The notes beneath the pieces are model-generated. The model saw nothing but the letters and a program-made list of their open reading frames with translations. It was not told the DNA's origin and did not search any database. A program made the position numbers and the translations under genes. A stretch of 64,000 bases of DNA, taken from positions 736,001 to 800,000 of the forward strand of contig OZ219786.1 of the NCBI GenBank assembly GCA_964291285.2, written 5' to 3'. Shown piece after piece: positions 1-64,000 of this stretch (within the stretch, counting starts at the first letter, position 1; every line of letters begins with the position of its first letter). The stretch comes from Alphaproteobacteria bacterium (GTDB lineage: Bacteria; Pseudomonadota; Alphaproteobacteria; Bin95).

Positions 1-981
1 AAGTCGGGCGGGTTCCTCGCGCGCGACTGGTGCGACGGTTCCGCCCTGGCGGCCCTGGCACGCCGGGGCTTCGACCTGCACGCGGAACTGGCAGCGAGCC
101 TCGGCCGCGACTGGGGTTATCGCCGGGTCGAGACTCTCGGCGTCGTCGCGAGCGCCCGGCAGGATGTCGGCCGGTTCAGGCGCCTGCCCTCTCCCGACTG
201 GCTGGCCGGCGACTGCGCGGTGCATGGAAAGCTGGGGAGCCCCGACACCACGGCGCAGATCGATCCCCTGGCTTTCACCGAGGCGATGATGGCGAGCGCT
301 GCCGAACGCGGCGCGCGGCTGATCGAGGGATGCGTCCAGGGTATCGCGCTCGCGCCGGACGGTTCGCGTGCGACGGGCGCGGTCGTGGACGGGACGGAAG
401 TGACCGCCGACGCCGTCGTCATCGCCATGGGCCCGTGGTCGCTGCTGGCCTGCCGCTGGCTTCCGCTGCCCGCCGTTTACGGTATCAAGGGGCACAGTCT
501 CGTCTTCGACTACGAGCCTTCTCCAGTCTCGCTGTTCGTCGAACTGGAAACCCGGGACGGAGAGAGGGCCGCTCCCGAGATCAATCCGCGGCCGGACGGC
601 ACCACCTATGTCTGCGGCCTGTCGGGCGAACACGCCCTGCCCGTCGATCCGGCCGACGTCCTGCCCGAGGCCGGCGCCTGCGCGCGGCTGCGGCGGATGA
701 CGGCAGGCGTCTCGCCGGCTCTGGCGGCTTCCAGGGTCCTGGCGGAGCAGGCCTGCTTCCGGCCGGTCACCGCGGACGGACTGCCCCTGATCGGGCCGGT
801 CCCAGGCATCGCCGGCGCTTATGTGGCGACCGGCCACAGCGTCTGGGGCATGCTCAACGCCCCGTCAACGGGCGAGGCGATGGCGGCGCTGATCGCCGGC
901 GATGCGAATGGCGGGATCGACCTGCAGCCATACGATCCGGCCAGGCTGGAACGGCTGGATCCCGGAGCCCTGGTTTCATGA
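1..981 (+). CDS. FAD-dependent oxidoreductase, DAO/glycine oxidase-like (5' end outside window)
   Basis: Frame 1 is open from base 1 (KSGGFLARDWCDG...) and carries VVIAMGPWS, CFRP-T-DGLPLIG and ATGHSVWGML motifs. Confidence 0.85.
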   Translation, partial: KSGGFLARDWCDGSALAALARRGFDLHAELAASLGRDWGYRRVETLGVVASARQDVGRFRRLPSPDWLAGDCAVHGKLGSPDTTAQIDPLAFTEAMMASAAERGARLIEGCVQGIALAPDGSRATGAVVDGTEVTADAVVIAMGPWSLLACRWLPLPAVYGIKGHSLVFDYEPSPVSLFVELETRDGERAAPEINPRPDGTTYVCGLSGEHALPVDPADVLPEAGACARLRRMTAGVSPALAASRVLAEQACFRPVTADGLPLIGPVPGIAGAYVATGHSVWGMLNAPSTGEAMAALIAGDANGGIDLQPYDPARLERLDPGALVS

Positions 982-1063
982 CCCCGGCGCCGTCGAATGC
1001 CCGTGCAAACCGTGCCATAGTCGCCCAGGCAAGCTGCAGAGGGACAAGAAGGGGGCAGCGTCG

Positions 1064-2245
1064 ATGAAGATCCGGGGATTCGAGAACCTGCATGCGGATG
1101 CCGGCTGGCGGAACATCTCCTTCCTGAAGATCACCACCGACGAAGGGCTGGTCGGCTGGTCGGAATACAATGAGAGCTATGGCAGCCGGGGCCTGAGCGC
1201 CGTCATCGCCGCGCTCGGCGAGACCCTCGTCGGCGCCGACCCGCGGCCCGTCGAGCGCATTAGCGCCATGCTCTACGCGCAGACCCGCCAGGCGCCGGGC
1301 GGCATGAACGCGCAGGCCATCGCCGCCATCGAGAACGCGCTGCTCGACATCAAGGCGAAGGCGCTCGGCGTGCCGGTCTATGAGCTGTTCGGCGGGCCGG
1401 TGCGCGACCGCTTCCGGCTCTACTGGTCCCATTGCGGCACCTACCTGGTGAACCGGGACCATGCGAAGCTGATCGGCGAACAGCCGCTGCGGAGCCTGGA
1501 CGATGTGGAGGCGCTCGGCGGGCGCGTGCGCGAGCGCGGCTTCACGGCGCTCAAATGCAACATGTACCGCTTCGACGGCTCCGAGCCCTATGTCTATATG
1601 CCGGGCTTCGCGCGCTCGGCCGGCGACCGGCCGGAACTCAACCTCTCCCGCGAGACGGCGCGCGCGCTCCGCAACCAGATCTCGGCCTTCCAGGAAGGCA
1701 GCGGCGGGCGGGTCGACATCCTGGTGGACCTCAACTTCAACTTCCGCACCGACGGCTACATGGCGCTCGCCCGTGCGCTCGACGATCTCGGCCTCTACTG
1801 GATCGAGATCGACAATTACGACCCGGAGGGGCTGGCGATGATCCGCCGGTCGGTCGAAACGCCGATCGCGTCCTGCGAGTCGCTGTACGGGCGGCGCCAG
1901 TTCCGGCCCTTCCTGGAGCGCTATTCCATGGATGCGGCGATCATCGACGTGCCGTGGAACGGCTTCAGCGAAAGCCTCAAGATCGCCGCCATGTGCGACG
2001 CCTGGGAGGTCAATGTCGCGCCGCACAACTTCTACGGCCATCTCTCGACCCTGATGAGCGCGCATCTCTGCGCGACCGTGCCGAACTTCCGCATCATGGA
2101 AATCGACATCGACGACGTGCCGTGGAAGGACGACCTCGTGACCGTGCCGCCCCGGATCGAGAACGGCGAACTCATCCTGCCAACCGGCCCCGGCTGGGGC
2201 GCGGAGGTCAACGAAGACGCCGTCCGCGCCCACCCGCCGAAATAG
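1064..2245 (+). CDS. Mandelate racemase/muconate lactonizing enzyme (enolase superfamily)
   Basis: Start chosen at MKIRGF. Motifs: ITTDEGLVGWSE, AIENALLDIKAKALGVPVYELFGG, PHN, ELILPTGPGWG. Confidence 0.9.
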   Translation: MKIRGFENLHADAGWRNISFLKITTDEGLVGWSEYNESYGSRGLSAVIAALGETLVGADPRPVERISAMLYAQTRQAPGGMNAQAIAAIENALLDIKAKALGVPVYELFGGPVRDRFRLYWSHCGTYLVNRDHAKLIGEQPLRSLDDVEALGGRVRERGFTALKCNMYRFDGSEPYVYMPGFARSAGDRPELNLSRETARALRNQISAFQEGSGGRVDILVDLNFNFRTDGYMALARALDDLGLYWIEIDNYDPEGLAMIRRSVETPIASCESLYGRRQFRPFLERYSMDAAIIDVPWNGFSESLKIAAMCDAWEVNVAPHNFYGHLSTLMSAHLCATVPNFRIMEIDIDDVPWKDDLVTVPPRIENGELILPTGPGWGAEVNEDAVRAHPPK

Positions 2246-2260
2246 CGGCGGCCCGGGGGC

Positions 2261-3862
2261 CTATTCGCGGCCGCGCAGGAAGTCGGCGCAGCGCTCGCCG
2301 ATCATGATCGAGGGCGCGTTGGTGTTGCCGGACGGCATGGTCGGGAAGATCGAGGCGTCCGCGACCCGCAAGCCCTCCAGCCCGTGCACCCTGAGCCGGT
2401 CGTCCACCACGGCCTCCGGCCCCGGCCCCATGCGGCAGGTGCCGATGGGGTGGTAGGCGGTCTGCGAGTTGCTGCGGATCCAGTCCAGGATCTCGTCGTC
2501 GCTCGCCACCTGCTCGCCGGGGTCGTATTCCGCGCCCCGCAGCGGCGCCATGGCCTCGGCCGCCATGAGTTCGCGCATCATGCGGAAGCCGCCGGTCATC
2601 GCTCTCTGGTCGATCTCGTCATGCAGGAAGTTGAACCGGATCGCCGGCTGCGCGTCCGGGTCGGCCGAGCGGATGTGGATCGAGCCCAGGCTCTCGGGCC
2701 GCAGCTGGTAGCAGGCGATGGTCATGCCGGGGAAGGGCTGCAACAGCCGGCGCTTCGGGTCCTTCACGGCATAGGGCACAAGGTGCATCTGCACATCCGG
2801 CGTCTCCAGTTCCGGCCGGGTGCGCAGGAAGGCGAGCAGCGGCGCCGACGGCAGGCTCATGAACCCGCCGCGCGTGAAGGCGTAGCGCAGCACCTGGCCG
2901 GCCTTGCCGAACAGCGTGCCCATGCGCTCATTGTAGGACACGCCCCTCGCCGTGACCCGCCACTGGATGCGGGCGTTGATGTGGTCGCGGAAGTTCTCGC
3001 CGACGCCGGCCAGTTCGTGCTGCACCTCGATGCCGTGCGCGCCCAGCACCTCCGGGCGGCCTATGCCGGAGAGCTCCAGGATCTGCGGGGAGCAGACCGC
3101 GCCCGCGGCGAGCACCGTCTCCCGCCCGGCCCGCGCCTCGACCGTCCGTCCGCCCTTCTCGTAGGCGACGCCGACGCAGCGCTTGCCCTCCAGCAGCACC
3201 CGGCGGGTATGCGCTTCCGTCACGATGCGGAGGTTCGGGCGATTCCCGGCGGGCTTCAGGTAGCAATGGGCGGTGGACATGCGCCGCCCGTCCTTGATGG
3301 TCACCTGCGTCTTGACCACGCCTTCCTGGTCCGGGCTGTTGTAGTCCGGGTTGACCTTGTGGCCGACCTCTTCGGCGGCGGCGAAGAGCGCGTCGTAGAG
3401 CGGGTTCCGGTCCGGCACCTCGGTGACCTGGAGCGGGCCGTCCTCGCCCCTGATGCCGTCGCCCGCCTTCTCGTAGCTCTCCATGCGCTTGAAGACGGGC
3501 GCCACGTCCTCCCAGGTCCAGCCGCGATTGCCCATCTGCGCCCAGGTGTTGTAGTCGAGCGGCTGGCCGCGCACATAGACGAGGCCGTTGATGCTGCTCG
3601 ACCCGCCGAGCAGCTTGCCGCGCGGCACCGGGATTTCCCGGTTGGCCGTGTTCGACTCCGGCTCGGACATGAAGCACCAGTTGGCGGCCGGGTTGTCGAT
3701 CAGCAGGCCGAAGCTGATCGGGAAGCGCGACCAGGGGTGGCTCGCCTTGCCGGCTTCCAGCAGCAGCACCTTGCAGTCCGGGTCCTCGGTCAGCCGGCTG
3801 GCGAGCGCCGCCCCCGCAGACCCCGCGCCCACGACGATATAATCAAACTCCGCTTCCGCCAT
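2261..3862 (-). CDS. GMC oxidoreductase (choline dehydrogenase-like)
   Basis: FDYIVVGAGSAG, PRGKLLGGSSSING, YHPIGTCRMG, DASIFP-GNTNAP. Start at MAEAEF inside the long ORF. Confidence 0.92.
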   Translation of the reverse strand: MAEAEFDYIVVGAGSAGAALASRLTEDPDCKVLLLEAGKASHPWSRFPISFGLLIDNPAANWCFMSEPESNTANREIPVPRGKLLGGSSSINGLVYVRGQPLDYNTWAQMGNRGWTWEDVAPVFKRMESYEKAGDGIRGEDGPLQVTEVPDRNPLYDALFAAAEEVGHKVNPDYNSPDQEGVVKTQVTIKDGRRMSTAHCYLKPAGNRPNLRIVTEAHTRRVLLEGKRCVGVAYEKGGRTVEARAGRETVLAAGAVCSPQILELSGIGRPEVLGAHGIEVQHELAGVGENFRDHINARIQWRVTARGVSYNERMGTLFGKAGQVLRYAFTRGGFMSLPSAPLLAFLRTRPELETPDVQMHLVPYAVKDPKRRLLQPFPGMTIACYQLRPESLGSIHIRSADPDAQPAIRFNFLHDEIDQRAMTGGFRMMRELMAAEAMAPLRGAEYDPGEQVASDDEILDWIRSNSQTAYHPIGTCRMGPGPEAVVDDRLRVHGLEGLRVADASIFPTMPSGNTNAPSIMIGERCADFLRGRE

Positions 3863-3942
3863 TGCGCCGCTTCCTTCCGTCCCTGCCGTATTCCGGAAGC
3901 GCAAGCGTAGGCGGTTTCGGACGGCAGGGGAATGTGCGGCCC

Positions 3943-6900
3943 TCAACGGAAGTCTCGCGACCTGGGGATCGTGCGCAGGTTGCGCGGGTGGCGCGAGGGG
4001 AAGGCGACGGGGCCGGGCGACGGCGCGCCGCCCGCTTCGTCCGGCGTCAGCAGGTCGAGCCAGCCGGTCAGGTCCTCCAGCCGGTCGGCGACGAGGTGGA
4101 CGATATCGGCGGTGCGCTGGACGCGGCCCCGGACCATCGCGAGGCGCGCGCCGAGCACCGCCTTGCGGAAGCACTCCAGAACACGGGGCCACACCACGAT
4201 GTTCACGACGCCGGTTTCGTCCTCCAGCGTCATGAAGATGACCCCGCTGGCGCTGCCGGGGCGCTGACGGACCAGCACGAGGCCGGCGGCGGCGGCACGC
4301 TCGCCGTCGCGGGAGCGGGCGATGGCCTCGGCCGCGAGCGCGCCCCGCTTCACCAGGCGGGCGCGCAGGAAGGAGAGCGGGTGTGCCCGGAGCGAGAGCC
4401 GCAGCGCCCGATAGTCCTCGATGACCTGCTCGCCGGACGTCATGGCAGGCAGGGCGGCCGGCGGCTCCGGGCCCTCGGCCGATCCGCCCGTCGCCTCGAA
4501 GAGGGGAAGCGGCGCCGATTTCGCAAGCGCGCCCGCCTGCCAGAGCGCCTCGCGCCGGTCGAGCCCCATGGAGCCGAAGGCGTCGGCAGCGGCCAGCGTC
4601 TCGATGGCGGCGGCTCCGAGCCCGGTCCCGCGCTGCATGGCGGCAATATCGGGCCAGAGGCCATTGCGCGCCTTGAGGATGCGCTTCGCGTCCTCCTCGC
4701 CGAGGCCGGTGACCTGGCGCAGGCCGAGGCGGAGCGCATGGCCCCCGTCCGCCCTGCGTTCCAGGCTGTTGTCCCGGCCGCTCGCATGGACATCGACCGG
4801 GCGGACTTCGACCCCGTGCCCGCGGGCGTCCCCCACGATCTGGGCGGGGGCGTAGAAGCCCATCGGCTGCGCGTTGAGCAGCGCGCAGGCGAAGACCTCG
4901 GGATGGTGGCATTTGAGCCAGGACGAGACATAGGCCAGAAGGGCGAAGCTCGCGGCATGGGACTCCGGAAAGCCGTAATCCCCGAAGCCCTCGATCTGGC
5001 GGAAGCAGCGCGCCGCGAGTTCCGGGTCGTAGCCGCGCGCGGTCATCCGGCCCACCATCCGGTCCCGGAGCAGGCCGAGCGTGCCGCGCTTGCGGAAGGT
5101 GGCCATGGCGTGGCGCAGCGCATTGGCCTCGTCCGGCGTGAACCGGGCCGCCTCCATGGCGACGCGCATCGCCTGTTCCTGGAAGAGCGGCACGCCGAGC
5201 GTCTTCTCCAGCACCTTGCGCAACTCGTCCGGCGGCCCGTGCTCCGGCGCCGGCGCCGGATAGACCACCTCCTCCAGCCCGTCCCGCCGGCGCAGATAGG
5301 GATGCACCATGTCGCCCTGGATCGGGCCGGGGCGCACGATCGCCACCTCGATCACCAGGTCGTAGAAGGAGCGCGGCTTCAGGCGCGGCAGCATGTTCAT
5401 CTGCGCCCGGCTCTCGATCTGGAAGACGCCGATGGTGTCGGCCCGGCAGATCATGTCCCAGACCTGCCCGTCTTCCGCCGGCACGGTGGCGAGCGTCAGC
5501 GTCAGCCCCTTGTGCGCGGCCAGCAGTTCGAAGGCCTTGCGGATGCAGGTCAGCATGCCGAGGCCCAGCACATCGACCTTCATCAGGCCGAGCGCCTCCA
5601 GGTCGTCCTTGTCCCACTCGATGAAGGTGCGCTCCTCCATCGCCGCATTGCCGATCGGCACGGTCTCGTCGAGCGGGCCCCGGGTCAGCACGAAGCCGCC
5701 CACATGCTGGGAGAGGTGGCGGGGGAAGCCTTGCAGTTCCGTTGCCAGCGCCACGGTCCGGCGGAGCAGCGGGTCGGCGGGGTCGAGCCCGGCTTCGCGC
5801 AGGCGCTCCTCGGGCACCCCCTCGCGGTGCATGTCGCGGACGGCGGCGGCGAGCGCGGCGGCGGTGTCCTCCGACAGCCCCATCGCCTTGCCCACGTCGC
5901 GCACGGCGCTGCGGGCGCGGTAGGAGATGACGGTAGCGGCGATCCCGGCGCGCTCGCGGCCGTAGCGCCCGTAGATGTACTGGATCACCTCCTCGCGCCG
6001 CTCATGCTCGAAATCGACGTCGATATCGGGCGGCTCGCGGCGCTCGCGGGAGACGAAGCGTTCGAACAGGAGGTCGATCCGGGCCGGATCGACGGCGGTG
6101 ATGCCGAGGCAGTAGCAGACCGCCGAGTTCGCCGCCGAGCCCCGCCCCTGGCAGAGGATGCCCTCGCCGTCGGCGTAGCGCACGATGTCGTGGACGGTGA
6201 GGAAATAGGGGGCGTAGTCCAGCTCGCCGATCAGCCCGAGCTCGTGCCGGAGCGCGGCGGCGACCTTCTCCGGGACGCCGTCCGGATAGCGCCAGGCCGC
6301 GCCCTTCCAGGCGAGCGCCTCCAGATGCCGCTGCGGGGTGCTGCCGGCCGGCACCGGCTCGTCGGGATACTCGTAGGCGAGTTCGTCGAGGCTGAAGGTA
6401 CAGAGCGAGGCCGCTTCGAGGCTCCGCGCAACCGCCTCCTCATGGCCGCGGAAGAGCCGCGCGATCTCGGCTCCGTCCTTGAGGTGGCGCTCGGCATTGG
6501 CGGCGAGGCGCCAGCCCGCTTCTGCCACGGTCACATGCTCGCGGACGGCGGTCAGCACGTCCTGTAGCGGCCGGCGTCCGGGGCGGTGGTAGTGGACGTC
6601 GTTGGTGGCCAGCAGCGGCGCCCCGGCGCGCTCCGCCAGCGCCGCCAGGCGGCTGAGCCGGGCGCGGTCGCCGCCCCGGTAGAGCATGCGCGCGGCGAGG
6701 TAGAGGGGGCCGTCATGCGCGCGGCGGAGCCCGGCGAGTTCCGTCTCGAACCCCTCGCGCCACGGCTCCGGCGGCAGCGCCATCAACACTTGTCCCTCGG
6801 CATGGGCGAGCAGGTCCTCCCGGTGCAGCACGCATCCGCCCTTGGCCGCGCGCCGCTGGCCGAGGGTGAGCAGCCGGCAGAGGCGCCCGTAGGCGGCGCG

Positions 6901-7152
6901 GTCGCGGGGATAGCAGAGCAGCGAGGCGCCGCCCGCGAGGTCGAGCCGCGCGCCGGTCAGCAGGCGGATGCCGGCCCGCTTCGCCGCCATATGGGCGCGA
7001 ACCGCGCCGGCGAGCGTGTTGCGGTCGGCGATGCCGATGGCCGCAAGCCCGAGCCGCGCGGCCTCTTCCACCAGTTCCTCCGCATGGGAGGCGCCGCGCA
7101 GGAAGCTGAAATTGCTGACCGCCTGCAATTCCGCGTAAGGGACGCCGCTCAT
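3943..7152 (-). CDS. dnaE2: Error-prone DNA polymerase III alpha subunit DnaE2 (ImuC)
   Basis: YAELQAVSNFSFLRGASH PHP start, GRGSAANS, PPDIDVDFEH, C-terminal SRDFR. ATGA overlap with the imuB stop. Confidence 0.96.
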   Translation of the reverse strand: MSGVPYAELQAVSNFSFLRGASHAEELVEEAARLGLAAIGIADRNTLAGAVRAHMAAKRAGIRLLTGARLDLAGGASLLCYPRDRAAYGRLCRLLTLGQRRAAKGGCVLHREDLLAHAEGQVLMALPPEPWREGFETELAGLRRAHDGPLYLAARMLYRGGDRARLSRLAALAERAGAPLLATNDVHYHRPGRRPLQDVLTAVREHVTVAEAGWRLAANAERHLKDGAEIARLFRGHEEAVARSLEAASLCTFSLDELAYEYPDEPVPAGSTPQRHLEALAWKGAAWRYPDGVPEKVAAALRHELGLIGELDYAPYFLTVHDIVRYADGEGILCQGRGSAANSAVCYCLGITAVDPARIDLLFERFVSRERREPPDIDVDFEHERREEVIQYIYGRYGRERAGIAATVISYRARSAVRDVGKAMGLSEDTAAALAAAVRDMHREGVPEERLREAGLDPADPLLRRTVALATELQGFPRHLSQHVGGFVLTRGPLDETVPIGNAAMEERTFIEWDKDDLEALGLMKVDVLGLGMLTCIRKAFELLAAHKGLTLTLATVPAEDGQVWDMICRADTIGVFQIESRAQMNMLPRLKPRSFYDLVIEVAIVRPGPIQGDMVHPYLRRRDGLEEVVYPAPAPEHGPPDELRKVLEKTLGVPLFQEQAMRVAMEAARFTPDEANALRHAMATFRKRGTLGLLRDRMVGRMTARGYDPELAARCFRQIEGFGDYGFPESHAASFALLAYVSSWLKCHHPEVFACALLNAQPMGFYAPAQIVGDARGHGVEVRPVDVHASGRDNSLERRADGGHALRLGLRQVTGLGEEDAKRILKARNGLWPDIAAMQRGTGLGAAAIETLAAADAFGSMGLDRREALWQAGALAKSAPLPLFEATGGSAEGPEPPAALPAMTSGEQVIEDYRALRLSLRAHPLSFLRARLVKRGALAAEAIARSRDGERAAAAGLVLVRQRPGSASGVIFMTLEDETGVVNIVVWPRVLECFRKAVLGARLAMVRGRVQRTADIVHLVADRLEDLTGWLDLLTPDEAGGAPSPGPVAFPSRHPRNLRTIPRSRDFR

Positions 7153-8729
7153 CCGTAGAGCCCGTGGATGTACCAGCGGGGCGGACCCTTGCTGCCGGCG
7201 TCCCTGTAGAGCCCGGCGCGGTAGAGCCAGTAGCGCCGGCCTTCCACATCCTCGACGCGGTAATAATCGCGCGGGTCGTCGTCGTGGCCGCCGGCCCACC
7301 ATTCCGGCTCGATGCGCTCGGGGCCCTCGGCGCGGGCAATGCGGCGGCGCAGCCGGCGCCAGGCGAACAGCGCCGGCGGGCCGTCCGGCAGCCCGGCGAC
7401 GACCTCCACCGGCTCGGGCCGGTCGAACAGGCGGAAGGGGCGTTGCCCCACGCCCGGCCGCACGGGCCAGGCCACGCCTTCCCGGCCGGGCGCCATCCGC
7501 CGTTCGGCGCGTTCCGGCAGGTGGCTTGCGACCGGCTTGAGGCGGGAGACGGACCCTTCGCCGAGACGGGCCTGCAGGCGGTCGATCAGCGGACCGAGCC
7601 CGCCGCTGCCGCGACCGCCCTCCGTCAGCCGGAATTGCTCATGCGCGAGCGGCTCGGCGCGGACGGCGTGGAGCGCCATCGCGTCGATCCCGAACCCGGG
7701 GTCCACGGTCTCGATCTTGCCCTCGAAAAGGCGCCGCAAATGCGCGCTGTCGCGGGTGGCGCGCGCGGTCGAGACGCCGCGCCGCGCCGTGCCGCCGTCC
7801 ACCCGGCAGAACAGCAGCGCGAGTTCCCGCGCGCCGAGCCCGTCCCGTTCCAGCGAAGCGCAAAGCTCTTCCATCAGCCGGGCGACCGCCGCCTCCAGCC
7901 CGGCAAGGTCGATCAGGGGTTCCGGGAAGGCCAGGCGTGCGAGGCAGGCAGGCGGCAGCGGCAGGGACGCCGCCGGGTCGGGGCGGCGGCCGAGCGCGCG
8001 GTCGAGGCGTTCCAGAACGGCCTCGCTCCGCTCCCGGCCCTGGCCTGCCCCCGCGCACTGGCGGGGGAAGCGGCGCGCAAGCGCCGCGCGGGGCAGGGCG
8101 TCCACCGCGCCGATGGTCACCAGGCCGAGGCGGCGCAGCAGGCGGGCGTCCTCGGATACGATCCGCAGCGCCTCGACCGGCAGGGGTGCGAGTGCGGCAG
8201 GAGCACCTCCGGGCGCGGCGATGCGGCGGCCTTCCCCGCCGAAGCGGGCGAGCGCCCAGGCGGCGCCCGGCGTATCGGCAAGGCCGGTCCGCGCCCCGAA
8301 GCCAAGGCCCGCAAGGCGCGCCTCCACTTCCGCCGCCATCGCCGCCTCGCCGCCGAAGAGATGGTCGGCGCCGGCGATGTCGAGCAGCAGGCCGTCCCCG
8401 CCATCGACCGCGCAGCAGGGCGTGAAGCGGTTGCACCAGAGCGCGAGGCGTTCAAGCCCGCGCCGGTCCTCCGCCGGCCGGGCTTCGGCTGCGGCGAGGC
8501 GGGGCAGGAGCGCGCGGGCGTCGGCAAGCCGCATGCCGGGTACGAGCCCCTCGGCTTCCGCCTGCCGGTTGACCGCCGCCAGCACCGCGCCATGGCGGCC
8601 GGGCGCGGTGAGCGCGAACGGCACCGGCTCAGCCGGCGGCGCGCGCGAGGACAGGGCGGCGGGCCGCCGTGCGCGGCGCAGCCGGTCGATCGGCCAGCGC
8701 GGCAGCCACACCGAAATCACCCGTCTCAC
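7149..8729 (-). CDS. imuB: ImuB, Y-family polymerase-like protein
   Basis: SVWLPRWPIDRL, GMRLADARA, EGPERIEPEWW, RDYYRVED; lies between imuA and dnaE2. Confidence 0.93.
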   Translation of the reverse strand: MRRVISVWLPRWPIDRLRRARRPAALSSRAPPAEPVPFALTAPGRHGAVLAAVNRQAEAEGLVPGMRLADARALLPRLAAAEARPAEDRRGLERLALWCNRFTPCCAVDGGDGLLLDIAGADHLFGGEAAMAAEVEARLAGLGFGARTGLADTPGAAWALARFGGEGRRIAAPGGAPAALAPLPVEALRIVSEDARLLRRLGLVTIGAVDALPRAALARRFPRQCAGAGQGRERSEAVLERLDRALGRRPDPAASLPLPPACLARLAFPEPLIDLAGLEAAVARLMEELCASLERDGLGARELALLFCRVDGGTARRGVSTARATRDSAHLRRLFEGKIETVDPGFGIDAMALHAVRAEPLAHEQFRLTEGGRGSGGLGPLIDRLQARLGEGSVSRLKPVASHLPERAERRMAPGREGVAWPVRPGVGQRPFRLFDRPEPVEVVAGLPDGPPALFAWRRLRRRIARAEGPERIEPEWWAGGHDDDPRDYYRVEDVEGRRYWLYRAGLYRDAGSKGPPRWYIHGLYG

Positions 8730-9444
8730 GGTTCCACTCCACAGTGCAGGTCACGGGCCGTCCGCCCCGGCAGCGCAGCAGGTCGAGGCGCCAGCGCGGC
8801 AGGCCGGGCGCGGCGGCGTCGAACGGGTCGCCCCGATCCGGGGGCAGCGACGCGACCCGCCAGCGCGAGAAGGCGGCGCTCGCCGGCCCGAGGCCGTCCC
8901 GGCGCAGCAGCAGGACGGGGGTCAGGCTCTCGCGGGCGGCGAGCGCAAGCCGGCGGCTCAGGGTGAAATCGAGGCTTTCGACCTCGCCCAGCACCGCCGC
9001 CAGGGCGGCGCTGCGCAATCCCTCCTCCATCGCCCAGGCGACATCCCGGTCGCGGCGGGCGGAGAGCAGCAGCAGGTCCGCCGGTTCGAGGCCAAGGTCC
9101 CGCCAGCCCGGCCCGTAGAGCCGGCCGAAGGGGCTCGTCCGGCTCTGGCAGACCAGCACGGCGCCCCGCCCGTCCCGGCGGTCGAGCCGGGCAAGCAGGG
9201 CAGCCAGGAAAGCGGCGGCTGCCGGCCCGTCTCCTGCCGCGCTGCCGCCCGCCTCATGCAGCCCGCCCACCGCCAGCCCATGCTCCGGCAGGGCTCCGTC
9301 CAGGGCGCCGAGGCCGAACCGCCAGACCTCCGCTGCTCCGCCTCCCGCCGGCTCCGCAACGGCCGTCCGGCGTTCCAGCAGGGCGATGCGCCGCCTCAGC
9401 GCGGCGAGCCCGGCAGGATTTCTTCGGGGAAGAGGGGCCGACAT
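8629..9444 (-). CDS. imuA: ImuA, RecA-like SOS mutagenesis protein
   Basis: FGLGALDGAL..GGLHE, WAMEEGLRS, SRRLALAA, RWRV, RWRLDLLRCRGG. ATG directly follows the LexA box. Confidence 0.9.
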   Translation of the reverse strand: MSAPLPRRNPAGLAALRRRIALLERRTAVAEPAGGGAAEVWRFGLGALDGALPEHGLAVGGLHEAGGSAAGDGPAAAAFLAALLARLDRRDGRGAVLVCQSRTSPFGRLYGPGWRDLGLEPADLLLLSARRDRDVAWAMEEGLRSAALAAVLGEVESLDFTLSRRLALAARESLTPVLLLRRDGLGPASAAFSRWRVASLPPDRGDPFDAAAPGLPRWRLDLLRCRGGRPVTCTVEWNRETGDFGVAAALADRPAAPRTAARRPVLARAAG

Positions 9445-9446
9445 AT

Positions 9447-9461
9447 GTTCATTATTGGTTC
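9447..9461. promoter_or_regulatory. Alphaproteobacterial LexA (SOS) box
   Basis: GTTC-attattg-GTTC matches GTTC-N7-GTTC and lies 2 bp from the imuA ATG. Confidence 0.9.
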
Positions 9462-9479
9462 GATTGACGGGCGAGTCAA
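9451..9479 (-). promoter_or_regulatory. Sigma70-type promoter of imuA-imuB-dnaE2
   Basis: Minus strand TTGACT (9479-9474), 17-bp spacer, AATAAT (9456-9451). The -10 lies inside the LexA box. Confidence 0.7.
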
Positions 9480-9530
9480 TAAGGGGCCGAGCTGCGGTTG
9501 GGGACCGAACGGGCCGGGACCCTCTGCGGG

Positions 9531-9590
9531 ATGTCATGAAATGTCATGTTTTGTCATGAGGCCCTCCGGAAATGTCATGTTTTGTCGTGG
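9531..9590. repeat. Short TGTCATG repeat with 10-bp period in an intergenic region
   Basis: atgtcatgaa-atgtcatgtt-ttgtcatgag ... aatgtcatgt-tttgtcgtgg. Confidence 0.6.
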
Positions 9591-10044
9591 TCCGGGTCGA
9601 AGCCCGGGCCGTTGGCGCCGCTTCGAGGAGTCGTTCGTCGGGGCATTTGCGCCTCCTTCCATTCGATGGTTTCCGCCGCCCGCTGTTGCGGGGCGGCGAC
9701 CCTTTTTCGCGCGTAACGCGCGCGGGCCGGCGCGCGTCGGCGCCGGCGCGGTTCGCGCGCCTGATTGCCCGCGTGCGCCCGCATGCGCGAGGCAGTCGCC
9801 GGACGCACCCCTCCCGCCTGCTCCCCTGGGGGCTTTTTTCGCGCCGCCGCGACCCGAAGCGGCCTCCGGACAACCGCTTCCTCCCGCTCCACCTAATGGG
9901 CGGCGGCGCGGATTTCAACCCCTGTAATGGAATTTTTTCAGAAATTGTGAACAAGGCCTGCCCTTCCCGCCTCTTGACCGGCCGGCCCGTCCGGCGCAGA
10001 GAATTGCCGGCAGCACCGCCGAAGGAACCGACCCGGCCCGGCCG

Positions 10045-10575
10045 ATGACCGCTATCGACGCCATGCAGGACAGCGACTGGCCCGAGGTCCGCGCCATTTA
10101 CCGCGCGGGCCTGAAGACCGGCATCGCCGCCTTCATGAAGAACCCGCCGAGCTGGAAGGCGTGGGACAAGGGGCACCTGGCCATCGGCCGGCTGGTCGCC
10201 AGAGACGGCGGCGGCCGCGCGGTCGGCTGGGCGGCGCTGACGCCCGCCCCCGACACCTGAGGCGCTGCCGGTGTCGCTGAGGTCAGCGTCTATGTCGGCG
10301 AAAGCGCGCAAGGGTCAGGGACCGGAACCGCCTTGCTGGAGGGGCTGGTCGCGGCCTCCGAGGCGGAGGGCTACTGGACGCTGCAGGCGCAGATCATGGC
10401 GGCGAACCTGCCCAGCATCGCGCTCCACCGGAAATGCGGCTTCCGCGAGGTCGGCCGCCGGGAGCGCTACGGGCATCTGGACGGCGTCTGGCACGACGTG
10501 TTGCTGTTCGAGCGCCGCAGCGCCCGCACCGGAGGACCCGGCCTGCCGACAAGGACCTGCGACGCGGCGGGGTAG
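10045..10575 (+). CDS. GNAT N-acetyltransferase (phosphinothricin/arsinothricin ArsN1-like), candidate selenoprotein with in-frame TGA at 10258-10260
   Basis: ORFs 10045-10260 and 10333-10575 share a frame. Read-through gives ...GWAALTPAPDT-U-GAAGVAEVSVYV...QGSGTGTALL...GYWTLQAQI...SIALHRKCGFREVG...GVWHDVLLFERRS. Confidence 0.85.
10267..10299 (+). promoter_or_regulatory. SECIS-like hairpin of the GNAT gene
   Basis: GCCGGUGU/AUGUCGGC lower stem, CGCUG/CAGCG upper stem, AGGU loop 19 nt after UGA (folded by hand). Confidence 0.65.
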
Positions 10576-10643
10576 CGGCGATTGCCCCGTTGCCGCGCGC
10601 GTGTCAGGATAGCCGGCGTCCGAATGCAAGGGAGAGGACCGCC

Positions 10644-11126
10644 ATGGGCGAGAAGCTGGGGATCGGCGCCGCGTTTCCGGCCCTTTCGCTGAACCTGTTG
10701 GACCGGGGACCGGCGGAAGTGCCCGCCGACATGCCGGGCGCCTGGAAGGTGGTGCTGTTCTACCGCGGCCACTGGTGACCCTATTGCCGCCGTCAGTTGG
10801 ACGGCTTCCAGGAATTATGGCCGGAGTTCGAGGCGCGCGGCGTCTCCATCCTCGCCGGCAGCGTGGACGATGAGGATAACGCCCGCAAATTGGCGGACGG
10901 CAAGAGCTTCCCCTTCGCCTGGGGCATGACGCGGGCGGACGGAGACCGGGTCGGCGCCTGGTGGGAAGACCGCCGCAGCATCGTCCAGCCCTCCGAGTTC
11001 ATCCTGAACGAGGCCGGCGCGATCGAGGTCTCCAGCTACAGCGACGGCCCGCTCGGCCGCATCGACGCCGCCGACGCGCTGAAGCTGATCGACCTCTACG
11101 AGTCGCGGAGAAAGGCCGGGGGCTGA
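10644..11126 (+). CDS. AhpC/TSA peroxiredoxin-like redoxin, candidate selenoprotein (UxxC) with TGA at 10776-10778
   Basis: MGEKLGIGAAFPALSL...VVLFYRGHW-U-PYCRRQLDGF... The two ORFs join in frame; [10 protein letters not shown] upstream. Confidence 0.9.
10789..10805 (+). promoter_or_regulatory. SECIS-like hairpin of the redoxin gene
   Basis: GCCGUC-AGUUG-GACGGC; loop 16 nt after UGA. Confidence 0.65.
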
Positions 11127-11212
11127 GGACGACTTGCTCCGATTGCCCTGACATTCGATTGGAGTGGACCCGGCGGTCGGCGGCCCACATGGCAGGTCGG
11201 CGCGGCGCGGCT

Positions 11213-11737
11213 TTATCCTCGCCTTGCCTGCCTCCGCCGCCAGTATCGCGGGTCGAAGGCGACATCGTGGCCCCAGAGGCCGCGTCCTTCCCGGCGGGCT
11301 TCCAGTTCGACCTCCTTGTAGAGGTCTCCGTAAGCGGCGATGGCATGGCCGTTGCGGACGAGCCAGGCGCCGACATCCCTGCCGCCGCAGGTTACGCGGC
11401 CCAGCACGCGGCCATGCCGGTCTATGCCTTCCACGGACACCTCGACATGCCGGCCGCCGACCGTGCGGATGAGCGCACGCTTGACCCGTTTGCCGTGCTT
11501 GAACCAATAGCCGTCCCGGTGTTTCGCCCACTGGTCCAGTTCCGGGGCGTCGAGGCCGGAGAAGCGGACCCTGTGGCCGGAGACCCGGAGACTGTCGCCA
11601 TCTGTCACCCATGCCTTGCCGGCGATGACGCTGCCGGCTTCGGGTGCGGGCAGGCGCCGCTTGCGGCCTGGCTGCCGCCGGTGCCGCTGGCTGAGAAGCC
11701 GGAAAGCGGCACGGGCAAGGGCAGCGAGGAGTTTCAT
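11213..11737 (-). CDS. Thermonuclease (SNase-like) family protein
   Basis: VTDGDSL..VRFSGLDAPELDQ, DRHGRVLG, WLVRNGHA, EARREGRGLW. Confidence 0.88.
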   Translation of the reverse strand: MKLLAALARAAFRLLSQRHRRQPGRKRRLPAPEAGSVIAGKAWVTDGDSLRVSGHRVRFSGLDAPELDQWAKHRDGYWFKHGKRVKRALIRTVGGRHVEVSVEGIDRHGRVLGRVTCGGRDVGAWLVRNGHAIAAYGDLYKEVELEARREGRGLWGHDVAFDPRYWRRRQARRG

Positions 11738-11867
11738 AGCCCGTTCCGCTTAGCATGTTTCCCGCCCGCCGACACCCGGCCGGGGCGGCCCGGCTTGCGT
11801 GTCCGGAGGAAGCGGCTATACCTCTCGGCAGCCCGGAACGGGCGGCCCGAAGGCGGTATCGAAGGCA

Positions 11868-12916
11868 ATGACGAAAGACAGCACGGCGGCGCTGGAGGCG
11901 GCGGCCGGGGAACGCATCCTCGTTCTCGACGGCGCAATGGGGACCATGATCCAGCAGCTCGGCCTGGAGGAGGCCGACTTCCGCGGCGCGCGCTTCGCCG
12001 GCTGGGACCGGGACCTCAAGGGCAATAACGACCTGCTGAACCTGACGCAGCCGGACGCCATTGCCGACATCCACGGCACCTTCCTGGACGCCGGCGCCGA
12101 CATTCTCGAGACCAACAGCTTCAACGCCACCCGGGTCGCGCTGGCCGATTACGGCATGGAGGCGTTCGCCCGCGAGATCAACGAGGCCGCGGCCCGGATC
12201 GCCCGCAAGGCCGCGGACGGCCGCCGGGACGGCCGGCCGCGCTGGGTGGCGGGCGCCATCGGGCCGACCAACCGCACCGCCTCGATCTCTCCCGATGTCG
12301 AGGACCCGGCGGCGCGCAATGTCGATTTCGACACGCTCCGCGCCGCCTACCGCGAGGCCGCCGAGGGCCTGATGGACGGCGGGGCGGACCTGCTTGCCGT
12401 CGAGACGGTGTTCGACACGCTGAACGCCAAGGCGGCGCTCTACGCCGTCGAGGAGGCGTTCGAGGCGCGCGGCACCCGCCTGCCGGTCCTCGTCTCCGGC
12501 ACGGTTGTGGACCTCTCCGGACGCACCTTGTCCGGCCAGACGCCGGAGGCTTTCTGGTATTCGGTGCGCCATGCCGCGCCCTTCGCCGTCGGCCTCAATT
12601 GCGCGCTCGGGGCGGAGCAGATGCGCGGCTTCCTCGCCGACATGGCGCGCGTGGCCGACACGCTGATCTCCGCCTATCCGAACGCCGGCCTGCCCAACGC
12701 CTTCGGAGGCTATGACGAGACGCCGGAGACGACCGCCCGCCATCTGGGCGCCTGGGCGCGGGACGGGCTGGTGAACCTGGTCGGCGGCTGCTGCGGCACC
12801 ACGCCCGCGCATATCGCCGCCGTCGCCGAAGCCGTGGCGGGCGTGACCCCGCGCAAGCCGCCCCGGATGGAGCGGCGCATGCGGCTCGCCGGGCTCGAAC
12901 CCTTCGTCGCGGCGGC

Positions 12917-12920
<4 letters not shown>
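11868..12920 (+). CDS. metH: Methionine synthase, homocysteine-binding (S-methyltransferase) part
   Basis: [38 protein letters not shown]. Confidence 0.93.
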
Positions 12921-15571
<2,651 letters not shown>

Positions 15572-15624
15572 ACGGCCGGGCTGCGGGCGGACGCTGCAAT
15601 CCCTCCCTACCGGAACGCCGCTTG

Positions 15625-16320
15625 TCAGCGCGGGAAGTTCGGGCGGTCGGGGCCGTAATGCGCCGCCAGATAGTCGAGGATGACCGTCCTGGCATCTCCC
15701 TCGATCGGCTCCATCTCCTGCTCCTCGACCATCCAGTCCAGCGACTCGTCCCATTGCTCGCGCGTCAGGCCCTGCTGCACGACGATCCGCTCCGAGTGGC
15801 AGGGCGTGCAGGCGTAGAAGGTCTCGGAGGCGCCGGGCGCCCTGACCATGAGGCCGAAATCCTCCGCCTCCGGGGTCTGCGAAACCGCCGGGGCCGCGGA
15901 CGCCTTCCCGAAATCGGCCGGGCTGTCGCCCATCCCGTTCAGGAAGGCGATGACATCGGCGCGGTCGCGCTCGCGCTTCAGGCCGACGAAGCTCATGGAG
16001 CCGCCCTTCACCACCGCGCGCGGCTTCGTCAGATAGGCGTCGAGACGCTCCGGCGTCCAGCTGCCGCCGAACGCCGTCATCGCCTTCGAATAGCGGAACC
16101 CGTCCCTCGCCCCTACCGGCGCACCGACAATGCCCCAGAGGTTGGGTCCGATCTTTTTGCGTCCGCCCTTCTCGGCCGTGTGGCAGGCGGCGCACTTGCG
16201 AAACACCTTTTTGCCGCGCGCGGAATCGGCCGCGGCGAGGCGCGTCTCCAGGTCGGCCGCGCCGGCGGGCGCTGCCGCTGCGCAGGCAAGCAGCAGCGCC
16301 GCCGCCATGACGGTCCGCAT
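15625..16320 (-). CDS. Di-heme c-type cytochrome, likely partner of the molybdoenzyme
   Basis: Signal peptide, cytochrome c2-like CAACH...GPNL domain, second CTPCH domain. Confidence 0.85.
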   Translation of the reverse strand: MRTVMAAALLLACAAAAPAGAADLETRLAAADSARGKKVFRKCAACHTAEKGGRKKIGPNLWGIVGAPVGARDGFRYSKAMTAFGGSWTPERLDAYLTKPRAVVKGGSMSFVGLKRERDRADVIAFLNGMGDSPADFGKASAAPAVSQTPEAEDFGLMVRAPGASETFYACTPCHSERIVVQQGLTREQWDESLDWMVEEQEMEPIEGDARTVILDYLAAHYGPDRPNFPR

Positions 16321-16330
16321 CGGCGCGCGG

Positions 16331-17626
16331 TCAGGCTACGCGCAGCGCCACCCGGTGCATGGTGTTGTTGAGATAGCCTTTCGGGTTCCAGTCGATGGCG
16401 AAGGGCTGCATCTCGCCGGCGCTGTCGGTCGCCCGCGCCCAGACCTCGTAGTAGCCGGCCTCGGGGAAGGCGATGCTGTGGCGCCAGTTCTGCCAGGCGC
16501 CGGGATTGACCGGCCCGTCCAGCTCCGCGGCCATCCAGCTCTTGCCGAAATCGATGGAGAGGTCGACGGCGGAAACCGTGCGGTCCCCCGACCAGGCATG
16601 GCCGCGCACCTCGACCTCACGGGCCGCGCCGGCGCCGTTCTCCGGCGACGTCACCAGGGATTTCACCGGCATGCGCTCGATGATCTCGAAATCCTCCGTC
16701 GGCACCTTGTCGCCCGGAGCAACGGAATAGCGCGGCACCCGGTATGACTTGCCGGTCATCTTCGGCCCGTCATGAACCTGATCTCGGAGCTGGATGCGCT
16801 TCAGCCATTTCTGCGAGCACGACCCCGGCCAGCCCGGCACCACCAGGCGGAGCGGCGCGCCGTTCTGCCTGTGCAGCGGCCCGCCGTTCATCGCAAACGC
16901 GATGAGCACATTGTCGGTCATCGCCTTCGCGATCGGCACGCCGCGCGAGATCGGCAGCTTGCCCTCCTTGCCGGAGAGGTGGGTGTCGGCGCCGTAATGC
17001 GCGGTATAGACCGCGCCCGGCTTGACCCCGGCCTTCTTCAGCACGTCGGCGAGGCGCACGCCGGTCCATTCCGAGCAGCCCACGGCGCCGACGGTCCACT
17101 GGTTGCCCTTGGCCGGCGGGTCGAAGAAGGCCCGTCCGTTGCCGCCGCATTCGATGGTGAGCGCCATGGTGACCACCTCGAACCCGGCCTTCAGGTCCTC
17201 GATGGACAGCTCCATCGGGTTGTCCACCAGCCCGTCCACGGCGAGCGTCCAGCCTGCGGCGTCGGCGTCTTCCGGCGGCAGGCCGTTATTGCGGATGAAG
17301 TGCCGGGCGGTGGGCGTGATCGCATCGTCGAGCAGGTGCGCCGGCGTCTCGGCATTGATCGGCCGGTCGTTCAGCAGCGTCAGCCCGTCCTTGCCGACCA
17401 GCACGTCCTCCGAGGCAAAGGCCGCCGGCACCAGCCCGCGCGGCATGTTGGCGTAGAAGGGGATCGTCATGCCGAGCAGGCCGCCTGCGGCCGCCAGCCC
17501 GGCGCCGGCGAAGAAGCCCCGCCGGCTCAGCCCCGGCGCCGGCTCGAAAAATTGCCGGCGCGCCTCTTCCGGATGTTCCGCGAAGTAGGCGTATAGCCCT
17601 TTGGTGTCTTGCGAATCTTTCGGCAT
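16331..17626 (-). CDS. Sulfite oxidase-family molybdoenzyme (SorA/SorT/SoxC-like), Tat-exported
   Basis: SRRGFF Tat motif, HFIRNNG, IECGGNGR, GAPLRLVVPGW, KWL, ARATD; AAGGAG RBS. Confidence 0.9.
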   Translation of the reverse strand: MPKDSQDTKGLYAYFAEHPEEARRQFFEPAPGLSRRGFFAGAGLAAAGGLLGMTIPFYANMPRGLVPAAFASEDVLVGKDGLTLLNDRPINAETPAHLLDDAITPTARHFIRNNGLPPEDADAAGWTLAVDGLVDNPMELSIEDLKAGFEVVTMALTIECGGNGRAFFDPPAKGNQWTVGAVGCSEWTGVRLADVLKKAGVKPGAVYTAHYGADTHLSGKEGKLPISRGVPIAKAMTDNVLIAFAMNGGPLHRQNGAPLRLVVPGWPGSCSQKWLKRIQLRDQVHDGPKMTGKSYRVPRYSVAPGDKVPTEDFEIIERMPVKSLVTSPENGAGAAREVEVRGHAWSGDRTVSAVDLSIDFGKSWMAAELDGPVNPGAWQNWRHSIAFPEAGYYEVWARATDSAGEMQPFAIDWNPKGYLNNTMHRVALRVA

Positions 17627-17768
17627 GTTTTTCTCCTTGGTCATTTGCCGGCTTGTCTCCATGGAGACAGGCTGGGAGGTTGCTGGGCGTTCGCCGCGCG
17701 GCGTTGGGGAGGAGCCGCCCGCCGGGCGGCTCATGGCTCCCCTGGGCCGCGCGAGGGGCGCCGGCCGG

Positions 17769-19031
17769 TCAGCCGAAGATGTCGGCCGTGATGCCGGAAT
17801 ACCAGCCCTCCGACTCTTCGTAGGTGGTCTTGCGCAACTCCGCCGTTTCGCCGGTCTTGGAGATGAAGCCGTCGGTCTTGGCGATCTTCTCGTCCGTCGC
17901 TTCGTAGGACGCGCCGACCTTGACGCCGTTCTCCGTCGAGATGAGCGACCAGCAGGTGTTGGAATATCTGGCCGGGAACACCTTCGACCCGGTGAGCGCG
18001 CCGCGCACGGCGTTGGCGCAGACCTTCGCCTGGCTGTTGGCCGAGAAGCCCGACTTCGGCATGTCGCCCTGCTGGGCGGCATCGCCGAGGACATGGACAT
18101 CCGGGTCCGCCTTCGAGGACATGTCGTAGGCGCTGACCGGCGCCCAGTTGCCGTCGGTGACGCCGGCAAGCTCGGCAATGCGTCCGGCCTTCATGGCCGG
18201 AATGACATTGCAGACATCCACCCTGGTCTCTTCACCGTCGATGGTGACGGTCATGCCCGCGGGATCGACCGACACCTTGTCGCCGCCGAACTCCGGCCCG
18301 ATCCAGTCGATCATGCCGGCATAGTGGTCGGCCCAGCCTTCCTGGAAGAGTCCCATCTTGGAGAATTTCGGCTTGGGGTCGGCGATGATGATCTTCGCCG
18401 TCGGATTGTGGGCCTTGAGATGGTGCGCCACCATGCAGATGCGCTCATAGGGGCCGGGCGGGCACCGGAACGGGTTGGGGGGAGCGACCATGGCGTAAAC
18501 GCCGCCCTCCGGCATGGCGCGGACCTGCGCCCTCAGCAGCTCGCTCTGCGAACCGGCCTTGTAGGCGTGCGGCATCGCGTTCTGCGCGCCGACGTCCCAG
18601 CCCTCCACGGCCCCTTCGACGAAGTCGATGCCCGGGGAGAGGACGAGCCTGTCGTAGGAGAGCGTGGCGCCCCCTGCGAGGCTCACTGTCTTGGCGCTGC
18701 GGTCAACGCCGACGGCCCAGTCATGCACGACATTGACGCCGTGGGCGCTGGCGAGCCGGCCGTAGGTGTGCCCGATATCCGCAACTTCCTTGAAGCCGCC
18801 GATATAGAGGTTCGAGAAGAAGCAGGTGTAGTAGGTGCGGGTCGGCTCCACGAGGGTGACGTCAATGGCGCCCTTGCTGTCCTTTGCGATATAGCGCGCC
18901 GCCGTGGCGCCGCCGGCGCCGCCGCCGATGACGACCACGCGCGGGCGGCCCTGGCCGATGGCTGCCGGCGCCGCAAGCAAGGCCGCGGTCGCAGCCGTCG
19001 AGCCGACGAATGATCTCCTGTCGAGTTTCAT
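17769..19031 (-). CDS. fccB: Flavocytochrome c sulfide dehydrogenase flavoprotein (FccB/SoxF-like)
   Basis: DRRSF Tat motif, VVVIGGGAGG, YYTCFFSN, FRCPPGPYER, MPKSGFSANSQAK, NTCWS. Confidence 0.9.
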   Translation of the reverse strand: MKLDRRSFVGSTAATAALLAAPAAIGQGRPRVVVIGGGAGGATAARYIAKDSKGAIDVTLVEPTRTYYTCFFSNLYIGGFKEVADIGHTYGRLASAHGVNVVHDWAVGVDRSAKTVSLAGGATLSYDRLVLSPGIDFVEGAVEGWDVGAQNAMPHAYKAGSQSELLRAQVRAMPEGGVYAMVAPPNPFRCPPGPYERICMVAHHLKAHNPTAKIIIADPKPKFSKMGLFQEGWADHYAGMIDWIGPEFGGDKVSVDPAGMTVTIDGEETRVDVCNVIPAMKAGRIAELAGVTDGNWAPVSAYDMSSKADPDVHVLGDAAQQGDMPKSGFSANSQAKVCANAVRGALTGSKVFPARYSNTCWSLISTENGVKVGASYEATDEKIAKTDGFISKTGETAELRKTTYEESEGWYSGITADIFG

Positions 19032-19083
19032 GGCGGGTTCCTCCTTCCGGTTGCGTTGCCGTCGTGACGGGCGGGTTGGGTCC

Positions 19084-19782
19084 TCATTCTGCGGGATTGG
19101 CGAAGTAGGCGGCAAGCGCGGCGATTTCCTCGTCGCCCAGCCGCGCCGCGATCATCTGCATGACCGGGTGCTCGCGGCGCTTGTTCCTGTAATCGTGCAT
19201 CGCGATGACGAAGCGTTCCACCGGCCAGCGCAGGATGGAGGGTATGCCCTTGTCGCCTCCGTCCGCCCGGTGGCAGGTCGTGCATTCCCCGCTGAGCCAG
19301 GCGCCGTATTCGGGGTCGCCCTCGATGGCCAGAACGGCCGGATCGATGCCGTGGTCCTCAGCACTGCCGGAAAGCAGCGCCATGCCGGTTCCGTCGCCGA
19401 TGCTTTGGAGGAAGGCGATCAGGTCCGCCCGCGCGCGCGCATCCGCAATCCCGTCGAAGGTCATCCGGGAGTCGGGGGCGACGGCGTCCGGACTCCCGAG
19501 AAAGGCGTCGAGCGTTTCGGCGCTCCAGACATGCCCGTCGTCCCTGAGGCGCAGGAAGCTCCCGGAATAGATGAAGTCCGCGTGGCTTGCCGCGACCCGG
19601 CCGAAGAGGCCGTTCAGATGCGGGCCGATCCCGTGCCGGGCTCCGGCGCCGGCCTCATGGCAGGCCTTGCATTGGTCGAACACGGGGCGGCCGGCGTCCG
19701 CATCGCCGGACTCCGCCGGGCGCGGCCCCGTATGGACAGCGATTGCCGCCGCGAGGACCAGAACCAGCCGGAACCGAACCAT
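19084..19782 (-). CDS. Di-heme c-type cytochrome (SoxE-like)
   Basis: Signal peptide, CKACH...GPHL, GDPEYGAWLSGECTTCH, HPVMQMIA. Start codon uncertain. Confidence 0.82.
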   Translation of the reverse strand: MVRFRLVLVLAAAIAVHTGPRPAESGDADAGRPVFDQCKACHEAGAGARHGIGPHLNGLFGRVAASHADFIYSGSFLRLRDDGHVWSAETLDAFLGSPDAVAPDSRMTFDGIADARARADLIAFLQSIGDGTGMALLSGSAEDHGIDPAVLAIEGDPEYGAWLSGECTTCHRADGGDKGIPSILRWPVERFVIAMHDYRNKRREHPVMQMIAARLGDEEIAALAAYFANPAE

Positions 19783-20020
19783 CCGAACCCGATCTCCGAA
19801 TCTCTCCGGGCCGGCGCTGCCGCGCCCGCGCCGCTTCCTCATGGGCGTCCATCCTTCCCGTACCCGCGCTCCTGTCAATTCTTCTCGACCCGGCTGTCCG
19901 AACCCGGGGGCCCGCTCCAGCCAACGCCGGGACCCTGATTCGCGCGTAACCTGCGCGCGCCTTCCGCCGGGAGTCGGGGAGGCGTAGGCTCGGTCCCGGC
20001 GCGATTCGGAGAGGAAACCG

Positions 20021-20857
20021 ATGCCCGATACCCTGGCCGACCTGGTGACGAAGCGTTACGGCCCCGAGACGCCCGGCGGCGCGGACATGCCGGCGGAGGG
20101 ACCGCTCGCGGCGATCCTCGACCGGCGCACCCACCGCCGCTACGCCGACCGGCCGGTCCCGGAGGACATGCTGGACCTGCTGTTCGCCTGCGCCTTCTCC
20201 GCCAGCGCCAAGTCCGACCTGCAGCAGGCTTCGGTCGTGCGGGTGGCCGACCCGGCGCTCCGGGCGGAGGTCGCCGCACTCATCCCGGGCATGCCGTGGA
20301 TCGGCACGGCGCCGGTATTCATGGTCTGGTGCGGCGACGGGCGGCGGATCAGGCGGATCTGCGAGTTGCGGGGCAAGCCGTTCGCCAACGACCATTTCGA
20401 TGCCGCCTTCAACCCGACCGTGGACGCCGCGCTCGCCATGCAGACCTTCATCCTCTCGGCGGAGGCGATGGGGCTCGGCTGCTGCCCGATCAGCGTCGTG
20501 CGCAACCATTGCTTCCGGGTGGGCGAACTGCTGGGCCTGCCGGAATGGGTGTTCCCGGTAGCCGGGCTCTGCGTCGGCTGGCCGGCGGCGGAGGGCTATA
20601 TCTCCATGCGGGTGCCGCCCTCGGTCACGGTCCACACCGACCGCTATGACGACGGCAAGCTGGCCGCCGGTATCGACGCATACGACCGCCGCCGCGACGC
20701 GGTTTACAGCATTCCGGCGGACAAGCAGCGGGACACCGACCGCTACGGCGAGGCGGGCTTCTACGGCTGGTCCGAGGACAAGGCGCGCCAGGTCTCGCAC
20801 ACCGAGCGCGAGGACTTCGGCGCCTTCCTCCGCCGGCAGGGCTACCGGCTGGACTGA
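20021..20857 (+). CDS. Nitroreductase, NfsA/FRP-like
   Basis: RRTHRRY, SASAKSDLQ, VDAALAMQ, GLGCCPI, PVAGLCVGWP. Confidence 0.9.
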   Translation: MPDTLADLVTKRYGPETPGGADMPAEGPLAAILDRRTHRRYADRPVPEDMLDLLFACAFSASAKSDLQQASVVRVADPALRAEVAALIPGMPWIGTAPVFMVWCGDGRRIRRICELRGKPFANDHFDAAFNPTVDAALAMQTFILSAEAMGLGCCPISVVRNHCFRVGELLGLPEWVFPVAGLCVGWPAAEGYISMRVPPSVTVHTDRYDDGKLAAGIDAYDRRRDAVYSIPADKQRDTDRYGEAGFYGWSEDKARQVSHTEREDFGAFLRRQGYRLD

Positions 20858-21933
20858 TGGCGCCTCCCGTCGCGGGCGGCATCGGGCGCGTCTTCGCCAA
20901 CCGCAATTACCGCCTCTACTTCACCGGCAACGCGGTCTCGCTGGTCGGCACCTGGATGCAGCGCACCGGCGTCGGCGTGCTCGCCTGGGAGCTGACCGGT
21001 TCGGCGTTTTACCTTGGCCTGATCGCCGCGGCGGAATTCCTGCCGTCCATCCTGCTGGGACCGTTCGCCGGCGCGGTGGCCGACCGCCTCAGCCGGCTGG
21101 GCATCATCGCCGCGATGCAGGGCCTTCTGTGCATCCAGGCGCTCACGCTCGGCCTCCTGACCGTCACCGGCCTCACCACGCCGGAATTGCTGTTCCTGCT
21201 CACCCTGGCGCTCGGCACGGCGACGGCGATAGCGCAGCCGGCGCGCCTGTCGCTCGTGCCGTCGCTCGTGGGCCGCGACGACATCCCCTCCGCGGTCGCG
21301 ATCAACTCGATCGGCTGGAACAGCGCGCGCTTCATCGGCCCGACGCTGGCCGGACCGATGCTGACATATCTGGGGCCCGTCTCCGGCGCAGGCTGGGCGT
21401 TCCTGTGCAACACGGCGACCTTTGCCGCCTTCCTCATCGTATTGCCGATGCTGCGCCTCAGCCCCCGCCTGCAGGTGCGGCGCGAACGCCGGGGCCTGCT
21501 CGCGGAGATCGGCGAGGGCTTCGGCTATATCGGGCGCCATGCGGGCGTCGGCCCGCTGATCCTGCTGCTGCTGGCCGGGGCGCTGCTGGTCCGGCCCTAT
21601 GTCGAACTGCTGCCCGCCTTCGCCGATGTCGTGTTCGAGCGCGGCGCGGCGGGCTTCGCCTGGCTCATCGCCGTCAACGGGCTGGGCGCGCTGGCAGGCG
21701 GCCTCTGGCTCGCCTGGCGCGGCAACCGGGACGGGCTCGCCGGCATCGTGTTCGCCGGCGCGGCGGTGCACGCGGCGATGGTGGCGCTGTTTTCCCTCAC
21801 CGGACATTTCGAACTCGCGCTGGCGGCGCTGGCGGTGGCGGGCTTCGCCATGCTGGTCATGGGCGTGGGCGCGCAGAGCCTGATCCAGATGGGCACGCCG
21901 TCGGACATGCTCGGCCGGGTGCTGAGCGTTTAC
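20857..21933 (+). pseudogene. MFS transporter, N-terminal part, interrupted by the IS-bounded island
   Basis: Hydrophobic MFS_3-like sequence (NYRLYFTGNAVSLVGTWMQ) ends ...GRVLSVY at the IS end and resumes at 38398. Confidence 0.88.
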
Positions 21934-23629
21934 CCTAAATCCGGCATTTGAGGATGGCGTGGCCTTGCCGAATCCCTTGTAGTCTGCGGATATGAGCGGC
22001 TTTTCAGGGGCCGAAGAGGCTCACCCTGTGGGTGATTATCCTGGCGCTGTGCGGGATGTCGCCCGAGCGTTCGTGAAGGTGGACACCTTCGGCGGCGCGG
22101 TTCATGTGGAATGGGACCCTGATGCGGCGGTGACGCCGCTGGGCCATCTGGCGTTTTTCGCGGAATAGCTGAAGGTGAGCGGTCGCTTTGACGCTTTGGT
22201 TGCGGACTGCCCGCTGCGGTACACGAGCCCGAACGCGCCGTCGAAGCGGGATGTCCTGGGGACGGTTCTTCTGTCGGTTCTGGCGGGGCAGTCCCGCTAT
22301 GCGCACATCACGTCGCTGCGCGGCGACGGGGTGAACCCTGCGCTGCTGGGTATGGACAAGGTTGCGAGCGAGGATTCGGTGCGGCGCGGTCTGGAGCGGC
22401 TCGGTGCGGATGAAGGCACATCGTGGCTTCAGGGCCATCTGGACGAGGTGGTCCGTCCGCTGCTGAGGGAGCCGTGGGTTCTGGACTGCGACACGACGAT
22501 CAAGGCGCTTTACGGTCGTCAGGAGGGAGCGGTTGTGAGCTACAACCCGAAGAAGCCGGGCCGCCCCTCGCATGCCTGCCATGCGTTCCTGATGGCGGGC
22601 ACGCGGCTTGTTCTTGATGTCGAGGTGGCGCCGGGCAACCATCACCATTCGAGGCGCGCGGCGCCGTCCTTGTGGGCGTTGCTCGACCGTCTTGGGCGGG
22701 ATCGCTGGCCGCGTCTGGTGCGGGGCGACAAGGACTGGGGCAGCGAGGCCAACATGGCGTCGTGCGAGGCTGCGGGTCCGGACTATCTGTTCAAGCTGCG
22801 CCTGACGAAGGGGGCGCGCCGGCTTGCCGAGCGGCTGATGGCGCGGGACGGCTGGGAGGATGCGGGCCAGGGCTGGTCGGGGATCGGGGCCGATCTGCGT
22901 CTGCAGGGCTGGAGCCGGACGCGCCGGGTTGTGGTGCTGCGCCGGCGGCTTCCTGCGACGCTGGCGTTGACGCGTGGCGACAAGGCCCGGGGCGAGCTGT
23001 TCCGGACCGGGGCGCAGCCCGGCACCGGGGTATGGGAGTTCGCGGTGCTGGCGACCTCGCTGGACCTGGAGATACGCTCGCTGGCCCGGCTCTACCGCGA
23101 CCGGGCGGACGCGGAGAACGGCTTCGACGAGTTGAAGAACCAGTGGGGTTGGGGCGGCTTCACCACGCGCGACCTGACGCGCTGCCGGCACATGGCCCGG
23201 CTGGTCGCGCTCATCTACAACTGGTGGAGCCTGTTCGTGCGCCTCGCCGACCCCGACCATCACCGCGAGGCGATCACCAGCCGGCCGCTGCTCCTGCACG
23301 GCGTCGCCCGCCAGACCCACCACGCCGGCCAGACCCGGCTGACGGTGACCTCCCATCACGGGCGTCGCAAGACGGTGATGGCGGCGCTGCGCCGGATCGC
23401 CGGCTTCTTCCGGTCGCTGACGCAAACTGCGGAGCAGTTGAGCGCCGGGGATCGCTGGCGCCGCATCCTCGCCGAGGCGCTCAGGAAATACCTCCATGGC
23501 CGCGAACCGGGGCGTCAACCCTGGCTGCCGCCACCCAGGGCCGCGACCGCGTGCTGAAATCCACGCCCAAATCCGGCCGTTCACACTACCCCGAGACAGC
23601 GATCAAGCCCGTCAAATGCCGGATTTAGG
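21934..23629 (+). mobile_element. IS1380-family element, copy 1 (1696 bp)
   Basis: Terminal IR CCTAAATCCGGCATTTGA / TCAAATGCCGGATTTAGG; near-identical to copies 2 and 3. Confidence 0.88.
21992..23557 (+). pseudogene. IS1380-family DDE transposase with TAG at codon 59 (22166-22168)
   Basis: LDCDTT, YGRQEG, RGDKDWG, YRDRADAEN motifs. Copy 3 has TAC (Tyr) at this codon. Confidence 0.85.
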
Positions 23630-23637
23630 GTGAAGGA

Positions 23638-24065
23638 TCATCCTGCAATGAGTAGTTGATATGGGATGGGTTGTGTTCTGACGGCGCTGTGAATGAAGCG
23701 TGGGATCATGGAGTTGAGTTGGTATCGTCGGTTGTATCGCCAGGCAAAGCTGGCGAGGTAGCGTTCGGCATGGTCGGGACCGAGCTTTCGGTAGGTTCCG
23801 GCGATGGCGCTCTTGATGTTGCCGAGGGTCGTGTTGACCCATTTGAAGGGGGCCATGCGGGCGGCCCGGCGGCCTGAGCCGGTGCGGATGGCGCTGTGGC
23901 TTGCGGCGATGCCGTCGAGGGCGTTCCAGCAGTGCAGGGCATCGGTGACGACCTCCGTCCCCGGGGCCAGCCAGCGTTTGGCGCCGCGCGCGATCTCGCG
24001 CTTGCGGAAGCCCTTGACCGGGGCGAGCTTGACCTTGCGCGGAGCCCCTTCGGCGCTGGTCGAGA
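23638..24065 (-). pseudogene. IS1595-family transposase C-terminal remnant
   Basis: VVTDALHCW, FKWVNTTLGNIKSAIAGTY, RYLASFAWRYNRRY; N-terminus missing. Confidence 0.8.
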
Positions 24066-24079
24066 CCGCGCCTCCCTCC

Positions 24080-24200
24080 CCGCCGCTCGCGCCGCTCACC
24101 ATGCTTGCGGACGCCAATGCTTCGGGCAAGAACAACCTGGTGAAGGCGCTACGATTGTTGTCGTGGATCGCCCAAGGGCACAGACTCACCGCGATCCGCC
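24080..24200 (+). pseudogene. AAA ATPase N-terminal remnant
   Basis: PLTMLADANASGKNNLVKALRLLSWIA resembles a degenerate Walker A region (GxNxSGKSN). Confidence 0.5.
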
Positions 24201-25215
24201 ACGCTCTGCAGGATGCCAATTATCCCATTCGCGGAATGTGACCGTCGTTTGCCGTGAAAATGGTTGGGGATCGGGCGCACAAAGACCCCTCCCCGCCAAA
24301 GCACTGCTCCCGAGGCGTCCGATACTCGCCATCTGCGGCGCCCGTCTTGCGGATCGTGACCGGTAGGCAGCCCCGTACAACCCCGAAGTCCCGCCCGCGC
24401 GGCCGGCACCTGTTTTCATGATACGGAGTGGCCGACCCGCCCGGCAATGGACGTTTGGGGGCGTCCGGCGTCCATGAGCGGCGGAGAAGAAGGGCGGTGC
24501 CAGCGCGCGGTGATGGCGCCGCCGGCGGGAAATGGGCGCGCATTTGTCGATGCGCCGCTGGCGGCGGCGGCGGGCCTGGAGTGGGGAAGACGCGGCAGCG
24601 GACGCTCCATTGCGTTCCATTGCACGCCGGTGGAGAAAGCCGCGCCTGCCGGTCGTCGATGGGCGCCGCGGGCCCGGTTTGCGGGGGCCCGTCGGCGGCT
24701 GACTGTGGCATGGATGCAACATGTCGGTGAAATCGGCGTGGGGGTTGGTCCGGGAGCTTGTGCGGTGTCGTGCGCCGGGTTAGGTTTTGGGCAATCTCAG
24801 CGGCGAGTATACCCGGACGTGACTTCAGCGGCTCGAACACAGTGTAGAATACGCCTCGCGCCTCTTCATGTCTTTCATATGCGGGCTTTTGGCGCCGGTC
24901 AGCCGGTTCGCCATCGGGAGAGCGGCTCCCGCCTGATTGTTGTCTTTCCCGCCCGTGCGTCCTCTGCGGAGGAGCGCCGGGCGCGTGCAGATGGACAGGT
25001 TGCCGGGCAGCGCGCGGGAGCGCGCCCGCCGCGCTTGCGGCATGACCGCCTTGCGGGCGGCCCGGCTTTCCCCGTCACGCTTCCTGCCGCGGCCTTTCCG
25101 GGGCCGCGGCTTCACCTCCCGTCCCCGGTGACCTGCCGCCCCGTCGTGCGCCTTCTCCGGCGTGCGGCGGTCGACGGGCGCTGCGGACGGGCTTTCACCT
25201 GAAGGAGACGAGACG

Positions 25216-26397
25216 ATGACGACAAGACATGGCCCGGCATGGCCGGGGGACGGCAGGCTGCATGGCGGATGCCGAGCGCGGGGTTTCACGGGCAAGGTTC
25301 TTCTTGCGGCCTCGGGTCTTGCGCTTGCGGCGGGTCCTGCGTCTGCGGCGGAGATGCTGAGCGTGGGCGTCGGCGGCTACATGCAGCAGTGGTTCGGGAT
25401 GGTCGATGTGGACGACGAGGCGGACGCGATGAAAGAGGGCGGCGTTGCCCAGCAGTCGGACAGCGAGATCTTCTTCAAGGGCAAGCTGGACGCCGACAAC
25501 GGCATGACCTTCTCGGTGAAGGTGGAGCTCGAGGGCAACAGTCAGTCGGGTTCGATGATCGACGAGTCGCAGGTGACGGTTGGCGGCGAGTTCGGTCAGA
25601 TCACGCTGGGAGCCGAGGACAGCGCGGTGGTTCTCACCCACATGGGCGTGCGGGATGCCGGTTTCGGCATGCTCTGCGGCGACATGGGCAGATGGATCAA
25701 CGGCATCAACGAGTGCGGGCCCTCCGGCCTGGGGACCGCGGGCCACGGCCTCGGCGACAGGAACCTGGTGAGCTACTTCACGCCGCGGGTGAACGGCGCG
25801 CAGATGGCCGTGAGCTACATCCCGAACACCGGGCAGGAAGGCCGTGGCGGCAATGTGAAGAACAACGACATGGACGCCTGGTCGGTCGCCGGCAACTACA
25901 AGGGCGATTTCGGCAACATGAACCTGGCGTTCTCTGCGGGCCACTACCAGAAGAGCCAGATGGACGACGACGACTACACCTTCACGAATGCCGGCCTGCA
26001 GGTGGGCATGGGGGCGTTCAGCTTCGATGTCGCCTATGCCACGGCGGACGACGGGATGAAGACGGACTCCTCGGATGATGTCGAGGTCGTGGCCGCCGGT
26101 GTGATGTATTCGGAGGGCGCGCTGGCGGTGAGCCTGAGCGGCACGATGACCGAGGCCGACGACGGCACGGAGCAGTCGGGGGGCCTGTTTTCGGCGAGCT
26201 ACATGCTGGCGCCGGGCATTGCCTGGAGAAGCTCGCTGTTCATGGCCGAGAGGGACCGCGGCACGATGCCCGGCAAGCACGATTTCGGCGTGCCGTCGGC
26301 GCAAAGAGGCAAGCCTGCGCCCAGCACCGGCAGCAATGCCGCCGGCAGCAACGTCGAGGGCGCCGGGTTCGTGACCGGCATCACGCTGAGCTTCTGA
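25216..26397 (+). CDS. Outer-membrane porin (alphaproteobacterial Porin_4-like)
   Basis: Signal peptide, SVGVGGYMQQW, DNGMTFSVKVELEG, IDESQV..GEFGQITLG, SYFTPRVNG, C-terminal F; AAGGAG RBS. Confidence 0.85.
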   Translation: MTTRHGPAWPGDGRLHGGCRARGFTGKVLLAASGLALAAGPASAAEMLSVGVGGYMQQWFGMVDVDDEADAMKEGGVAQQSDSEIFFKGKLDADNGMTFSVKVELEGNSQSGSMIDESQVTVGGEFGQITLGAEDSAVVLTHMGVRDAGFGMLCGDMGRWINGINECGPSGLGTAGHGLGDRNLVSYFTPRVNGAQMAVSYIPNTGQEGRGGNVKNNDMDAWSVAGNYKGDFGNMNLAFSAGHYQKSQMDDDDYTFTNAGLQVGMGAFSFDVAYATADDGMKTDSSDDVEVVAAGVMYSEGALAVSLSGTMTEADDGTEQSGGLFSASYMLAPGIAWRSSLFMAERDRGTMPGKHDFGVPSAQRGKPAPSTGSNAAGSNVEGAGFVTGITLSF

Positions 26398-26479
26398 CCT
26401 GCGTTTCGCGCGGCGAAGGAACGGTTCAAACGGTTTGCCCGGTTTGTCCGGGCTTGAGAGAAAGAAGGAGAAGGGTTCG

Positions 26480-28189
26480 ATGAGGACCATGAGACATGTG
26501 GCTCTGGCGGCGATGGCCGCTGCGGGCCTGGCGCTCGCGGGCTGCGGAGGCGGTGGCGGGAAGAAGGCGGCCGCGCCGATGGACGGCGACCAGCAGATGG
26601 AGATGACGGACGTCCAGAAGGCGCAGTCTTACGTCGCCGCCGCCACGGCGGCCAAGAAGGCGGCGGAGGATGCCGTGAAAACGGCCAAGATGCAGCTTGA
26701 CGCGGCCAAGTTGGCGAACGCATATGACATCTACACCACCGGAGGCGACAGTTCGGTGGTCCGGACCAACGCCGCGGCCGTGATGGCCGCGAAGGCGGCG
26801 GCCGACAAGGCGCTGGCGGACGCCAAGGCGGCGCTGACGGCGGCCAGGAAGGCGCTGACGGACCTGAACGCCGTGTCGGGCACGCCCGGCCTCGCGTCGC
26901 AAAAGGAGGTGGTCGGTCAGCGGATCAAGGACGTGGAAGCGCAGATCAAGCTCATCGAGGGGTACCAGACAACGGTCAACGGCTATGCCGCGAAGGTCGA
27001 TACCGAGGCGAAAATCAAGGGCCTCGCCGGCGAAACCCCCGCTAGTGCCGCCGAGAGCGGCAACAACGCGCGGCGGGTCCTTTACATGCTGCAGCCCACC
27101 GGCGAAGGCAATGGCTCTTCTGCTCCCAAGAACGCGTCAATGTACTTGTTCAGGCCAGGACTGACTGCCCTGCCTAAGGGGGATACGAAGGTACCGATGG
27201 AGCGCGTCGCCCCTACCCCCTCGGACGCCAGCACAGACCCTGGCCGCTCCAAGGGCTACATCGAGTATGACCGGCGCGGCCTCCCGGAAGACGCCATGAC
27301 CTGGGAGCAGATCGCCGGAGCGGGGAACCTGATCAAGAAGGCCTTCGGCACCAACATCATGGATGTCGATGTCCTGCCCCTTGCCGGGATGCCCGTTTCC
27401 GCATTAACCGACTCGGATGGAAAGGCCCTGACGGCGCTTCCTGAAATCCCCGCCAACGGCATACTCGCCGACCAGTATTACAAGGGGATCAAGGGGACGT
27501 TGTATTGCCAGGGCAGCTGTAAGGTTGACGGCGACAATCTGATGGGTTCGCTGTTTTTCCAGAAGGTTGGGGGAAATACGCTCTACTACCAGATGAAGGC
27601 GGGCAACTCCTACTACACGCCGTACGGCACCTATGCCCGCTACGGGTACTGGCTGTATGAGAGCGTCAGCACCACCAATATCGTTCTCTTCGCCCACAGC
27701 CCCGCCGGCTCTGCCGGGGATGTCAGCGAGACCGCCGGGCTTGCCGAAACCGCCACCTACGAGGGCAAGGCCCTGGGCCTGTCGGTGCTGAAGACCTACA
27801 CCGGTCCCACTGTCACGGGGCTAAAGTCGGGACGGTTCACGGCGGATGTGACGCTCAACGCCAAGTTCGGGGCGGCGGGGACACCAGCACTGGGAGGAAA
27901 GATCGACAACTTCATGGGGAATGCCGTCGACGAGGACTGGAGCGTTACGCTAACGGAGAAGCAGGATGACGACATCGACTTTCAAGGCTCGAGCAACAGG
28001 GGCGAGGCCCAGGGTTCCGACTCTGTCGGCGGCGTCACGCCTCGAGCCGGCCAGTGGGAGGCTAGGCCCTATGGCGATAGCGACACGAAGCGTCCGGTCG
28101 GCGTGATCGGCACCTTCAACGCCCACTTCTCAAACGGGCACGCTGCCGGCGCCTTCGCAACGAGGATGAAGACGGAGACGACGGAGTAG
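26480..28189 (+). CDS. Surface lipoprotein with C-terminal TbpB-like beta-barrel (putative Slam substrate)
   Basis: Lipobox LAGC followed by a Gly run, Ala/Lys-rich helical stalk, ATYEGKALG...FTADVTLNAKFG...GVIGTFNAHFSNGHAAGAF. Confidence 0.78.
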   Translation: MRTMRHVALAAMAAAGLALAGCGGGGGKKAAAPMDGDQQMEMTDVQKAQSYVAAATAAKKAAEDAVKTAKMQLDAAKLANAYDIYTTGGDSSVVRTNAAAVMAAKAAADKALADAKAALTAARKALTDLNAVSGTPGLASQKEVVGQRIKDVEAQIKLIEGYQTTVNGYAAKVDTEAKIKGLAGETPASAAESGNNARRVLYMLQPTGEGNGSSAPKNASMYLFRPGLTALPKGDTKVPMERVAPTPSDASTDPGRSKGYIEYDRRGLPEDAMTWEQIAGAGNLIKKAFGTNIMDVDVLPLAGMPVSALTDSDGKALTALPEIPANGILADQYYKGIKGTLYCQGSCKVDGDNLMGSLFFQKVGGNTLYYQMKAGNSYYTPYGTYARYGYWLYESVSTTNIVLFAHSPAGSAGDVSETAGLAETATYEGKALGLSVLKTYTGPTVTGLKSGRFTADVTLNAKFGAAGTPALGGKIDNFMGNAVDEDWSVTLTEKQDDDIDFQGSSNRGEAQGSDSVGGVTPRAGQWEARPYGDSDTKRPVGVIGTFNAHFSNGHAAGAFATRMKTETTE

Positions 28190-28212
28190 CCGGCTCCCGG
28201 AGCCTCCGGTTC

Positions 28213-28250
28213 AGGCCCCGGCCGCTTCGCGCGGCCGGGGCCTTCTTTCC
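28213..28250 (+). terminator. Intrinsic terminator after the lipoprotein gene
   Basis: aggccccggccgc-ttcgc-gcggccggggcct followed by tctttcc. Confidence 0.7.
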
Positions 28251-28302
28251 TCCGGCGCCCTCCGGGCGGCCGGAGGTTCCCTTTGCACGGACAGGGGTTT
28301 TC

Positions 28303-29464
28303 ATGCGCATACCCGCTCTCGTCATTGCGGCCGGGCTGTATCTGTTCGCCGCCGCGGCCCACGGCCAGGACGCGACCGGCGAGCGGTTCCGGGCGGGCAT
28401 GGAGGCGCTTGCCGCCGCGCAGGCCGCCGCGGACCGGGACGCCCGCGACGGGAAGCTCGACGAGGCGATTGCGGCGTTCCGGGCCATCCTGGTGGACCGC
28501 CCGGACCTGGTGCGGGTGCGCCTCGAACTCGCGCACGCCTTCTTCCTGAAGGAGGAGGACAGCCTGGCGCGGCGGCATTTCGAACAGGTGCTGGCGGGGA
28601 CGCCGCCGCCGGCGGTGGCCGCCAACATCCGGCGCTTTCTCGACATCATGCGCGCGCGGCGGCGCTGGGAGGCGCATTTCGGCCTGGCGGTGGCGCCCGA
28701 CAGCAACCTCAACGCCGCATCGGGAGAGCGCACGATCTTTCTCGACACGCCGTTAGGGCGCCTGCCCTTCACCCTCGACGGCGACGTGTCGCGCAAGTCG
28801 GGCATCGGCGTCTCGCTGTGGGGCGGCGGCGAATACCAGGTTCCGCTTTCGCCGGCCCTGCGGCTGCGCGCCGGGGCGGACGCCAGCGCGCGGGAATACA
28901 AGGGCGGGGCGTTCGACCGCCATTCGCTCTCGGCCCATATCGGCCCGCGCCGGCTGATCGACGGGAGCACGGAGGCGAGCCTGCTGGCGGTGGTGGACCG
29001 GCAGTGGACCGCCGGGCGGCCCGAGACCGACCGCTTCGGCGTCCGGCTGGAAGGCGCGCACCGCCTGACGCCGCGCCTCGCCCTGTTCGCCCACGCCAGC
29101 GCCACCCGGCGCAACTGCCGCGGCTGCAACCATCTCGACGGCCCGGTAGGCGATGCGATGCTCGGCGCAAGCTGGGCCGCCCTGCCGATCCTGCGCCTCG
29201 GCGGCCATGCCGGATACAACTGGACCCGCGCCAATGCCGGACACTGGCGCAACCGCGGACCCCGGGCCGGCCTCGGCGCGACGCTCGCGCTGCCGGCCGG
29301 CTTCACCCTCGGCCTGCGCGCCTCCCTGCAGCGCGCCGCATACCGGGGACAGGGCTTCGCCCACAATACCATCGACCGCAGGCCGCGCCGGGACGAGACG
29401 CGCAGCCTCTCGCTCTCCGTGCACAACCGCGCCGTCACCGTGCTCGGCTTCAGCCCCCGCCTCT
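28303..29464 (+). pseudogene. Slam/DUF560 surface lipoprotein assembly modulator, N-terminal part (interrupted)
   Basis: TPR-like segment (RVRLELAHAFF..ARRHFEQVL), APDSNLN, beta-barrel strands; broken at ...GFSPRL by the IS66-type element. Confidence 0.85.
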
Positions 29465-29549
29465 GTATCCGTTCGGGTTCCGGGGGATCGTATGCCTCCA
29501 CGGATTTTCTGACTGGTAACTACTTCGCGCATGCGCTACGGTCTCGCGC

Positions 29550-31715
29550 ATGGCGGTTTTCGACGCGGATTTCTGCACCGACCTGACGCTGGCCGAGGGG
29601 GGCGACACCTTGTGGTCGCCTCCCATGGTGATGCCGGCGTGCGAGCCGCTCGACTGGGCGTCTGTGCTTGAAGAGGCAGAGGCGCGGATCGAGGAGGAAC
29701 GGGGTCGCGCACGCGTGGCGGAGTTGCGCCGCGAGGAACTGCGCTGGTCGGAGAGGGACGCCTGTACGCGCGTGCGTTCTCTGGAGAGGCAGCTTGAGAC
29801 TTGCCGGTTCAAGCTCAAGTTGGCCGTAACCAGGACCGCGTCGCGGGCCATGAAGGCGTTGGAGCGCAGGGTCGAGTATCAGGACGACGAGATCGCCGGT
29901 CTTTACCTCTCGTTGCGCCGGTCTCACGAGCACCGGGAGCGGGTCGAGGCGCGCCACCGGGACGAGATCAACTGGTTGAAGCAGGACATCGACCGGGAGC
30001 GCTCGCGGCTCGCGAAGGTACACCGCGAGGGCGAGCGCGTGGCCGAATCTCTGCGCAGGCGGTTCGACCGGCATCTCGCCGCGGCCAGGCGGCTGGTGAA
30101 GGCCGGGGAGGGCACGATCGCGTGGCTGCGCGCGCGCAACGACCGGCTGCGGGCGGCGGTCGTGCGGGCCACGGAGCTGATCGGGTCGCTGCGGGAGAAG
30201 AATGCCGGGCTGCGCGCCGAGGTGCGGGATCTGAAGGGCGAGAATGCCGCGCTGGCCGCGCGGGTCGAGAAGCTGGAAGGCGACCTCGACAAGCTGCGCT
30301 CGACCCGCAGCGTCCTGTCGAAGGCGCTCTACGGCAGCAGGAGCGAGCGGCAGAAGAAGCCGGGCACCGGGCGCGAGCGCGGCCAGCAGCGCGGCACCGC
30401 CGGGCACGGCCGCACCCGGCGCCCCGGGCTCAGGAAGAAGAAGGAGACGCGCGACCCGCCGGAAGATGCGCGGATCTGCCCGCGTTGCGGCAAGCCCTAT
30501 GTCGCCAACGGCGAGCGGCGCACCACCCTCTTCGAGATCGATGTCGAGGCCTGCGAGCGCACCATCGTCCGGTCGCGCTGGCGCCGGGCTTGCGACTGCG
30601 CCTCCGCGCCGCGGGAGGTGACCGCGCCGCCGGCGGTGCGACTGTTCGAGACCACGCCTTACGGGATCAGCGTCTGGACGTGCATGCTCTACGAACGGTT
30701 CGTCTGCTGCCGGCCGCTGCATCGGGTCGCGGCCTGGCTGGCCGACATGGGGCTGACGATCTCGCCGGGCACCCTGGCCGACAGCATCAAGCGCTTCGTG
30801 CCGCTGTTCGAGCCGCTGGCCGAGGCGATCCTTGCGCACCAGAACACCGCGGCCCTGCGCCATGCCGACGAAACATCCTGGCGCGTTCAGGCCTGGCGCG
30901 AGAAAGGCCGGTCGAGCCGCGCCTGGCTGTGGACCTCGGTGAGCCCGGACGCGGTCTATTACCACATCGATCCCTCGCGCAGCGCCGAGGTCGCGATGAA
31001 GCTGTTCGGTTCGACACAGGGCATCGTGGTTCTGGTCTGCGACCGGTTCAGCGCCTACAGAAAGCTGGCCCGCGAACTCGCCGGCAAGGTGATCCTGCAA
31101 TGGTGCTGGGCGCACCAAAGGCGCTCGTTCATCGACGGCGCGGCCGGGCGGGTGCGGCTCAGGCGCTGGTGCCAGAGATGGATCGAGCGGATCGCGGAGA
31201 TCTACCGGCTCAACGAGGCGCGGCTGGAGCATTACGACCCCGCTCACCCTCTCGAACGCCAGACGCCGGCGTTCGACGTCGCGCACGCCAGGCTGAAGAA
31301 GGCGGTCGACGAGCTGTTCGCGGCCGCCGAAGCGGAACTGGCCGGGCTGACGGACAGGGCGCGCAGGGCCAGGCCGCTGCGCTCGCTCCTCAAGCACCGC
31401 GAGGGGCTGTGCGTCTTCGTCGACAAGCCGTTCGTGCCCATGGACAACAACCGCGGCGAACTCTCCCTGCGCTTCGCGGTCATCGGGCGACGGCTCTCGT
31501 TCGGCTCCGACAGCGAGAAAGGCGCCGGGTTCACGGCAACGATGTACTCGGTGGCCGGCACGCTGGCGATCAACGGCATCGACGTCCGGCGCTGGCTCGG
31601 TGAATGGCTGACCGCGTGCGCGGAGAACGGCGGCGAGCCGCCGGAAGACCTCTCGCCCTGGCTGCCGTGGTCGATGAGCGAGGCGCGCCGGCGCGAACTC
31701 GCGGCGGCGGGATGA
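29550..31715 (+). CDS. tnpC: IS66-family transposase TnpC with long N-terminal coiled coil
   Basis: YGSRSE, CPRC...CDC, HADETSW, CDRFSAY, CWAHQRR, MDNNRGE, WLPW. Confidence 0.9.
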   Translation: MAVFDADFCTDLTLAEGGDTLWSPPMVMPACEPLDWASVLEEAEARIEEERGRARVAELRREELRWSERDACTRVRSLERQLETCRFKLKLAVTRTASRAMKALERRVEYQDDEIAGLYLSLRRSHEHRERVEARHRDEINWLKQDIDRERSRLAKVHREGERVAESLRRRFDRHLAAARRLVKAGEGTIAWLRARNDRLRAAVVRATELIGSLREKNAGLRAEVRDLKGENAALAARVEKLEGDLDKLRSTRSVLSKALYGSRSERQKKPGTGRERGQQRGTAGHGRTRRPGLRKKKETRDPPEDARICPRCGKPYVANGERRTTLFEIDVEACERTIVRSRWRRACDCASAPREVTAPPAVRLFETTPYGISVWTCMLYERFVCCRPLHRVAAWLADMGLTISPGTLADSIKRFVPLFEPLAEAILAHQNTAALRHADETSWRVQAWREKGRSSRAWLWTSVSPDAVYYHIDPSRSAEVAMKLFGSTQGIVVLVCDRFSAYRKLARELAGKVILQWCWAHQRRSFIDGAAGRVRLRRWCQRWIERIAEIYRLNEARLEHYDPAHPLERQTPAFDVAHARLKKAVDELFAAAEAELAGLTDRARRARPLRSLLKHREGLCVFVDKPFVPMDNNRGELSLRFAVIGRRLSFGSDSEKGAGFTATMYSVAGTLAINGIDVRRWLGEWLTACAENGGEPPEDLSPWLPWSMSEARRRELAAAG

Positions 31716-32593
31716 CCGGCGCGGTCGAGTGTCGCTATTACGGGCGCGACTTCACCGAAGATGAAATGGCGCTGCTGCGTGCCCTGATCGCCGATCCCGC
31801 CCCGCTCTCCCGCCGCGCCCTGTCGATCGAGTTCTGCCGGCGCATCGGCTGGCTCAAGCCCGACGGCGGACTGAAGGACATGATGGCCCGTGTCGCCATG
31901 CTCGCCATGCACAAGGACGGGCTCATCGAGCTGCCGCCGCCGAGGGGGCGGCAGCACCGGCCCAGGCCGGTCCAGTTCGGACCCGACACCGAACCGCCGC
32001 TGTTCCCGGCGCCCACGACCCTCGACGAGGTCCGCCCGCTCGACTTCCGCACCGTCGTGCACAGCACCCGCGAAGGCAGGCTCTGGAACGAGTTCATCGC
32101 CCGCTACCACTATCTCGGACACAAGACACTGGTCGGCGCCCAGATGCGCTATGCCGTCCACGACCGCAACGGCTGGCCCGTCGCCATGCTCGGCTTCTCC
32201 ACCGCCGCATGGAAGCTCGCCCCGCGCGACCGCTTCATCGGATGGACGCCCGAACTGCGCGAAAAGAACCTTCCTCTCGTCGTCGACAACCCGCGCTTCC
32301 TGATCCTGCCCTGGATCGAGATCCCCAACCTCGGCTCGCACATCCTCGCCATCGTGCGCCGCCGCCTGCCCATCGACTGGACCGGGCGCTACAACATCAC
32401 GCCGGTGCTCATCGAGACCTTCGTCGAAACGCCCCGCTACACCGGTGCCGTATACCGCGCATCGGGCTGGACCCGCGTCGGGACCACCCAGGGCCGGGGA
32501 CGCTACGACAGGCACAACAAACGAGACCAGCCGAAAAAGGACATCTGGCTCCGCACACTGCGAAAAGACTGGCAACGCACCCTCAATCGGTAG
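31712..32593 (+). CDS. DUF4338 (DruA-like) domain protein inside the IS
   Basis: WNEFIARYHYLG, RDRFIGW, VVDNPRFLILPW, ETFVE, GAVYRASGW..VGTTQGRGR. ATGA overlap with tnpC. Confidence 0.82.
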   Translation: MTGAVECRYYGRDFTEDEMALLRALIADPAPLSRRALSIEFCRRIGWLKPDGGLKDMMARVAMLAMHKDGLIELPPPRGRQHRPRPVQFGPDTEPPLFPAPTTLDEVRPLDFRTVVHSTREGRLWNEFIARYHYLGHKTLVGAQMRYAVHDRNGWPVAMLGFSTAAWKLAPRDRFIGWTPELREKNLPLVVDNPRFLILPWIEIPNLGSHILAIVRRRLPIDWTGRYNITPVLIETFVETPRYTGAVYRASGWTRVGTTQGRGRYDRHNKRDQPKKDIWLRTLRKDWQRTLNR

Positions 32594-32672
32594 AAGCACA
32601 ACCGTCGCCCCGGTGTGAAAATGCCGACAAGCGGATAACCCAATCCTCATCCCCCGGAACCCGAACGGATAC

Positions 32673-32769
32673 CCGCCTCTCGCTCATCCGCGAGGAGCGC
32701 GATACCAACGCCCAGGCCCTCGACTACGACCGCAACCGCGCCGAACTCTCCTTCGTGCGACAGTTCTGA
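32673..32769 (+). pseudogene. Slam C-terminal part
   Basis: RLSLIREERDTNAQALDYDRNRAELSFVRQF* ends in the terminal Phe typical of beta-barrels. Confidence 0.82.
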
Positions 32770-32810
32770 CCGGACACGACGATAGCGGCAGCATCGGGCC
32801 GGGTCGTGCA

Positions 32811-33955
32811 TCAAGCCTCCAGCACGGCGCTCATGGCCTGCCCGACGCGTTCCGCGGCGGCTTCGATGTCGCGGTCGGCGAGATGGGCATAGCGCAGCGT
32901 CATCCTCACATTGGAATGCCCGAGCAGGCGGGAGACCACCGGGACGGGCACGCCGTTCATGACGGCATGGCTCGCCATGGTATGCCGGAGATCATGAAGG
33001 CGGACATCCCCGATGCCGGCTTCGCGTCTGACGCGGTACCAGAGCGGCAGGTCCGGGCTGCGCGGGCGGGCGGGGTCGCACGGCGAGGGAAACACGAACG
33101 GGCTGCCCGCGCGCGGCTGCCGGTCGAGAATGGCCCGGGCCCGGCTGCCGAGCGGGACCGTCCTCGGCCTCGTCTTGGCATCGGTGAGCGCCAACCCGTC
33201 CTCGCGGACTTCCGACCAGCCGAGGCCCGTGATCTCGCTTCTGCGGCAGCCGTCAGCAGCAGGAGGCGGACGATGTCGGCCTGCTGCCGCGCGCTCTTCC
33301 GGGTCTGCGCGTCCAGGGCGGCATGGAGGCGTGCGAGTTCCTCCCGGGACAGGAACCGCGTGAGCGCCGTGCGACGGTTCGGGGCGATGCGCCCGACGGG
33401 ATTGACCTCGATGTGGCCGCAGGCGAGGGCGAAGTTGATGATCTGGTGAAGGAGGGCGAAAGCGCGGTTGGCGCCGCCCGGCGCGGTCCGGCTGTAACGG
33501 TCGAACCATTGCCGGACATGGCCCGGCGCAATGCGGTCGAGCGGCTTCGGGCCGAATGCCGGCAGGAGCTGGCCCGCAAGCTGATAGCGGGCGGTCCTCT
33601 GCGTCGAGGGCTTGCAGCGGTCGAAATGCGCCTCCTTCCACGGGCCCGCGACGAAATCCCGGAACAGCGGGACCGGCCCCGCGCGCACGGCCCTTGCGCC
33701 GGGCTCGGGGTTCGCCTTGCGGGCATGGCGTTCCCTGCGAACCTCCTCCAGGCTCTTCACGCCGACCGGGCCGAGCGAGACGCGCCTGGTGCGCCCGCCG
33801 CTGTCGAGCAGCAGCACCCAGCTGCGCCCGCCGGTGGGCCGCACCCGGACGCCAAGGCCGGCGATGCGCGTGTCCCGGACCGTATATTCCCGCCCGCGGG
33901 GGCGGAGACGGGCGACGGCGGCGTCGGTGAGTTTCATCCGTTCCCGGCCCGCCAT
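32811..33955 (-). pseudogene. Tyrosine recombinase/integrase with arm-binding domain; single-base deletion frameshift near 33250
   Basis: MKLTDAAVARL..DTRIAGLGVRV. LLLLT|GCRRSEI is split across frames; RLHDLRHT and LLGH..MTLRYAH follow. Confidence 0.85.
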
Positions 33956-33958
33956 CGC

Positions 33959-34650
33959 TCAATCCCCCACCAGCGCCGCGCCGACGGTCTCGGCGGCGTC
34001 CTGCACCATGGCGTCGGCGACATGGGTATATTTCAGCGTGGTTTCCGGCCTGCGGTGGCCCAGCAGCCGGCCGATGGCGAGCACCGTCTCGCCCTGCCTG
34101 AGGGCAAGGCTCGCATGCGTATGGCGCAGGTCGTGAAGGCGGGCGTCCTCCAGGTCCGCCTCGGCGCGGACCCGGTTCCAGAAGTGGAACAGCCAGCTTC
34201 CGCTCCGGGGCCGGTCGCCCCTCGATGCCGGGAATATCCACCGCCCCTTCCGCTCGAGACGATCAAGCACCGTCCGGGCCGGCTCCGACAGCCAGACTGT
34301 CCGGGGTTCCGTCTTGGAATCGCGCAGGAACAGGCGGCCTTCGCGGTAGTCGGACCATTGCAGGGTGAGGATCTCGCCCTTGCGGCAGCCGGTCAGCAGC
34401 AGCAGGCGGATGACGGCGACATGCTGCGGCCAGCGGGCCTCATGCGCCTTGAGCCTCCCGGACAGGCGGTGGATTTCCTCGTCCGGGAGGAACCGCTCAC
34501 GGCCCTTGCGGCGGTAGCGCCTGATCCCCCGGCAGGGGTTGGACCCTTCCGGGCGCAGGCCCATGGCCTCCGCCTCCCTCATGATGACGGACAGCACCGG
34601 CATGGAGCGGTCCGCCGCCACCGGCAGCGCGCAGGCTGGCGAACCAGTTC
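33959..34650 (-). pseudogene. Second tyrosine integrase, N-terminally truncated
   Basis: NPC, LLLLTGCRKGEI, RLHDLRHT, LLGHRRPETTLKYTH; no arm-binding domain upstream. Confidence 0.8.
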
Positions 34651-35223
34651 CTTACCTCCCGCGCGATCGCCGCCGGCCTGAGGCCGGCCTCGAAGGCGGC
34701 GAGGATCGGCTTTTCCTGCCCCTGCGTCACCGGCGCGGGCCTGGCGTGCACCCTTCCTCCAGCCGTCTTGCCGGCCTGCCGCCCGCGCCTGCGGGCCTCG
34801 GCTGTCGCCGCTTCGACCGGCCGGTCGAGGTCCGCGTCGTCGAGATGGCGGAGCGAGCGGTCGAGGTCGGCGGGCAGGGCGAATGCGCCCGACCGGCTCC
34901 CGCCGCGCTTTCCCGTCTCGCCACCCGGGCGCGCCGTCCTTCCTGCGCGTTGCCCCACCTCCGCGGTTTTTCCTGTCGCCAGTGAGCGCGTCGCGTGTGC
35001 GCTGGTCGATTGCAGCCCGAACGTGCCGGTGTGGCCATGGCCGGGGCGCTTTCCAGCTACCCGTCACCCGTGCCGCCGGCCTGCCGCCCGACGCCGGGAA
35101 CACCGCCTCCCCCGCTCCGCGCCGGCAGGAGGGAAGGTCTGGCCGTGAGCGGGGCGGCGGTCGGCGCTTCGGAGGGCGGGGCGCTGCCGCCGGGTTTCAC
35201 CACGGCACGATGGAGACGGCAGC

Positions 35224-35556
35224 ATGACGGCAGCAAGGATGGCGATGCCCGGCAATACGGCGAGCACGTTTCTGGTCCACTATTTCGGCGGCGGCCTCGA
35301 CGGCGACGACCGCTTCGTGGTCGAGCGGTTCCGCGCCCTGGCCTGCGGCGACATTCGTCCGGTCCGGGACGGCGAGGAGAACGCGAAGGGGCGGCGCAAG
35401 GTCGGGCGCACCGTGGTCTCGCGCAAGGAAGCCGAGGCGATGCGCCCGGAGCGCACCGAGATCATCATCTGCACCGGCCTTCGCACCCGTGGCGGGAAAC
35501 AGGCCTGGGGTTCGGTTGCGGCGGGCCTCCTGTGCGACCGCAAGCAGCGCGGCTGA
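35224..35556 (+). CDS. Hypothetical protein
   Basis: 110-aa ORF with GC-rich third positions and GGAG upstream; no recognised family. Confidence 0.4.
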   Translation: MTAARMAMPGNTASTFLVHYFGGGLDGDDRFVVERFRALACGDIRPVRDGEENAKGRRKVGRTVVSRKEAEAMRPERTEIIICTGLRTRGGKQAWGSVAAGLLCDRKQRG

Positions 35557-35643
35557 GCGCTTTCCCGAAGGACGTCCCGCCGGCCCGGCCGGGTCGGCCG
35601 GGCGTCCCTCTTCCGTTTTCCCCACGGCAAGGAGAACGCTCCC

Positions 35644-36621
35644 ATGTGCGAGCAGCAGGACATCGGGGCCCGGCGCGCGCGCGACAAGTGTATCGGGTGC
35701 GGCAAGCGCGAACCCGCGCCCGCACGGACCCTGTGCGCGTCCTGCGGCAAGAAGCGGAACCGGGCGAGCCGGGCCAGGGACGCAAGGCTGCGCACCGCCG
35801 GCCTCCCCCGGAGAGACCCCGACAAGGCCCGCGCCCAAGAGCGCGACCGGTCCCGCCGCGAGGCTGAAATGCGCCGCGACGCCGGGCTCTGCATCCGGTG
35901 CGGCAATGCGCCGGCCGTGGAGGGCCGCGCGTCGTGCGAGCCGTGCCTGGAGAAACGCCGCGCCGACGACCGCGCCCGCTACGCCGCCTGCAAGGCTGCC
36001 GGGCTGCCCTATGGCGGCGCCAATGCGGAGGCAAAACGCAAGGCCGCCCGCCTCAAGAGCAGGCGCCGCCAGAAGGCAAGGGCCGAGGCCGGCCTCTGCA
36101 TCCGCTGCGGCAGGCAGCCCCCCGTCAAGGGTGGAACCACCTGCCAGCCCTGCCGGGACAAGAGGCAGGCGGCGGAACGGCGGCAATATGACGAACGCAG
36201 GACCGGGGGCCGTTGCACACGCTGCGGGCAGCCGGCCTTCGACGGCCTCTCGCGCTGTGGCCCCTGCGCCGCCATCGAAAAGGCCAGCCGGAAACCGGAG
36301 CGCAAGAACGCACGCTCCCGGCAGTTGTACGCCCGACGCCGGGCCGCCGGCCTGTGCACGGCCTGCGGGGCGCCGTCACAGGGGGCGGCGCGCTGTGCGA
36401 ACTGTGCCGAGAGGTCGTATCAAGGGTCGGCGCATTTCAGGGGCATCCCGGTCCACGAGCCGGTCTGGACCGTGATCGAACTGGAGACCGGCCGCGAGCA
36501 CGGCCCGTTCGACGATCCGGCCGATGTCGCCCTCTGCCTCGCCTTCGGGAAGCTCGACCGCAACCGCGTCGAGATCGTCGCCGACGCCCCCGTCACCGCC
36601 TCCTTCACCGCCTGGACCTGA
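35644..36621 (+). CDS. Basic protein with five tandem CxxC...CxxC (C4 zinc-ribbon-like) repeats
   Basis: AAGGAG RBS; CIGC/CASC, CIRC/CEPC, CIRC/CQPC, CTRC/CGPC, CTAC/CANC, separated by Arg-rich helices. Confidence 0.75.
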   Translation: MCEQQDIGARRARDKCIGCGKREPAPARTLCASCGKKRNRASRARDARLRTAGLPRRDPDKARAQERDRSRREAEMRRDAGLCIRCGNAPAVEGRASCEPCLEKRRADDRARYAACKAAGLPYGGANAEAKRKAARLKSRRRQKARAEAGLCIRCGRQPPVKGGTTCQPCRDKRQAAERRQYDERRTGGRCTRCGQPAFDGLSRCGPCAAIEKASRKPERKNARSRQLYARRRAAGLCTACGAPSQGAARCANCAERSYQGSAHFRGIPVHEPVWTVIELETGREHGPFDDPADVALCLAFGKLDRNRVEIVADAPVTASFTAWT

Positions 36622-36701
36622 CATGCTGTCCCGGGCGGCGATGGCGGCGCTCGCCTGGCCGCGATCCGCCGCGCCGTCCCTGTGTCGTGGAGAGGAGTGA
36701 A

Positions 36702-38397
36702 CCTAAATCCGGCATTTGAGGATGGCGTGGCCTTGCCGAATCCCTTGTAGTCTGCGGATATGAGCGGCTTTTCAGGGGCCGAAGAGGCTCACCCTGTGGG
36801 TGATTATCCTGGCGCTGTGCGGGATGTCGCCCGAGCGTCGGTGAAGGTGGACACCTTCGGCGGCGCGGTTCATGTGGAATGGGACCCTGATGCGGCGGTA
36901 ACGCCGCTGGGCCATCTGGCGTTTTTCGCGGAATAGCTGAAGGTGAGCGGTCGCTTTGACGCTTTGGTTGCGGACTGCCCGCTGCGGTACACGAGCCCGA
37001 ACGCGCCGTCGAAGCGGGATGTCCTGGGGACGGTTCTTCTGTCGGTTCTGGCGGGGCAATCGCGGTATGCGCACATCACGTCGCTGCGCGGCGACGGGGT
37101 GAACCCTGCGCTGCTGGGTATGGACAAGGTTGCGAGCGAGGATTCGGTGCGGCGCGGTCTGGAGCGGATCGGTGCGGAGGCCGGCACATCGTGGCTTCAG
37201 GGCCATCTGGACGAGGTGGTCCGTCCGCTGCTGAGGGAGCCGTGGGTTCTGGACTGCGACACGACGATCAAGGCGCTTTACGGTCGTCAGGAGGGAGCGG
37301 TTGTGAGCTACAACCCGAAGAAGCCGGGCCGCCCCTCGCATGCCTGCCATGCGTTCCTGATGGCGGGCACGCGGCTTGTTCTTGATGTCGAGGTGGCGCC
37401 GGGCAACCATCACCATTCGAGGCGCGCGGCGCCGTCCTTGTGGGCGTTGCTCGACCGTCTTGGGCGGGATCGCTGGCCGCGTCTGGTGCGGGGCGACAAG
37501 GACTGGGGCAGCGAGGCCAACATGGCGTCGTGCGAGGCTGCGGGTCCGGACTATCTGTTCAAGCTGCGCCTGACGAAGGGGGCGCGCCGGCTTGCCGGGC
37601 GGCTGATGGCGCGGGACGGCTGGGAGGATGCGGGCCAGGGCTGGTCGGGGATCGGGGCCGATCTGCGTCTGCAGGGCTGGAGCCGGACGCGCCGGGTTGT
37701 GGTGCTGCGCCGGCGGCTTCCTGCGACGCTGGCGCTGACGCGTGGCGACAAGGCCCGGGGCGAGCTGTTCCGGACCGGGGCGCAGCCCGGCACCGGGGTG
37801 TGGGAGTTCGCGGTGCTGGCGACCTCGCTGGACCTGGAGATACGCTCGCTGGCCCGGCTCTACCGCGACCGGGCGGACGCGGAGAACGGCTTCGACGAGT
37901 TGAAGAACCAGTGGGGCTGGGGCGGCTTCACCACGCGCGACCTGACGCGCTGCCGGCACATGGCCCGGCTGGTCGCGCTCATCTGCAACTGGTGGAGCCT
38001 GTTCGTGCGCCTCGCCGACCCCGACCATCACCGCGAGGCGATCACCAGCCGGCCGCTGCTCCTGCACGGGGTTGCCCGCCAGACCCACCACGCCGGCCAG
38101 ACCCGGCTGACGGTGACCTCCCATCACGGGCGTCGCAAGACGGTGATGGCGGCGCTGCGCCGGATCGCCGGCTTCTTCCGGTCGCTGACGCAAACTGCGG
38201 AGCAGTTGAGCGCCGGGGATCGCTGGCGCCGCATCCTCGCCGAGGCGCTCAGGAAATACCTCCATGGCCGCGAACCGGGGCGTCAACCCTGGCTGCCGCC
38301 ACCCAGGGCCGCGACCGCGTGCTGAAATCCACGCCCAAATCCGGCCGTTCACACTACCCCGAGACAGCGATCAAGCCCGTCAAATGCCGGATTTAGG
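36702..38397 (+). mobile_element. IS1380-family element, copy 2 (1696 bp)
   Basis: Same IRs as copy 1; preceded by GTGAA and followed by TTTAC. Confidence 0.88.
36760..38325 (+). pseudogene. IS1380-family transposase with TAG at codon 59 (36934-36936)
   Basis: Same nonsense codon as copy 1. Confidence 0.85.
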
Positions 38398-38576
38398 TTT
38401 ACGGGCTTTCCTTCCGCGCCGGCCCGGCGCTCGGCGCGCTCACCATGGGCGCGCTCGCCGACCGCATCGGGCTGATCCTGCCGGTGCTCGGCGGCGCCTG
38501 CCTCTGCCTGCTCGCCATCCTCCTGCTGCTCCGCCGCCTGCGCGCCGTCCGCACGGCGCTGGAGCCGGGGCGGTAG
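38398..38576 (+). pseudogene. MFS transporter, C-terminal part
   Basis: (VY)GLSFRAGPALGALTMGALADRIGLILPVLGGACLCLLAILLLLRRL...* supplies the last two TM helices. Confidence 0.85.
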
Positions 38577-38640
38577 GCACTTGCCGAAGGCGCCGCCGGG
38601 AGCGATAATTCAATGTCGGCGGTAAGTCGGGAGACGGCCC

Positions 38641-38865
38641 ATGGGGTTCGCAATTGCCATCGTCGCGATAGCCGTCCTGCTGTTCGTCCTCGCGTCCCGC
38701 GATTACCGGAAAATGGAAAGAGGCGACGCCGTGCTGGCGTCCGCCGGCCTTGTCGCCGCCCACGACCATCTGAGCCACGGCGCCGCTTCGGAGTCGTTTT
38801 TCGCGGGCGCGACCTCCCATTCGGCCATCGACCACCATCACTGGGGCGACTCCGGCACCTATTAG
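38641..38865 (+). CDS. Small hypothetical membrane-anchored protein with His-rich tail
   Basis: GGGAG RBS and an N-terminal hydrophobic helix. Confidence 0.45.
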   Translation: MGFAIAIVAIAVLLFVLASRDYRKMERGDAVLASAGLVAAHDHLSHGAASESFFAGATSHSAIDHHHWGDSGTY

Positions 38866-39091
38866 GTCCGGGTCTCAACGACTCTTCAACGTAAGGTGAG
38901 AAGCGGTTCGAGCCCGATCCGTCGGCTTGAATCAGTCTCCCGGCAGAACCTCAACCACCACCCCGGACGGAGCGGAGCGCAGGTCTTGGCCGCCATCGTC
39001 CTGCCCGCCGCCTCCTGCGGACCGTCCACGTCCGCCTTGGTTAATGTTTATATTTTCATATAATAATTATTAGAAAAGGAGGCCTGATCGC

Positions 39092-40303
39092 ATGCATTGC
39101 ATAACCCGTTCGTTTGTCATGCCTATCGCACTGCTCCTGGCTCATCAGATTGTCGGTATCGGCGCAGCCGGCGCGGACGAAAAACGGGTCGAACGCAACT
39201 TTACGGCAGCAGGCGCGCCGGGTCCGAAAGCGCCCGCCGTTCCGGCCGCCGCGCTCCGGACCGCCAAGGGAAAGCTGGCAGTGCGGATCGGCTCAAGCGA
39301 CTACGAACTGGAGACCCTGACCGTCACGCCGCCCGGCGACGGGCCGTTTCCCCTGGCCGTCGTCTCCCACGGAACGCCGACGAGGGGAGGGAAATCGGCG
39401 CGGAAGAAAGTTCGCATCCGCGCGATGCTGGCGGTAGCGGAGGACTTTGCCCGCCGGGGCTACAAGGCTGTGATCTTCGCGCGTCGGGGCTATGCCTCGT
39501 CCTCGGGCGCATTCAAGGAGGGGTACGGCAGGTGCGAGGACGCGAACAAGAGGTCCTATGTTCGTGTGGCGCGCGCCGGCGCGCAGGACTTTGCCGCGGT
39601 CATCGAAGCGCTCTCCGCCCGGCCGGACATCGATGGATCGGCCGTGATCGCCGCCGGCCAGTCCGGCGGAGGCTTTGCGGCGAGCGCGCTGGCTGCGAAA
39701 CCGCCGCAGGGCCTCCTTGGAATCATCAATTTCGCGGGCGGACGCGGCGGACAGAAGAAGGGCGGAAATTGCAGCAAACACGGCTTCGTGCATGCCTTCG
39801 GTGCGTTCGGCGAGGGAGCCCGGGTGCCGGCGCTCTGGCTGTATTCGTCGGCCGACAAGCTGTTCTGGCCTGAACTGGTGGACCGGGCTTTCGACGCCTA
39901 TGCGGGCAACGGAGCGCCGGTCCGTCTCGAACGGGTCGGCGCCATGTGGTTCAGCCGCAGCGGACATAACCTTTTCGAACTCGGCGGGCGCGAATTGTGG
40001 CGTCCGCGGATCGATGCCTTCCTGGACGCGATCGGGGCGCCGAATTGGGAAACGGCGCCGGACGACGCGGCCGTCGCCAGGCCGCCGCCCCCTTCCGGAC
40101 TCGGCAGAAGTGGCAAGGGAAACTGGAAACGCTACCTCGGTTCCGTCGGACACAAGGCATTCGCCCGCGGAGACGGCACCCGGTTCGGGTATGCCACGCG
40201 GCGGGATACTCCCGAAGAAGCCATGAAGGACGCAACCCGGTTCTGCGAGAAAAAGGGCGACAAATGCCGCGTCGTCTCGGTCGATGGAGCGGAGGCGCGC
40301 TAG
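39092..40303 (+). CDS. Exported alpha/beta hydrolase (dienelactone hydrolase-like) with small Cys-containing C-terminal domain
   Basis: GPFPLAVVSHG, GQSGGG nucleophile elbow, INFAGGRGG, GH; AAAAGGAGG RBS. Confidence 0.8.
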   Translation: MHCITRSFVMPIALLLAHQIVGIGAAGADEKRVERNFTAAGAPGPKAPAVPAAALRTAKGKLAVRIGSSDYELETLTVTPPGDGPFPLAVVSHGTPTRGGKSARKKVRIRAMLAVAEDFARRGYKAVIFARRGYASSSGAFKEGYGRCEDANKRSYVRVARAGAQDFAAVIEALSARPDIDGSAVIAAGQSGGGFAASALAAKPPQGLLGIINFAGGRGGQKKGGNCSKHGFVHAFGAFGEGARVPALWLYSSADKLFWPELVDRAFDAYAGNGAPVRLERVGAMWFSRSGHNLFELGGRELWRPRIDAFLDAIGAPNWETAPDDAAVARPPPPSGLGRSGKGNWKRYLGSVGHKAFARGDGTRFGYATRRDTPEEAMKDATRFCEKKGDKCRVVSVDGAEAR

Positions 40304-40426
40304 ACACTGCGGGCGCAAGCGGGGGGACAGGCTTCAACGACTCTCCATGTGAGGACAGCCGGGCCTTGCCGGGGGCGGGGCGATGGCGCACCATCGGCTG
40401 CGTTCCCGACGCGGATATGCCCTCCC

Positions 40427-41626
40427 ATGGACCTCGACTACCGGCCCGACGCCCCCCGCGCGCTTGAAGGCGTGCGCGTTCTCGATATCTCCCGGCTCGT
40501 GGCCGGCAACGCGATCTCCCACGTGCTGGCCGACCACGGCGCGGAGGTCGTCAAGGTCGAGGACCCGGCCGAGGGCGACGCGCTGCGCCACTGGACCGCC
40601 GCCGGGGTCGCCTGCAGCTGGAAGGTGTATGCGCGCAACAAGAAGAGCATCTCGCTGAACCTGCGCAGCGAGAGGGGCCGCGAAGTCCTGCTGGAACTCC
40701 TGCCGACGGCGCAGGTGCTGGTCGAGAACTTCAAGGCGGGCGCGCTGGAGCGGATGGGGCTCGGGCCCGACGTGCTGCTCGCCCGCAACCCGAAGCTGGT
40801 CGTCGCGCGGGTCAGCGGCTACGGCCAGACCGGCCCCTACGCCCACAAGCCGGGCTTCGGCACGCTGGTCGAGGCGATGTCCGGCTTCGCCTACAAGAAC
40901 GGCTTCCCCGACAAGCCGCCGGCCCTGCCGCCGCTCGCGCTCGCCGACAATGTGGCCGGGCTCTACGGCGCGTTCGGCGTGATGGTGGCGCTCCGGGAAG
41001 TCGAGCTGAAGGGCGGCGAAGGCCAGGTGATCGACCTGTCCCTGCTTGAGCCGCTGGTGTCGATCCTGGGCCCGGACGCCGCGATCCACAGCGCGACCGG
41101 CGAGGCGCCGGCCCGCCTCGGCAACGCCTCCAACACCACCTCGCCGCGCAACGCCTACCGGACCAGGGACGGCGAGTGGATCGCCATGAGCGGCTCCATG
41201 CAGTCGATGGCGATGCGCATCTTCCGCACCATCGGCCGCGCCGACATGTGCGACGATGAGCGCTACAACACCCAGGCCGCGCGTTCGGAAAACCGCGAGG
41301 AGGTGGATGCCATCGTCGGCGGCTTCATCGCCGAGCGCACGCTGGCCGAAGCGATGGAGGTGTTCGAGCGCGAGGGCGTGACGGCAGGGCCGATCTATTC
41401 CGCCGCGCAACTCAGGGAAGACCGCCACGCGAAGGAGCGCGGCGTGATCGTCAACCTGCCGGACGGCGAGCTCGGCAGCCTGCCGATGCACAATGTCATT
41501 CCGCGCCTTTCGGGCACGCCGGGCGCCATCCGCACGCCCGCGCCCGAAATCGGCGCGCATAACGAGGAAATCCTGGGCGCTCTCGGCCTGGACCTCGACC
41601 GGCTCAAGGAGGAGGGGACGATATGA
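40427..41626 (+). CDS. Family III CoA-transferase (CaiB/BaiF)
   Basis: LEGVRVLDIS, LADHGAEVVKVE, RNKKSISLNL, VENFKAG, SGYGQTGP. Confidence 0.93.
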   Translation: MDLDYRPDAPRALEGVRVLDISRLVAGNAISHVLADHGAEVVKVEDPAEGDALRHWTAAGVACSWKVYARNKKSISLNLRSERGREVLLELLPTAQVLVENFKAGALERMGLGPDVLLARNPKLVVARVSGYGQTGPYAHKPGFGTLVEAMSGFAYKNGFPDKPPALPPLALADNVAGLYGAFGVMVALREVELKGGEGQVIDLSLLEPLVSILGPDAAIHSATGEAPARLGNASNTTSPRNAYRTRDGEWIAMSGSMQSMAMRIFRTIGRADMCDDERYNTQAARSENREEVDAIVGGFIAERTLAEAMEVFEREGVTAGPIYSAAQLREDRHAKERGVIVNLPDGELGSLPMHNVIPRLSGTPGAIRTPAPEIGAHNEEILGALGLDLDRLKEEGTI

Positions 41627-42507
41627 GCCTGCCCGTCTGGCGTTCGCTGCTGTTCATCCCGGCGACGGCGCAGAAATTCATCGAGAAGGGCCCGGGCGTC
41701 GGCGCCGACGGGCTGATCCTCGACCTCGAGGACTCGGTCGCGGCCAACGCCAAGGAGGCCGCCCGCGCCGCCGCGCCGGACATCGTGCGCGGCTTCGCCT
41801 CGCAGGGCATCGACACGCTGGTGCGCATCAACCGGCCCTGGCGGCTGGCGGTGCGGGACCTGGAGGCCATCGTCATCCCGGAACTGACCGGCCTGCTCTG
41901 CCCGATGGTGGACAGCGCCGAGCATGTGGTCGCGCTCAGCCAGACGGTCGCCGAGCTTGAGGCCGAGCGCGGCATCCCGGCGGGGCAGGTCCGGCTCTGC
42001 ATCGCCGTCGAGACGGCGAAGGGCTATCTCAACCTGCGCGGGATCGCCCATGCCGACCCGCGCAGCGTCTCGCTGTCGCTCGGCTCGGAGGATTTCGGCC
42101 TCTCCATGGGCATGACCGCCGACGAAGAAACGCTCTACGGCCTGAAGCAGCAGGTGGTCGCCTGCGCGCGGGAGGCCGGCATCCTGCCGATGGGCTTCGT
42201 CGGCTCCATCGCCGAGTTCCGCGACATCGAGGGCTTCCGGCGCATCGTCCGCCGGTCGAAGAAGATGGGTCTCTGCGGCGCGTCCTGCATCCACCCGAAC
42301 CAGGTGCGGGTCTGCAACGAGGAGTTCGGCCCGACCGAAGCGGAGGTCGATGAGGCCCGGCGCGTGGTCGAGGCCTATGACGAGGCGCTGGCGCGCGGCG
42401 AGGGCGCGATCACCGTGGACGGCAAGATGGTGGACGTGCCGGTCGCCGAACGCGCCAGGGCCGTGCTCCGCATCGCCGACGCCATCGCCGCCCGCCAGGC
42501 CCGCTGA
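41623..42507 (+). CDS. CitE/HpcH-family CoA-ester lyase
   Basis: RSLLFIPA, LILDLEDSV, VRIN, GSEDF, CIHPNQV, DGKMVDVPV; ATGA overlap with the CoA-transferase. Confidence 0.92.
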   Translation: MSLPVWRSLLFIPATAQKFIEKGPGVGADGLILDLEDSVAANAKEAARAAAPDIVRGFASQGIDTLVRINRPWRLAVRDLEAIVIPELTGLLCPMVDSAEHVVALSQTVAELEAERGIPAGQVRLCIAVETAKGYLNLRGIAHADPRSVSLSLGSEDFGLSMGMTADEETLYGLKQQVVACAREAGILPMGFVGSIAEFRDIEGFRRIVRRSKKMGLCGASCIHPNQVRVCNEEFGPTEAEVDEARRVVEAYDEALARGEGAITVDGKMVDVPVAERARAVLRIADAIAARQAR

Positions 42508-42578
42508 CGGCTCAGACCAGCGGTTGTCGATAGGAACCCATGACGGATTCGACGCCCGCCGCCCCGCTCGCCCCTCTT

Positions 42579-42707
42579 CGTCACCCCGGACTTGATCCGG
42601 GGTCCATCTCCCGCTCTCTCGGCAGCCTCGACGGTTGGCCGGCTCTCCACCGGCCGCGGCAGGCGCAGACAGTCAGGGATGGACCCCGGATCAAGTCCGG
42701 GGTGACG
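42579..42707. repeat. REP-like doublet: perfect 30-bp inverted repeat
   Basis: cgtcaccccggacttgatccggggtccatc (42579-42608) and its reverse complement (42678-42707); each arm has an internal palindrome. Confidence 0.85.
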
Positions 42708-42751
42708 GTTGTGGGTCCTGCGGTGCAATGCCGGCGCCACAGACGTGTGAA

Positions 42752-44447
42752 CCTAAATCCGGCAGTTGACGAGCTTGATCGCTGTCTCGGGGTAGTGTGA
42801 ACGGTCGGATTTGGGCGTGGATTTCAGCACGTGGTCGCGGCCCTGGGTGGCGGCAGCCAGGGTTGACGCCCCGGTTCGCGGCCATGGAGGTATTTCCTGA
42901 GCGCCTCGGCGAGGATGCGGCGCCAGCGATCCCCGGCGCTCAACTGCTCCGCAGTTTGCGTCAGCGACCGGAAGAAGCCGGCGATCCGGCGCAGCGCCGC
43001 CATCACCGTCTTGCGACGCCCGTGATGGGAGGTCACCGTCAGCCGGGTCTGGCCGGCGTGGTGGGTCTGGCGGGCAACCCCGTGCAGGAGCAGCGGCCGG
43101 CTGGTGATCGCCTCGCGGTGATGGTCGGGGTCGGCGAGGCGCACGAACAGGCTCCACCAGTTGTAGATGAGCGCGATCAGCCGGGCCATGTGCCGGCAGC
43201 GCGTCAGGTCGCGCGTGGTGAAGCCGCCCCAACCCCACTGGTTCTTCAACTCGTCGAAGCCGTTCTCCGCGTCCGCCCGGTCGCGGTAGAGCTGGGCCAG
43301 CGAGCGTATCTCCAGGTCCAGCGAGGTCGCCAGCACCGCGAACTCCCACACCCCGGTGCCGGGCTGCGCCTCGGTCCAGAACAGCTCGCCCTGGGCCTTG
43401 TCGCCACGCGTCAGCGCCAGCGTCGCAGGAAGCCGCCGACGCAGCACCACAACCCGGCGCGTCCGGCTCCAGCCCTGCAGACGCAGATCGGCCCCGATCC
43501 CCGACCAGCCCTGGCCTGCATCCTCCCAGCCGTCCCGCACCATCAGCCGCTCGGCAAGCCGGCGCGCCCCCTTCGTCAGGCGCAGCTTGAACAAATAGTC
43601 CAGACCCGCAGCCTCGCACGACGCCATGTTGGCCTCGCTGCCCCAGTCCTTATCGCCCCGCACCAGACGCGGCCAGCGATCCCGACCGAGACGGTCGAGC
43701 AACGCCCACAAGGACGGCGCCGCGCGCCTCGAATGGTGATGGTTGCCCGGCGCCACCTCGACATCCAGAACAAGCCGCGTGCCCGCCATCAGGAACGCAT
43801 GGCAGGCATGCGAGGGGCGGCCCGGCTTCTTCGGGTTGTAGCTCACAACCGCCCCCTCCTGACGACCGTAAAGCGCCTTGATCGTCGTGTCGCAGTCCAG
43901 AACCCACGGCTCCCTCAGCAGCGGACGGACCACCTCGTCCAGATGGCCCTGAAGCCACGATGTGCCGACATCCGCACCGATCCGCTCCAGACCGCGCCGC
44001 ACCGAATCCTCGCTCGCAACCTTGTCCATACCCAGCAGCGCAGGGTTCACCCCGTCGCCGCGCAGCGACGTGATGTGCGCATAGCGAGACTGCCCCGCCA
44101 GAACCGACAGAAGAACCGTCCCCAGGACATCCCGCTTCGACGGCGCGTTCGGGCTCGTGTAGTGCAGCGGGCAGTCCGCAACCAAAGCGTCAAAGCGACC
44201 GCTTACCTTCAGGTATTCCGAGAAAAACGCCAGATGCCCCAGCGGCGTCACCGCCGCATCAGGGTCCCATTCCACATGAACCGCGCCGCCGAAGGTGTCC
44301 ACCTTCACCGACGCTCGGGCGACATCCCGCACAGCGCCAGGATAATCACCCAAAGGGTGAGCCTCTTCGGCCCCTGAAAAGCCGCTCATACCCGCAGACT
44401 ACAAGGGATTCGGCAAGGCCAAGCCATCCTCAACTGCCGGATTTAGG
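42752..44447 (-). mobile_element. IS1380-family element, copy 3 (1696 bp, inverted)
   Basis: IR CCTAAATCCGGCAGTTGA; GTGAA TSD at 42747-42751 and 44448-44452. Confidence 0.9.
42824..44389 (-). CDS. IS1380-family transposase, intact (521 aa)
   Basis: Uninterrupted ORF with Tyr at codon 59. Confidence 0.88.
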   Translation of the reverse strand: MSGFSGAEEAHPLGDYPGAVRDVARASVKVDTFGGAVHVEWDPDAAVTPLGHLAFFSEYLKVSGRFDALVADCPLHYTSPNAPSKRDVLGTVLLSVLAGQSRYAHITSLRGDGVNPALLGMDKVASEDSVRRGLERIGADVGTSWLQGHLDEVVRPLLREPWVLDCDTTIKALYGRQEGAVVSYNPKKPGRPSHACHAFLMAGTRLVLDVEVAPGNHHHSRRAAPSLWALLDRLGRDRWPRLVRGDKDWGSEANMASCEAAGLDYLFKLRLTKGARRLAERLMVRDGWEDAGQGWSGIGADLRLQGWSRTRRVVVLRRRLPATLALTRGDKAQGELFWTEAQPGTGVWEFAVLATSLDLEIRSLAQLYRDRADAENGFDELKNQWGWGGFTTRDLTRCRHMARLIALIYNWWSLFVRLADPDHHREAITSRPLLLHGVARQTHHAGQTRLTVTSHHGRRKTVMAALRRIAGFFRSLTQTAEQLSAGDRWRRILAEALRKYLHGREPGRQPWLPPPRAATTC

Positions 44448-44538
44448 GTGAAGCCGGCAGGGCGTCAACCGGGCAGCAGTGGAACAAGTCCGGGCATGAC
44501 GAGAAGAAGACATGGGTCCCAAATCGAGGCCGCCGGTA

Positions 44539-45858
44539 TCAGACGCCCGCGGCGAAGAGCGCGAGGCCGGCGAGCGCGGCGGCGGCCAGCGTACGGAATG
44601 CGCCGAGCTTCAGCACGAAGAGCGCGACGGCGGCGAGGGCGGCCAGCGCGAGCGCCTTGAGGTCGAGGCTTGCCGGGTCCGGCAGATAGACGGAGACGGG
44701 GCCCGCTTGCGCGCGCGCGCCCTCTGCGAACAGCACGTTGAGCGCGAACCAGGCCGAGAGGTTGGCGATCACGCCCACCACGGCGGCCGTCACGCCGGCA
44801 AGCGCGGCCTGCAGTCCGGGCCGGCCGCGCAGCCGCTCGACATGCGGGGCGCCGGCGAAGATGAACAGGAAGCAGGGCGCGAAGGTGACCCATAGCGTGA
44901 GCCCCGCGCCGAGCAGCCCCGCGACCAGGGGGTCGAGCCCGCCCGCCTCGCGCCATGCCGCGAGGAAGCCGACGAATTCCACCACGAGGATGAGCGGCCC
45001 CGGCGTCGTCTCGGCGAGCCCGAGCGCATCCAGCATCTCGCCGGGCGCCAGCCAGCCCCTCGCGGCGACGGCCTCCTGCGCGACCCAGGAGAGTACGGCG
45101 TAGGCACCGCCGAAGGTCAGCACCGCCATCTTGGAGAAGAAGACCGCGATGCCGGAGAACACATGCCCGCCGCCGAGCCAGGCCAGCAGCAAGGCGGTCG
45201 GCAGGAGCCAGGCCGCGAGCAGGACGAGCGCCGCCCTGCCCGTGCCGGCGGCGGCTTGCGACCGGGCCGGGGCCGCCGCCTCCCCTGCCCCGCTCCCGCC
45301 GCCGAAAAACGCCCGCGCGCCGCCCAGCAGCGCCGCCGCGGCGATGACGGTCGGGAAGGGCGCGTCGAACAGGAAGAGCGCGGCGAACGCCCCGCAGGCC
45401 AGCAGCCAGGCGAAACCGTCCCTGAGCGCCCGCGCGCCGATCCGGAGCAGCGCTTCCACCACCAGCGCCAGCACCGCCGCCTTGACGCCGAGGAAGGCCG
45501 CCTCGACCGCCGGCAGCCGCCCGTAGAGCGCATACACCGCCGCGAGCGCGGCCATCACGACCGCGCCCGGCAGGATGAACAGCAGGCCTGCCGCGAGGCC
45601 GCCGCGTATGCCGTGCAGCAGCCAGCCGGCATAGGTGGCGAGTTGCTGCGCTTCCGGCCCCGGCAGCAGCATGCAGAAATTGAGCGCATGGAGGAAACGC
45701 GGCTCGTCGAGCCAGCGCTTCTCCTCCACCGCGACGCGGTGCATGAGCGCGATCTGCGCCGCCGGCCCGCCGAAACTGGCGAACCCGATCCGCGTCCAGG
45801 CCGCAAGCGCCTCCCGGAACGGGACGGGCGCGGCCGGCGGCGGCGTCTCCGCGCTCAG
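44539..45858 (-). CDS. chrA: Chromate efflux transporter ChrA (long-chain CHR); probable CTG start
   Basis: IGFASFGGPAAQIALMH, LPGPEAQQLA, TFGGAYAVL, ETTPGP. The first motif lies upstream of the first ATG (45744). Confidence 0.88.
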   Translation of the reverse strand: MSAETPPPAAPVPFREALAAWTRIGFASFGGPAAQIALMHRVAVEEKRWLDEPRFLHALNFCMLLPGPEAQQLATYAGWLLHGIRGGLAAGLLFILPGAVVMAALAAVYALYGRLPAVEAAFLGVKAAVLALVVEALLRIGARALRDGFAWLLACGAFAALFLFDAPFPTVIAAAALLGGARAFFGGGSGAGEAAAPARSQAAAGTGRAALVLLAAWLLPTALLLAWLGGGHVFSGIAVFFSKMAVLTFGGAYAVLSWVAQEAVAARGWLAPGEMLDALGLAETTPGPLILVVEFVGFLAAWREAGGLDPLVAGLLGAGLTLWVTFAPCFLFIFAGAPHVERLRGRPGLQAALAGVTAAVVGVIANLSAWFALNVLFAEGARAQAGPVSVYLPDPASLDLKALALAALAAVALFVLKLGAFRTLAAAALAGLALFAAGV

Positions 45859-46607
45859 CCGTCCCAGACCTGCTCGGGAAGCGGCAGGCCGCGGAAGTCC
45901 CCGGCGCCGAGCGGGCCGTCGGTCTCGATGCCGAGCATGTCGTGGATCAGCATCAGCTGCCGCACATGCTGGGCCGGGTGCCAGACCGTGCGCTCGAACA
46001 CCTCATGCAGCGCGTGCGCGCCGTAATAGGTGTCCACCGGGTCCGGTTTCGGCCCCGACTCCCACCAGCGGGCGACCCGCGCGCGCACCTCCTCGCCATA
46101 GGCCACGATGTCCGCCACGGTTTTCATGTCGTCGGGCGGCGGCGCGGTCAGCGCCTCGTAGTTGACGGGCTCGCCGCTCTCCATCGCCGAGATCGTTGCG
46201 TCCGCAATGTTGAAGATGTGGTGGAACAGGACCCGGTAGGCGCGGTCGCGGCCGGGCAGCTTGTCGCCGAGCCGGTCGTCCGGCACCTGGGCCACGTAGC
46301 GCGCGGCGGCAGCGAGCACCATGTCGAGCTTCGCCGCCAGCTCGGGCATGGAGAGCGCCGGCCCCACATCCTCGTCGAGGCCGAGAAACGCCACCACGTC
46401 CGAGATCGCCTGGGCGAAGACGAAATCCCCGCCGCGCGAGACGACCGGGATGGAGCGCGCGCCAAGCTCGCGCAGCATGTCCATGCCGGTCGGATGGGTC
46501 GTCACGTCGATACTGTCGAACTCGATCCCACGGACCGAGAGGAACTCCTTGGTTCTCAGGCAGCTGGTTCAGCCGGGCCGCCAGAAAACCCTGATCGCCT
46601 CGCTCAT
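45855..46607 (-). CDS. Glutaredoxin-like/DinB-like fusion, candidate selenoprotein (UxxC) with TGA at 46571-46569
   Basis: AGGAGG RBS; MSEAIRVFWRPG-U-TSCLRTKEFL...SIPVV (Grx cis-Pro region) then FHHIF...TVWHPAQHVRQL (DinB-type His triad). Confidence 0.87.
46535..46559 (-). promoter_or_regulatory. SECIS-like hairpin of the Grx-DinB gene
   Basis: CUGA/UCGG and GAAC/GUUC stems, CAAGGA loop 17 nt after UGA; weaker than the other two hairpins. Confidence 0.45.
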
Positions 46608-46857
46608 GCGCGTTCCTCCTCAGCCGTTGCGCGGCCCATCATAAGCGCATCGCCCGCCCCCGGCCACGGTTTCCCGGCAGGCCCCGTCCGGCAGCGGGCC
46701 ATTGCTGCCCCGCCCGCTTCTCCCTCCGCGCCGTGTTCCTCCCCTCCCGCCGCCAATTTGGTACAGACCGGCGGCGCCAACGCCGCCAATCGTAACGTTC
46801 GCCGCGTCCAGCGCGGCGGCGGGCGAAGCCCCGCAACCCTCTGCGCGCGCCGCGAGG

Positions 46858-46893
46858 CCCTCCCCCGACCCCTCCCGCCCAGCGGGAGGGGAG
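46858..46893. repeat. REP-like palindromic element
   Basis: ccctcccccgacccctcccgc-cca-gcgggaggggag hairpin in intergenic DNA. Confidence 0.5.
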
Positions 46894-47001
46894 AAAAGCC
46901 GGCCGACCCCCGCTCGGCTTCGACAATTCGACAAGCCGATTGCGGCCCGCCCCTCCGTGCCCTAACCTCGCCCCAGGTGCGGAGAGGGGGTTCCCGACGC
47001 G

Positions 47002-47568
47002 ATGTCATTCCCGGCAATGCTCGAAAGGCTCGAGACCGGGCTTGCGTGGGTAAACGACCGCATGATGGTGGGCCTGAAATGGCTCGCGATCGTCCTGCTC
47101 GCGATCATGCTGATCATCGTCGATATCGCCGTGTTCATGCGCTACGTGATGAACGACGCGCTCGCCTGGTCGGAAGAGATCGCCAAGTTCGTCATGGTGT
47201 GGCTGACCTTCTTCGTGGCGCCCATCGGCTTGCGCATGGGCGCGCATGTCGGCATCGAGGTGATCCTCGGCCAGCTGCGCGGGCGGCTTCGCCAGTTCCT
47301 CATCATGATGATCTTCGCCGGCATCATCGCGCTCATGGTGGTGTTCATAAAGGAAGGGGCGTTCATGACCTGGAACGCCCGCATCCAGCGCGCCTCCACC
47401 ATCGATATCTCGATCTTCTACGTCTACATCTGCATGCCGGTCGGCAGCTTCGCCGTCGCGATGGTGGCGCTGGAATACATGGTCAACGCGCTCCGGGGCG
47501 TCATAGACCCGGCCAATGCGAAGCCGACGCTGACGCAGACGCAGCAGGACGCGGTCAGGGCGGACTGA
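47002..47568 (+). CDS. dctQ: TRAP transporter small permease
   Basis: Four TM helices; RYVMND..WSEEIAKF; GAHVGI. Confidence 0.9.
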   Translation: MSFPAMLERLETGLAWVNDRMMVGLKWLAIVLLAIMLIIVDIAVFMRYVMNDALAWSEEIAKFVMVWLTFFVAPIGLRMGAHVGIEVILGQLRGRLRQFLIMMIFAGIIALMVVFIKEGAFMTWNARIQRASTIDISIFYVYICMPVGSFAVAMVALEYMVNALRGVIDPANAKPTLTQTQQDAVRAD

Positions 47569-47589
47569 CGGAGGCAACGGGCGGAACCC

Positions 47590-48900
47590 ATGGGCGTCAC
47601 CTTCTTCTGGATATTCCTCGCCGCGATGTTCATCGGCATGCCGATCGTCTTCGCGCTCGGCTTTGCGCCGATGGTGGGCTTCCTGCTGGCGGAGAAGCCG
47701 ATCTTCCTGAAGATGCTGTTCCAGCGCACCTTCGCCGGCATCCACCAGTTCCCGCTGCTCGCGATCCCCTTCTTCATCCTGACGGGCGAGGTGATGAACC
47801 GGGCCGGCATCACGATGAGCCTGGTCAATTTCGCCAACACGCTGGTCGGCCACCTGCGCGGCGGCCTCGCGCACGTGAACATCGTCACCAGCATGCTGTT
47901 CGCCGGCATCAGCGGCTCCGCTGTCGCCGACACCTCGGCGGTCGGCTCGATCCTGATCCCGGCGATGGAGAAGGACGGCTACAGCCGCAAATTCGCCGCC
48001 GCCATCACGGCGGCCTCCTCGGTCATCGGCCCGATCATCCCGCCGAGCCTCATCATGGTGGTCTATGCCTTCATCATGAACGTCTCGGTGGCCGGGCTGT
48101 TCGCCGCCGGGCTCATCCCGGGGCTCATGGTCGGCTTCATGCTGATGTCGGTGACCGGCATCATCTCCAAGCGGCGCAACTACCCGAAGGCGCACAGCCG
48201 CGCGACCGTGAAGGAAGTCGGCACTGCGGCCTGGGGCGCGGTGCTGCCGCTGATGACGCCGGTCATCATCCTGGGCGGCATCCTCGGCGGCATCTTCACG
48301 CCGACCGAGTCGGCGGCGGCGGCGGCCTTCTATGCGCTGTTCATCAGCCTCATCGTGCTGCGCACGCTGAAGTTCCGCGACCTGCCGGACCTGTTCCTCC
48401 ACGCGGCCGTCACCTCCGGCGCGATCCTGCTGATCATCGGCACCGCGACGGCCTTCGCCGCCATAGCCAGCCTCTCGCAGGTGCCGGTCCACCTGTCCAA
48501 CTTCTTCTTCTCCATCACCAGCGACCCGCTGCTGCTGCTGTTCTTCATCAACGTGCTGCTGCTGATCGTCGGCATGTTCCTCGACGCCGGCCCGGCCATC
48601 CTGATCCTCGGCCCGATCCTGGCGCCGACCATGACGGGTCTCGGCGTCGATCCGCTGCATTTCGCCGTCATCATGTGCATCAACCTGACGATCGGGCTCG
48701 CGACGCCGCCGATGGGTCTGATCCTGTTCGTCGCTTCCGGCATATCGCGATTGCGCGTCGAGGTGATCGCGCTCGAAATGCTGCCGCTGCTCGCAGTCGA
48801 AATCCTTGCAATTTTTGTCGTGACCTATTTCCCGGTCATCTCCATGTCGCTGCCTTACTGGCTCGGCTTCACCAGAAACGCGCCGGGTTTCTTCGTGTGA
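47590..48900 (+). CDS. dctM: TRAP transporter large permease
   Basis: LLAIPFFIL, FAGISGSAVAD, IIPPS, FTPTE, TPPMG. Confidence 0.93.
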   Translation: MGVTFFWIFLAAMFIGMPIVFALGFAPMVGFLLAEKPIFLKMLFQRTFAGIHQFPLLAIPFFILTGEVMNRAGITMSLVNFANTLVGHLRGGLAHVNIVTSMLFAGISGSAVADTSAVGSILIPAMEKDGYSRKFAAAITAASSVIGPIIPPSLIMVVYAFIMNVSVAGLFAAGLIPGLMVGFMLMSVTGIISKRRNYPKAHSRATVKEVGTAAWGAVLPLMTPVIILGGILGGIFTPTESAAAAAFYALFISLIVLRTLKFRDLPDLFLHAAVTSGAILLIIGTATAFAAIASLSQVPVHLSNFFFSITSDPLLLLFFINVLLLIVGMFLDAGPAILILGPILAPTMTGLGVDPLHFAVIMCINLTIGLATPPMGLILFVASGISRLRVEVIALEMLPLLAVEILAIFVVTYFPVISMSLPYWLGFTRNAPGFFV

Positions 48901-48991
48901 CGCAGCGCCTGGAGGACATCCGGCCCGAAGACATCTGGCCGGAACACCGCCGCAATCCCGCGGCTTCGACTACTCCGAAGGGAGGAGGAAG

Positions 48992-50047
48992 ATGAAAAAA
49001 CATCTGGAACTGCTTGCTTCGGCCGGGCTGGGCCTGGCCGTCGCGCTCGGCGGAGCCGGCATGGCCGGCGCGGCGGATACGACGATCAAGATCTGCCATA
49101 TCGGCTCGACCGACGACGAGGACCACAAGGGCTCGCTCGTCTTCGAGAACTTCGTCGAGTCGCAGACCAACGGCGCGGTGGAAGTCGAGATCTACCCGGC
49201 CGGGCAGCTTTGCGGCAATTTCCGCCAGTGCCTCGAATCGGTCCAGCTCGGCACCTGCGAGATCACGGGAACGACCGTCGGCGGCATCGCCAACATCTTC
49301 CCGGAAATCCAGGTCACCGACCTGCCCTACATCTTCCCGAACGACCGCGTCGCCGAGAAGGTGATGAAGAGCCCGTTCATGGACGAGGTCCGCAGGGCGG
49401 TGCTCGAGAAGACCGGCACGCTGAGGCTCATGGGCCTCAACAATACGGGCGGCTGGCGCGACTTCTTCACCATCGACGTCACCATCAAGACGCCGGCCGA
49501 CCTTGCGGGCGTGAAGATGCGCACCATCGAGTCGCCGCTGCAGGTCGAGATGGTCAACCTGATGGGCGGCAACCCGACGCCGATTCCGTGGCAGGAGCTC
49601 TACACCTCGCTCGCCACGGGCGTCGTGATCGGCACCAAGAACGGCATCACCGACATCGTGAACATGAAGTTCCACGAATTTCTGAACCGGGTGACGCTCG
49701 ACCACCACGCCTACATGTTCCTGTTCTGGTGGATGAACGACGACTTCCTGCAGGGCCTTTCGCCCGACCTGAAGCGGGTTGTCGCGGCCGGCTTCCACCA
49801 CATGACCTCGATGGCCTCGGACGACCCGAAGTTCACGGCGCTCGCCGGCTATGCGGCCTTCAAGGAGAAGGGCGGCCAGGTCTATGTGCCGACGCCCGAG
49901 GAGAAGGCGCAGTTCGTCGAGTCCGTCCAGCCGCTGAAGCAGTGGTATGTGGAGCGCTTCGGCGACAAGTGGCTGAAGCTGCTTGAGGAATCCATCGCCC
50001 AGGCGGAGAAGGAAATCGAGGAAGAGGACGCGAGGCTGCTCAACTAG
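48992..50047 (+). CDS. dctP: TRAP solute-binding protein
   Basis: Signal peptide, VEIYPAGQL, DLPYIF, DLAGVKMR, PIPWQELYTSLATGV. Confidence 0.92.
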   Translation: MKKHLELLASAGLGLAVALGGAGMAGAADTTIKICHIGSTDDEDHKGSLVFENFVESQTNGAVEVEIYPAGQLCGNFRQCLESVQLGTCEITGTTVGGIANIFPEIQVTDLPYIFPNDRVAEKVMKSPFMDEVRRAVLEKTGTLRLMGLNNTGGWRDFFTIDVTIKTPADLAGVKMRTIESPLQVEMVNLMGGNPTPIPWQELYTSLATGVVIGTKNGITDIVNMKFHEFLNRVTLDHHAYMFLFWWMNDDFLQGLSPDLKRVVAAGFHHMTSMASDDPKFTALAGYAAFKEKGGQVYVPTPEEKAQFVESVQPLKQWYVERFGDKWLKLLEESIAQAEKEIEEEDARLLN

Positions 50048-50072
50048 ACAGCCGCCCCTCTTCCACCGACTT

Positions 50073-50108
50073 GCCCGCGGCCGGTCCCACCGGCCGCGGG
50101 CTTTCTTT
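50073..50108 (+). terminator. Intrinsic terminator after dctP
   Basis: gcccgcggccggt-ccc-accggccgcgggc followed by tttcttt. Confidence 0.78.
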
Positions 50109-50127
50109 GCGCGGGCCGGGGCGGCCC

Positions 50128-51051
50128 TCACGCTCCGGCCAGCAGCGCCTCCACCTCGGCGCGGTCGGGCATGGAGCCCGCCGTGCCCGCGCGCGTGACG
50201 GAAATGCCGGCGGCCGCGCAGCCGAAGCGGACGGCCGAGACCGGCTCCCGGCCCTCCGCCAGCGCGACGGCGAAGGCGCCGTTGAAGGCGTCGCCCGCGC
50301 CGTTCGTCTCCACCACCGGCCCCGCATTGAAGGCGGGCACCAGGGCCATGCCCGCCGGGCCGTCGAGCAGCGCGCCGCGCGCGCCGAGCGTGATGACGGC
50401 CGCGCCGGCGCCGCGCTCCCGGAGCGCGACCGCCGCCCGGCGCGCGCCCTCCTCATCTTCCACGGACAGCCCGGTGAGCGCCTCGGCCTCGGCTTCGTTC
50501 GGCGTCACATAGTCCGAGAGCCGGAGCATCTCGTCAGGCGCATCGGCAGCCGGCGCGGGATTGAGCACCGTCACCACGCCCGCCTCCCGCGCGATTGCGA
50601 GCGCCCGCGCCGCCGCCGGCAGGGGCTGCTCGAACTGGGTGACGAACACGGCGGCGGAGCGGATTGCGTCTGCCGCCGCATCGACATCCGCCCCGGAAAT
50701 CTCGGCCGCAGCGCCCGTGCAGACGACGATGGCGTTCTCACCCGAAGCCGCTTCCACCAGCACCGCAGCCGCGCCCGTCGCGGCCGTGTCGGAGCGCGCG
50801 ACCAGGGGCTCGACGCCCGCCGCCGCCCATGCCGCAAGCCCCATATCGGCGAAGGAATCGCGCCCGATCCGGGAAATGAACCCGACCTCGGCGCCGAGCC
50901 GGGCGGCCGCCACCGCCTGGTTCGAGCCCTTGCCCCCGGGGCTGAGCGCCACGCTCTCGCCGATGACCGTCTCGCCCATACGGGGCAGGCGCGGCGTGCG
51001 GAAGGTCGCATCGACGACGAAGATGCCGAGAATCGCAATCCGCGCGGTCAT
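50128..51051 (-). CDS. rbsK: Ribokinase (PfkB family)
   Basis: PGGKGSNQAVAAARLG, LNPAPA, TPNEAE, ETNGAGDAFNG. Confidence 0.88.
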   Translation of the reverse strand: MTARIAILGIFVVDATFRTPRLPRMGETVIGESVALSPGGKGSNQAVAAARLGAEVGFISRIGRDSFADMGLAAWAAAGVEPLVARSDTAATGAAAVLVEAASGENAIVVCTGAAAEISGADVDAAADAIRSAAVFVTQFEQPLPAAARALAIAREAGVVTVLNPAPAADAPDEMLRLSDYVTPNEAEAEALTGLSVEDEEGARRAAVALRERGAGAAVITLGARGALLDGPAGMALVPAFNAGPVVETNGAGDAFNGAFAVALAEGREPVSAVRFGCAAAGISVTRAGTAGSMPDRAEVEALLAGA

Positions 51052-51235
51052 GGAAACACCCTCAGGCCCCGGCCCGCAGAGGATGCGGCGCGGCACCCGC
51101 TGACGGCTTTGCGCTCATTGACATGGGGAGGGCCTCCGGGCTGTATTCCCGGCCAACCTAGCGGCTCGGGGCGCCGGCGAGAACCGCCCCGGCCCTTCGC
51201 ATACCGAAACGACGGAAACACGGGAGAGACGAGGC

Positions 51236-52204
51236 ATGGCCTATCGCGTAATGCTGCAGATGCCCTACACGGCGGGGCTCAAATCGGTGTTCGAGGGGCG
51301 CGACGATATCGCGGTCGAGCGCTTCACCGAACTCACCGAGGACAACATCCTGCAGCATATCGGCAATTATGACGCGGCGATCCTGGGCGTGGCGCCCTTT
51401 ACGCGTCGCATCATCGGCAACGCCGAACGGCTGAAGATCGTCGCCCGCCACGGCGTCGGCTACGACGCGGTCGATGTGCCGGCGCTGACCGAAGCGGGTG
51501 TGCCGCTCGCCGTCGTCGGCACCGCCAATTCGGTCACCGTCGCCGAGCACTCGCTGTTCTTCATGATGGCGCTCGCCAAGCGCGCGCTGCTCTACGACCG
51601 CGAGCTGCGCAAGGGCAATTGGGACATCCGCTTCGCGACGCCGGCCTATGACATTGCCGGGCGGACCGTGCTGATCCTGGGGTTCGGGCGCATCGGCCGC
51701 CGGCTGGTGCCGCGCTGCGTCGCCATGGGCATGAACGTGCTGGTCCACGACCCCTATGTGATCCAGGACGCGATCGCGACCGCAGGCGCAACGCCGGTGG
51801 AGGACTGGCGGGCCATGCTGCCGGAGATCGACTTCCTGTCCGTCAACTGCCCGAAGAACGAGGAGACGGACGGCATGGTGGGCGCCGCCGAACTCGCGGC
51901 GATGAAGTCCACGGCCTTCGTCGTGAACACGGCGCGCGGCAACATCGTCGATGAGAAGGCGCTTTACGACGCGCTCAAGGGCCAGGTGATCGCGGGCGCG
52001 GGCATCGACCCGTTCGTTATCGAGCCGGCCACGGCCGACGAGCCGCTGTTCGAGCTCGACAACATCATCGTCTCACCCCATTCGGCGGGCGTGAGCGAGG
52101 AGTCGATGTTCCGCATGGGCGCGGCCGCCGCGCAGAATGTCGTCGATTGCTTCGACGGCCGGCTCGACCCCGACAATGTCATCAACCGGGAAGTCCTGGG
52201 CTGA
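51236..52204 (+). CDS. D-2-hydroxyacid dehydrogenase (SerA-like)
   Basis: RHGVGYD, GFGRIG, NTARG, SPHSAG. Confidence 0.9.
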   Translation: MAYRVMLQMPYTAGLKSVFEGRDDIAVERFTELTEDNILQHIGNYDAAILGVAPFTRRIIGNAERLKIVARHGVGYDAVDVPALTEAGVPLAVVGTANSVTVAEHSLFFMMALAKRALLYDRELRKGNWDIRFATPAYDIAGRTVLILGFGRIGRRLVPRCVAMGMNVLVHDPYVIQDAIATAGATPVEDWRAMLPEIDFLSVNCPKNEETDGMVGAAELAAMKSTAFVVNTARGNIVDEKALYDALKGQVIAGAGIDPFVIEPATADEPLFELDNIIVSPHSAGVSEESMFRMGAAAAQNVVDCFDGRLDPDNVINREVLG

Positions 52205-52210
52205 CCGTCT

Positions 52211-53203
52211 TCACTGCATCCGCTCTTCCGGCCGGATGAGGTAGAGGGGCGTCTCGCCGCGAACCGCGCGCAGGCAATTGGCGACGGCGCGGCCGAGAAC
52301 GACCGGGCGGCGGCTGCCGCCGACCGAGGCCGAGTTGTGCGGCGAGCCGATGACGTTCGGCAGGTCGAGCAGCGGCGTGTCGACGCGGAAGCTGCCGTGG
52401 CGGACCGGCTCCACCCACCAGGCATCGAGGCATGCGGTAAAGGACGGCCGGGCGGCGAGGTGGTCGTAGAGGGCGCGCTCGTCGATGATCTCGCCGCGGG
52501 CGAGGTTCACCAGGATGGCGTTGTCCTTCATGCGCCGGAGCGCGTCCGCGCCGATAACCCCTTCGGTCGCAGTGCTGAGCGGCGCGGTGATGAACAGGAT
52601 GTCGACGGCCTCCAGCAACTCGTCCAGCCGGTCCGGCGTGCCGATCCAGTCGGCCGGCTCGTCGCTGGCCCCGCGCCGGTTGATGGCGTGGATGCTCATG
52701 CCGAAGGCGCGCATCAGCCGGGAAACCGCGACGCCGATGCCCCCGAAGCCCAGTATGCCGCAGACGCCGCCGGCCAGCCTGATATTGGGCTCGAACTGGT
52801 TGAAGCGCCCGGCGCGGAGCTCGGCATGCTCGACGAACAGGCGCTTGGCGGCGGCCAGCGCCAGGGCGGCGCCGTGCTCGGCCATCGGCTCGGCGGAGGC
52901 GCCGCCATTGCCGGCGACCGGCAGGTCCGGCGGCAGGTCCCTGAGCGGCATGAAGTCCACGCCGGCAGGCAGCATCTGCAGCAGCCGGGCGCCGGCCAGC
53001 AAAGGCCACTCCTCCCGCCGGAAGTCGTTGCCCGTATGCCGGGCCAGCAGGGCCGCCGCACGTTGCAGCATGCGCGCGCGGGCCTTGGGCGACGGGGCCT
53101 CGGCGAGGTAAAGGAGGGGGCCTTCTTCGCCCCAGGCTTCGGCGATGATGCCGCGGTCCCGCTTGCTGGCGTCGAACGCGACGACAAGGGCGTCTCTCGT
53201 CAA
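52211..53203 (-). CDS. D-2-hydroxyacid dehydrogenase; TTG start inferred
   Basis: AGVDF, GFGGIG, VNLARG, DAWWVEP, SPHNSA. Confidence 0.85.
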   Translation of the reverse strand: MTRDALVVAFDASKRDRGIIAEAWGEEGPLLYLAEAPSPKARARMLQRAAALLARHTGNDFRREEWPLLAGARLLQMLPAGVDFMPLRDLPPDLPVAGNGGASAEPMAEHGAALALAAAKRLFVEHAELRAGRFNQFEPNIRLAGGVCGILGFGGIGVAVSRLMRAFGMSIHAINRRGASDEPADWIGTPDRLDELLEAVDILFITAPLSTATEGVIGADALRRMKDNAILVNLARGEIIDERALYDHLAARPSFTACLDAWWVEPVRHGSFRVDTPLLDLPNVIGSPHNSASVGGSRRPVVLGRAVANCLRAVRGETPLYLIRPEERMQ

Positions 53204-53220
53204 GGTCTGCAGTCTCCGGG

Positions 53221-54108
53221 TCAGGGCGCGCGCCTGGCCAGCACGGCCTCGCGATAGCCGATATACATGCCAGACGCCACAATCATGCCCGCCCCGACCC
53301 AGGTCCAGAGGTCCGGGAAGTAGCCGAAGACGACGAAGCCGAGCAGAGCCGCGAAGATGAGGTGGCTGTAGTTGAACGGCGCGATGACGGATGCGGGGCC
53401 GCTGCCGAAGGCGATCGTGTACAGATAGTGGCCGAGGCCCGAGAGCAGGCCGAGGGACACGATCATGCCGATTTCGACGGGGGCGGCGGGCGTTCGCCAG
53501 TCGCCCCAGACGACGAGGCTGAGCGCGGCCGTTCCGACCACGGTGGCGATGGTGGCCGACGTCGCCGCGTCCTCGCCTGCGGAGAGCTTGCGCGTCAGCA
53601 GCGAGTAGAACGCACTGGTGAAGGCCGAACCGACCGTGAAGACGATCTGCCAGGGCGTGTCGCCGAAACCGGGGCGGATGATGACGAGCGCGCCGATGAA
53701 GCCGACGACGACCGCCGACCAGCGGCGCGGGCCGACCCGCTCGCCCAGTACCGGTCCCGAAAGCGCCGTTATGAGCACCGGCCCCAGCATGGTGATGGCC
53801 GCCGCGGTCGCGAGCGGCACCCACTTGATCGCCAGGAAGAAGCACAATGACGAGGACAGCAGGCAGGCGCCGCGAAGGATCTGCGCCGCCGGGCGCGCGG
53901 TCCTGAGCAGCAGGAAGCGCCGCCCGCGCACCGGCGTGAAGACCGCGAGCATGAAGAGCAGCGCGCCGGCATAACGGGCCCAGACGAGCTGCACGGGCCC
54001 GTAATCCGCCCTCAGCATCTTCACCTCGACATTGAGGATGGAGAAGAGCGCGACGGCAGAGACCACGAGCAGGATCGCCAGTCCGATGCGGTCGCGGGGC
54101 CGGTCCAT
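53221..54108 (-). CDS. DMT/EamA family transporter
   Basis: About ten TM helices; LGERVGPRRW..GFIG, IAPFNY. Confidence 0.9.
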   Translation of the reverse strand: MDRPRDRIGLAILLVVSAVALFSILNVEVKMLRADYGPVQLVWARYAGALLFMLAVFTPVRGRRFLLLRTARPAAQILRGACLLSSSLCFFLAIKWVPLATAAAITMLGPVLITALSGPVLGERVGPRRWSAVVVGFIGALVIIRPGFGDTPWQIVFTVGSAFTSAFYSLLTRKLSAGEDAATSATIATVVGTAALSLVVWGDWRTPAAPVEIGMIVSLGLLSGLGHYLYTIAFGSGPASVIAPFNYSHLIFAALLGFVVFGYFPDLWTWVGAGMIVASGMYIGYREAVLARRAP

Positions 54109-54129
54109 GGGATGCAGGCGCGGGCCGGG

Positions 54130-57100
54130 CTACTGGGCGGCGGCTGCGCTTGCGAGCTGGCGGTGGACGAGCGCGGCGTAGAGGCCCCGCCGCGCCAGCA
54201 ATTCGCCGTGCGTGCCGGTTTCGACCAGCCTGCCGCCGTCGAGCACGACGATCTTGTCGGCGTCCCGGACGGTGGACAGCCGGTGGGCGATGACGACGGT
54301 GGTCCTGTCGGCCTTCAGCACGTCCAGCGCGCGGCGCACGGCGAGCTCGTTGAGCGCGTCCAGATGGCTGGTGGCTTCGTCCAGGATCAGGATGGGCGCG
54401 TCCTTCAGGAACGCCCGCGCGATGGCGACCCGCTGGCGCTGCCCGCCGGAGAGGCTGGCGCCGCGCTCGCCCACTATCGTTTCCAGCCCGTCCGGCAGGG
54501 TCCGGACCAGCGGGCCCAGCGCGGCATGGTCGAGGGCTGCCGCGAGCTCGGCTTCGCTTGCCGAGGGCCGGGCGATCATGACATTCGCGCGCAGTGTGTC
54601 GTTGAACAGGTACGTATCCTGCGAGACCAGCGCGATGCGGCTGCGCAGGTCGTCGAGCCTGTAGTCGCGCAGGTCCACGCCGTTGAGCATGATGCGCCCG
54701 GCATCCGGGTCCCAGAAGCGCATCAGCAATTGCGCCGTGGTGGTCTTGCCCGCACCCGATGCCCCGACCAGCGCCACCGTCCTGCCGGCCGGGATGGTCA
54801 CCGTCACCTCGCCGAGCGCCCGCCGGTGCTGGCCGGGATAGGCGAAGCTCACGCCCTCGAGCGAGAGGCCCGCCCCGGCGTCGCCGCCCTGTTCCGCGCC
54901 CGGCCCGTCCGCCACCGGCACCGGCTCGTTCTCCAGCGCGTAGTAGCGCCGGGTGGCGCCCAGCGTGTCCGCAAGCCGCCGGCCGATATGAGCGATTTCC
55001 GAGACCGGCAGGAAGGCGGACATGGCGAGCAGGGCAAGCAGCGGCAGGAGCCCGGCATCGACCGCACCGGCCTGGACCAGCAGCGCCCCGCTCACCACCA
55101 CCGCAAGGCCGCCCAGGCCGGTGAACACCTCCAGCAGGCTTTCCTGCAAGGTCACCTCGCCGAAGAAGGGCAGGCGAAGCGCGATATGCCGGTCGGCCAG
55201 CCGGTCGAAGCCGTCCGCGCGGCGGCGCTCGTCCTGGAAGGAGACGATTTCGCCGAGCCCCTGGACGGAATCGATGGCATAGGCGCCGAGCTCGCCCGCC
55301 GCCTCGCGCGCCCGGGAGCCGAGCCGGTCCACCCGGCCCCGCATCAGGAAGGGGCTGAGGCCGACGGCCGCGAGGAACGGAACCAGCGCGAGCGCAATCC
55401 ACGGGCTCGCCGCGCCCAGCACAAAGATGACGATGGCCGGGACCAGCACCGCGACGAAGGCGGGCGCCACCGTGTGGGCGAAGAAATACTCGATGAGCTC
55501 GATATCGTGCGTGGCGAGGTTCATCAGGTCGCCGGTCCGCCGCCGCACGAGATAGGCCGGCGCCAGCTTGTCCAGCTTGCGGAAGGCGTCGATCCGCATC
55601 TCCGCCAGCAGCCGGTAGGCCATGTCGTGCGCGACCCAGGATTCGAGCCAGTGCACGATGCCGGCCAGGGGCGCCAGCACCCAGAGCCAGACCAGCAGGT
55701 GGTCGTAAGCCTGGCCGTTCTTCAGGCTGAAGACGATGAGCGCGCTCACCGCGCCGACGCCGATGAAGGCAAGGACGCGCACGACGCCGAACAGGAAGGT
55801 GAGGCCGAGGCGCCCCTTCCACGGCAGGATCACGCGCATCAGCGCGGCGACCACCTGGAGCCAGGACAGGCCCTCCGCCCTGATGACCCCTTCGGTGGGC
55901 GCCAGCTTCGCCCCGCCGGGCGTCGTGTCCAGGGTCTCGGTGGTCGGGCGGTCCGGGGCGTCGATGAGAAGGTCGCCCTCCCGCTCCTCGGACTCGCGCG
56001 CCTGCTCGCGCATGAGCGAGGCATAGACGCCGCCCGGCAGGCCCATGAGTTCGCCGTGCGAGCCGCTTTCGACGACCCGCCCCTCCTCCATCGCGAGGAT
56101 GCGGTCGCAGTCGATGACGCTGGAGAGCCGGTGCGCCAGGATCAGCACCGTGCGCCCCTGCATCAGCCGGTCGAGCGCCTCCTGGATCACCGCCTCATTG
56201 TCGGCATCCACGGCGGAGAGCGCCTCGTCCAGCACCAGGATCGGTGTGTCGCGCAGCACCGCGCGGGCAATCGCGACCCGCTGGCGCTGCCCGCCCGAAA
56301 GCTTGATCCCCTTCTCGCCGATGATCGTGTCGTAGCCGTCCGGCAGCGTGTCGATGAAGCCCCTGATGTTGGCGATGCGCGCCGCCTCCTCGACCTCCTC
56401 GCGGCTGGCGTCCGGGCGGCCCATGCGGATGTTCTCGCCGATGGTGCCGTGGAACAGGAAGGTGTCCTGGTTGACGACCGAGATGTTCCGGCGGATCTGC
56501 GCGAAGCTCATGTCCCGGAGGTCGATGCCGCCGAGCGTGACGCGCCCGGCGTCCGGATCGAAGAAGCGCAGCAGCAGGCGCACGATGGAGGTCTTGCCGC
56601 AGCCGCTCTGCCCGACCACGCCGATGCGCTCGCCCGGCGAGACCGAGAAGGAAAGCCCCCGGTGCGCCGGTCCGCGCGCGCCGGGATAGCGGAAGGTCAC
56701 GTTCTCGAAGGCGATGGCCGGCTCCAGCGGGTCCGCCTCTGTATTCTCCGGGCCGTCCGCGACTTCCGGTTCGGCATCCAGGATGCCGTAGATGCCCTGG
56801 GCCGCCGACATCCCGACCATGCCCTGGTGGAGCACGGCGCGCAGATCCCGCATCGGGCGGAAAATCTCCACGCCCATCATCAGGATGACGAGCAGGCCGA
56901 CGAGTTCCATCTCGCCGGAAACGACTCTTGACGCGCCGAGCGCCAGCGCCGCGGCCGCGCCGACGGCGATCATGCAGTCGGTGATGCCGCGCGAGAGCAC
57001 GTTCGTGCCGAGCACCCACATGGTGCGCCGGAACAGCTCGCGCGCCTTCGCAGTCAGCAGGTCGGCGCGCGCCGCGCTCTGCCCGAAGGCCTTGAGCGTG

Positions 57101-57717
57101 CCGAGGCCTTGGATGGAATCGAGGAATTCGGCGGCGAAATCGGCGTAGGCGCGCTGCCGGCTGCGCGAATTCATCACGTCGCGGCTGTGCCAGGCGGCAG
57201 GCAGGAAGAGCGCGGCGAGCGCGAAGGCGAACAGCACCGCCGCCACCGGAAGGTCGATAAACGCCACGAAGGCAAAGATGAGCAGCGGCGTCAGGAACGA
57301 CACCAGCAGCTGCGGCAGATATTGCCCGAAATAGGTTTCGAGCTGCTCGACGCCGTCCACCAGCGAGAGCGTGAGCGCGCCCGAACGCCGCTGCCCGGCA
57401 TAGGAGGGCCCCAGCGCCGCGATGCGGTCGAACAGCGTCCGGCGGAGCCGCTTCTGGACGAGTGCGGCGGTCCTGTGCGCGACGATGGTCCGCCAGTGCT
57501 CGCAGGCGCCGCGCGCCGCCATCACCGCGGCGATGCCGAGTATCGGCCAGACGAGTTCGCCTGCCGTGTCGCCCGCGAACACGCGCCCGATCAGCCAGCC
57601 GAGCAACGCCAGCCGCGCCACGCCGAGCGCCGCCGCCAGCAGCCCGACCGACATGGACAGGAAGATGCGCCCGCGCACGCCCTCGGTGAAGCGCCACAGG
57701 CGAAGCTCTAGATGCAT
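54130..57717 (-). CDS. Fused ABC transporter TMD-NBD-TMD-NBD (CydDC/IrtAB-like)
   Basis: Two TMDs; GQSGCGKT/LSGGQ/LDE and GASGAGKT/LSGGQ/LDE. Confidence 0.9.
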   Translation of the reverse strand: MHLELRLWRFTEGVRGRIFLSMSVGLLAAALGVARLALLGWLIGRVFAGDTAGELVWPILGIAAVMAARGACEHWRTIVAHRTAALVQKRLRRTLFDRIAALGPSYAGQRRSGALTLSLVDGVEQLETYFGQYLPQLLVSFLTPLLIFAFVAFIDLPVAAVLFAFALAALFLPAAWHSRDVMNSRSRQRAYADFAAEFLDSIQGLGTLKAFGQSAARADLLTAKARELFRRTMWVLGTNVLSRGITDCMIAVGAAAALALGASRVVSGEMELVGLLVILMMGVEIFRPMRDLRAVLHQGMVGMSAAQGIYGILDAEPEVADGPENTEADPLEPAIAFENVTFRYPGARGPAHRGLSFSVSPGERIGVVGQSGCGKTSIVRLLLRFFDPDAGRVTLGGIDLRDMSFAQIRRNISVVNQDTFLFHGTIGENIRMGRPDASREEVEEAARIANIRGFIDTLPDGYDTIIGEKGIKLSGGQRQRVAIARAVLRDTPILVLDEALSAVDADNEAVIQEALDRLMQGRTVLILAHRLSSVIDCDRILAMEEGRVVESGSHGELMGLPGGVYASLMREQARESEEREGDLLIDAPDRPTTETLDTTPGGAKLAPTEGVIRAEGLSWLQVVAALMRVILPWKGRLGLTFLFGVVRVLAFIGVGAVSALIVFSLKNGQAYDHLLVWLWVLAPLAGIVHWLESWVAHDMAYRLLAEMRIDAFRKLDKLAPAYLVRRRTGDLMNLATHDIELIEYFFAHTVAPAFVAVLVPAIVIFVLGAASPWIALALVPFLAAVGLSPFLMRGRVDRLGSRAREAAGELGAYAIDSVQGLGEIVSFQDERRRADGFDRLADRHIALRLPFFGEVTLQESLLEVFTGLGGLAVVVSGALLVQAGAVDAGLLPLLALLAMSAFLPVSEIAHIGRRLADTLGATRRYYALENEPVPVADGPGAEQGGDAGAGLSLEGVSFAYPGQHRRALGEVTVTIPAGRTVALVGASGAGKTTTAQLLMRFWDPDAGRIMLNGVDLRDYRLDDLRSRIALVSQDTYLFNDTLRANVMIARPSASEAELAAALDHAALGPLVRTLPDGLETIVGERGASLSGGQRQRVAIARAFLKDAPILILDEATSHLDALNELAVRRALDVLKADRTTVVIAHRLSTVRDADKIVVLDGGRLVETGTHGELLARRGLYAALVHRQLASAAAAQ

Positions 57718-57804
57718 GGCCCCCTTCCAGACGCGGCCGAAACCGGGCCCGCAAAAGCCGGACGCGGCCCCGGCGGCCCGGTTTGGGCGGAAACCGCCGC
57801 CGTG

Positions 57805-58455
57805 TCAACGAGGTCCGGGGGAAGCCGCCGCACCGGCAGCCAGTCCTCCGGCGGCCGTGATGAACCCGACCACGTCGGAGAGGCCCTCGCCGGTCTTGAG
57901 GTTGGTGAAGACCCAGGGGCGGCCGCCGCGCATCCGGTCCGTATCCGAGCGCATGACATCGAGATTCGCGCCGACCAGCGGGGCGAGATCGATCTTGTTG
58001 ATGACCAGGAGGTCGGAGCGCGTGATGCCCGGACCGCCCTTGCGCGGGATCTTCTCGCCGGCCGCCACGTCGATCACATAGATGGTGATGTCGGCCAGTT
58101 CCGGACTGAAGGTGGCTGCGAGATTGTCGCCGCCCGACTCGATCAGGCAGAGCTCGGCGGAAGGAAAGCGGCTGCACATGTCCGCTATCGCGGAAAGGTT
58201 GATCGAGGCGTCCTCACGGATCGCGGTATGCGGGCAGCCGCCCGTCTCCACGCCCTCGATCCGCTCCGCCGGAAGCGCGCCCGCCTCGGTCAGGATCCGC
58301 TGGTCCTCCTTGGTGTAGATGTCGTTGGTGATGACGAACAGGTCGTGGCGGTCGCGCAGGCTCTTGCACAAGGCTTCGGCCAGTGCCGTCTTGCCGGAGC
58401 CGACGGGTCCGCCGATGCCGACGCGCAGCGGTCCGTGGGGAGAGGGGAGGGTCAT
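57805..58455 (-). CDS. ureG: Urease accessory GTPase UreG
   Basis: [28 protein letters not shown]. Confidence 0.96.
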
Positions 58456-59129
58456 GATCTGAAGATCCTCGAATACTGGGTTTCGTGGCGCATGGAGAAG
58501 ATGTCGGCAGCGGGAGCGGCGGCGCCGGTTTCCTCCGGCGGAGTCGCGGCGGCAAGCGCGGCAGCCTCGAGAACTGCAGGCTCCAGGGCGGCCGTGATCT
58601 TCTGGCCGTCGGTCTGGCCGAGCGGCACGAGCCGGACCCCCGCCGAGACGATCATGGCCGCAAAGGCGTGCAAGTAACAGATGAGCGCCGGCTCCAGCGC
58701 GACGCCATGCGCGGAGGACGCGAAGCCGGCGGCTATGCATAGCGGCGGCCGCTCCTCCAGCACTTCGGCGAGCATATCGATGGCCGGATGGGGCCACGCA
58801 GCGCGAGTCGTGTTCAGGAACGCCTCGCCCTGGCGTTCGGACTCAAGCGCGAACTCGGCGGTTCCGGTCCAGGCGCGGGCCTCGTCTGCCAGCGCGGCCG
58901 CCGCGACGGCATCCGGCGCGGCCCTGTGTGCGGCGGCGAAGAACACGCCGTCCACCTGCCCCGCGCCGTGTAGGAGCAGCCATTCCGTCCAATCGGCCAA
59001 GCTCTGCCGGTCGTGTATCGATCCCGCCTCCACCGCCGCTTCCAAGCCGTGGCTGTAGGCGAAACCGCCAACCGGGAAGGCGGGCGAGAACCAGGCCTGG
59101 AGCCGCAGCAGGTCGCCGGGGCCGGTCAT
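58452..59129 (-). CDS. ureF: Urease accessory protein UreF
   Basis: [27 protein letters not shown]. Confidence 0.95.
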
Positions 59130-59602
59130 GAGTGATCGTGTCCGTGGCCATGACCGTGGTCATGGCTGTGGCCGGAATAGGCGCCGCCCTCGGGCTGGAA
59201 GGCCTCGACCGTCTCCGTCACGGCGCCCCCGAGATTTCGCAGCATGTCCGCCAGCACATGGTCGGGGCGGATGAGAATCGCGTCCGCGCGGATTTCCGCC
59301 GGCGTGTGCCGGTTGCCGAGATGCCAGGCAAGCCGCGCCGCCAGTTCCGGCGTGGCGGCGGCTATCCGCAGGACCGGCTCGGGCCGGGCGGCGACCCCAA
59401 TCCAGCCGCCGTCGGCGCAGCGGAGGCCGTCCCCTTCGGCCATCGCGACCGCCTTCGGCAGGTCGAGCAGCACCGCCTCGCCCTCGACCGTCTCCAGCCT
59501 GAGGCGGCGGCGGTGCCGGTCGTCGAAGGCGAGGCTGACGCGCCCTGCCGCCTCGTGCTCCGGCCAGTGCCCGCGCGGGCGGTGTTCGACAGCGCGCCGC
59601 AT
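59126..59602 (-). CDS. ureE: Urease accessory protein UreE
   Basis: AWHLGNRH, FQPEGGAY, His-rich tail. Confidence 0.95.
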   Translation of the reverse strand: MRRAVEHRPRGHWPEHEAAGRVSLAFDDRHRRRLRLETVEGEAVLLDLPKAVAMAEGDGLRCADGGWIGVAARPEPVLRIAAATPELAARLAWHLGNRHTPAEIRADAILIRPDHVLADMLRNLGGAVTETVEAFQPEGGAYSGHSHDHGHGHGHDHS

Positions 59603-59606
59603 CGCC

Positions 59607-61304
59607 CTAGAACAGGAAGTAGCGCTGCGCCATCGACAGCACTTCCGCCGGCTCGCAGGTAAGCAGCGCACCGCCCGCGCGCACCTCGTAGGTTTCGGGA
59701 TCGACTTCGATATCGGGCATGAGGTCGTTCAGCACCATGTTCCCCTTTCCGATGGTCCGCGTGCCGCGCACGGGCTCCAGCCGCCGGGCGGTGTCGAAAC
59801 CCGCATCGAGCCCGGCCTCGCTGACGAAGGTGACGGAGGTCGCCGGCCGCGCCCGCCCGAAGCCTGCGAACATCGGACGGAAATGTTCGGGCTGCGGCGT
59901 CGGGATGGAGGCGTTGGGGTCTCCCATGACGGCGGCTGCGATCATGCCCCCCTTTATCACCAGGTCCGGTTTCACGCCGAAGAAGGCCGGCGACCAGATG
60001 ACGAGATCGGCCAGCTTGCCGGCCTCGACGGAGCCGATATGGTCCGCCATGCCGTGCGCGATGGCGGGGTTGATGGTGTATTTGGCGATATAGCGCCGGG
60101 CGCGCAGATTGTCGTTTTCGCCGCTCTCGCCCTCCAGCCGGCCGAACTGGCGCTTCATCTTGTCGGCCGTCTGCCATGTGCGGATCGGGACCTCGCCGAC
60201 CCGGCCCATCGCCTGGCTGTCCGACGCGATGATCGAGAACGCCCCCATGTCGTGCAGGATGTCCTCGGCCGCGATGGTCTCCTTGCGGATGCGGCTCTCG
60301 GCGAAGGCCACATCCTCGGCGATGCGCGGGTCCAGATGGTGGCAGACCATGAGCATGTCGAGATGCTCGTCCACCGTGTTGACCGTGTAGGGGCGGGTCG
60401 GGTTGGTCGAAGAGGGCAGCACATTGGCGAGCCCGCAGACCTTGATGATGTCCGGCGCATGGCCGCCGCCCGCCCCTTCGGTGTGGAAGGCGTGGATCGT
60501 GCGGCCCTTGAAGGCGGCGACGGTGTGTTCGACGAACCCCGACTCGTTGAGCGTGTCGGTGTGGATCATCACCTGGACGTCCATCGCGTCGGCGACGCCG
60601 AGGCAGGCGTCGATGGCGGCCGGCGTCGTGCCCCAGTCCTCGTGGAGCTTGAGTGCGCAGGCGCCCGCCCGCACCTGCTCCTCCAGCGCGGCCGGCAGGC
60701 TCGCATTGCCCTTGCCGGCGAAACCGAGGTTCATGGCGAAACCGTCGGCCGCCTCGATCATCCGCTGCAGGTGCCAGGGGCCCGGCGTGCAGGTGGTGGC
60801 GTTGGTGCCGGTGGCGGGGCCGGTGCCGCCGCCCATCATGGTCGTGATGCCGGAGGCCAGCGCCTCCTCGATCTGCTGCGGGCAGATGAAGTGGATATGG
60901 CAGTCGAAGCCGCCGGCGGTGACGATCTTGCCCTCGCCGGCGACAATCTCGGTGCCGGGTCCGATGACGATGTCCACGCCGTCCTGGATGTCGGGGTTCC
61001 CCGCCTTGCCGACGGCCAGGATGCGCCCGTCGCGAATGCCGATATCGGCCTTCACGACGCCCCAGTGGTCGAGGATCAGCGCGTTGGTCACCACCGTGTC
61101 GGCCGCGCCCTCGGCCCGCGTCGCCTGGGACTGGCCCATGCCGTCGCGGATGACCTTGCCGCCGCCGAATTTCACTTCGTCGCCATAGGCGGTGAAATCC
61201 CGCTCGACCTCGATGAAGAGTTCGGTGTCGGCAAGGCGGACCCGGTCGCCCACGGTCGGCCCGAACATGTCCGCATAGTCCCGGCGGGAAATCGCATAGG
61301 CCAT
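59607..61304 (-). CDS. ureC: Urease alpha subunit
   Basis: [28 protein letters not shown]. Confidence 0.98.
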
Positions 61305-61305
61305 G

Positions 61306-61623
61306 TCAGCGCTTCCCGTCGAGCGCGCCCATGACGCGCCCGTTGAAGCCGACGGCGCGCCGGGTGCCGCGATAGGGGACCAGAGGCGCAAGGCGCGTCT
61401 GGCCCGGCTCGAAGCGCATGGCGGTGCCGGCGGGGATGTCGAGGCGCCACCCCAGCGCCCGCTCGCGGTCGAACTGCAGCGCCGGATTGACCTCGAAGAA
61501 ATGGAAGTGGCTGCCGACCTGGACGGGCCGGTCGCCGCTGTTCGCGACTTCGATCTCGACGGTCTCGAGGCCCTGGTTGAGCAGGAGCTCGCCCTCGGCA
61601 GTCAGGATTTCGCCCGGAATCAT
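61306..61623 (-). CDS. ureB: Urease beta subunit
   Basis: [24 protein letters not shown]. Confidence 0.96.
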
Positions 61624-61634
61624 CGCATCCCCCC

Positions 61635-61937
61635 TCAGCGGATCGGGTTGTGGACGGTGACCAGCTTCACCCCGTCGGGGAAGGTCGCCTCCACCTGTAC
61701 GTCGTGGATCATCTCGGCCACGCCCTCCATCACCTGCTCCCGCGAGATGACATGCGCGCCCGTCTCCATCAGCTCGGCGACGCGCCGCCCGTCGCGCGCG
61801 CCCTCGACGACGAAGTCGGAAATGAGCGCCACGGCTTCGGGATGGTTGAGCCGCACGCCGCGCTCCAGCCGGCGGCGGGCGACGATGGCGGCCATGGCGA
61901 CCAGCAGTTTGTCCTCTTCGCGCGGGGTGAGACGCAT
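61635..61937 (-). CDS. ureA: Urease gamma subunit
   Basis: [25 protein letters not shown]. Confidence 0.97.
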
Positions 61938-61954
61938 GGGCTAACCGTCCTCCT

Positions 61955-62815
61955 TCAGCAAAGCCAGACGCGCGGTGCCAGCGCCGGACGGCCGAATGCG
62001 GACGCGCGGAACAGGCCGAGCAGTTTCGCAAGTTCGCGCTTGAACGCGCCGCCCTCGCGGGCGAGGAACCGCACCGCCACCAGCCCCCGGACCGCGCTCG
62101 CACCCGCGAATGCCGACATGCCCGCCAGCAGGCCGCGGAGCTCCTCCAGGCGGTCCGGCGCATCCGGCGCGGCATAGATCAGCGTCGCCGATACGCGCGC
62201 GCCGCGAAGGCCGGCCTCCGACGCGGCCGCAGGCCCGAACGCGCCGCTACCGATGCGAAGCGTATCCCGCCAGACGGGCCGGCCGTCCCGGTCGATCCGC
62301 CAGCGGTCGGCGAGGCCGCCCTTCGTCATCCGCTCGCCATACGCGGCGCGGCCGAACACCAGCGTCTCGACCGCCAGCAGCCGCGCATCGCCCGCCATGT
62401 CCACCTCGATCCGGCGGTTGAGCCGCGCGCCGTCGAACAGGATCGTTTCCTGCGGCAGCCATTCCAGCGCAGCGCCCGGCCCGAGGGTGAGCCGCGTCAC
62501 CCACTCCGCCGGCGCGTCGATGGCGCGATACACCTTCTCGGCCGCCTGGCCGGACACGATAGCCTCCGCCCCCGGCCCGGCCGCTATCCCGACCTCGCAC
62601 CGGTCGCCGCCTGCGATGCCGCCCGCCAGGTTTGCGACCACCGCTTCCGGCACGCCGTTCGCAGGGCGCGGTGTCAATATCCGCATCGGCGCGCGGGAAT
62701 AACGCTCAACGAGCGCACTGCCGCCGTCCTGCGCCTCGAAGCGCAGCACCGCCCGCCCCCGGCTCCGCTGGAGCGCGCGGTCAGACGCTGAGACGGCGCT
62801 GCAATTCGTCTTCAT
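61955..62815 (-). CDS. ureD: Urease accessory protein UreD (start uncertain)
   Basis: [33 protein letters not shown]. Confidence 0.92.
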
Positions 62816-63476
62816 CGAGCTCCCCCGGACGCCCCTGCATGACGACTTCGCCCCGGTCCATGACCACGAACCGGTCGGCGAGTTCCCGTGCAAAATCGAA
62901 AAATTGCTCAACAAGCAGGATGGCAATGTCGCCCCGCGCGGCCAGCTGCGAAATCGCAGCGCCGATCTGCTTGATGATCGAGGGCTGGATGCCTTCGGTC
63001 GGCTCATCCAGCACCAGGAGGCGCGGGCGGGTGGCCAGCGCCCGACCGATAGCCAGTTGCTGCTGCTGCCCGCCGGAAAGGTCGCCGCCGCGCCGGTTCA
63101 TCATGTCGCGCAGGACGGGAAACAGATCGAAGATGTCCCCGGGCACCGTGCGTTCGGCGCGCGGCAGCATGCCGAGGCCGGTCCTCAGGTTTTCCTCGAC
63201 CGTGAGCAGCGGGAAGATCTCCCGCCCTTGCGGCACGAGGGCAAGACCCGCGCGGGCGCGGTCCGCCGCGGTGAGTCCGGTGATATCGGCGCCCTCCCAC
63301 TCCACCTTTCCCCGGCGCAGCGGAACATGGCCGACAAGCCCCCGGATGAGGCTGGTCTTGCCGACGCCGTTGCGGCCGAGCACGCAGGTGACCTCGCCCT
63401 TCAGCGCGGTGAGCGACACGCCCTTCAGCGCCTGGCTGGCGCCGTAATAGAGGTCGGCATCGTGGATCGTCAGCAT
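62781..63476 (-). CDS. urtE: Urea ABC transporter ATP-binding protein UrtE
   Basis: GRNGVGKT, VPQGREIFP, LSGGQQQQLAI, DEPTEGIQPSII. Confidence 0.93.
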   Translation of the reverse strand: MLTIHDADLYYGASQALKGVSLTALKGEVTCVLGRNGVGKTSLIRGLVGHVPLRRGKVEWEGADITGLTAADRARAGLALVPQGREIFPLLTVEENLRTGLGMLPRAERTVPGDIFDLFPVLRDMMNRRGGDLSGGQQQQLAIGRALATRPRLLVLDEPTEGIQPSIIKQIGAAISQLAARGDIAILLVEQFFDFARELADRFVVMDRGEVVMQGRPGELDEDELQRRLSV

Positions 63477-63491
63477 GGTTTCGCCATCGCC

Positions 63492-64000
63492 TCAGCGCCC
63501 CAGATAGACTTCGATCACCGACTCGTTGGCCGAGACCGCGTCGAGTGTGCCTTCGGCCAGCATCGCGCCCTCGTGCAGCGCCGTTACCCGGCAGTCGAGC
63601 GCGCGCACGAACTCCATGTCGTGCTCGACCACGATGACGGAGCGCTCGCCCCCTGCGATCCGTTTCAGCAGCCGCGCGGTCCGCATGGTTTCCGCATCGG
63701 TCATGCCGGCGGCAGGTTCGTCGATCAGCAGGATGCTCGGGTCCTGAACCAGCAGCATCCCGATCTCGAGCCATTGCTTCTGGCCGTGGCTCAGGAGGCC
63801 GGCACGGTCGCCCGCCCGCTCGCGGAGCGCGATGAGGTCCAGCACCTCTTCGATGCGCTCGCGCTGCTCGCCGGACAGGCGCGCAAACAGCGTTCGCCGG
63901 GCGCGGCGGTCGGCGCGGCAGGCGAGCTCGAGGTTCTCAAACACGCTATGCGCCTCGAACACGGTCGGGCGCTGGAATTTGCGTCCAACGCCGAGCCCGG
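63492..64000 (-). CDS. urtD: Urea ABC transporter ATP-binding protein UrtD (5' end outside window)
   Basis: GVGRKFQRPTVFE, LSHGQKQWLEIG, VVEHDM, EVYLGR. Confidence 0.92.
   Translation of the reverse strand, partial: GLGVGRKFQRPTVFEAHSVFENLELACRADRRARRTLFARLSGEQRERIEEVLDLIALRERAGDRAGLLSHGQKQWLEIGMLLVQDPSILLIDEPAAGMTDAETMRTARLLKRIAGGERSVIVVEHDMEFVRALDCRVTALHEGAMLAEGTLDAVSANESVIEVYLGR

What the first reader, a model, noticed from the sequence alone, without database searches (positions are those of the whole stretch)
10045..10575. Candidate selenocysteine-containing GNAT acetyltransferase (ArsN1/phosphinothricin acetyltransferase-like)
Seen: two in-frame ORFs joined by a single TGA (codon 72), both halves intact, with a long hairpin (AGGU loop) 19 nt downstream. 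Recalled family knowledge: these GNATs read approximately PVSSR-C-VYAGVAEVSVYV; here the sequence is PAPDT-U-GAAGVAEVSVYV, so the TGA falls on the Cys without gaps. Inference: Sec in a non-thioredoxin-fold transferase, which I do not recall among the classic selenoprotein families. It would point to a metalloid-binding or redox role for that residue.
Basis: partly seen in the sequence, partly recalled or inferred. Interest (0 to 1): 0.88.

Follow-up and report, generated by a model that had tools for sequence, protein, structure and literature searches.

The report
Selenocysteine-containing GNAT acetyltransferase family
A bacterial acetyltransferase gene whose internal TGA "stop" is almost certainly read as selenocysteine, in a clade of related genes that the selenoprotein inventories I could search do not list.

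Summary
Window 10045-10575 (+) is one 176-codon GNAT gene with TGA as codon 72 (10258-10260), followed by a hairpin with an AGGU loop.

- **Conservation:** the TGA sits at the same column in 44 distinct orthologous loci, from Alpha- and Gammaproteobacteria, SAR324 and Chloroflexota.
- **Selection:** both halves are under equal purifying selection (pN/pS 0.21 and 0.21).
- **RNA element:** 16 nt of the hairpin core are invariant in 44 of 44 loci, synonymous sites included. In 47 TGA-less homologues the same amino acids use 2-4 codons each.
- **Cys homologues:** the aligned residue is Cys in 108 of 120 database homologues.
- **Sec machinery:** the genome has selA, selB, selD and tRNA-Sec.

It is very likely a real selenoprotein.

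It is not a plain ArsN1 or PAT. It scores below both NCBIfam cut-offs. The Sec clade has replaced the Arg and Tyr that are invariant in its Cys relatives, in the loop that binds substrate in solved ArsN1. It has also gained a C-terminal tail with an invariant Cys exactly 100 residues after Sec.

My best reading, which is inferred and not shown, is a Sec72-Cys172 selenenylsulfide at the acceptor pocket. I found no acetyltransferase selenoprotein in the main texts searched; supplements were closed.

The parts
10045..10575 (+). Sec-GNAT gene: 176 codons plus TAG stop, read through at codon 72
   Evidence: Pfam Acetyltransf_1 scores 50.7 bits against a cut-off of 20.7. AF2 model has pLDDT 93.4. 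Foldseek TM is 0.86 to PAT 9igk.
10258..10260 (+). TGA = Sec72
   Evidence: Same column in 20 of 20 orthologues from the genome search and in 33 of the 80 best genome-contig loci. That gives 44 distinct loci. Cys is found there in 108 of 120 database homologues.
10274..10289 (+). Invariant core of the putative bacterial SECIS: apical stem-loop 10275-10288, AGGU loop 10280-10283. It overlaps codons V-A-E-V-S-V.
   Evidence: The 16 nt are identical in 44 of 44 loci. Codons +18..+29 are a single codon each, against 2-4 codons for the same residues in 47 TGA-less homologues. pS is 0.046 in the core against 0.60-0.70 in the flanks.
10262..10307 (+). Extended hairpin in this genome (lower stem)
   Evidence: MFE structure. 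The lower stem is not conserved in register in distant orthologues.
10279..10281 (+). Glu79 codon (GAG). I take this residue to be the family's catalytic base; that role is recalled, not from a call. Its last two bases lie in the SECIS loop.
   Evidence: E in 35 of 35 Sec-clade rows and in 35 of 39 others.
10525..10560 (+). Clade-specific C-terminal tail (residues 161-172, ...GGPGLPTRTC) ending in Cys172 (10558-10560)
   Evidence: The tail pattern is found in 43 of 44 loci. The 44th (L062) has a variant that also ends in Cys. The Sec-to-Cys distance is 100 aa in 43 of 43. The pattern is absent from 47 of 47 TGA-less homologues. Model pLDDT is 84 over residues 161-170.
10644..11126 (+). Neighbouring gene, not a conserved partner: AhpC/TSA-type redoxin with in-frame TGA at 10776-10778 in W-U-P-Y-C
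   Evidence: Pfam AhpC-TSA scores 64.6 bits. A hairpin lies 13 nt after the UGA. It is adjacent to the Sec-GNAT in only 7 of 44 distinct loci, all from the same genus.

Best explanation
The gene encodes a genuine selenoprotein: a GNAT-fold, PAT/ArsN1-like acetyl-CoA-dependent acetyltransferase in which UGA72 is recoded to selenocysteine. The recoding would use SelB, tRNA-Sec and a SECIS hairpin embedded in the codons for V-A-E-V-S-V. I put this part at about 0.9.

Sec72 lies in the loop between the strands at 59-67 and 77-84. In an HMMER alignment to a solved PAT, the Sec column falls on the residue just after an R-x-R motif. Matching that motif to the Arg75-Ala76-Arg77 substrate loop of the partner chain in Pseudomonas putida ArsN1 is my inference.

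The Sec clade has swapped the Arg and Tyr of this loop for small residues (P-D-T-U-G-A-A-G). It has also added a C-terminal tail whose invariant Cys lies exactly 100 residues after Sec.

My preferred mechanism is that Sec72 and Cys172, possibly from different subunits, meet at the acceptor pocket. There they would form a reversible selenenylsulfide that opens or closes the pocket, or takes part in its chemistry. The acetyl-transfer machinery itself (Glu79, the AcCoA loop) stays intact. The mechanism is inferred, not shown; I put it at about 0.35. The substrate is probably not phosphinothricin, arsinothricin or methionine sulfoximine.
For: **Shown**
- TGA at one column in 44 distinct loci from several phyla.
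- pN/pS is 0.205 for codons 1-71 and 0.214 for codons 73-172 in 16 genus-level sequences, against 1.04 for a 3' non-coding control.
- Synonymous sites are frozen only in the hairpin core and only in TGA-bearing genes.
- Cys is at the column in 108 of 120 database homologues and in 35 of 47 TGA-less genome loci.
- selA, selB, selD and tRNA-Sec are present.
- selA is over its cut-off in 20 of 20 relatives' genomes that carry the TGA form. None of the 20 genomes without selA carries it. These genomes are kin, so they are not independent.
- TGA is also the gene's own terminal stop in 22 of 43 orthologues, so the code is not reassigned.
- The 35 Sec rows form one clade (SH-aLRT 95) nested among Cys forms, on a tree built without the Sec column and the tail.
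- The fold is a PAT-type GNAT. Glu79 is kept in 35 of 35 Sec rows.

**For the mechanism**
- The tail Cys occurs in 44 of 44 loci at a fixed spacing and in none of 47 TGA-less loci.
- Arg71 and Tyr74 are invariant in 39 of 39 non-Sec rows. The Sec clade has T/N/H and mostly A there.
- ArsN1 builds its substrate site from the partner chain's loop plus Val158, which I take to lie on the last strand, just before where the tail starts (passages; alignment to 9igk gives the register R-x-R-[column]-x-Y).
- One Cys-form relative near the Sec clade in the tree (L082) has a GGPLLCG tail.
Against: - No selenium, protein or activity data exist.
- Hairpin stability is not better than shuffles. There is no covariation, because the core never varies and the lower stem is not conserved.
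- The Sec-Cys distance could not be measured.
- Cys at this column is replaced by A, K, E, R, P, H or S in some close homologues. The residue is therefore not essential for acetyl transfer in the wider family.
- Database proteins of the SAR324 sub-clade show W (P0003, P0004) or L (P0005) at the column. The W may be TGA read by another code, since SAR324 loci L080 and L087 have TGA there. The L is unexplained.
- No conserved neighbouring gene hints at a substrate.
Confidence: 0.8

Rival explanations
1. Real selenoprotein, but Sec72 and Cys172 act as a soft-ligand pair. They would bind a metalloid or thiophilic substrate, such as a trivalent organoarsenical, and hold it for N-acetylation. They would not be a redox switch.
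For: The nearest curated model is the arsinothricin-resistance family ArsN1a, at 111 bits. Sec sits in the substrate loop. The paired, invariant Sec and Cys are shown. The carboxylate and phosphinate-binding Arg and Tyr are lost, which fits a change of substrate class. The 2026 review lists arsenite methyltransferase selenoproteins (passages).
Against: The score is below the ArsN1a cut-off of 170. There are no ars genes beside it in the window: the neighbours are a nuclease homologue, MetH and a redoxin. No conserved neighbours were found across clades.
Confidence: 0.2
2. Real selenoprotein in which Sec72 is a catalytic nucleophile. It would take the acetyl group from AcCoA as a Se-acetyl intermediate (ping-pong), possibly relayed to or from Cys172.
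For: Sec is invariant and lies seven residues before Glu79, at the acceptor site. The selenolate is a better nucleophile and leaving group than the thiolate; this is general chemistry, recalled.
Against: As I recall, PAT-type GNATs use direct transfer with a Glu base, and Glu79 is retained. Homologues with A, K or E at the column exist, so the family does not need a nucleophile there.
Confidence: 0.15
3. UGA72 is read through, but by something other than Sec, such as near-cognate Trp or Cys insertion.
For: Database proteins P0003 and P0004 carry W at this column.
Against: The frozen hairpin is specific to TGA-bearing genes. The TGA form co-occurs with selA. Homologues have Cys, not Trp. TGA is also used as the ordinary stop of the same gene. 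SAR324 loci matching P0003 have TGA there.
Confidence: 0.04
4. The TGA is a true stop: a pseudogene, a split gene or a sequencing error.
For: Under table 11 the frame is broken into 71-aa and 80-aa ORFs.
Against: The TGA is kept in 44 distinct loci. Purifying selection is equal on both sides. The next in-frame start (TTG at 10333) would drop the most conserved strand, which carries Glu79. An independent DNA contig and a contig from an RNA library of relatives cover the site, with no change listed at 10258-10260 among the rows shown.
Confidence: 0.01

Closest known systems
Cys-containing GNATs with the motif PVSxR-C-VYAGVAEVSVYV. Sources label them 'phosphinothricin acetyltransferase' or 'L-amino acid N-acyltransferase YncA'.
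   Same: 55-61% identity. Same fold and same length up to about residue 160. Cys sits exactly where Sec is. The Sec clade nests inside them on the tree.
   Different: They have no TGA, no frozen hairpin codons and no C-terminal Cys tail. They keep the invariant Arg and Tyr of the loop and the AGIFPEN stretch, which reads AQI..AN in the Sec clade. I found no experimental work on this Cys subfamily.
ArsN1 arsinothricin N-acetyltransferase (NCBIfam NF040503 family A; P. putida ArsN1, PDB 5jtf/5wph/6m7g)
   Same: Best curated HMM hit. Same GNAT fold (5wph is among the Foldseek hits). ArsN1 is a homodimer in which the partner's loop builds the substrate site; the same arrangement here is assumed, not tested.
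   Different: 111 bits against a cut-off of 170. Only 36 bits by sequence to 5jtf. Arg75, Arg77 and Tyr80 equivalents are replaced (the register is partly inferred). There is no ars context. ArsN1 has no Sec and no tail.
Phosphinothricin and methionine sulfoximine acetyltransferases (PSPTO_3321 9igk/9igl, Bar 5t7d/e, PA4866 2bl1/2j8m)
   Same: Closest solved folds, with TM 0.86 and rmsd 1.8 A to 9igk. The V-x-E-x-S-V-Y strand is conserved.
   Different: 29-32% identity. They have Ala or Glu at the Sec column. NF040502 scores 54.6 against a cut-off of 300.
Known non-thioredoxin-fold bacterial selenoenzymes with transferase domains, such as the arsenite methyltransferase selenoproteins listed in Table 1 of PMC13188914
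   Same: Sec is in a small-molecule transferase rather than a Trx-fold redox protein. They were predicted from TGA/Cys pairs plus a SECIS (passages).
   Different: They have a different fold and cofactor (SAM, not AcCoA). No acetyltransferase appears in the passages and term searches of that inventory.
Selenoenzymes that pair Sec with a resolving Cys on a flexible terminal segment, such as thioredoxin reductase. This comparison is recalled and comes from no call.
   Same: An invariant Sec plus a distal invariant Cys on a Gly/Pro-rich tail.
   Different: Here the pair sits on an acetyltransferase scaffold with no flavin or Trx fold. The Se-S bond is hypothetical.

Membership tests
Bacterial selenoprotein (SelB/SECIS-directed UGA recoding) | In-frame UGA conserved at one column among orthologues, with coding constraint on both sides | tested here: met
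   44 distinct loci. pN/pS is 0.205 upstream and 0.214 downstream.
Bacterial selenoprotein (SelB/SECIS-directed UGA recoding) | Stem-loop shortly 3' of the UGA with G/U in the apical loop. The consensus is recalled; the bSECISearch program was not available. | tested here: met
   The hairpin CGCUG/AGGU/CAGCG has its loop 19 nt after the UGA. Its core nucleotides are invariant in 44 of 44 loci, while the same residues use 2-4 codons in 47 controls. Folding energy alone is not significant.
Bacterial selenoprotein (SelB/SECIS-directed UGA recoding) | Homologues with Cys at the aligned position | tested here: met
   108 of 120 database proteins. 35 of 47 TGA-less genome loci.
Bacterial selenoprotein (SelB/SECIS-directed UGA recoding) | selA, selB, selD and tRNA-Sec in the same genome | tested here: met
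   all over their cut-offs. selA is present in 20 of 20 relatives that carry the TGA form.
Bacterial selenoprotein (SelB/SECIS-directed UGA recoding) | Selenium actually present in the protein | not testable with these tools
   This needs 75Se labelling or mass spectrometry.
GNAT acetyltransferase (Pfam Acetyltransf_1/3/4/7) | Profile score over the gathering threshold, and a GNAT fold | tested here: met
   PF00583 scores 50.7 against 20.7; PF13420 scores 31.6 against 24.3. AF2 pLDDT is 93.4. Foldseek TM is 0.8-0.87 to PAT-type GNATs.
GNAT acetyltransferase (Pfam Acetyltransf_1/3/4/7) | Catalytic Glu on the V-A-E-V-S-V-Y strand and the Gly-rich AcCoA loop. The roles of these motifs are recalled. 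| tested here: met
   E79 is kept in 35 of 35 Sec rows. G92 and G94 are at least 90% conserved over 74 rows. Activity was not tested.
ArsN1 family A (NF040503) | Score at or above the curated cut-off of 170 bits | tested here: not met
   111 bits.
ArsN1 family A (NF040503) | Arg-x-Arg gate and Tyr of the substrate loop (Arg75, Arg77, Tyr80 in P. putida ArsN1) | tested here: not met
   The Sec clade has P/A/S, T/N/H and mostly A at these positions. The register comes from the alignment to 9igk and the passages, and is partly inferred.
ArsN1 family A (NF040503) | Location in an ars operon | tested here: not met
   The immediate neighbours are an unassigned 302-aa ORF, a Sec redoxin, an SNase homologue and MetH. 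Only about 2 kb on each side was examined.
Phosphinothricin N-acetyltransferase (NF040502) | Score at or above the curated cut-off of 300 bits | tested here: not met
   54.6 bits.

The most novel reading that the evidence does not exclude
This would be the first selenium-dependent GNAT. In it, a selenocysteine in the inter-subunit substrate loop and a tail cysteine of the partner chain form a selenenylsulfide lid over the acceptor pocket. Acetyl transfer would then be switched by, or chemically coupled to, redox state or a thiophilic substrate, a mode of control or catalysis I do not know to be described for any GNAT. The clade arose once from a Cys/Cys ancestor and now occurs in bacteria of several phyla.
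Probability: 0.3. Interest if true: 0.8.

Novelty: new variant of a known kind. Interest (0 to 1): 0.68.

Why it matters
Most prokaryotic selenoproteins are thioredoxin-fold or otherwise redox enzymes, according to the passages of the 2026 review seen. A well-supported Sec in an acetyl-CoA-dependent GNAT would widen the chemistry in which selenium is used.

It also flags a conserved but unstudied Cys in a very large 'PAT/YncA-like' subfamily as functionally important. The paired tail Cys and the remodelled pocket give a concrete hypothesis that can be tested by mutagenesis.

On the practical side, this gene is split or truncated by standard gene callers. No full-length relative above 61% identity turned up among 5.8 billion database proteins, although at least 44 genomes carry the gene. 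A family model would fix the annotation in many marine and sponge-associated genomes.

Tried and rejected
- **Hairpin stability against shuffles:** not significant (z +1.15; z -0.92). I did not use it as evidence.
- **Covariation:** RNAalifold on 44 sequences recovered only the invariant apical stem. The lower stem pairs differently in distant orthologues, so there is no compensatory-change evidence.
- **Rfam:** at E <= 1 over 9500-11500 there were only two sub-threshold, unrelated hits.
- **Conserved neighbours:** crude ORF clustering over the 44 loci was dominated by spurious overlapping ORFs in GC-rich DNA. It gave no partner shared across clades.
- **The Sec redoxin next door:** it gave 10 tblastn rows, which are 7 distinct loci, all from the same genus. 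I rejected it as a conserved partner.
- **Sec72-Cys172 distance:** Structure prediction leaves no coordinate file, so the distance could not be measured.
- **Read laying:** it returned contigs only, so it shows no start, level or strand of an RNA. Stretches without cover in X18 and X20 mean nothing.
- **Four paralogue matches flagged '1 TGA'** (51-52% identity, matches running to query residue 165-172): not examined. The TGA may be their terminal stop.
- **W in P0003/P0004 and L in P0005 at the Sec column:** not resolved, because no DNA of those records was fetched.
- **Literature:** searches, and term look-ups in PMC2398784, PMC13188914, PMC13326102 and PMC12013277, found no acetyltransferase, acyltransferase, PF00583, PF13420, PF13302, PF13508, YncA or COG1247 selenoprotein. 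The only 'gnat' hits were inside words such as 'designated'. I saw only passages, not whole texts. Supplements were closed and may list such a candidate.
Full report
**What is there**

Window 10045-10575 (+) reads as a 71-codon ORF, then a TGA at 10258-10260, then the same frame open to a TAG at 10573-10575. Read through, it gives a 176-residue protein.

The protein matches Pfam GNAT models above threshold: Acetyltransf_1 scores 50.7 bits against a cut-off of 20.7. Among NCBIfam models it is closest to ArsN1 family A, but below that family's cut-off (111 against 170). It is far below the phosphinothricin acetyltransferase cut-off (54.6 against 300).

Nineteen nucleotides after the TGA lies the AGGU loop of a hairpin, CGCUG/AGGU/CAGCG (10275-10288). 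In this genome the hairpin extends to 10262-10307.

The hairpin's folding energy is not better than that of shuffled sequence: z is -0.92, with 35 of 200 shuffles folding as well, and z is +1.15 for a longer stretch. Stability alone therefore proves nothing.

**Is the TGA read?**

The window's genome holds the full Sec machinery:
- selA, 535 bits
- selB, 436 bits
- selD, 277 bits
- a tRNA-Sec at 72.5 bits, which ARAGORN calls tRNA-SeC with anticodon TCA

A six-frame search of 61 related genomes, the window's own included, found 20 loci with 65-99% identity to the read-through protein, each with an in-frame TGA. Translation shows the TGA at the same column in 20 of 20, in the motif P[AV]PDT-U-GA[AP]GVAEVSVY.

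A scan of one genome per species (genome contigs) returned the 80 best loci, and 33 of them carry TGA at that column. After removing 9 duplicates, 44 distinct loci remain. By record title or tree label they come from Alphaproteobacteria (Rhodospirillaceae, Hyphomicrobiaceae and Hyphomicrobiales), Gammaproteobacteria (Granulosicoccaceae, Ca. Azotimanducaceae), SAR324 and Chloroflexota (Ca. Promineifilaceae).

Among 16 genus-level sequences, pN/pS is 0.205 for codons 1-71 and 0.214 for codons 73-172. A 60-nt stretch beyond the gene gives 1.04. Both halves are therefore translated and under equal selection.

TGA is also the gene's own terminal stop in 22 of 43 orthologues, so these organisms have not reassigned TGA.

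All 20 related genomes with the TGA form have selA over its cut-off. None of the 20 genomes without a selA match has the TGA form. These genomes are kin, so this is consistent rather than independent evidence.

**The RNA element**

In the 44 loci, the 16 nt at offsets +16 to +31 from the TGA (window 10274-10289) are identical. The codons for A, E, V and S in this stretch are one codon each in 44 of 44 loci, and the codon for the first V is GTC in 43 of 44. Flanking four-fold sites vary freely, with a major-allele fraction of 0.36-0.61 at the third positions of the two Gly codons nearby.

As a control I used the 47 TGA-less loci from the same scan. They encode the identical residues G-V-A-E-V-S-V-Y but use 2-4 codons at each of these positions, with third-position major-allele fractions of 0.38-0.72.

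Pairwise synonymous divergence is 0.046 in the core against 0.60-0.70 in the flanks. This suppression of synonymous change, specific to the TGA-bearing genes, is the strongest evidence that the hairpin is a functional SECIS.

There is no covariation evidence. The core never varies and the lower stem is not conserved in register. Rfam has no matching family.

**Cys homologues and origin**

Of the 120 best database proteins (55-61% identity), 108 have Cys at the aligned column, typically in PVSxR-C-VYAGVAEVSVYV. The other 12 have H, R, P, A, S, W or L. In the genome scan, 35 of 47 TGA-less loci have Cys; the rest have A, K, E, R or P.

I built a tree of 74 sequences with the Sec column and the tail columns removed. 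It places all 35 Sec rows in one clade (SH-aLRT 95), nested within Cys forms. Next to them in an unresolved fork lies a pair of Cys forms. One of these, Firmicutes locus L082, carries a ...GGPLLCG... tail.

The window's genome also has a TGA-less paralogue at 53% identity. Paralogues of this type in two same-genus genomes (L041, L042) have T or R at the column.

**What kind of enzyme**

An AlphaFold2 model built from the 74-row alignment is confident (pLDDT 93.4, pTM 0.89). It superposes on PAT-type GNATs: 9igk at TM 0.86, and Bar, ArsN1, PA4866 and YncA at about 0.8 or above.

Sec72 lies in the loop between the strands at residues 59-67 and 77-84, seven residues before the conserved Glu79. 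The HMMER alignment to the solved PAT 9igk puts the Sec column right after the R-x-R of that loop and two residues before its Tyr.

In the passages I read of the ArsN1 structure paper (PMC6465285), Arg75, Ala76 and Arg77 of the partner chain, and Tyr80 in one binding mode, reach into the other subunit's site and bind arsinothricin or phosphinothricin. Val158 of the same chain also lines the pocket. Mapping the Sec column to ArsN1 residue 78 is my inference from motif register; I did not align the ArsN1 sequence itself.

**The Sec clade differs systematically from its Cys relatives**

- Arg71, present in 39 of 39 non-Sec rows, becomes T, N or H.
- Val73 becomes Gly in 35 of 35 Sec rows.
- Tyr74, present in 39 of 39 non-Sec rows, becomes Ala in 31 of 35.
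- Thr29 becomes Ala, Gly116 becomes Gln and Arg150 becomes His.
- The F-P-E of the AGIFPEN stretch is replaced by varied residues, commonly M-A-A.
- Glu79 (35 of 35) is kept, as are Asn121 (invariant) and the Gly-rich loop (at least 90% conserved).

In addition, every Sec-form gene has a C-terminal extension, G-G-x-x-L-P-T-x-x-C. The strict pattern is found in 43 of 44 loci, and the 44th has a variant that also ends in Cys. The Cys lies exactly 100 residues after Sec in 43 of 43. None of the 47 TGA-less loci has the pattern.

**Interpretation**

That this is a real selenoprotein I hold at about 0.9. The acetyl-transfer core looks intact, so I expect an AcCoA-dependent acetyltransferase. The loss of the carboxylate and phosphinate-binding Arg and Tyr argues that the substrate is not phosphinothricin, arsinothricin or methionine sulfoximine. 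The protein fails the membership tests for ArsN1a and PAT.

The strict co-occurrence and fixed spacing of Sec72 and Cys172 need explaining. So does the position of the tail, which starts just after the last strand; the ArsN1 pocket residue Val158 probably aligns to that strand. The Sec loop reaches the same pocket from the partner chain in ArsN1. From these points I favour a Sec-Cys selenenylsulfide at the acceptor site that gates or takes part in the reaction, at about 0.35.

The rivals are a soft-ligand pair for a metalloid substrate (about 0.2) and a nucleophilic Se-acetyl intermediate (about 0.15). None of these was tested.

**Points against, or unexplained**

- Some close homologues lack Cys at the column, so the residue is not needed for acetyl transfer in general.
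- Database proteins P0003 and P0004 (SAR324-like, with the tail) show W at the column, and P0005 shows L. The matching SAR324 loci L080 and L087 have TGA there. The W may therefore be TGA translated under another code by a gene caller, which is inference. The L is unexplained.
- No conserved neighbouring gene was found.

**Occurrence and expression**

The stretch or near relatives of it occur in runs labelled as sponge and marine metagenomes. Four runs were laid on the window:
- X2 holds the identical sequence and may be the source of the assembly, so it is not independent.
- A DNA contig of a relative (X5, 64 differences over 1.3 kb) covers the site.
- A contig from an RNA library (X18, record 1) covers 10025-10532 with 40 differences.

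For X5 and X18, no change is listed at 10258-10260 among the rows shown; 132 rows were not shown. RNA-library contigs do not prove transcription.

**Novelty**

I searched four main texts by term and saw only the returned passages:
- the GOS selenoproteome paper (PMC2398784)
- BSepDB (PMC13326102)
- deep-Sep (PMC12013277)

I found no acetyltransferase, acyltransferase or matching Pfam or COG entry in them. Two further full-text searches combining selenoprotein or SECIS terms with acetyltransferase found nothing relevant.

NCBIfam release 20.0 has no model that claims this protein. No full-length relative above 61% identity appears among the database proteins, so gene callers appear to split or truncate it. 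Supplements were closed and might list it as a candidate.

I rate it a new variant of a known kind. Sec insertion here is standard and the fold is a known GNAT. The Sec, the paired tail Cys and the remodelled pocket together form a distinct clade that I did not find described in the texts searched.

Noticed in passing
window 10644-11126 (+), TGA at 10776-10778: The gene immediately downstream is an AhpC/TSA-type redoxin with an in-frame TGA in the motif W-U-P-Y-C, and a 6-bp hairpin (loop AGUUG) that starts 13 nt after the UGA. It fits the 'Prx-like thiol:disulfide oxidoreductase, UxxC' family listed in Table 1 of PMC13188914. Two selenoprotein genes therefore sit side by side here, but the pairing is found in only 7 of 44 distinct Sec-GNAT loci, all from the same genus.
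   Followed up: partly
G000:C2:1357981-1358862 (-), locus L010: The selD match lies in a 747-aa open frame, so SelD appears fused to another domain. Sub-threshold tRNA-Sec-model hits and two EF-Tu-like selB-model hits lie within a few kb.
   Followed up: no
database proteins P0003, P0004, P0005; loci L080 and L087: SAR324-type members of the clade appear in the protein database as full-length 173-aa proteins with W (P0003, a cluster of 333 members, and P0004) or L (P0005) at the Sec column. Genomic SAR324 loci have TGA there. The W is probably TGA translated under a TGA=Trp code by a gene caller; the L is unexplained.
   Followed up: partly
L082:3001-3515 (Firmicutes MAG): A Cys-form relative placed next to the Sec clade on the tree ends in ...VGGPLLCGKERVL. 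It may be a Cys/Cys counterpart of the Sec/Cys pair.
   Followed up: partly
G016:C1:2513602-2514123, G002:C539:5717-6232, G007:C3:900126-900650, G012:C5:271072-271572: Four paralogue matches (51-52% identity) are flagged as containing one TGA. The TGA may simply be the terminal stop, because the matches run to query residue 165-172.
   Followed up: no
window 8629-9537 (-), 11213-11737 (-), 11799-12920 (+): The flanking genes are a 302-aa ORF with no Pfam match, a staphylococcal-nuclease homologue and the N-terminal homocysteine S-methyltransferase domain of a MetH-like gene. No arsenic-resistance genes are nearby.
   Followed up: partly
runs X5, X10-X18; X5 and X18 laid: Relatives of this locus occur in runs labelled sponge metagenome and marine metagenome. 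Only X2, X5, X18 and X20 were laid. The other runs have small shares and are not evidence of habitat.
   Followed up: partly

Follow-up and report, generated by a model that had tools for sequence, protein, structure and literature searches.

Translational coupling by termination and reinitiation is known for bacterial gene pairs whose stop and start codons overlap in four nucleotides (ATGA) or in one (TGATG), as described by Huber et al. 2019 (PMC6728339) and in a review (PMC12548453). A term search of those texts found no CTGA, GTGA, TTGA or CTG in the first and neither CUG nor near-cognate in the second, and a literature search combining CTGA with overlap terms gave a sole match, an unrelated use of the word. 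The gene pair described here resembles the ATGA type in its -4 overlap and in a downstream cistron that lacks an evident Shine-Dalgarno sequence, but its junction uses CTG instead of a canonical start, and does so in 17 of 17 species. Reinitiation at non-canonical codons in PMC4648390 was considered as a precedent and set aside, since that paper deals with scanning by eukaryotic 40S subunits (Kozak context) and does not apply here.

Selenium is known to control the expression of fdhF(Sec) in Treponema primitia via translation-coupled transcription (Matson et al. 2013, PMC3892789). In that system, whether an in-frame UGA is decoded as selenocysteine (Sec) decides the fate of the downstream mRNA, so that selenium supply sets expression. 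The likeness to our locus lies in this decoding step; the effect there falls on the transcript of the same gene, whereas here it would fall on a second cistron, encoding an unrelated membrane transporter, by way of a weak start. Sec-containing glutaredoxin (Grx, PF00462, UxxC) is listed in a 2026 review of prokaryotic selenoproteomes (PMC13188914), and our upstream protein shares with it the glutaredoxin fold, the U-x-x-C active site and the existence of Cys homologues. It differs in the fusion of Grx to DinB_2, a predicted metal-binding domain, in a protein of 250 aa; the term 'DinB' is absent from the main text of that review. The downstream protein resembles the ChrA family (TIGR00937, PF02417) in its pair of Chromate_transp domains, in scoring above the curated cut-off and in its conserved N-terminal FGGP motif, but its gene lacks a start codon of its own, and no ChrB-type regulator was noted nearby. 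Two-ORF transposases likewise have a second ORF without a start, which is joined to the first by programmed -1 frameshifting. As in those elements, chrA is in the -1 frame relative to the first gene, whose end it crosses without a stop, and lacks a canonical start; unlike them, it shows no slippery site, has no fused homologues that we could find, and in one species opens only five codons upstream.

The two genes lie on the minus strand of the window (i.e., the whole 64,000-nucleotide stretch of DNA that was analyzed). The Grx(UxxC)-DinB_2 fusion gene occupies 45855..46607 and comprises 250 codons plus a stop (ATG 46607-46605, TGA 45857-45855), and chrA, a long-chain CHR transporter gene, occupies 44539..45858, with 439 codons plus a stop when counted from CTG. 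They meet in a CTGA junction (45855..45858, minus strand), where the proposed chrA start, CTG 45858-45856, overlaps the upstream TGA in a -4 arrangement in which start and stop have three bases in common. As for context, the pair shares a 394-nt intergenic region with the divergent TRAP transporter genes dctQ and dctM (47002..48900, plus strand; Pfam DctQ, DctM), and a DDE transposase gene (42824..44389, minus strand; Pfam DDE_Tnp_1_4, DDE_Tnp_1) lies directly downstream of chrA.

Comparative evidence indicates that the upstream gene truly encodes a selenoprotein, with a UGA read as selenocysteine at codon 13 (46569..46571, minus strand). Its protein matches Pfam Glutaredoxin (PF00462) over residues 6-63 (40.2 bits; cut-off 22.9), where the UGA provides the first position of a U-T-S-C motif of the UxxC form at the active site, and DinB_2 (PF12867) over residues 128-218 (29.3 bits; cut-off 24.8), where an alignment of 46 sequences has three invariant and two nearly invariant His columns, metal binding being only predicted. 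The closest solved chains are NrdH-type redoxins (E 1.6e-5), and an NCBIfam profile search of the protein returned no model at or above its cut-off. The position aligned to codon 13 holds TGA in 23 loci and TGC or TGT in 6, within the motif x-T/S-S-C, and in a sample of the class, TGA was found at this position in 17 of 23 genomes and in none of the other 6. A SECIS-like hairpin with a 7-bp stem and a GUG loop (46522..46538, minus strand) begins 30 nt 3' of the UGA. RNAalifold analysis of the 23 TGA-form loci gave six pairs, three of them with compensatory changes; the hairpin sequence is not conserved among the 6 Cys-form loci, so that the co-varying hairpin belongs to the TGA forms only. In addition, synonymous variation is suppressed across codons 20-31. 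The loop lies 37 nt from the UGA, which is at the far end of the range for bacterial SECIS elements. A GAGGAGG Shine-Dalgarno-like motif (46615..46621, minus strand) is found 7 nt 5' of the ATG, and its AGGAGG part (46620-46615) is invariant in the window and six relatives. The genome also encodes selA, selB and selD, all above their cut-offs, and a tRNA-Sec with anticodon TCA (ARAGORN). The Cys homologues, the co-varying hairpin and this decoding machinery agree with the initial annotation, which had read the gene as a selenoprotein gene.

The downstream gene is predicted to encode a long-chain CHR-family anion exporter. ChrA contains two Chromate_transp (PF02417) stretches (E 3.6e-70, 235.7 bits) and scores 206.7 bits against TIGR00937, the chromate efflux transporter model, whose cut-off is 171.7. 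Its frame is open from 46005, but no ATG, GTG or TTG occurs in it until ATG 45744-45742 (45742..45744, minus strand), which encodes the M of the conserved FGGPAAQIALMHR block. Position 4 of the Chromate_transp profile is already aligned to ChrA residue 18, counted from CTG 45858-45856, and this CTG sits 28 codons before FGGP. The initial annotation had described a start-less chrA whose conserved N-terminus has no canonical start ahead of it, with a CTG overlapping the stop of the Grx-DinB gene; frame inspection bore this out, and the CTGA can be read directly in the sequence. It had also likened the geometry to that of ATGA overlaps in the window, of which five have a coding signature on both sides. 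The 23 nt 5' of the CTG contain no AGGA, GGAG or GAGG.

Two observations bear on where translation of chrA begins. Over the 30 codons from PFREAL, which take in ATG 45744, the numbers of variable sites at codon positions 1, 2 and 3 are 7, 6 and 22. The variable Pro/Ala-rich linker that precedes PFREAL (codons 2-12 in the window; 45823..45855, minus strand) changes in length among 17 species, the distance from CTG to PFREAL being 24, 27, 33, 36 or 39 nt, all multiples of three. This third-position-dominated variation, together with indels that are exclusively in frame, argues that translation of ChrA begins at or before the linker. Judged from sequence comparison, the stretch from CTG onward is translated, and chrA most likely begins at the CTG that overlaps the selenoprotein-gene stop.

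With respect to occurrence in the genus, Grx-DinB and chrA are adjacent in all 17 species (own genome included), which also share an identical sequence over the final 16 bases up to the TGA. Both the pair and the overlap are thus kept, and the possibility that relatives would show an ATG here is contradicted by CTG in each of the 17. ChrA is intact across the genus (75-95% identical), and in 13 of the 17 species the frame contains no canonical start from its upstream stop to FGGP. The four exceptions comprise an ATG 7 codons before FGGP, which turns a Thr of the conserved block into Met, a TTG located 3' of the CTG, at codon 5, and two GTGs located 93-97 codons upstream. In one species (L064), the open chrA frame begins as little as 5 codons ahead of the CTG. 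Three codons upstream of the junction CTG there is a second CTG, which is also invariant. We considered whether selection maintains the C of CTGA and did not retain this idea, since its invariance is indistinguishable from neutral retention: in the upstream gene, invariance is also seen at 29 of 93 four-fold sites and at 6 of 14 conserved Gly codons. The last four synonymous sites are all invariant, for which the odds are ~0.01 at the gene's rate of 68%; similar runs occur elsewhere in the gene.

The Grx-DinB/chrA pairing appears to be confined to this one genus. Indeed, none of the 21 Grx-DinB loci in other genera has chrA within 1.5 kb, and the 20 flanking ORFs at 13 of those 21 loci include no constant partner. 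GST was found upstream twice, and gamma-glutamyltranspeptidase, OsmC and a pyridine-nucleotide disulphide oxidoreductase were found once each, the remaining flanking ORFs encoding unrelated enzymes. ChrA orthologues in other genera (13 loci) all have one or more canonical starts 18-42 codons before FGGP, mostly an ATG located 20-32 codons before it.

CTGA junctions also appear to provide start positions elsewhere in the genome. A scan for start-less genes, which covered CTGA junctions only, uncovered at least two more, namely mnmE and an EamA transporter gene. Positions 1-117 of the TrmE_N profile match MnmE residues 7-122 counted from CTG, and the first canonical start lies 21 codons in. The mnmE CTGA is kept in all 14 species for which the motif could be located, one of which has an in-frame stop 2 codons upstream of the CTG; no Shine-Dalgarno core precedes this CTG. 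The EamA gene has CTGA in 15 of 16 species, and the sixteenth, in which the upstream sequence differs, has ATG at the same codon; a GAGG is found 10 nt upstream of this CTG. The same start-less signature was seen in a 13-copy repeat. For comparison, the genome contains 323 ATGA, 181 GTGA and 33 TTGA junctions. Collectively, these cases indicate that this genome uses the CTGA start generally and not as a device special to the selenoprotein-chrA operon. Since such starts occur at unrelated genes, the chrA overlap need not concern selenium.

Given this arrangement, we postulate that ChrA is produced by termination-reinitiation at the CUG, which would tie its synthesis to selenocysteine decoding, a proposal to which we give about an even chance. 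The pair would form a two-gene operon, with a Grx-DinB redox enzyme first and a CHR-family anion exporter second. Selenocysteine, inserted at UGA codon 13 with the aid of the downstream hairpin, would be the active-site residue of Grx-DinB. Ribosomes that finish Grx-DinB would restart on the spot, at the CUG that overlaps the UGA stop, and would be the main source of ChrA. CUG is a weak initiator, and since it lacks a Shine-Dalgarno core here, ChrA is most likely made mainly by reinitiating ribosomes. The junction stop would be reached only by ribosomes that had inserted selenocysteine at codon 13, so that the ChrA level would be low, would track the amount of selenoprotein and would drop under selenium shortage; ribosomes released prematurely at codon 13 would probably cause transcriptional polarity as well. 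An in-frame GTG (codon 35) and two in-frame ATGs (codons 42 and 44) lie 3' of the UGA, and ribosomes starting at any of these would reach the junction independently of selenium. We infer from this arrangement the dependence of ChrA on the terminating ribosome and on selenium, as well as any adaptive value. A start-hiding hairpin over the junction, suggested by a long RNAalifold stem, was rejected: the fold of the single sequence was no more stable than that of shuffles (energy z-score -0.06), and none of the 22 pairs showed compensatory changes.

As regards transcription, an RNA-library contig of 522 nt spans the junction (45602-46121) and may count toward co-transcription of the pair; it comes from a related strain (33 differences) and may derive from DNA. 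Two further RNA libraries (X19 and X20) gave contigs on the upstream gene only, and with contigs and small library shares the lack of coverage over chrA carries no meaning. Within 44300-47100, a sigma-70 scan, which is uninformative for such an organism, found no promoter-like site on the minus strand, and an equally uninformative scan found four weak terminator-like sites versus 1.4 expected. An internal promoter may lie ahead of chrA, since the scan covered the sigma-70 type alone.

The strongest competitor of reinitiation, although we consider it rather unlikely, is that 30S subunits initiate independently at the same CUG, or at the one three codons farther 5', using either the operon mRNA or a separate chrA transcript, in which case the overlap with the stop would be incidental and selenium would have little effect. 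CTG is listed as a bacterial start in NCBI table 11, the CTG three codons upstream is invariant too, the EamA CTG has its GAGG at 10 nt, and the C of CTGA is no more invariant than expected under neutrality. On the other hand, a Shine-Dalgarno core is absent from the 23 nt ahead of the chrA CTG and likewise from the region before the mnmE CTG, and all three well-supported start-less genes sit exactly at CTGA, although CTGA junctions were all that the scan covered. Far less probable is initiation at ATG 45744, with the 38 codons upstream left untranslated. This is the first canonical start, and the resulting 401-residue protein is the one given for the contig in public collections; such a start would, though, remove the conserved N-terminal block (Pfam profile positions 4 to about 24), and it conflicts with the third-position-dominated variation over the 30 codons, with the in-frame linker indels and with orthologues in other genera that begin 18-42 codons before FGGP.

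A Grx-DinB-ChrA fusion protein made by programmed -1 frameshifting near the end of the upstream gene is more doubtful still. The chrA frame is indeed the -1 frame of that gene and is open across the junction, and the 13-copy repeat has the same signature, but in L064 the frame opens so close to the CTG that any shift would be confined to the last 16 bases, where inspection found no slippery heptamer of the form X XXY YYZ. Moreover, the mnmE CTG of one species has a stop 2 codons before it, and only 2 Grx-DinB matches were found among proteins of 439-2000 aa, neither with a chromate-transporter domain, which is weak evidence. The chance that the missing start reflects a sequencing or assembly error or a decaying pseudogene is slight to the point of being negligible: the junction is identical in assemblies of 17 species, chrA is intact at 75-95% identity in the genus, and a near-identical DNA contig from a public run, which may be the source of the assembly, spans the whole stretch with 0 differences.

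Termination-reinitiation is the reading that we favour. A broader version of it, which we regard as improbable, would make the operon a natural selenium gate, in which Sec insertion at codon 13 serves as a read-out of selenium, the CHR exporter is produced only after that, and exporter and Grx-DinB together handle a toxic oxyanion (chromate or selenate/selenite), the CUG without a Shine-Dalgarno sequence having been kept for strict dependence. A role of ChrA in the handling of selenium oxyanions, including transport of selenate or selenite, is pure conjecture, and none of our results speaks for such a link.

Our analysis also indicates that the public annotation is wrong for both genes. The upstream gene is called from ATG codon 42, with 209 of 250 residues, which removes the Sec active site, and chrA is called from ATG 45744, with 401 of 439 residues, which loses the first 38. 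Gene finders limited to ATG, GTG and TTG would shorten CTG-start proteins of this kind. CTG starts at CTGA junctions thus appear to have been overlooked, and in this genus they would concern three or more conserved genes, one of them the housekeeping gene mnmE. If ChrA synthesis does require ribosomes that have read through the Sec codon, recoding and reinitiation alone would place a transporter under the control of a trace element, with no regulator protein.

Grx-DinB, a glutaredoxin-DinB_2 fusion gene, is a 250-codon frame on the minus strand that runs from ATG 46607, with GAGGAGG ahead of it, to a TGA stop at 45857-45855 and contains an in-frame TGA at codon 13 (46571-46569). Above the Pfam gathering cut-offs, residues 6-63 of its read-through product match glutaredoxin, including the motif U-T-S-C, and residues 128-218 match DinB_2; the product matched no NCBIfam model at its cut-off. 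On the same strand, chrA (45858-44539) encodes a long-chain ChrA of 439 codons when counted from a CTG (45858-45856) located one base ahead of the Grx-DinB stop; the protein has two Chromate_transp stretches (Pfam) and scores 206.7 bits against TIGR00937 (cut-off, 171.7). No stop interrupts the chrA frame from 46005 onward, and ATG, GTG, and TTG are absent until 45744, the Met within FGGPAAQIALMHR, while residue 18 from the CTG already matches Pfam profile position 4. The initial annotation had described a start-less chrA joined by a CTGA overlap to Grx-DinB, and our analysis of the frame, Pfam, and TIGR00937 matches bears it out in every detail. Public gene calls on this contig truncate both proteins N-terminally, giving ChrA 401 aa (44542-45744, minus) and reducing the selenoprotein to a DinB fragment of 209 aa (45858-46484, minus); in public collections, the Grx-DinB entries of the genus are exclusively "DinB family" fragments of 209 residues, and those of ChrA exclusively the 401-residue form. 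A DDE transposase gene lies immediately downstream of chrA (42824-44389, minus).

A search of relatives recovered an orthologue of chrA from each of the other 16 species of the genus. In all 17 genomes, Grx-DinB lies immediately 5' of chrA, and the final 16 bases through its TGA are identical. These genomes are kin rather than independent samples, yet their four-fold sites differ from the window by 9-32%. The initial annotation had allowed for an error or a recent mutation as the source of the start-less chrA; the identical junctions rule this out. The open chrA frame ahead of the conserved FGGP motif lacks a canonical start in 13 of the 17 genomes, and the four exceptions comprise a Thr-to-Met change within the conserved ChrA block, a TTG at codon 5, and, in two genomes, GTGs 93-97 codons upstream. 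In one species, only five codons separate the opening of the frame from the CTG.

Two comparative tests indicate that the stretch preceding ATG 45744 is translated. Across the 30 codons from the PFREAL motif, 7, 6, and 22 sites vary at codon positions 1, 2, and 3, respectively, and 15 codons vary solely synonymously. In addition, the Pro/Ala-rich linker that joins the CTG to PFREAL occurs in five lengths (24, 27, 33, 36, and 39 nt), each divisible by three and thus preserving the reading frame established at the junction. In other genera, ChrA orthologues at 13 loci (51-61% identical) have, without exception, canonical starts 18-42 codons ahead of FGGP, the distance from the CTG in the window being 28 codons; none of these loci, two of which offer only ~0.3 kb of upstream sequence, has a Grx-DinB match 5' of chrA.

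A genome-wide scan for NTGA junctions flanked on either side by a coding signature counted 323 ATGA, 181 GTGA, 33 TTGA, and 182 CTGA; since junctions alone were covered, the result does not restrict CTG starts to such sites. The majority of the CTGA junctions are cTGATG overlaps or have a start nearby, as do two in the window, at 20854 (plus; cTGATG) and 53224 (minus; canonical start within 12 codons). Among the 36 without a canonical start within 12 codons, several are wrong frames and 13 are copies of one repeat on C2, C3, and C4 (e.g., C3:138095, plus), whose second ORF, in the -1 frame, abuts the CTGA and has no start for 40-60 codons; this repeat probably encodes a transposase that depends on programmed frameshifting. 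Besides chrA, two cases are convincing. In mnmE (G000:C1:294943; L083:1944; minus), whose conserved N-terminus is not preceded by a canonical start, residues 7-122 from the CTG match TrmE_N profile positions 1-117, and the first canonical start lies 21 codons in. Its CTGA is kept in all 14 species of the genus where the motif was located, one of which has an in-frame stop two codons 5' of the CTG; in a second genus of the family, an ATG lies 5-11 codons ahead of the motif at three loci. In an EamA transporter gene (G000:C3:1259045; L084:1546; minus), the profile match opens at residue 7, with no canonical start until 42 codons in; CTGA is present in 15 of 16 species, and the remaining one, whose upstream sequence differs, has an ATG at exactly the same codon. 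Taken together, these three genes make CTG at a CTGA junction a recurrent start position in the genus. Two other EamA-type genes at CTGA (L085:1516 and L086:1561, minus) are ambiguous: the first membrane helix either contains or closely follows their first canonical start.

A Shine-Dalgarno core is absent ahead of the CTG in both chrA and mnmE, an observation in better agreement with a restart by the terminating ribosome than with de novo 30S binding. We found no fused Grx-DinB-ChrA protein among proteins of 439-2000 aa. Among known mechanisms, termination-reinitiation at ATGA or TGATG overlaps (PMC6728339) comes closest; the overlap here is CTGA, a case absent from the papers searched.

Judged from its sequence, the gene upstream of chrA is a real selenoprotein gene. 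The family occurs in 23 of 401 sampled genomes of the class, with one in-frame TGA in 17 and none in 6, and the codon aligned with position 13 reads TGA in 23 loci and is a Cys codon (TGC or TGT) in 6. A hairpin (7-bp stem, GUG loop) starts 30 nt past the UGA and shows compensatory changes at three pairs among the 23 TGA-form loci; its sequence is missing from the Cys forms. Within the genus, synonymous variation is suppressed at codons 20-31. The genome also encodes adjacent selA and selB, tRNA-Sec (anticodon TCA), and selD. The selD match (C2:1357981-1358862, minus) sits in a 747-aa open frame, well beyond the 311 positions of the model, so selD may carry an additional fused domain. Cys-form members of the family are numerous (1041 proteins at E<=1e-10, named glutaredoxin or DinB protein at source). 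A 2026 review of the prokaryotic selenoproteome lists Grx (UxxC), and DinB is absent from its main text (PMC13188914).

If the CUG were served mainly by terminating ribosomes, only those inserting selenocysteine at codon 13 could make ChrA, and release at codon 13 would leave 714 nt untranslated, inviting transcriptional polarity, the same kind of effect as that shown for fdhF(Sec) of Treponema primitia (PMC3892789). The selenium dependence of ChrA proposed in the initial annotation is a logical consequence of CUG reinitiation and not a finding. One contig from an RNA library of a related strain spans the junction, which is compatible with co-transcription and not proof of it. Against selenium gating, ribosomes could enter at in-frame GTG or ATG codons after the UGA and reach the junction without selenium, and an internal promoter for chrA is possible. 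We also found no special RNA structure hiding the chrA start, and retention of the C in CTGA is within neutral expectation; both point against gating. Selenium gating of ChrA is a plausible, unproven reading.

Outside the genus, chrA was not found within 1.5 kb of Grx-DinB at any of 21 loci. The neighbors there vary (GST twice; gamma-glutamyltranspeptidase, OsmC, and a disulphide oxidoreductase once each), with a faint glutathione/redox flavour. Partial matches to 44539-46700 (0.27-0.37 of sampled words) came chiefly from sponge, coral, and marine metagenome runs; with alignments made to four runs, this amounts to a hint of habitat and no more. An exporter of oxidising oxyanions and a thiol/selenol redox enzyme would form a sensible stress operon, and claims on the adaptive value of the pair and on ChrA substrates, including selenium oxyanions, are speculative. 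The pair amounts to a start-less transporter cistron attached to the stop of a selenoprotein gene with an early UGA, an arrangement kept throughout the genus.
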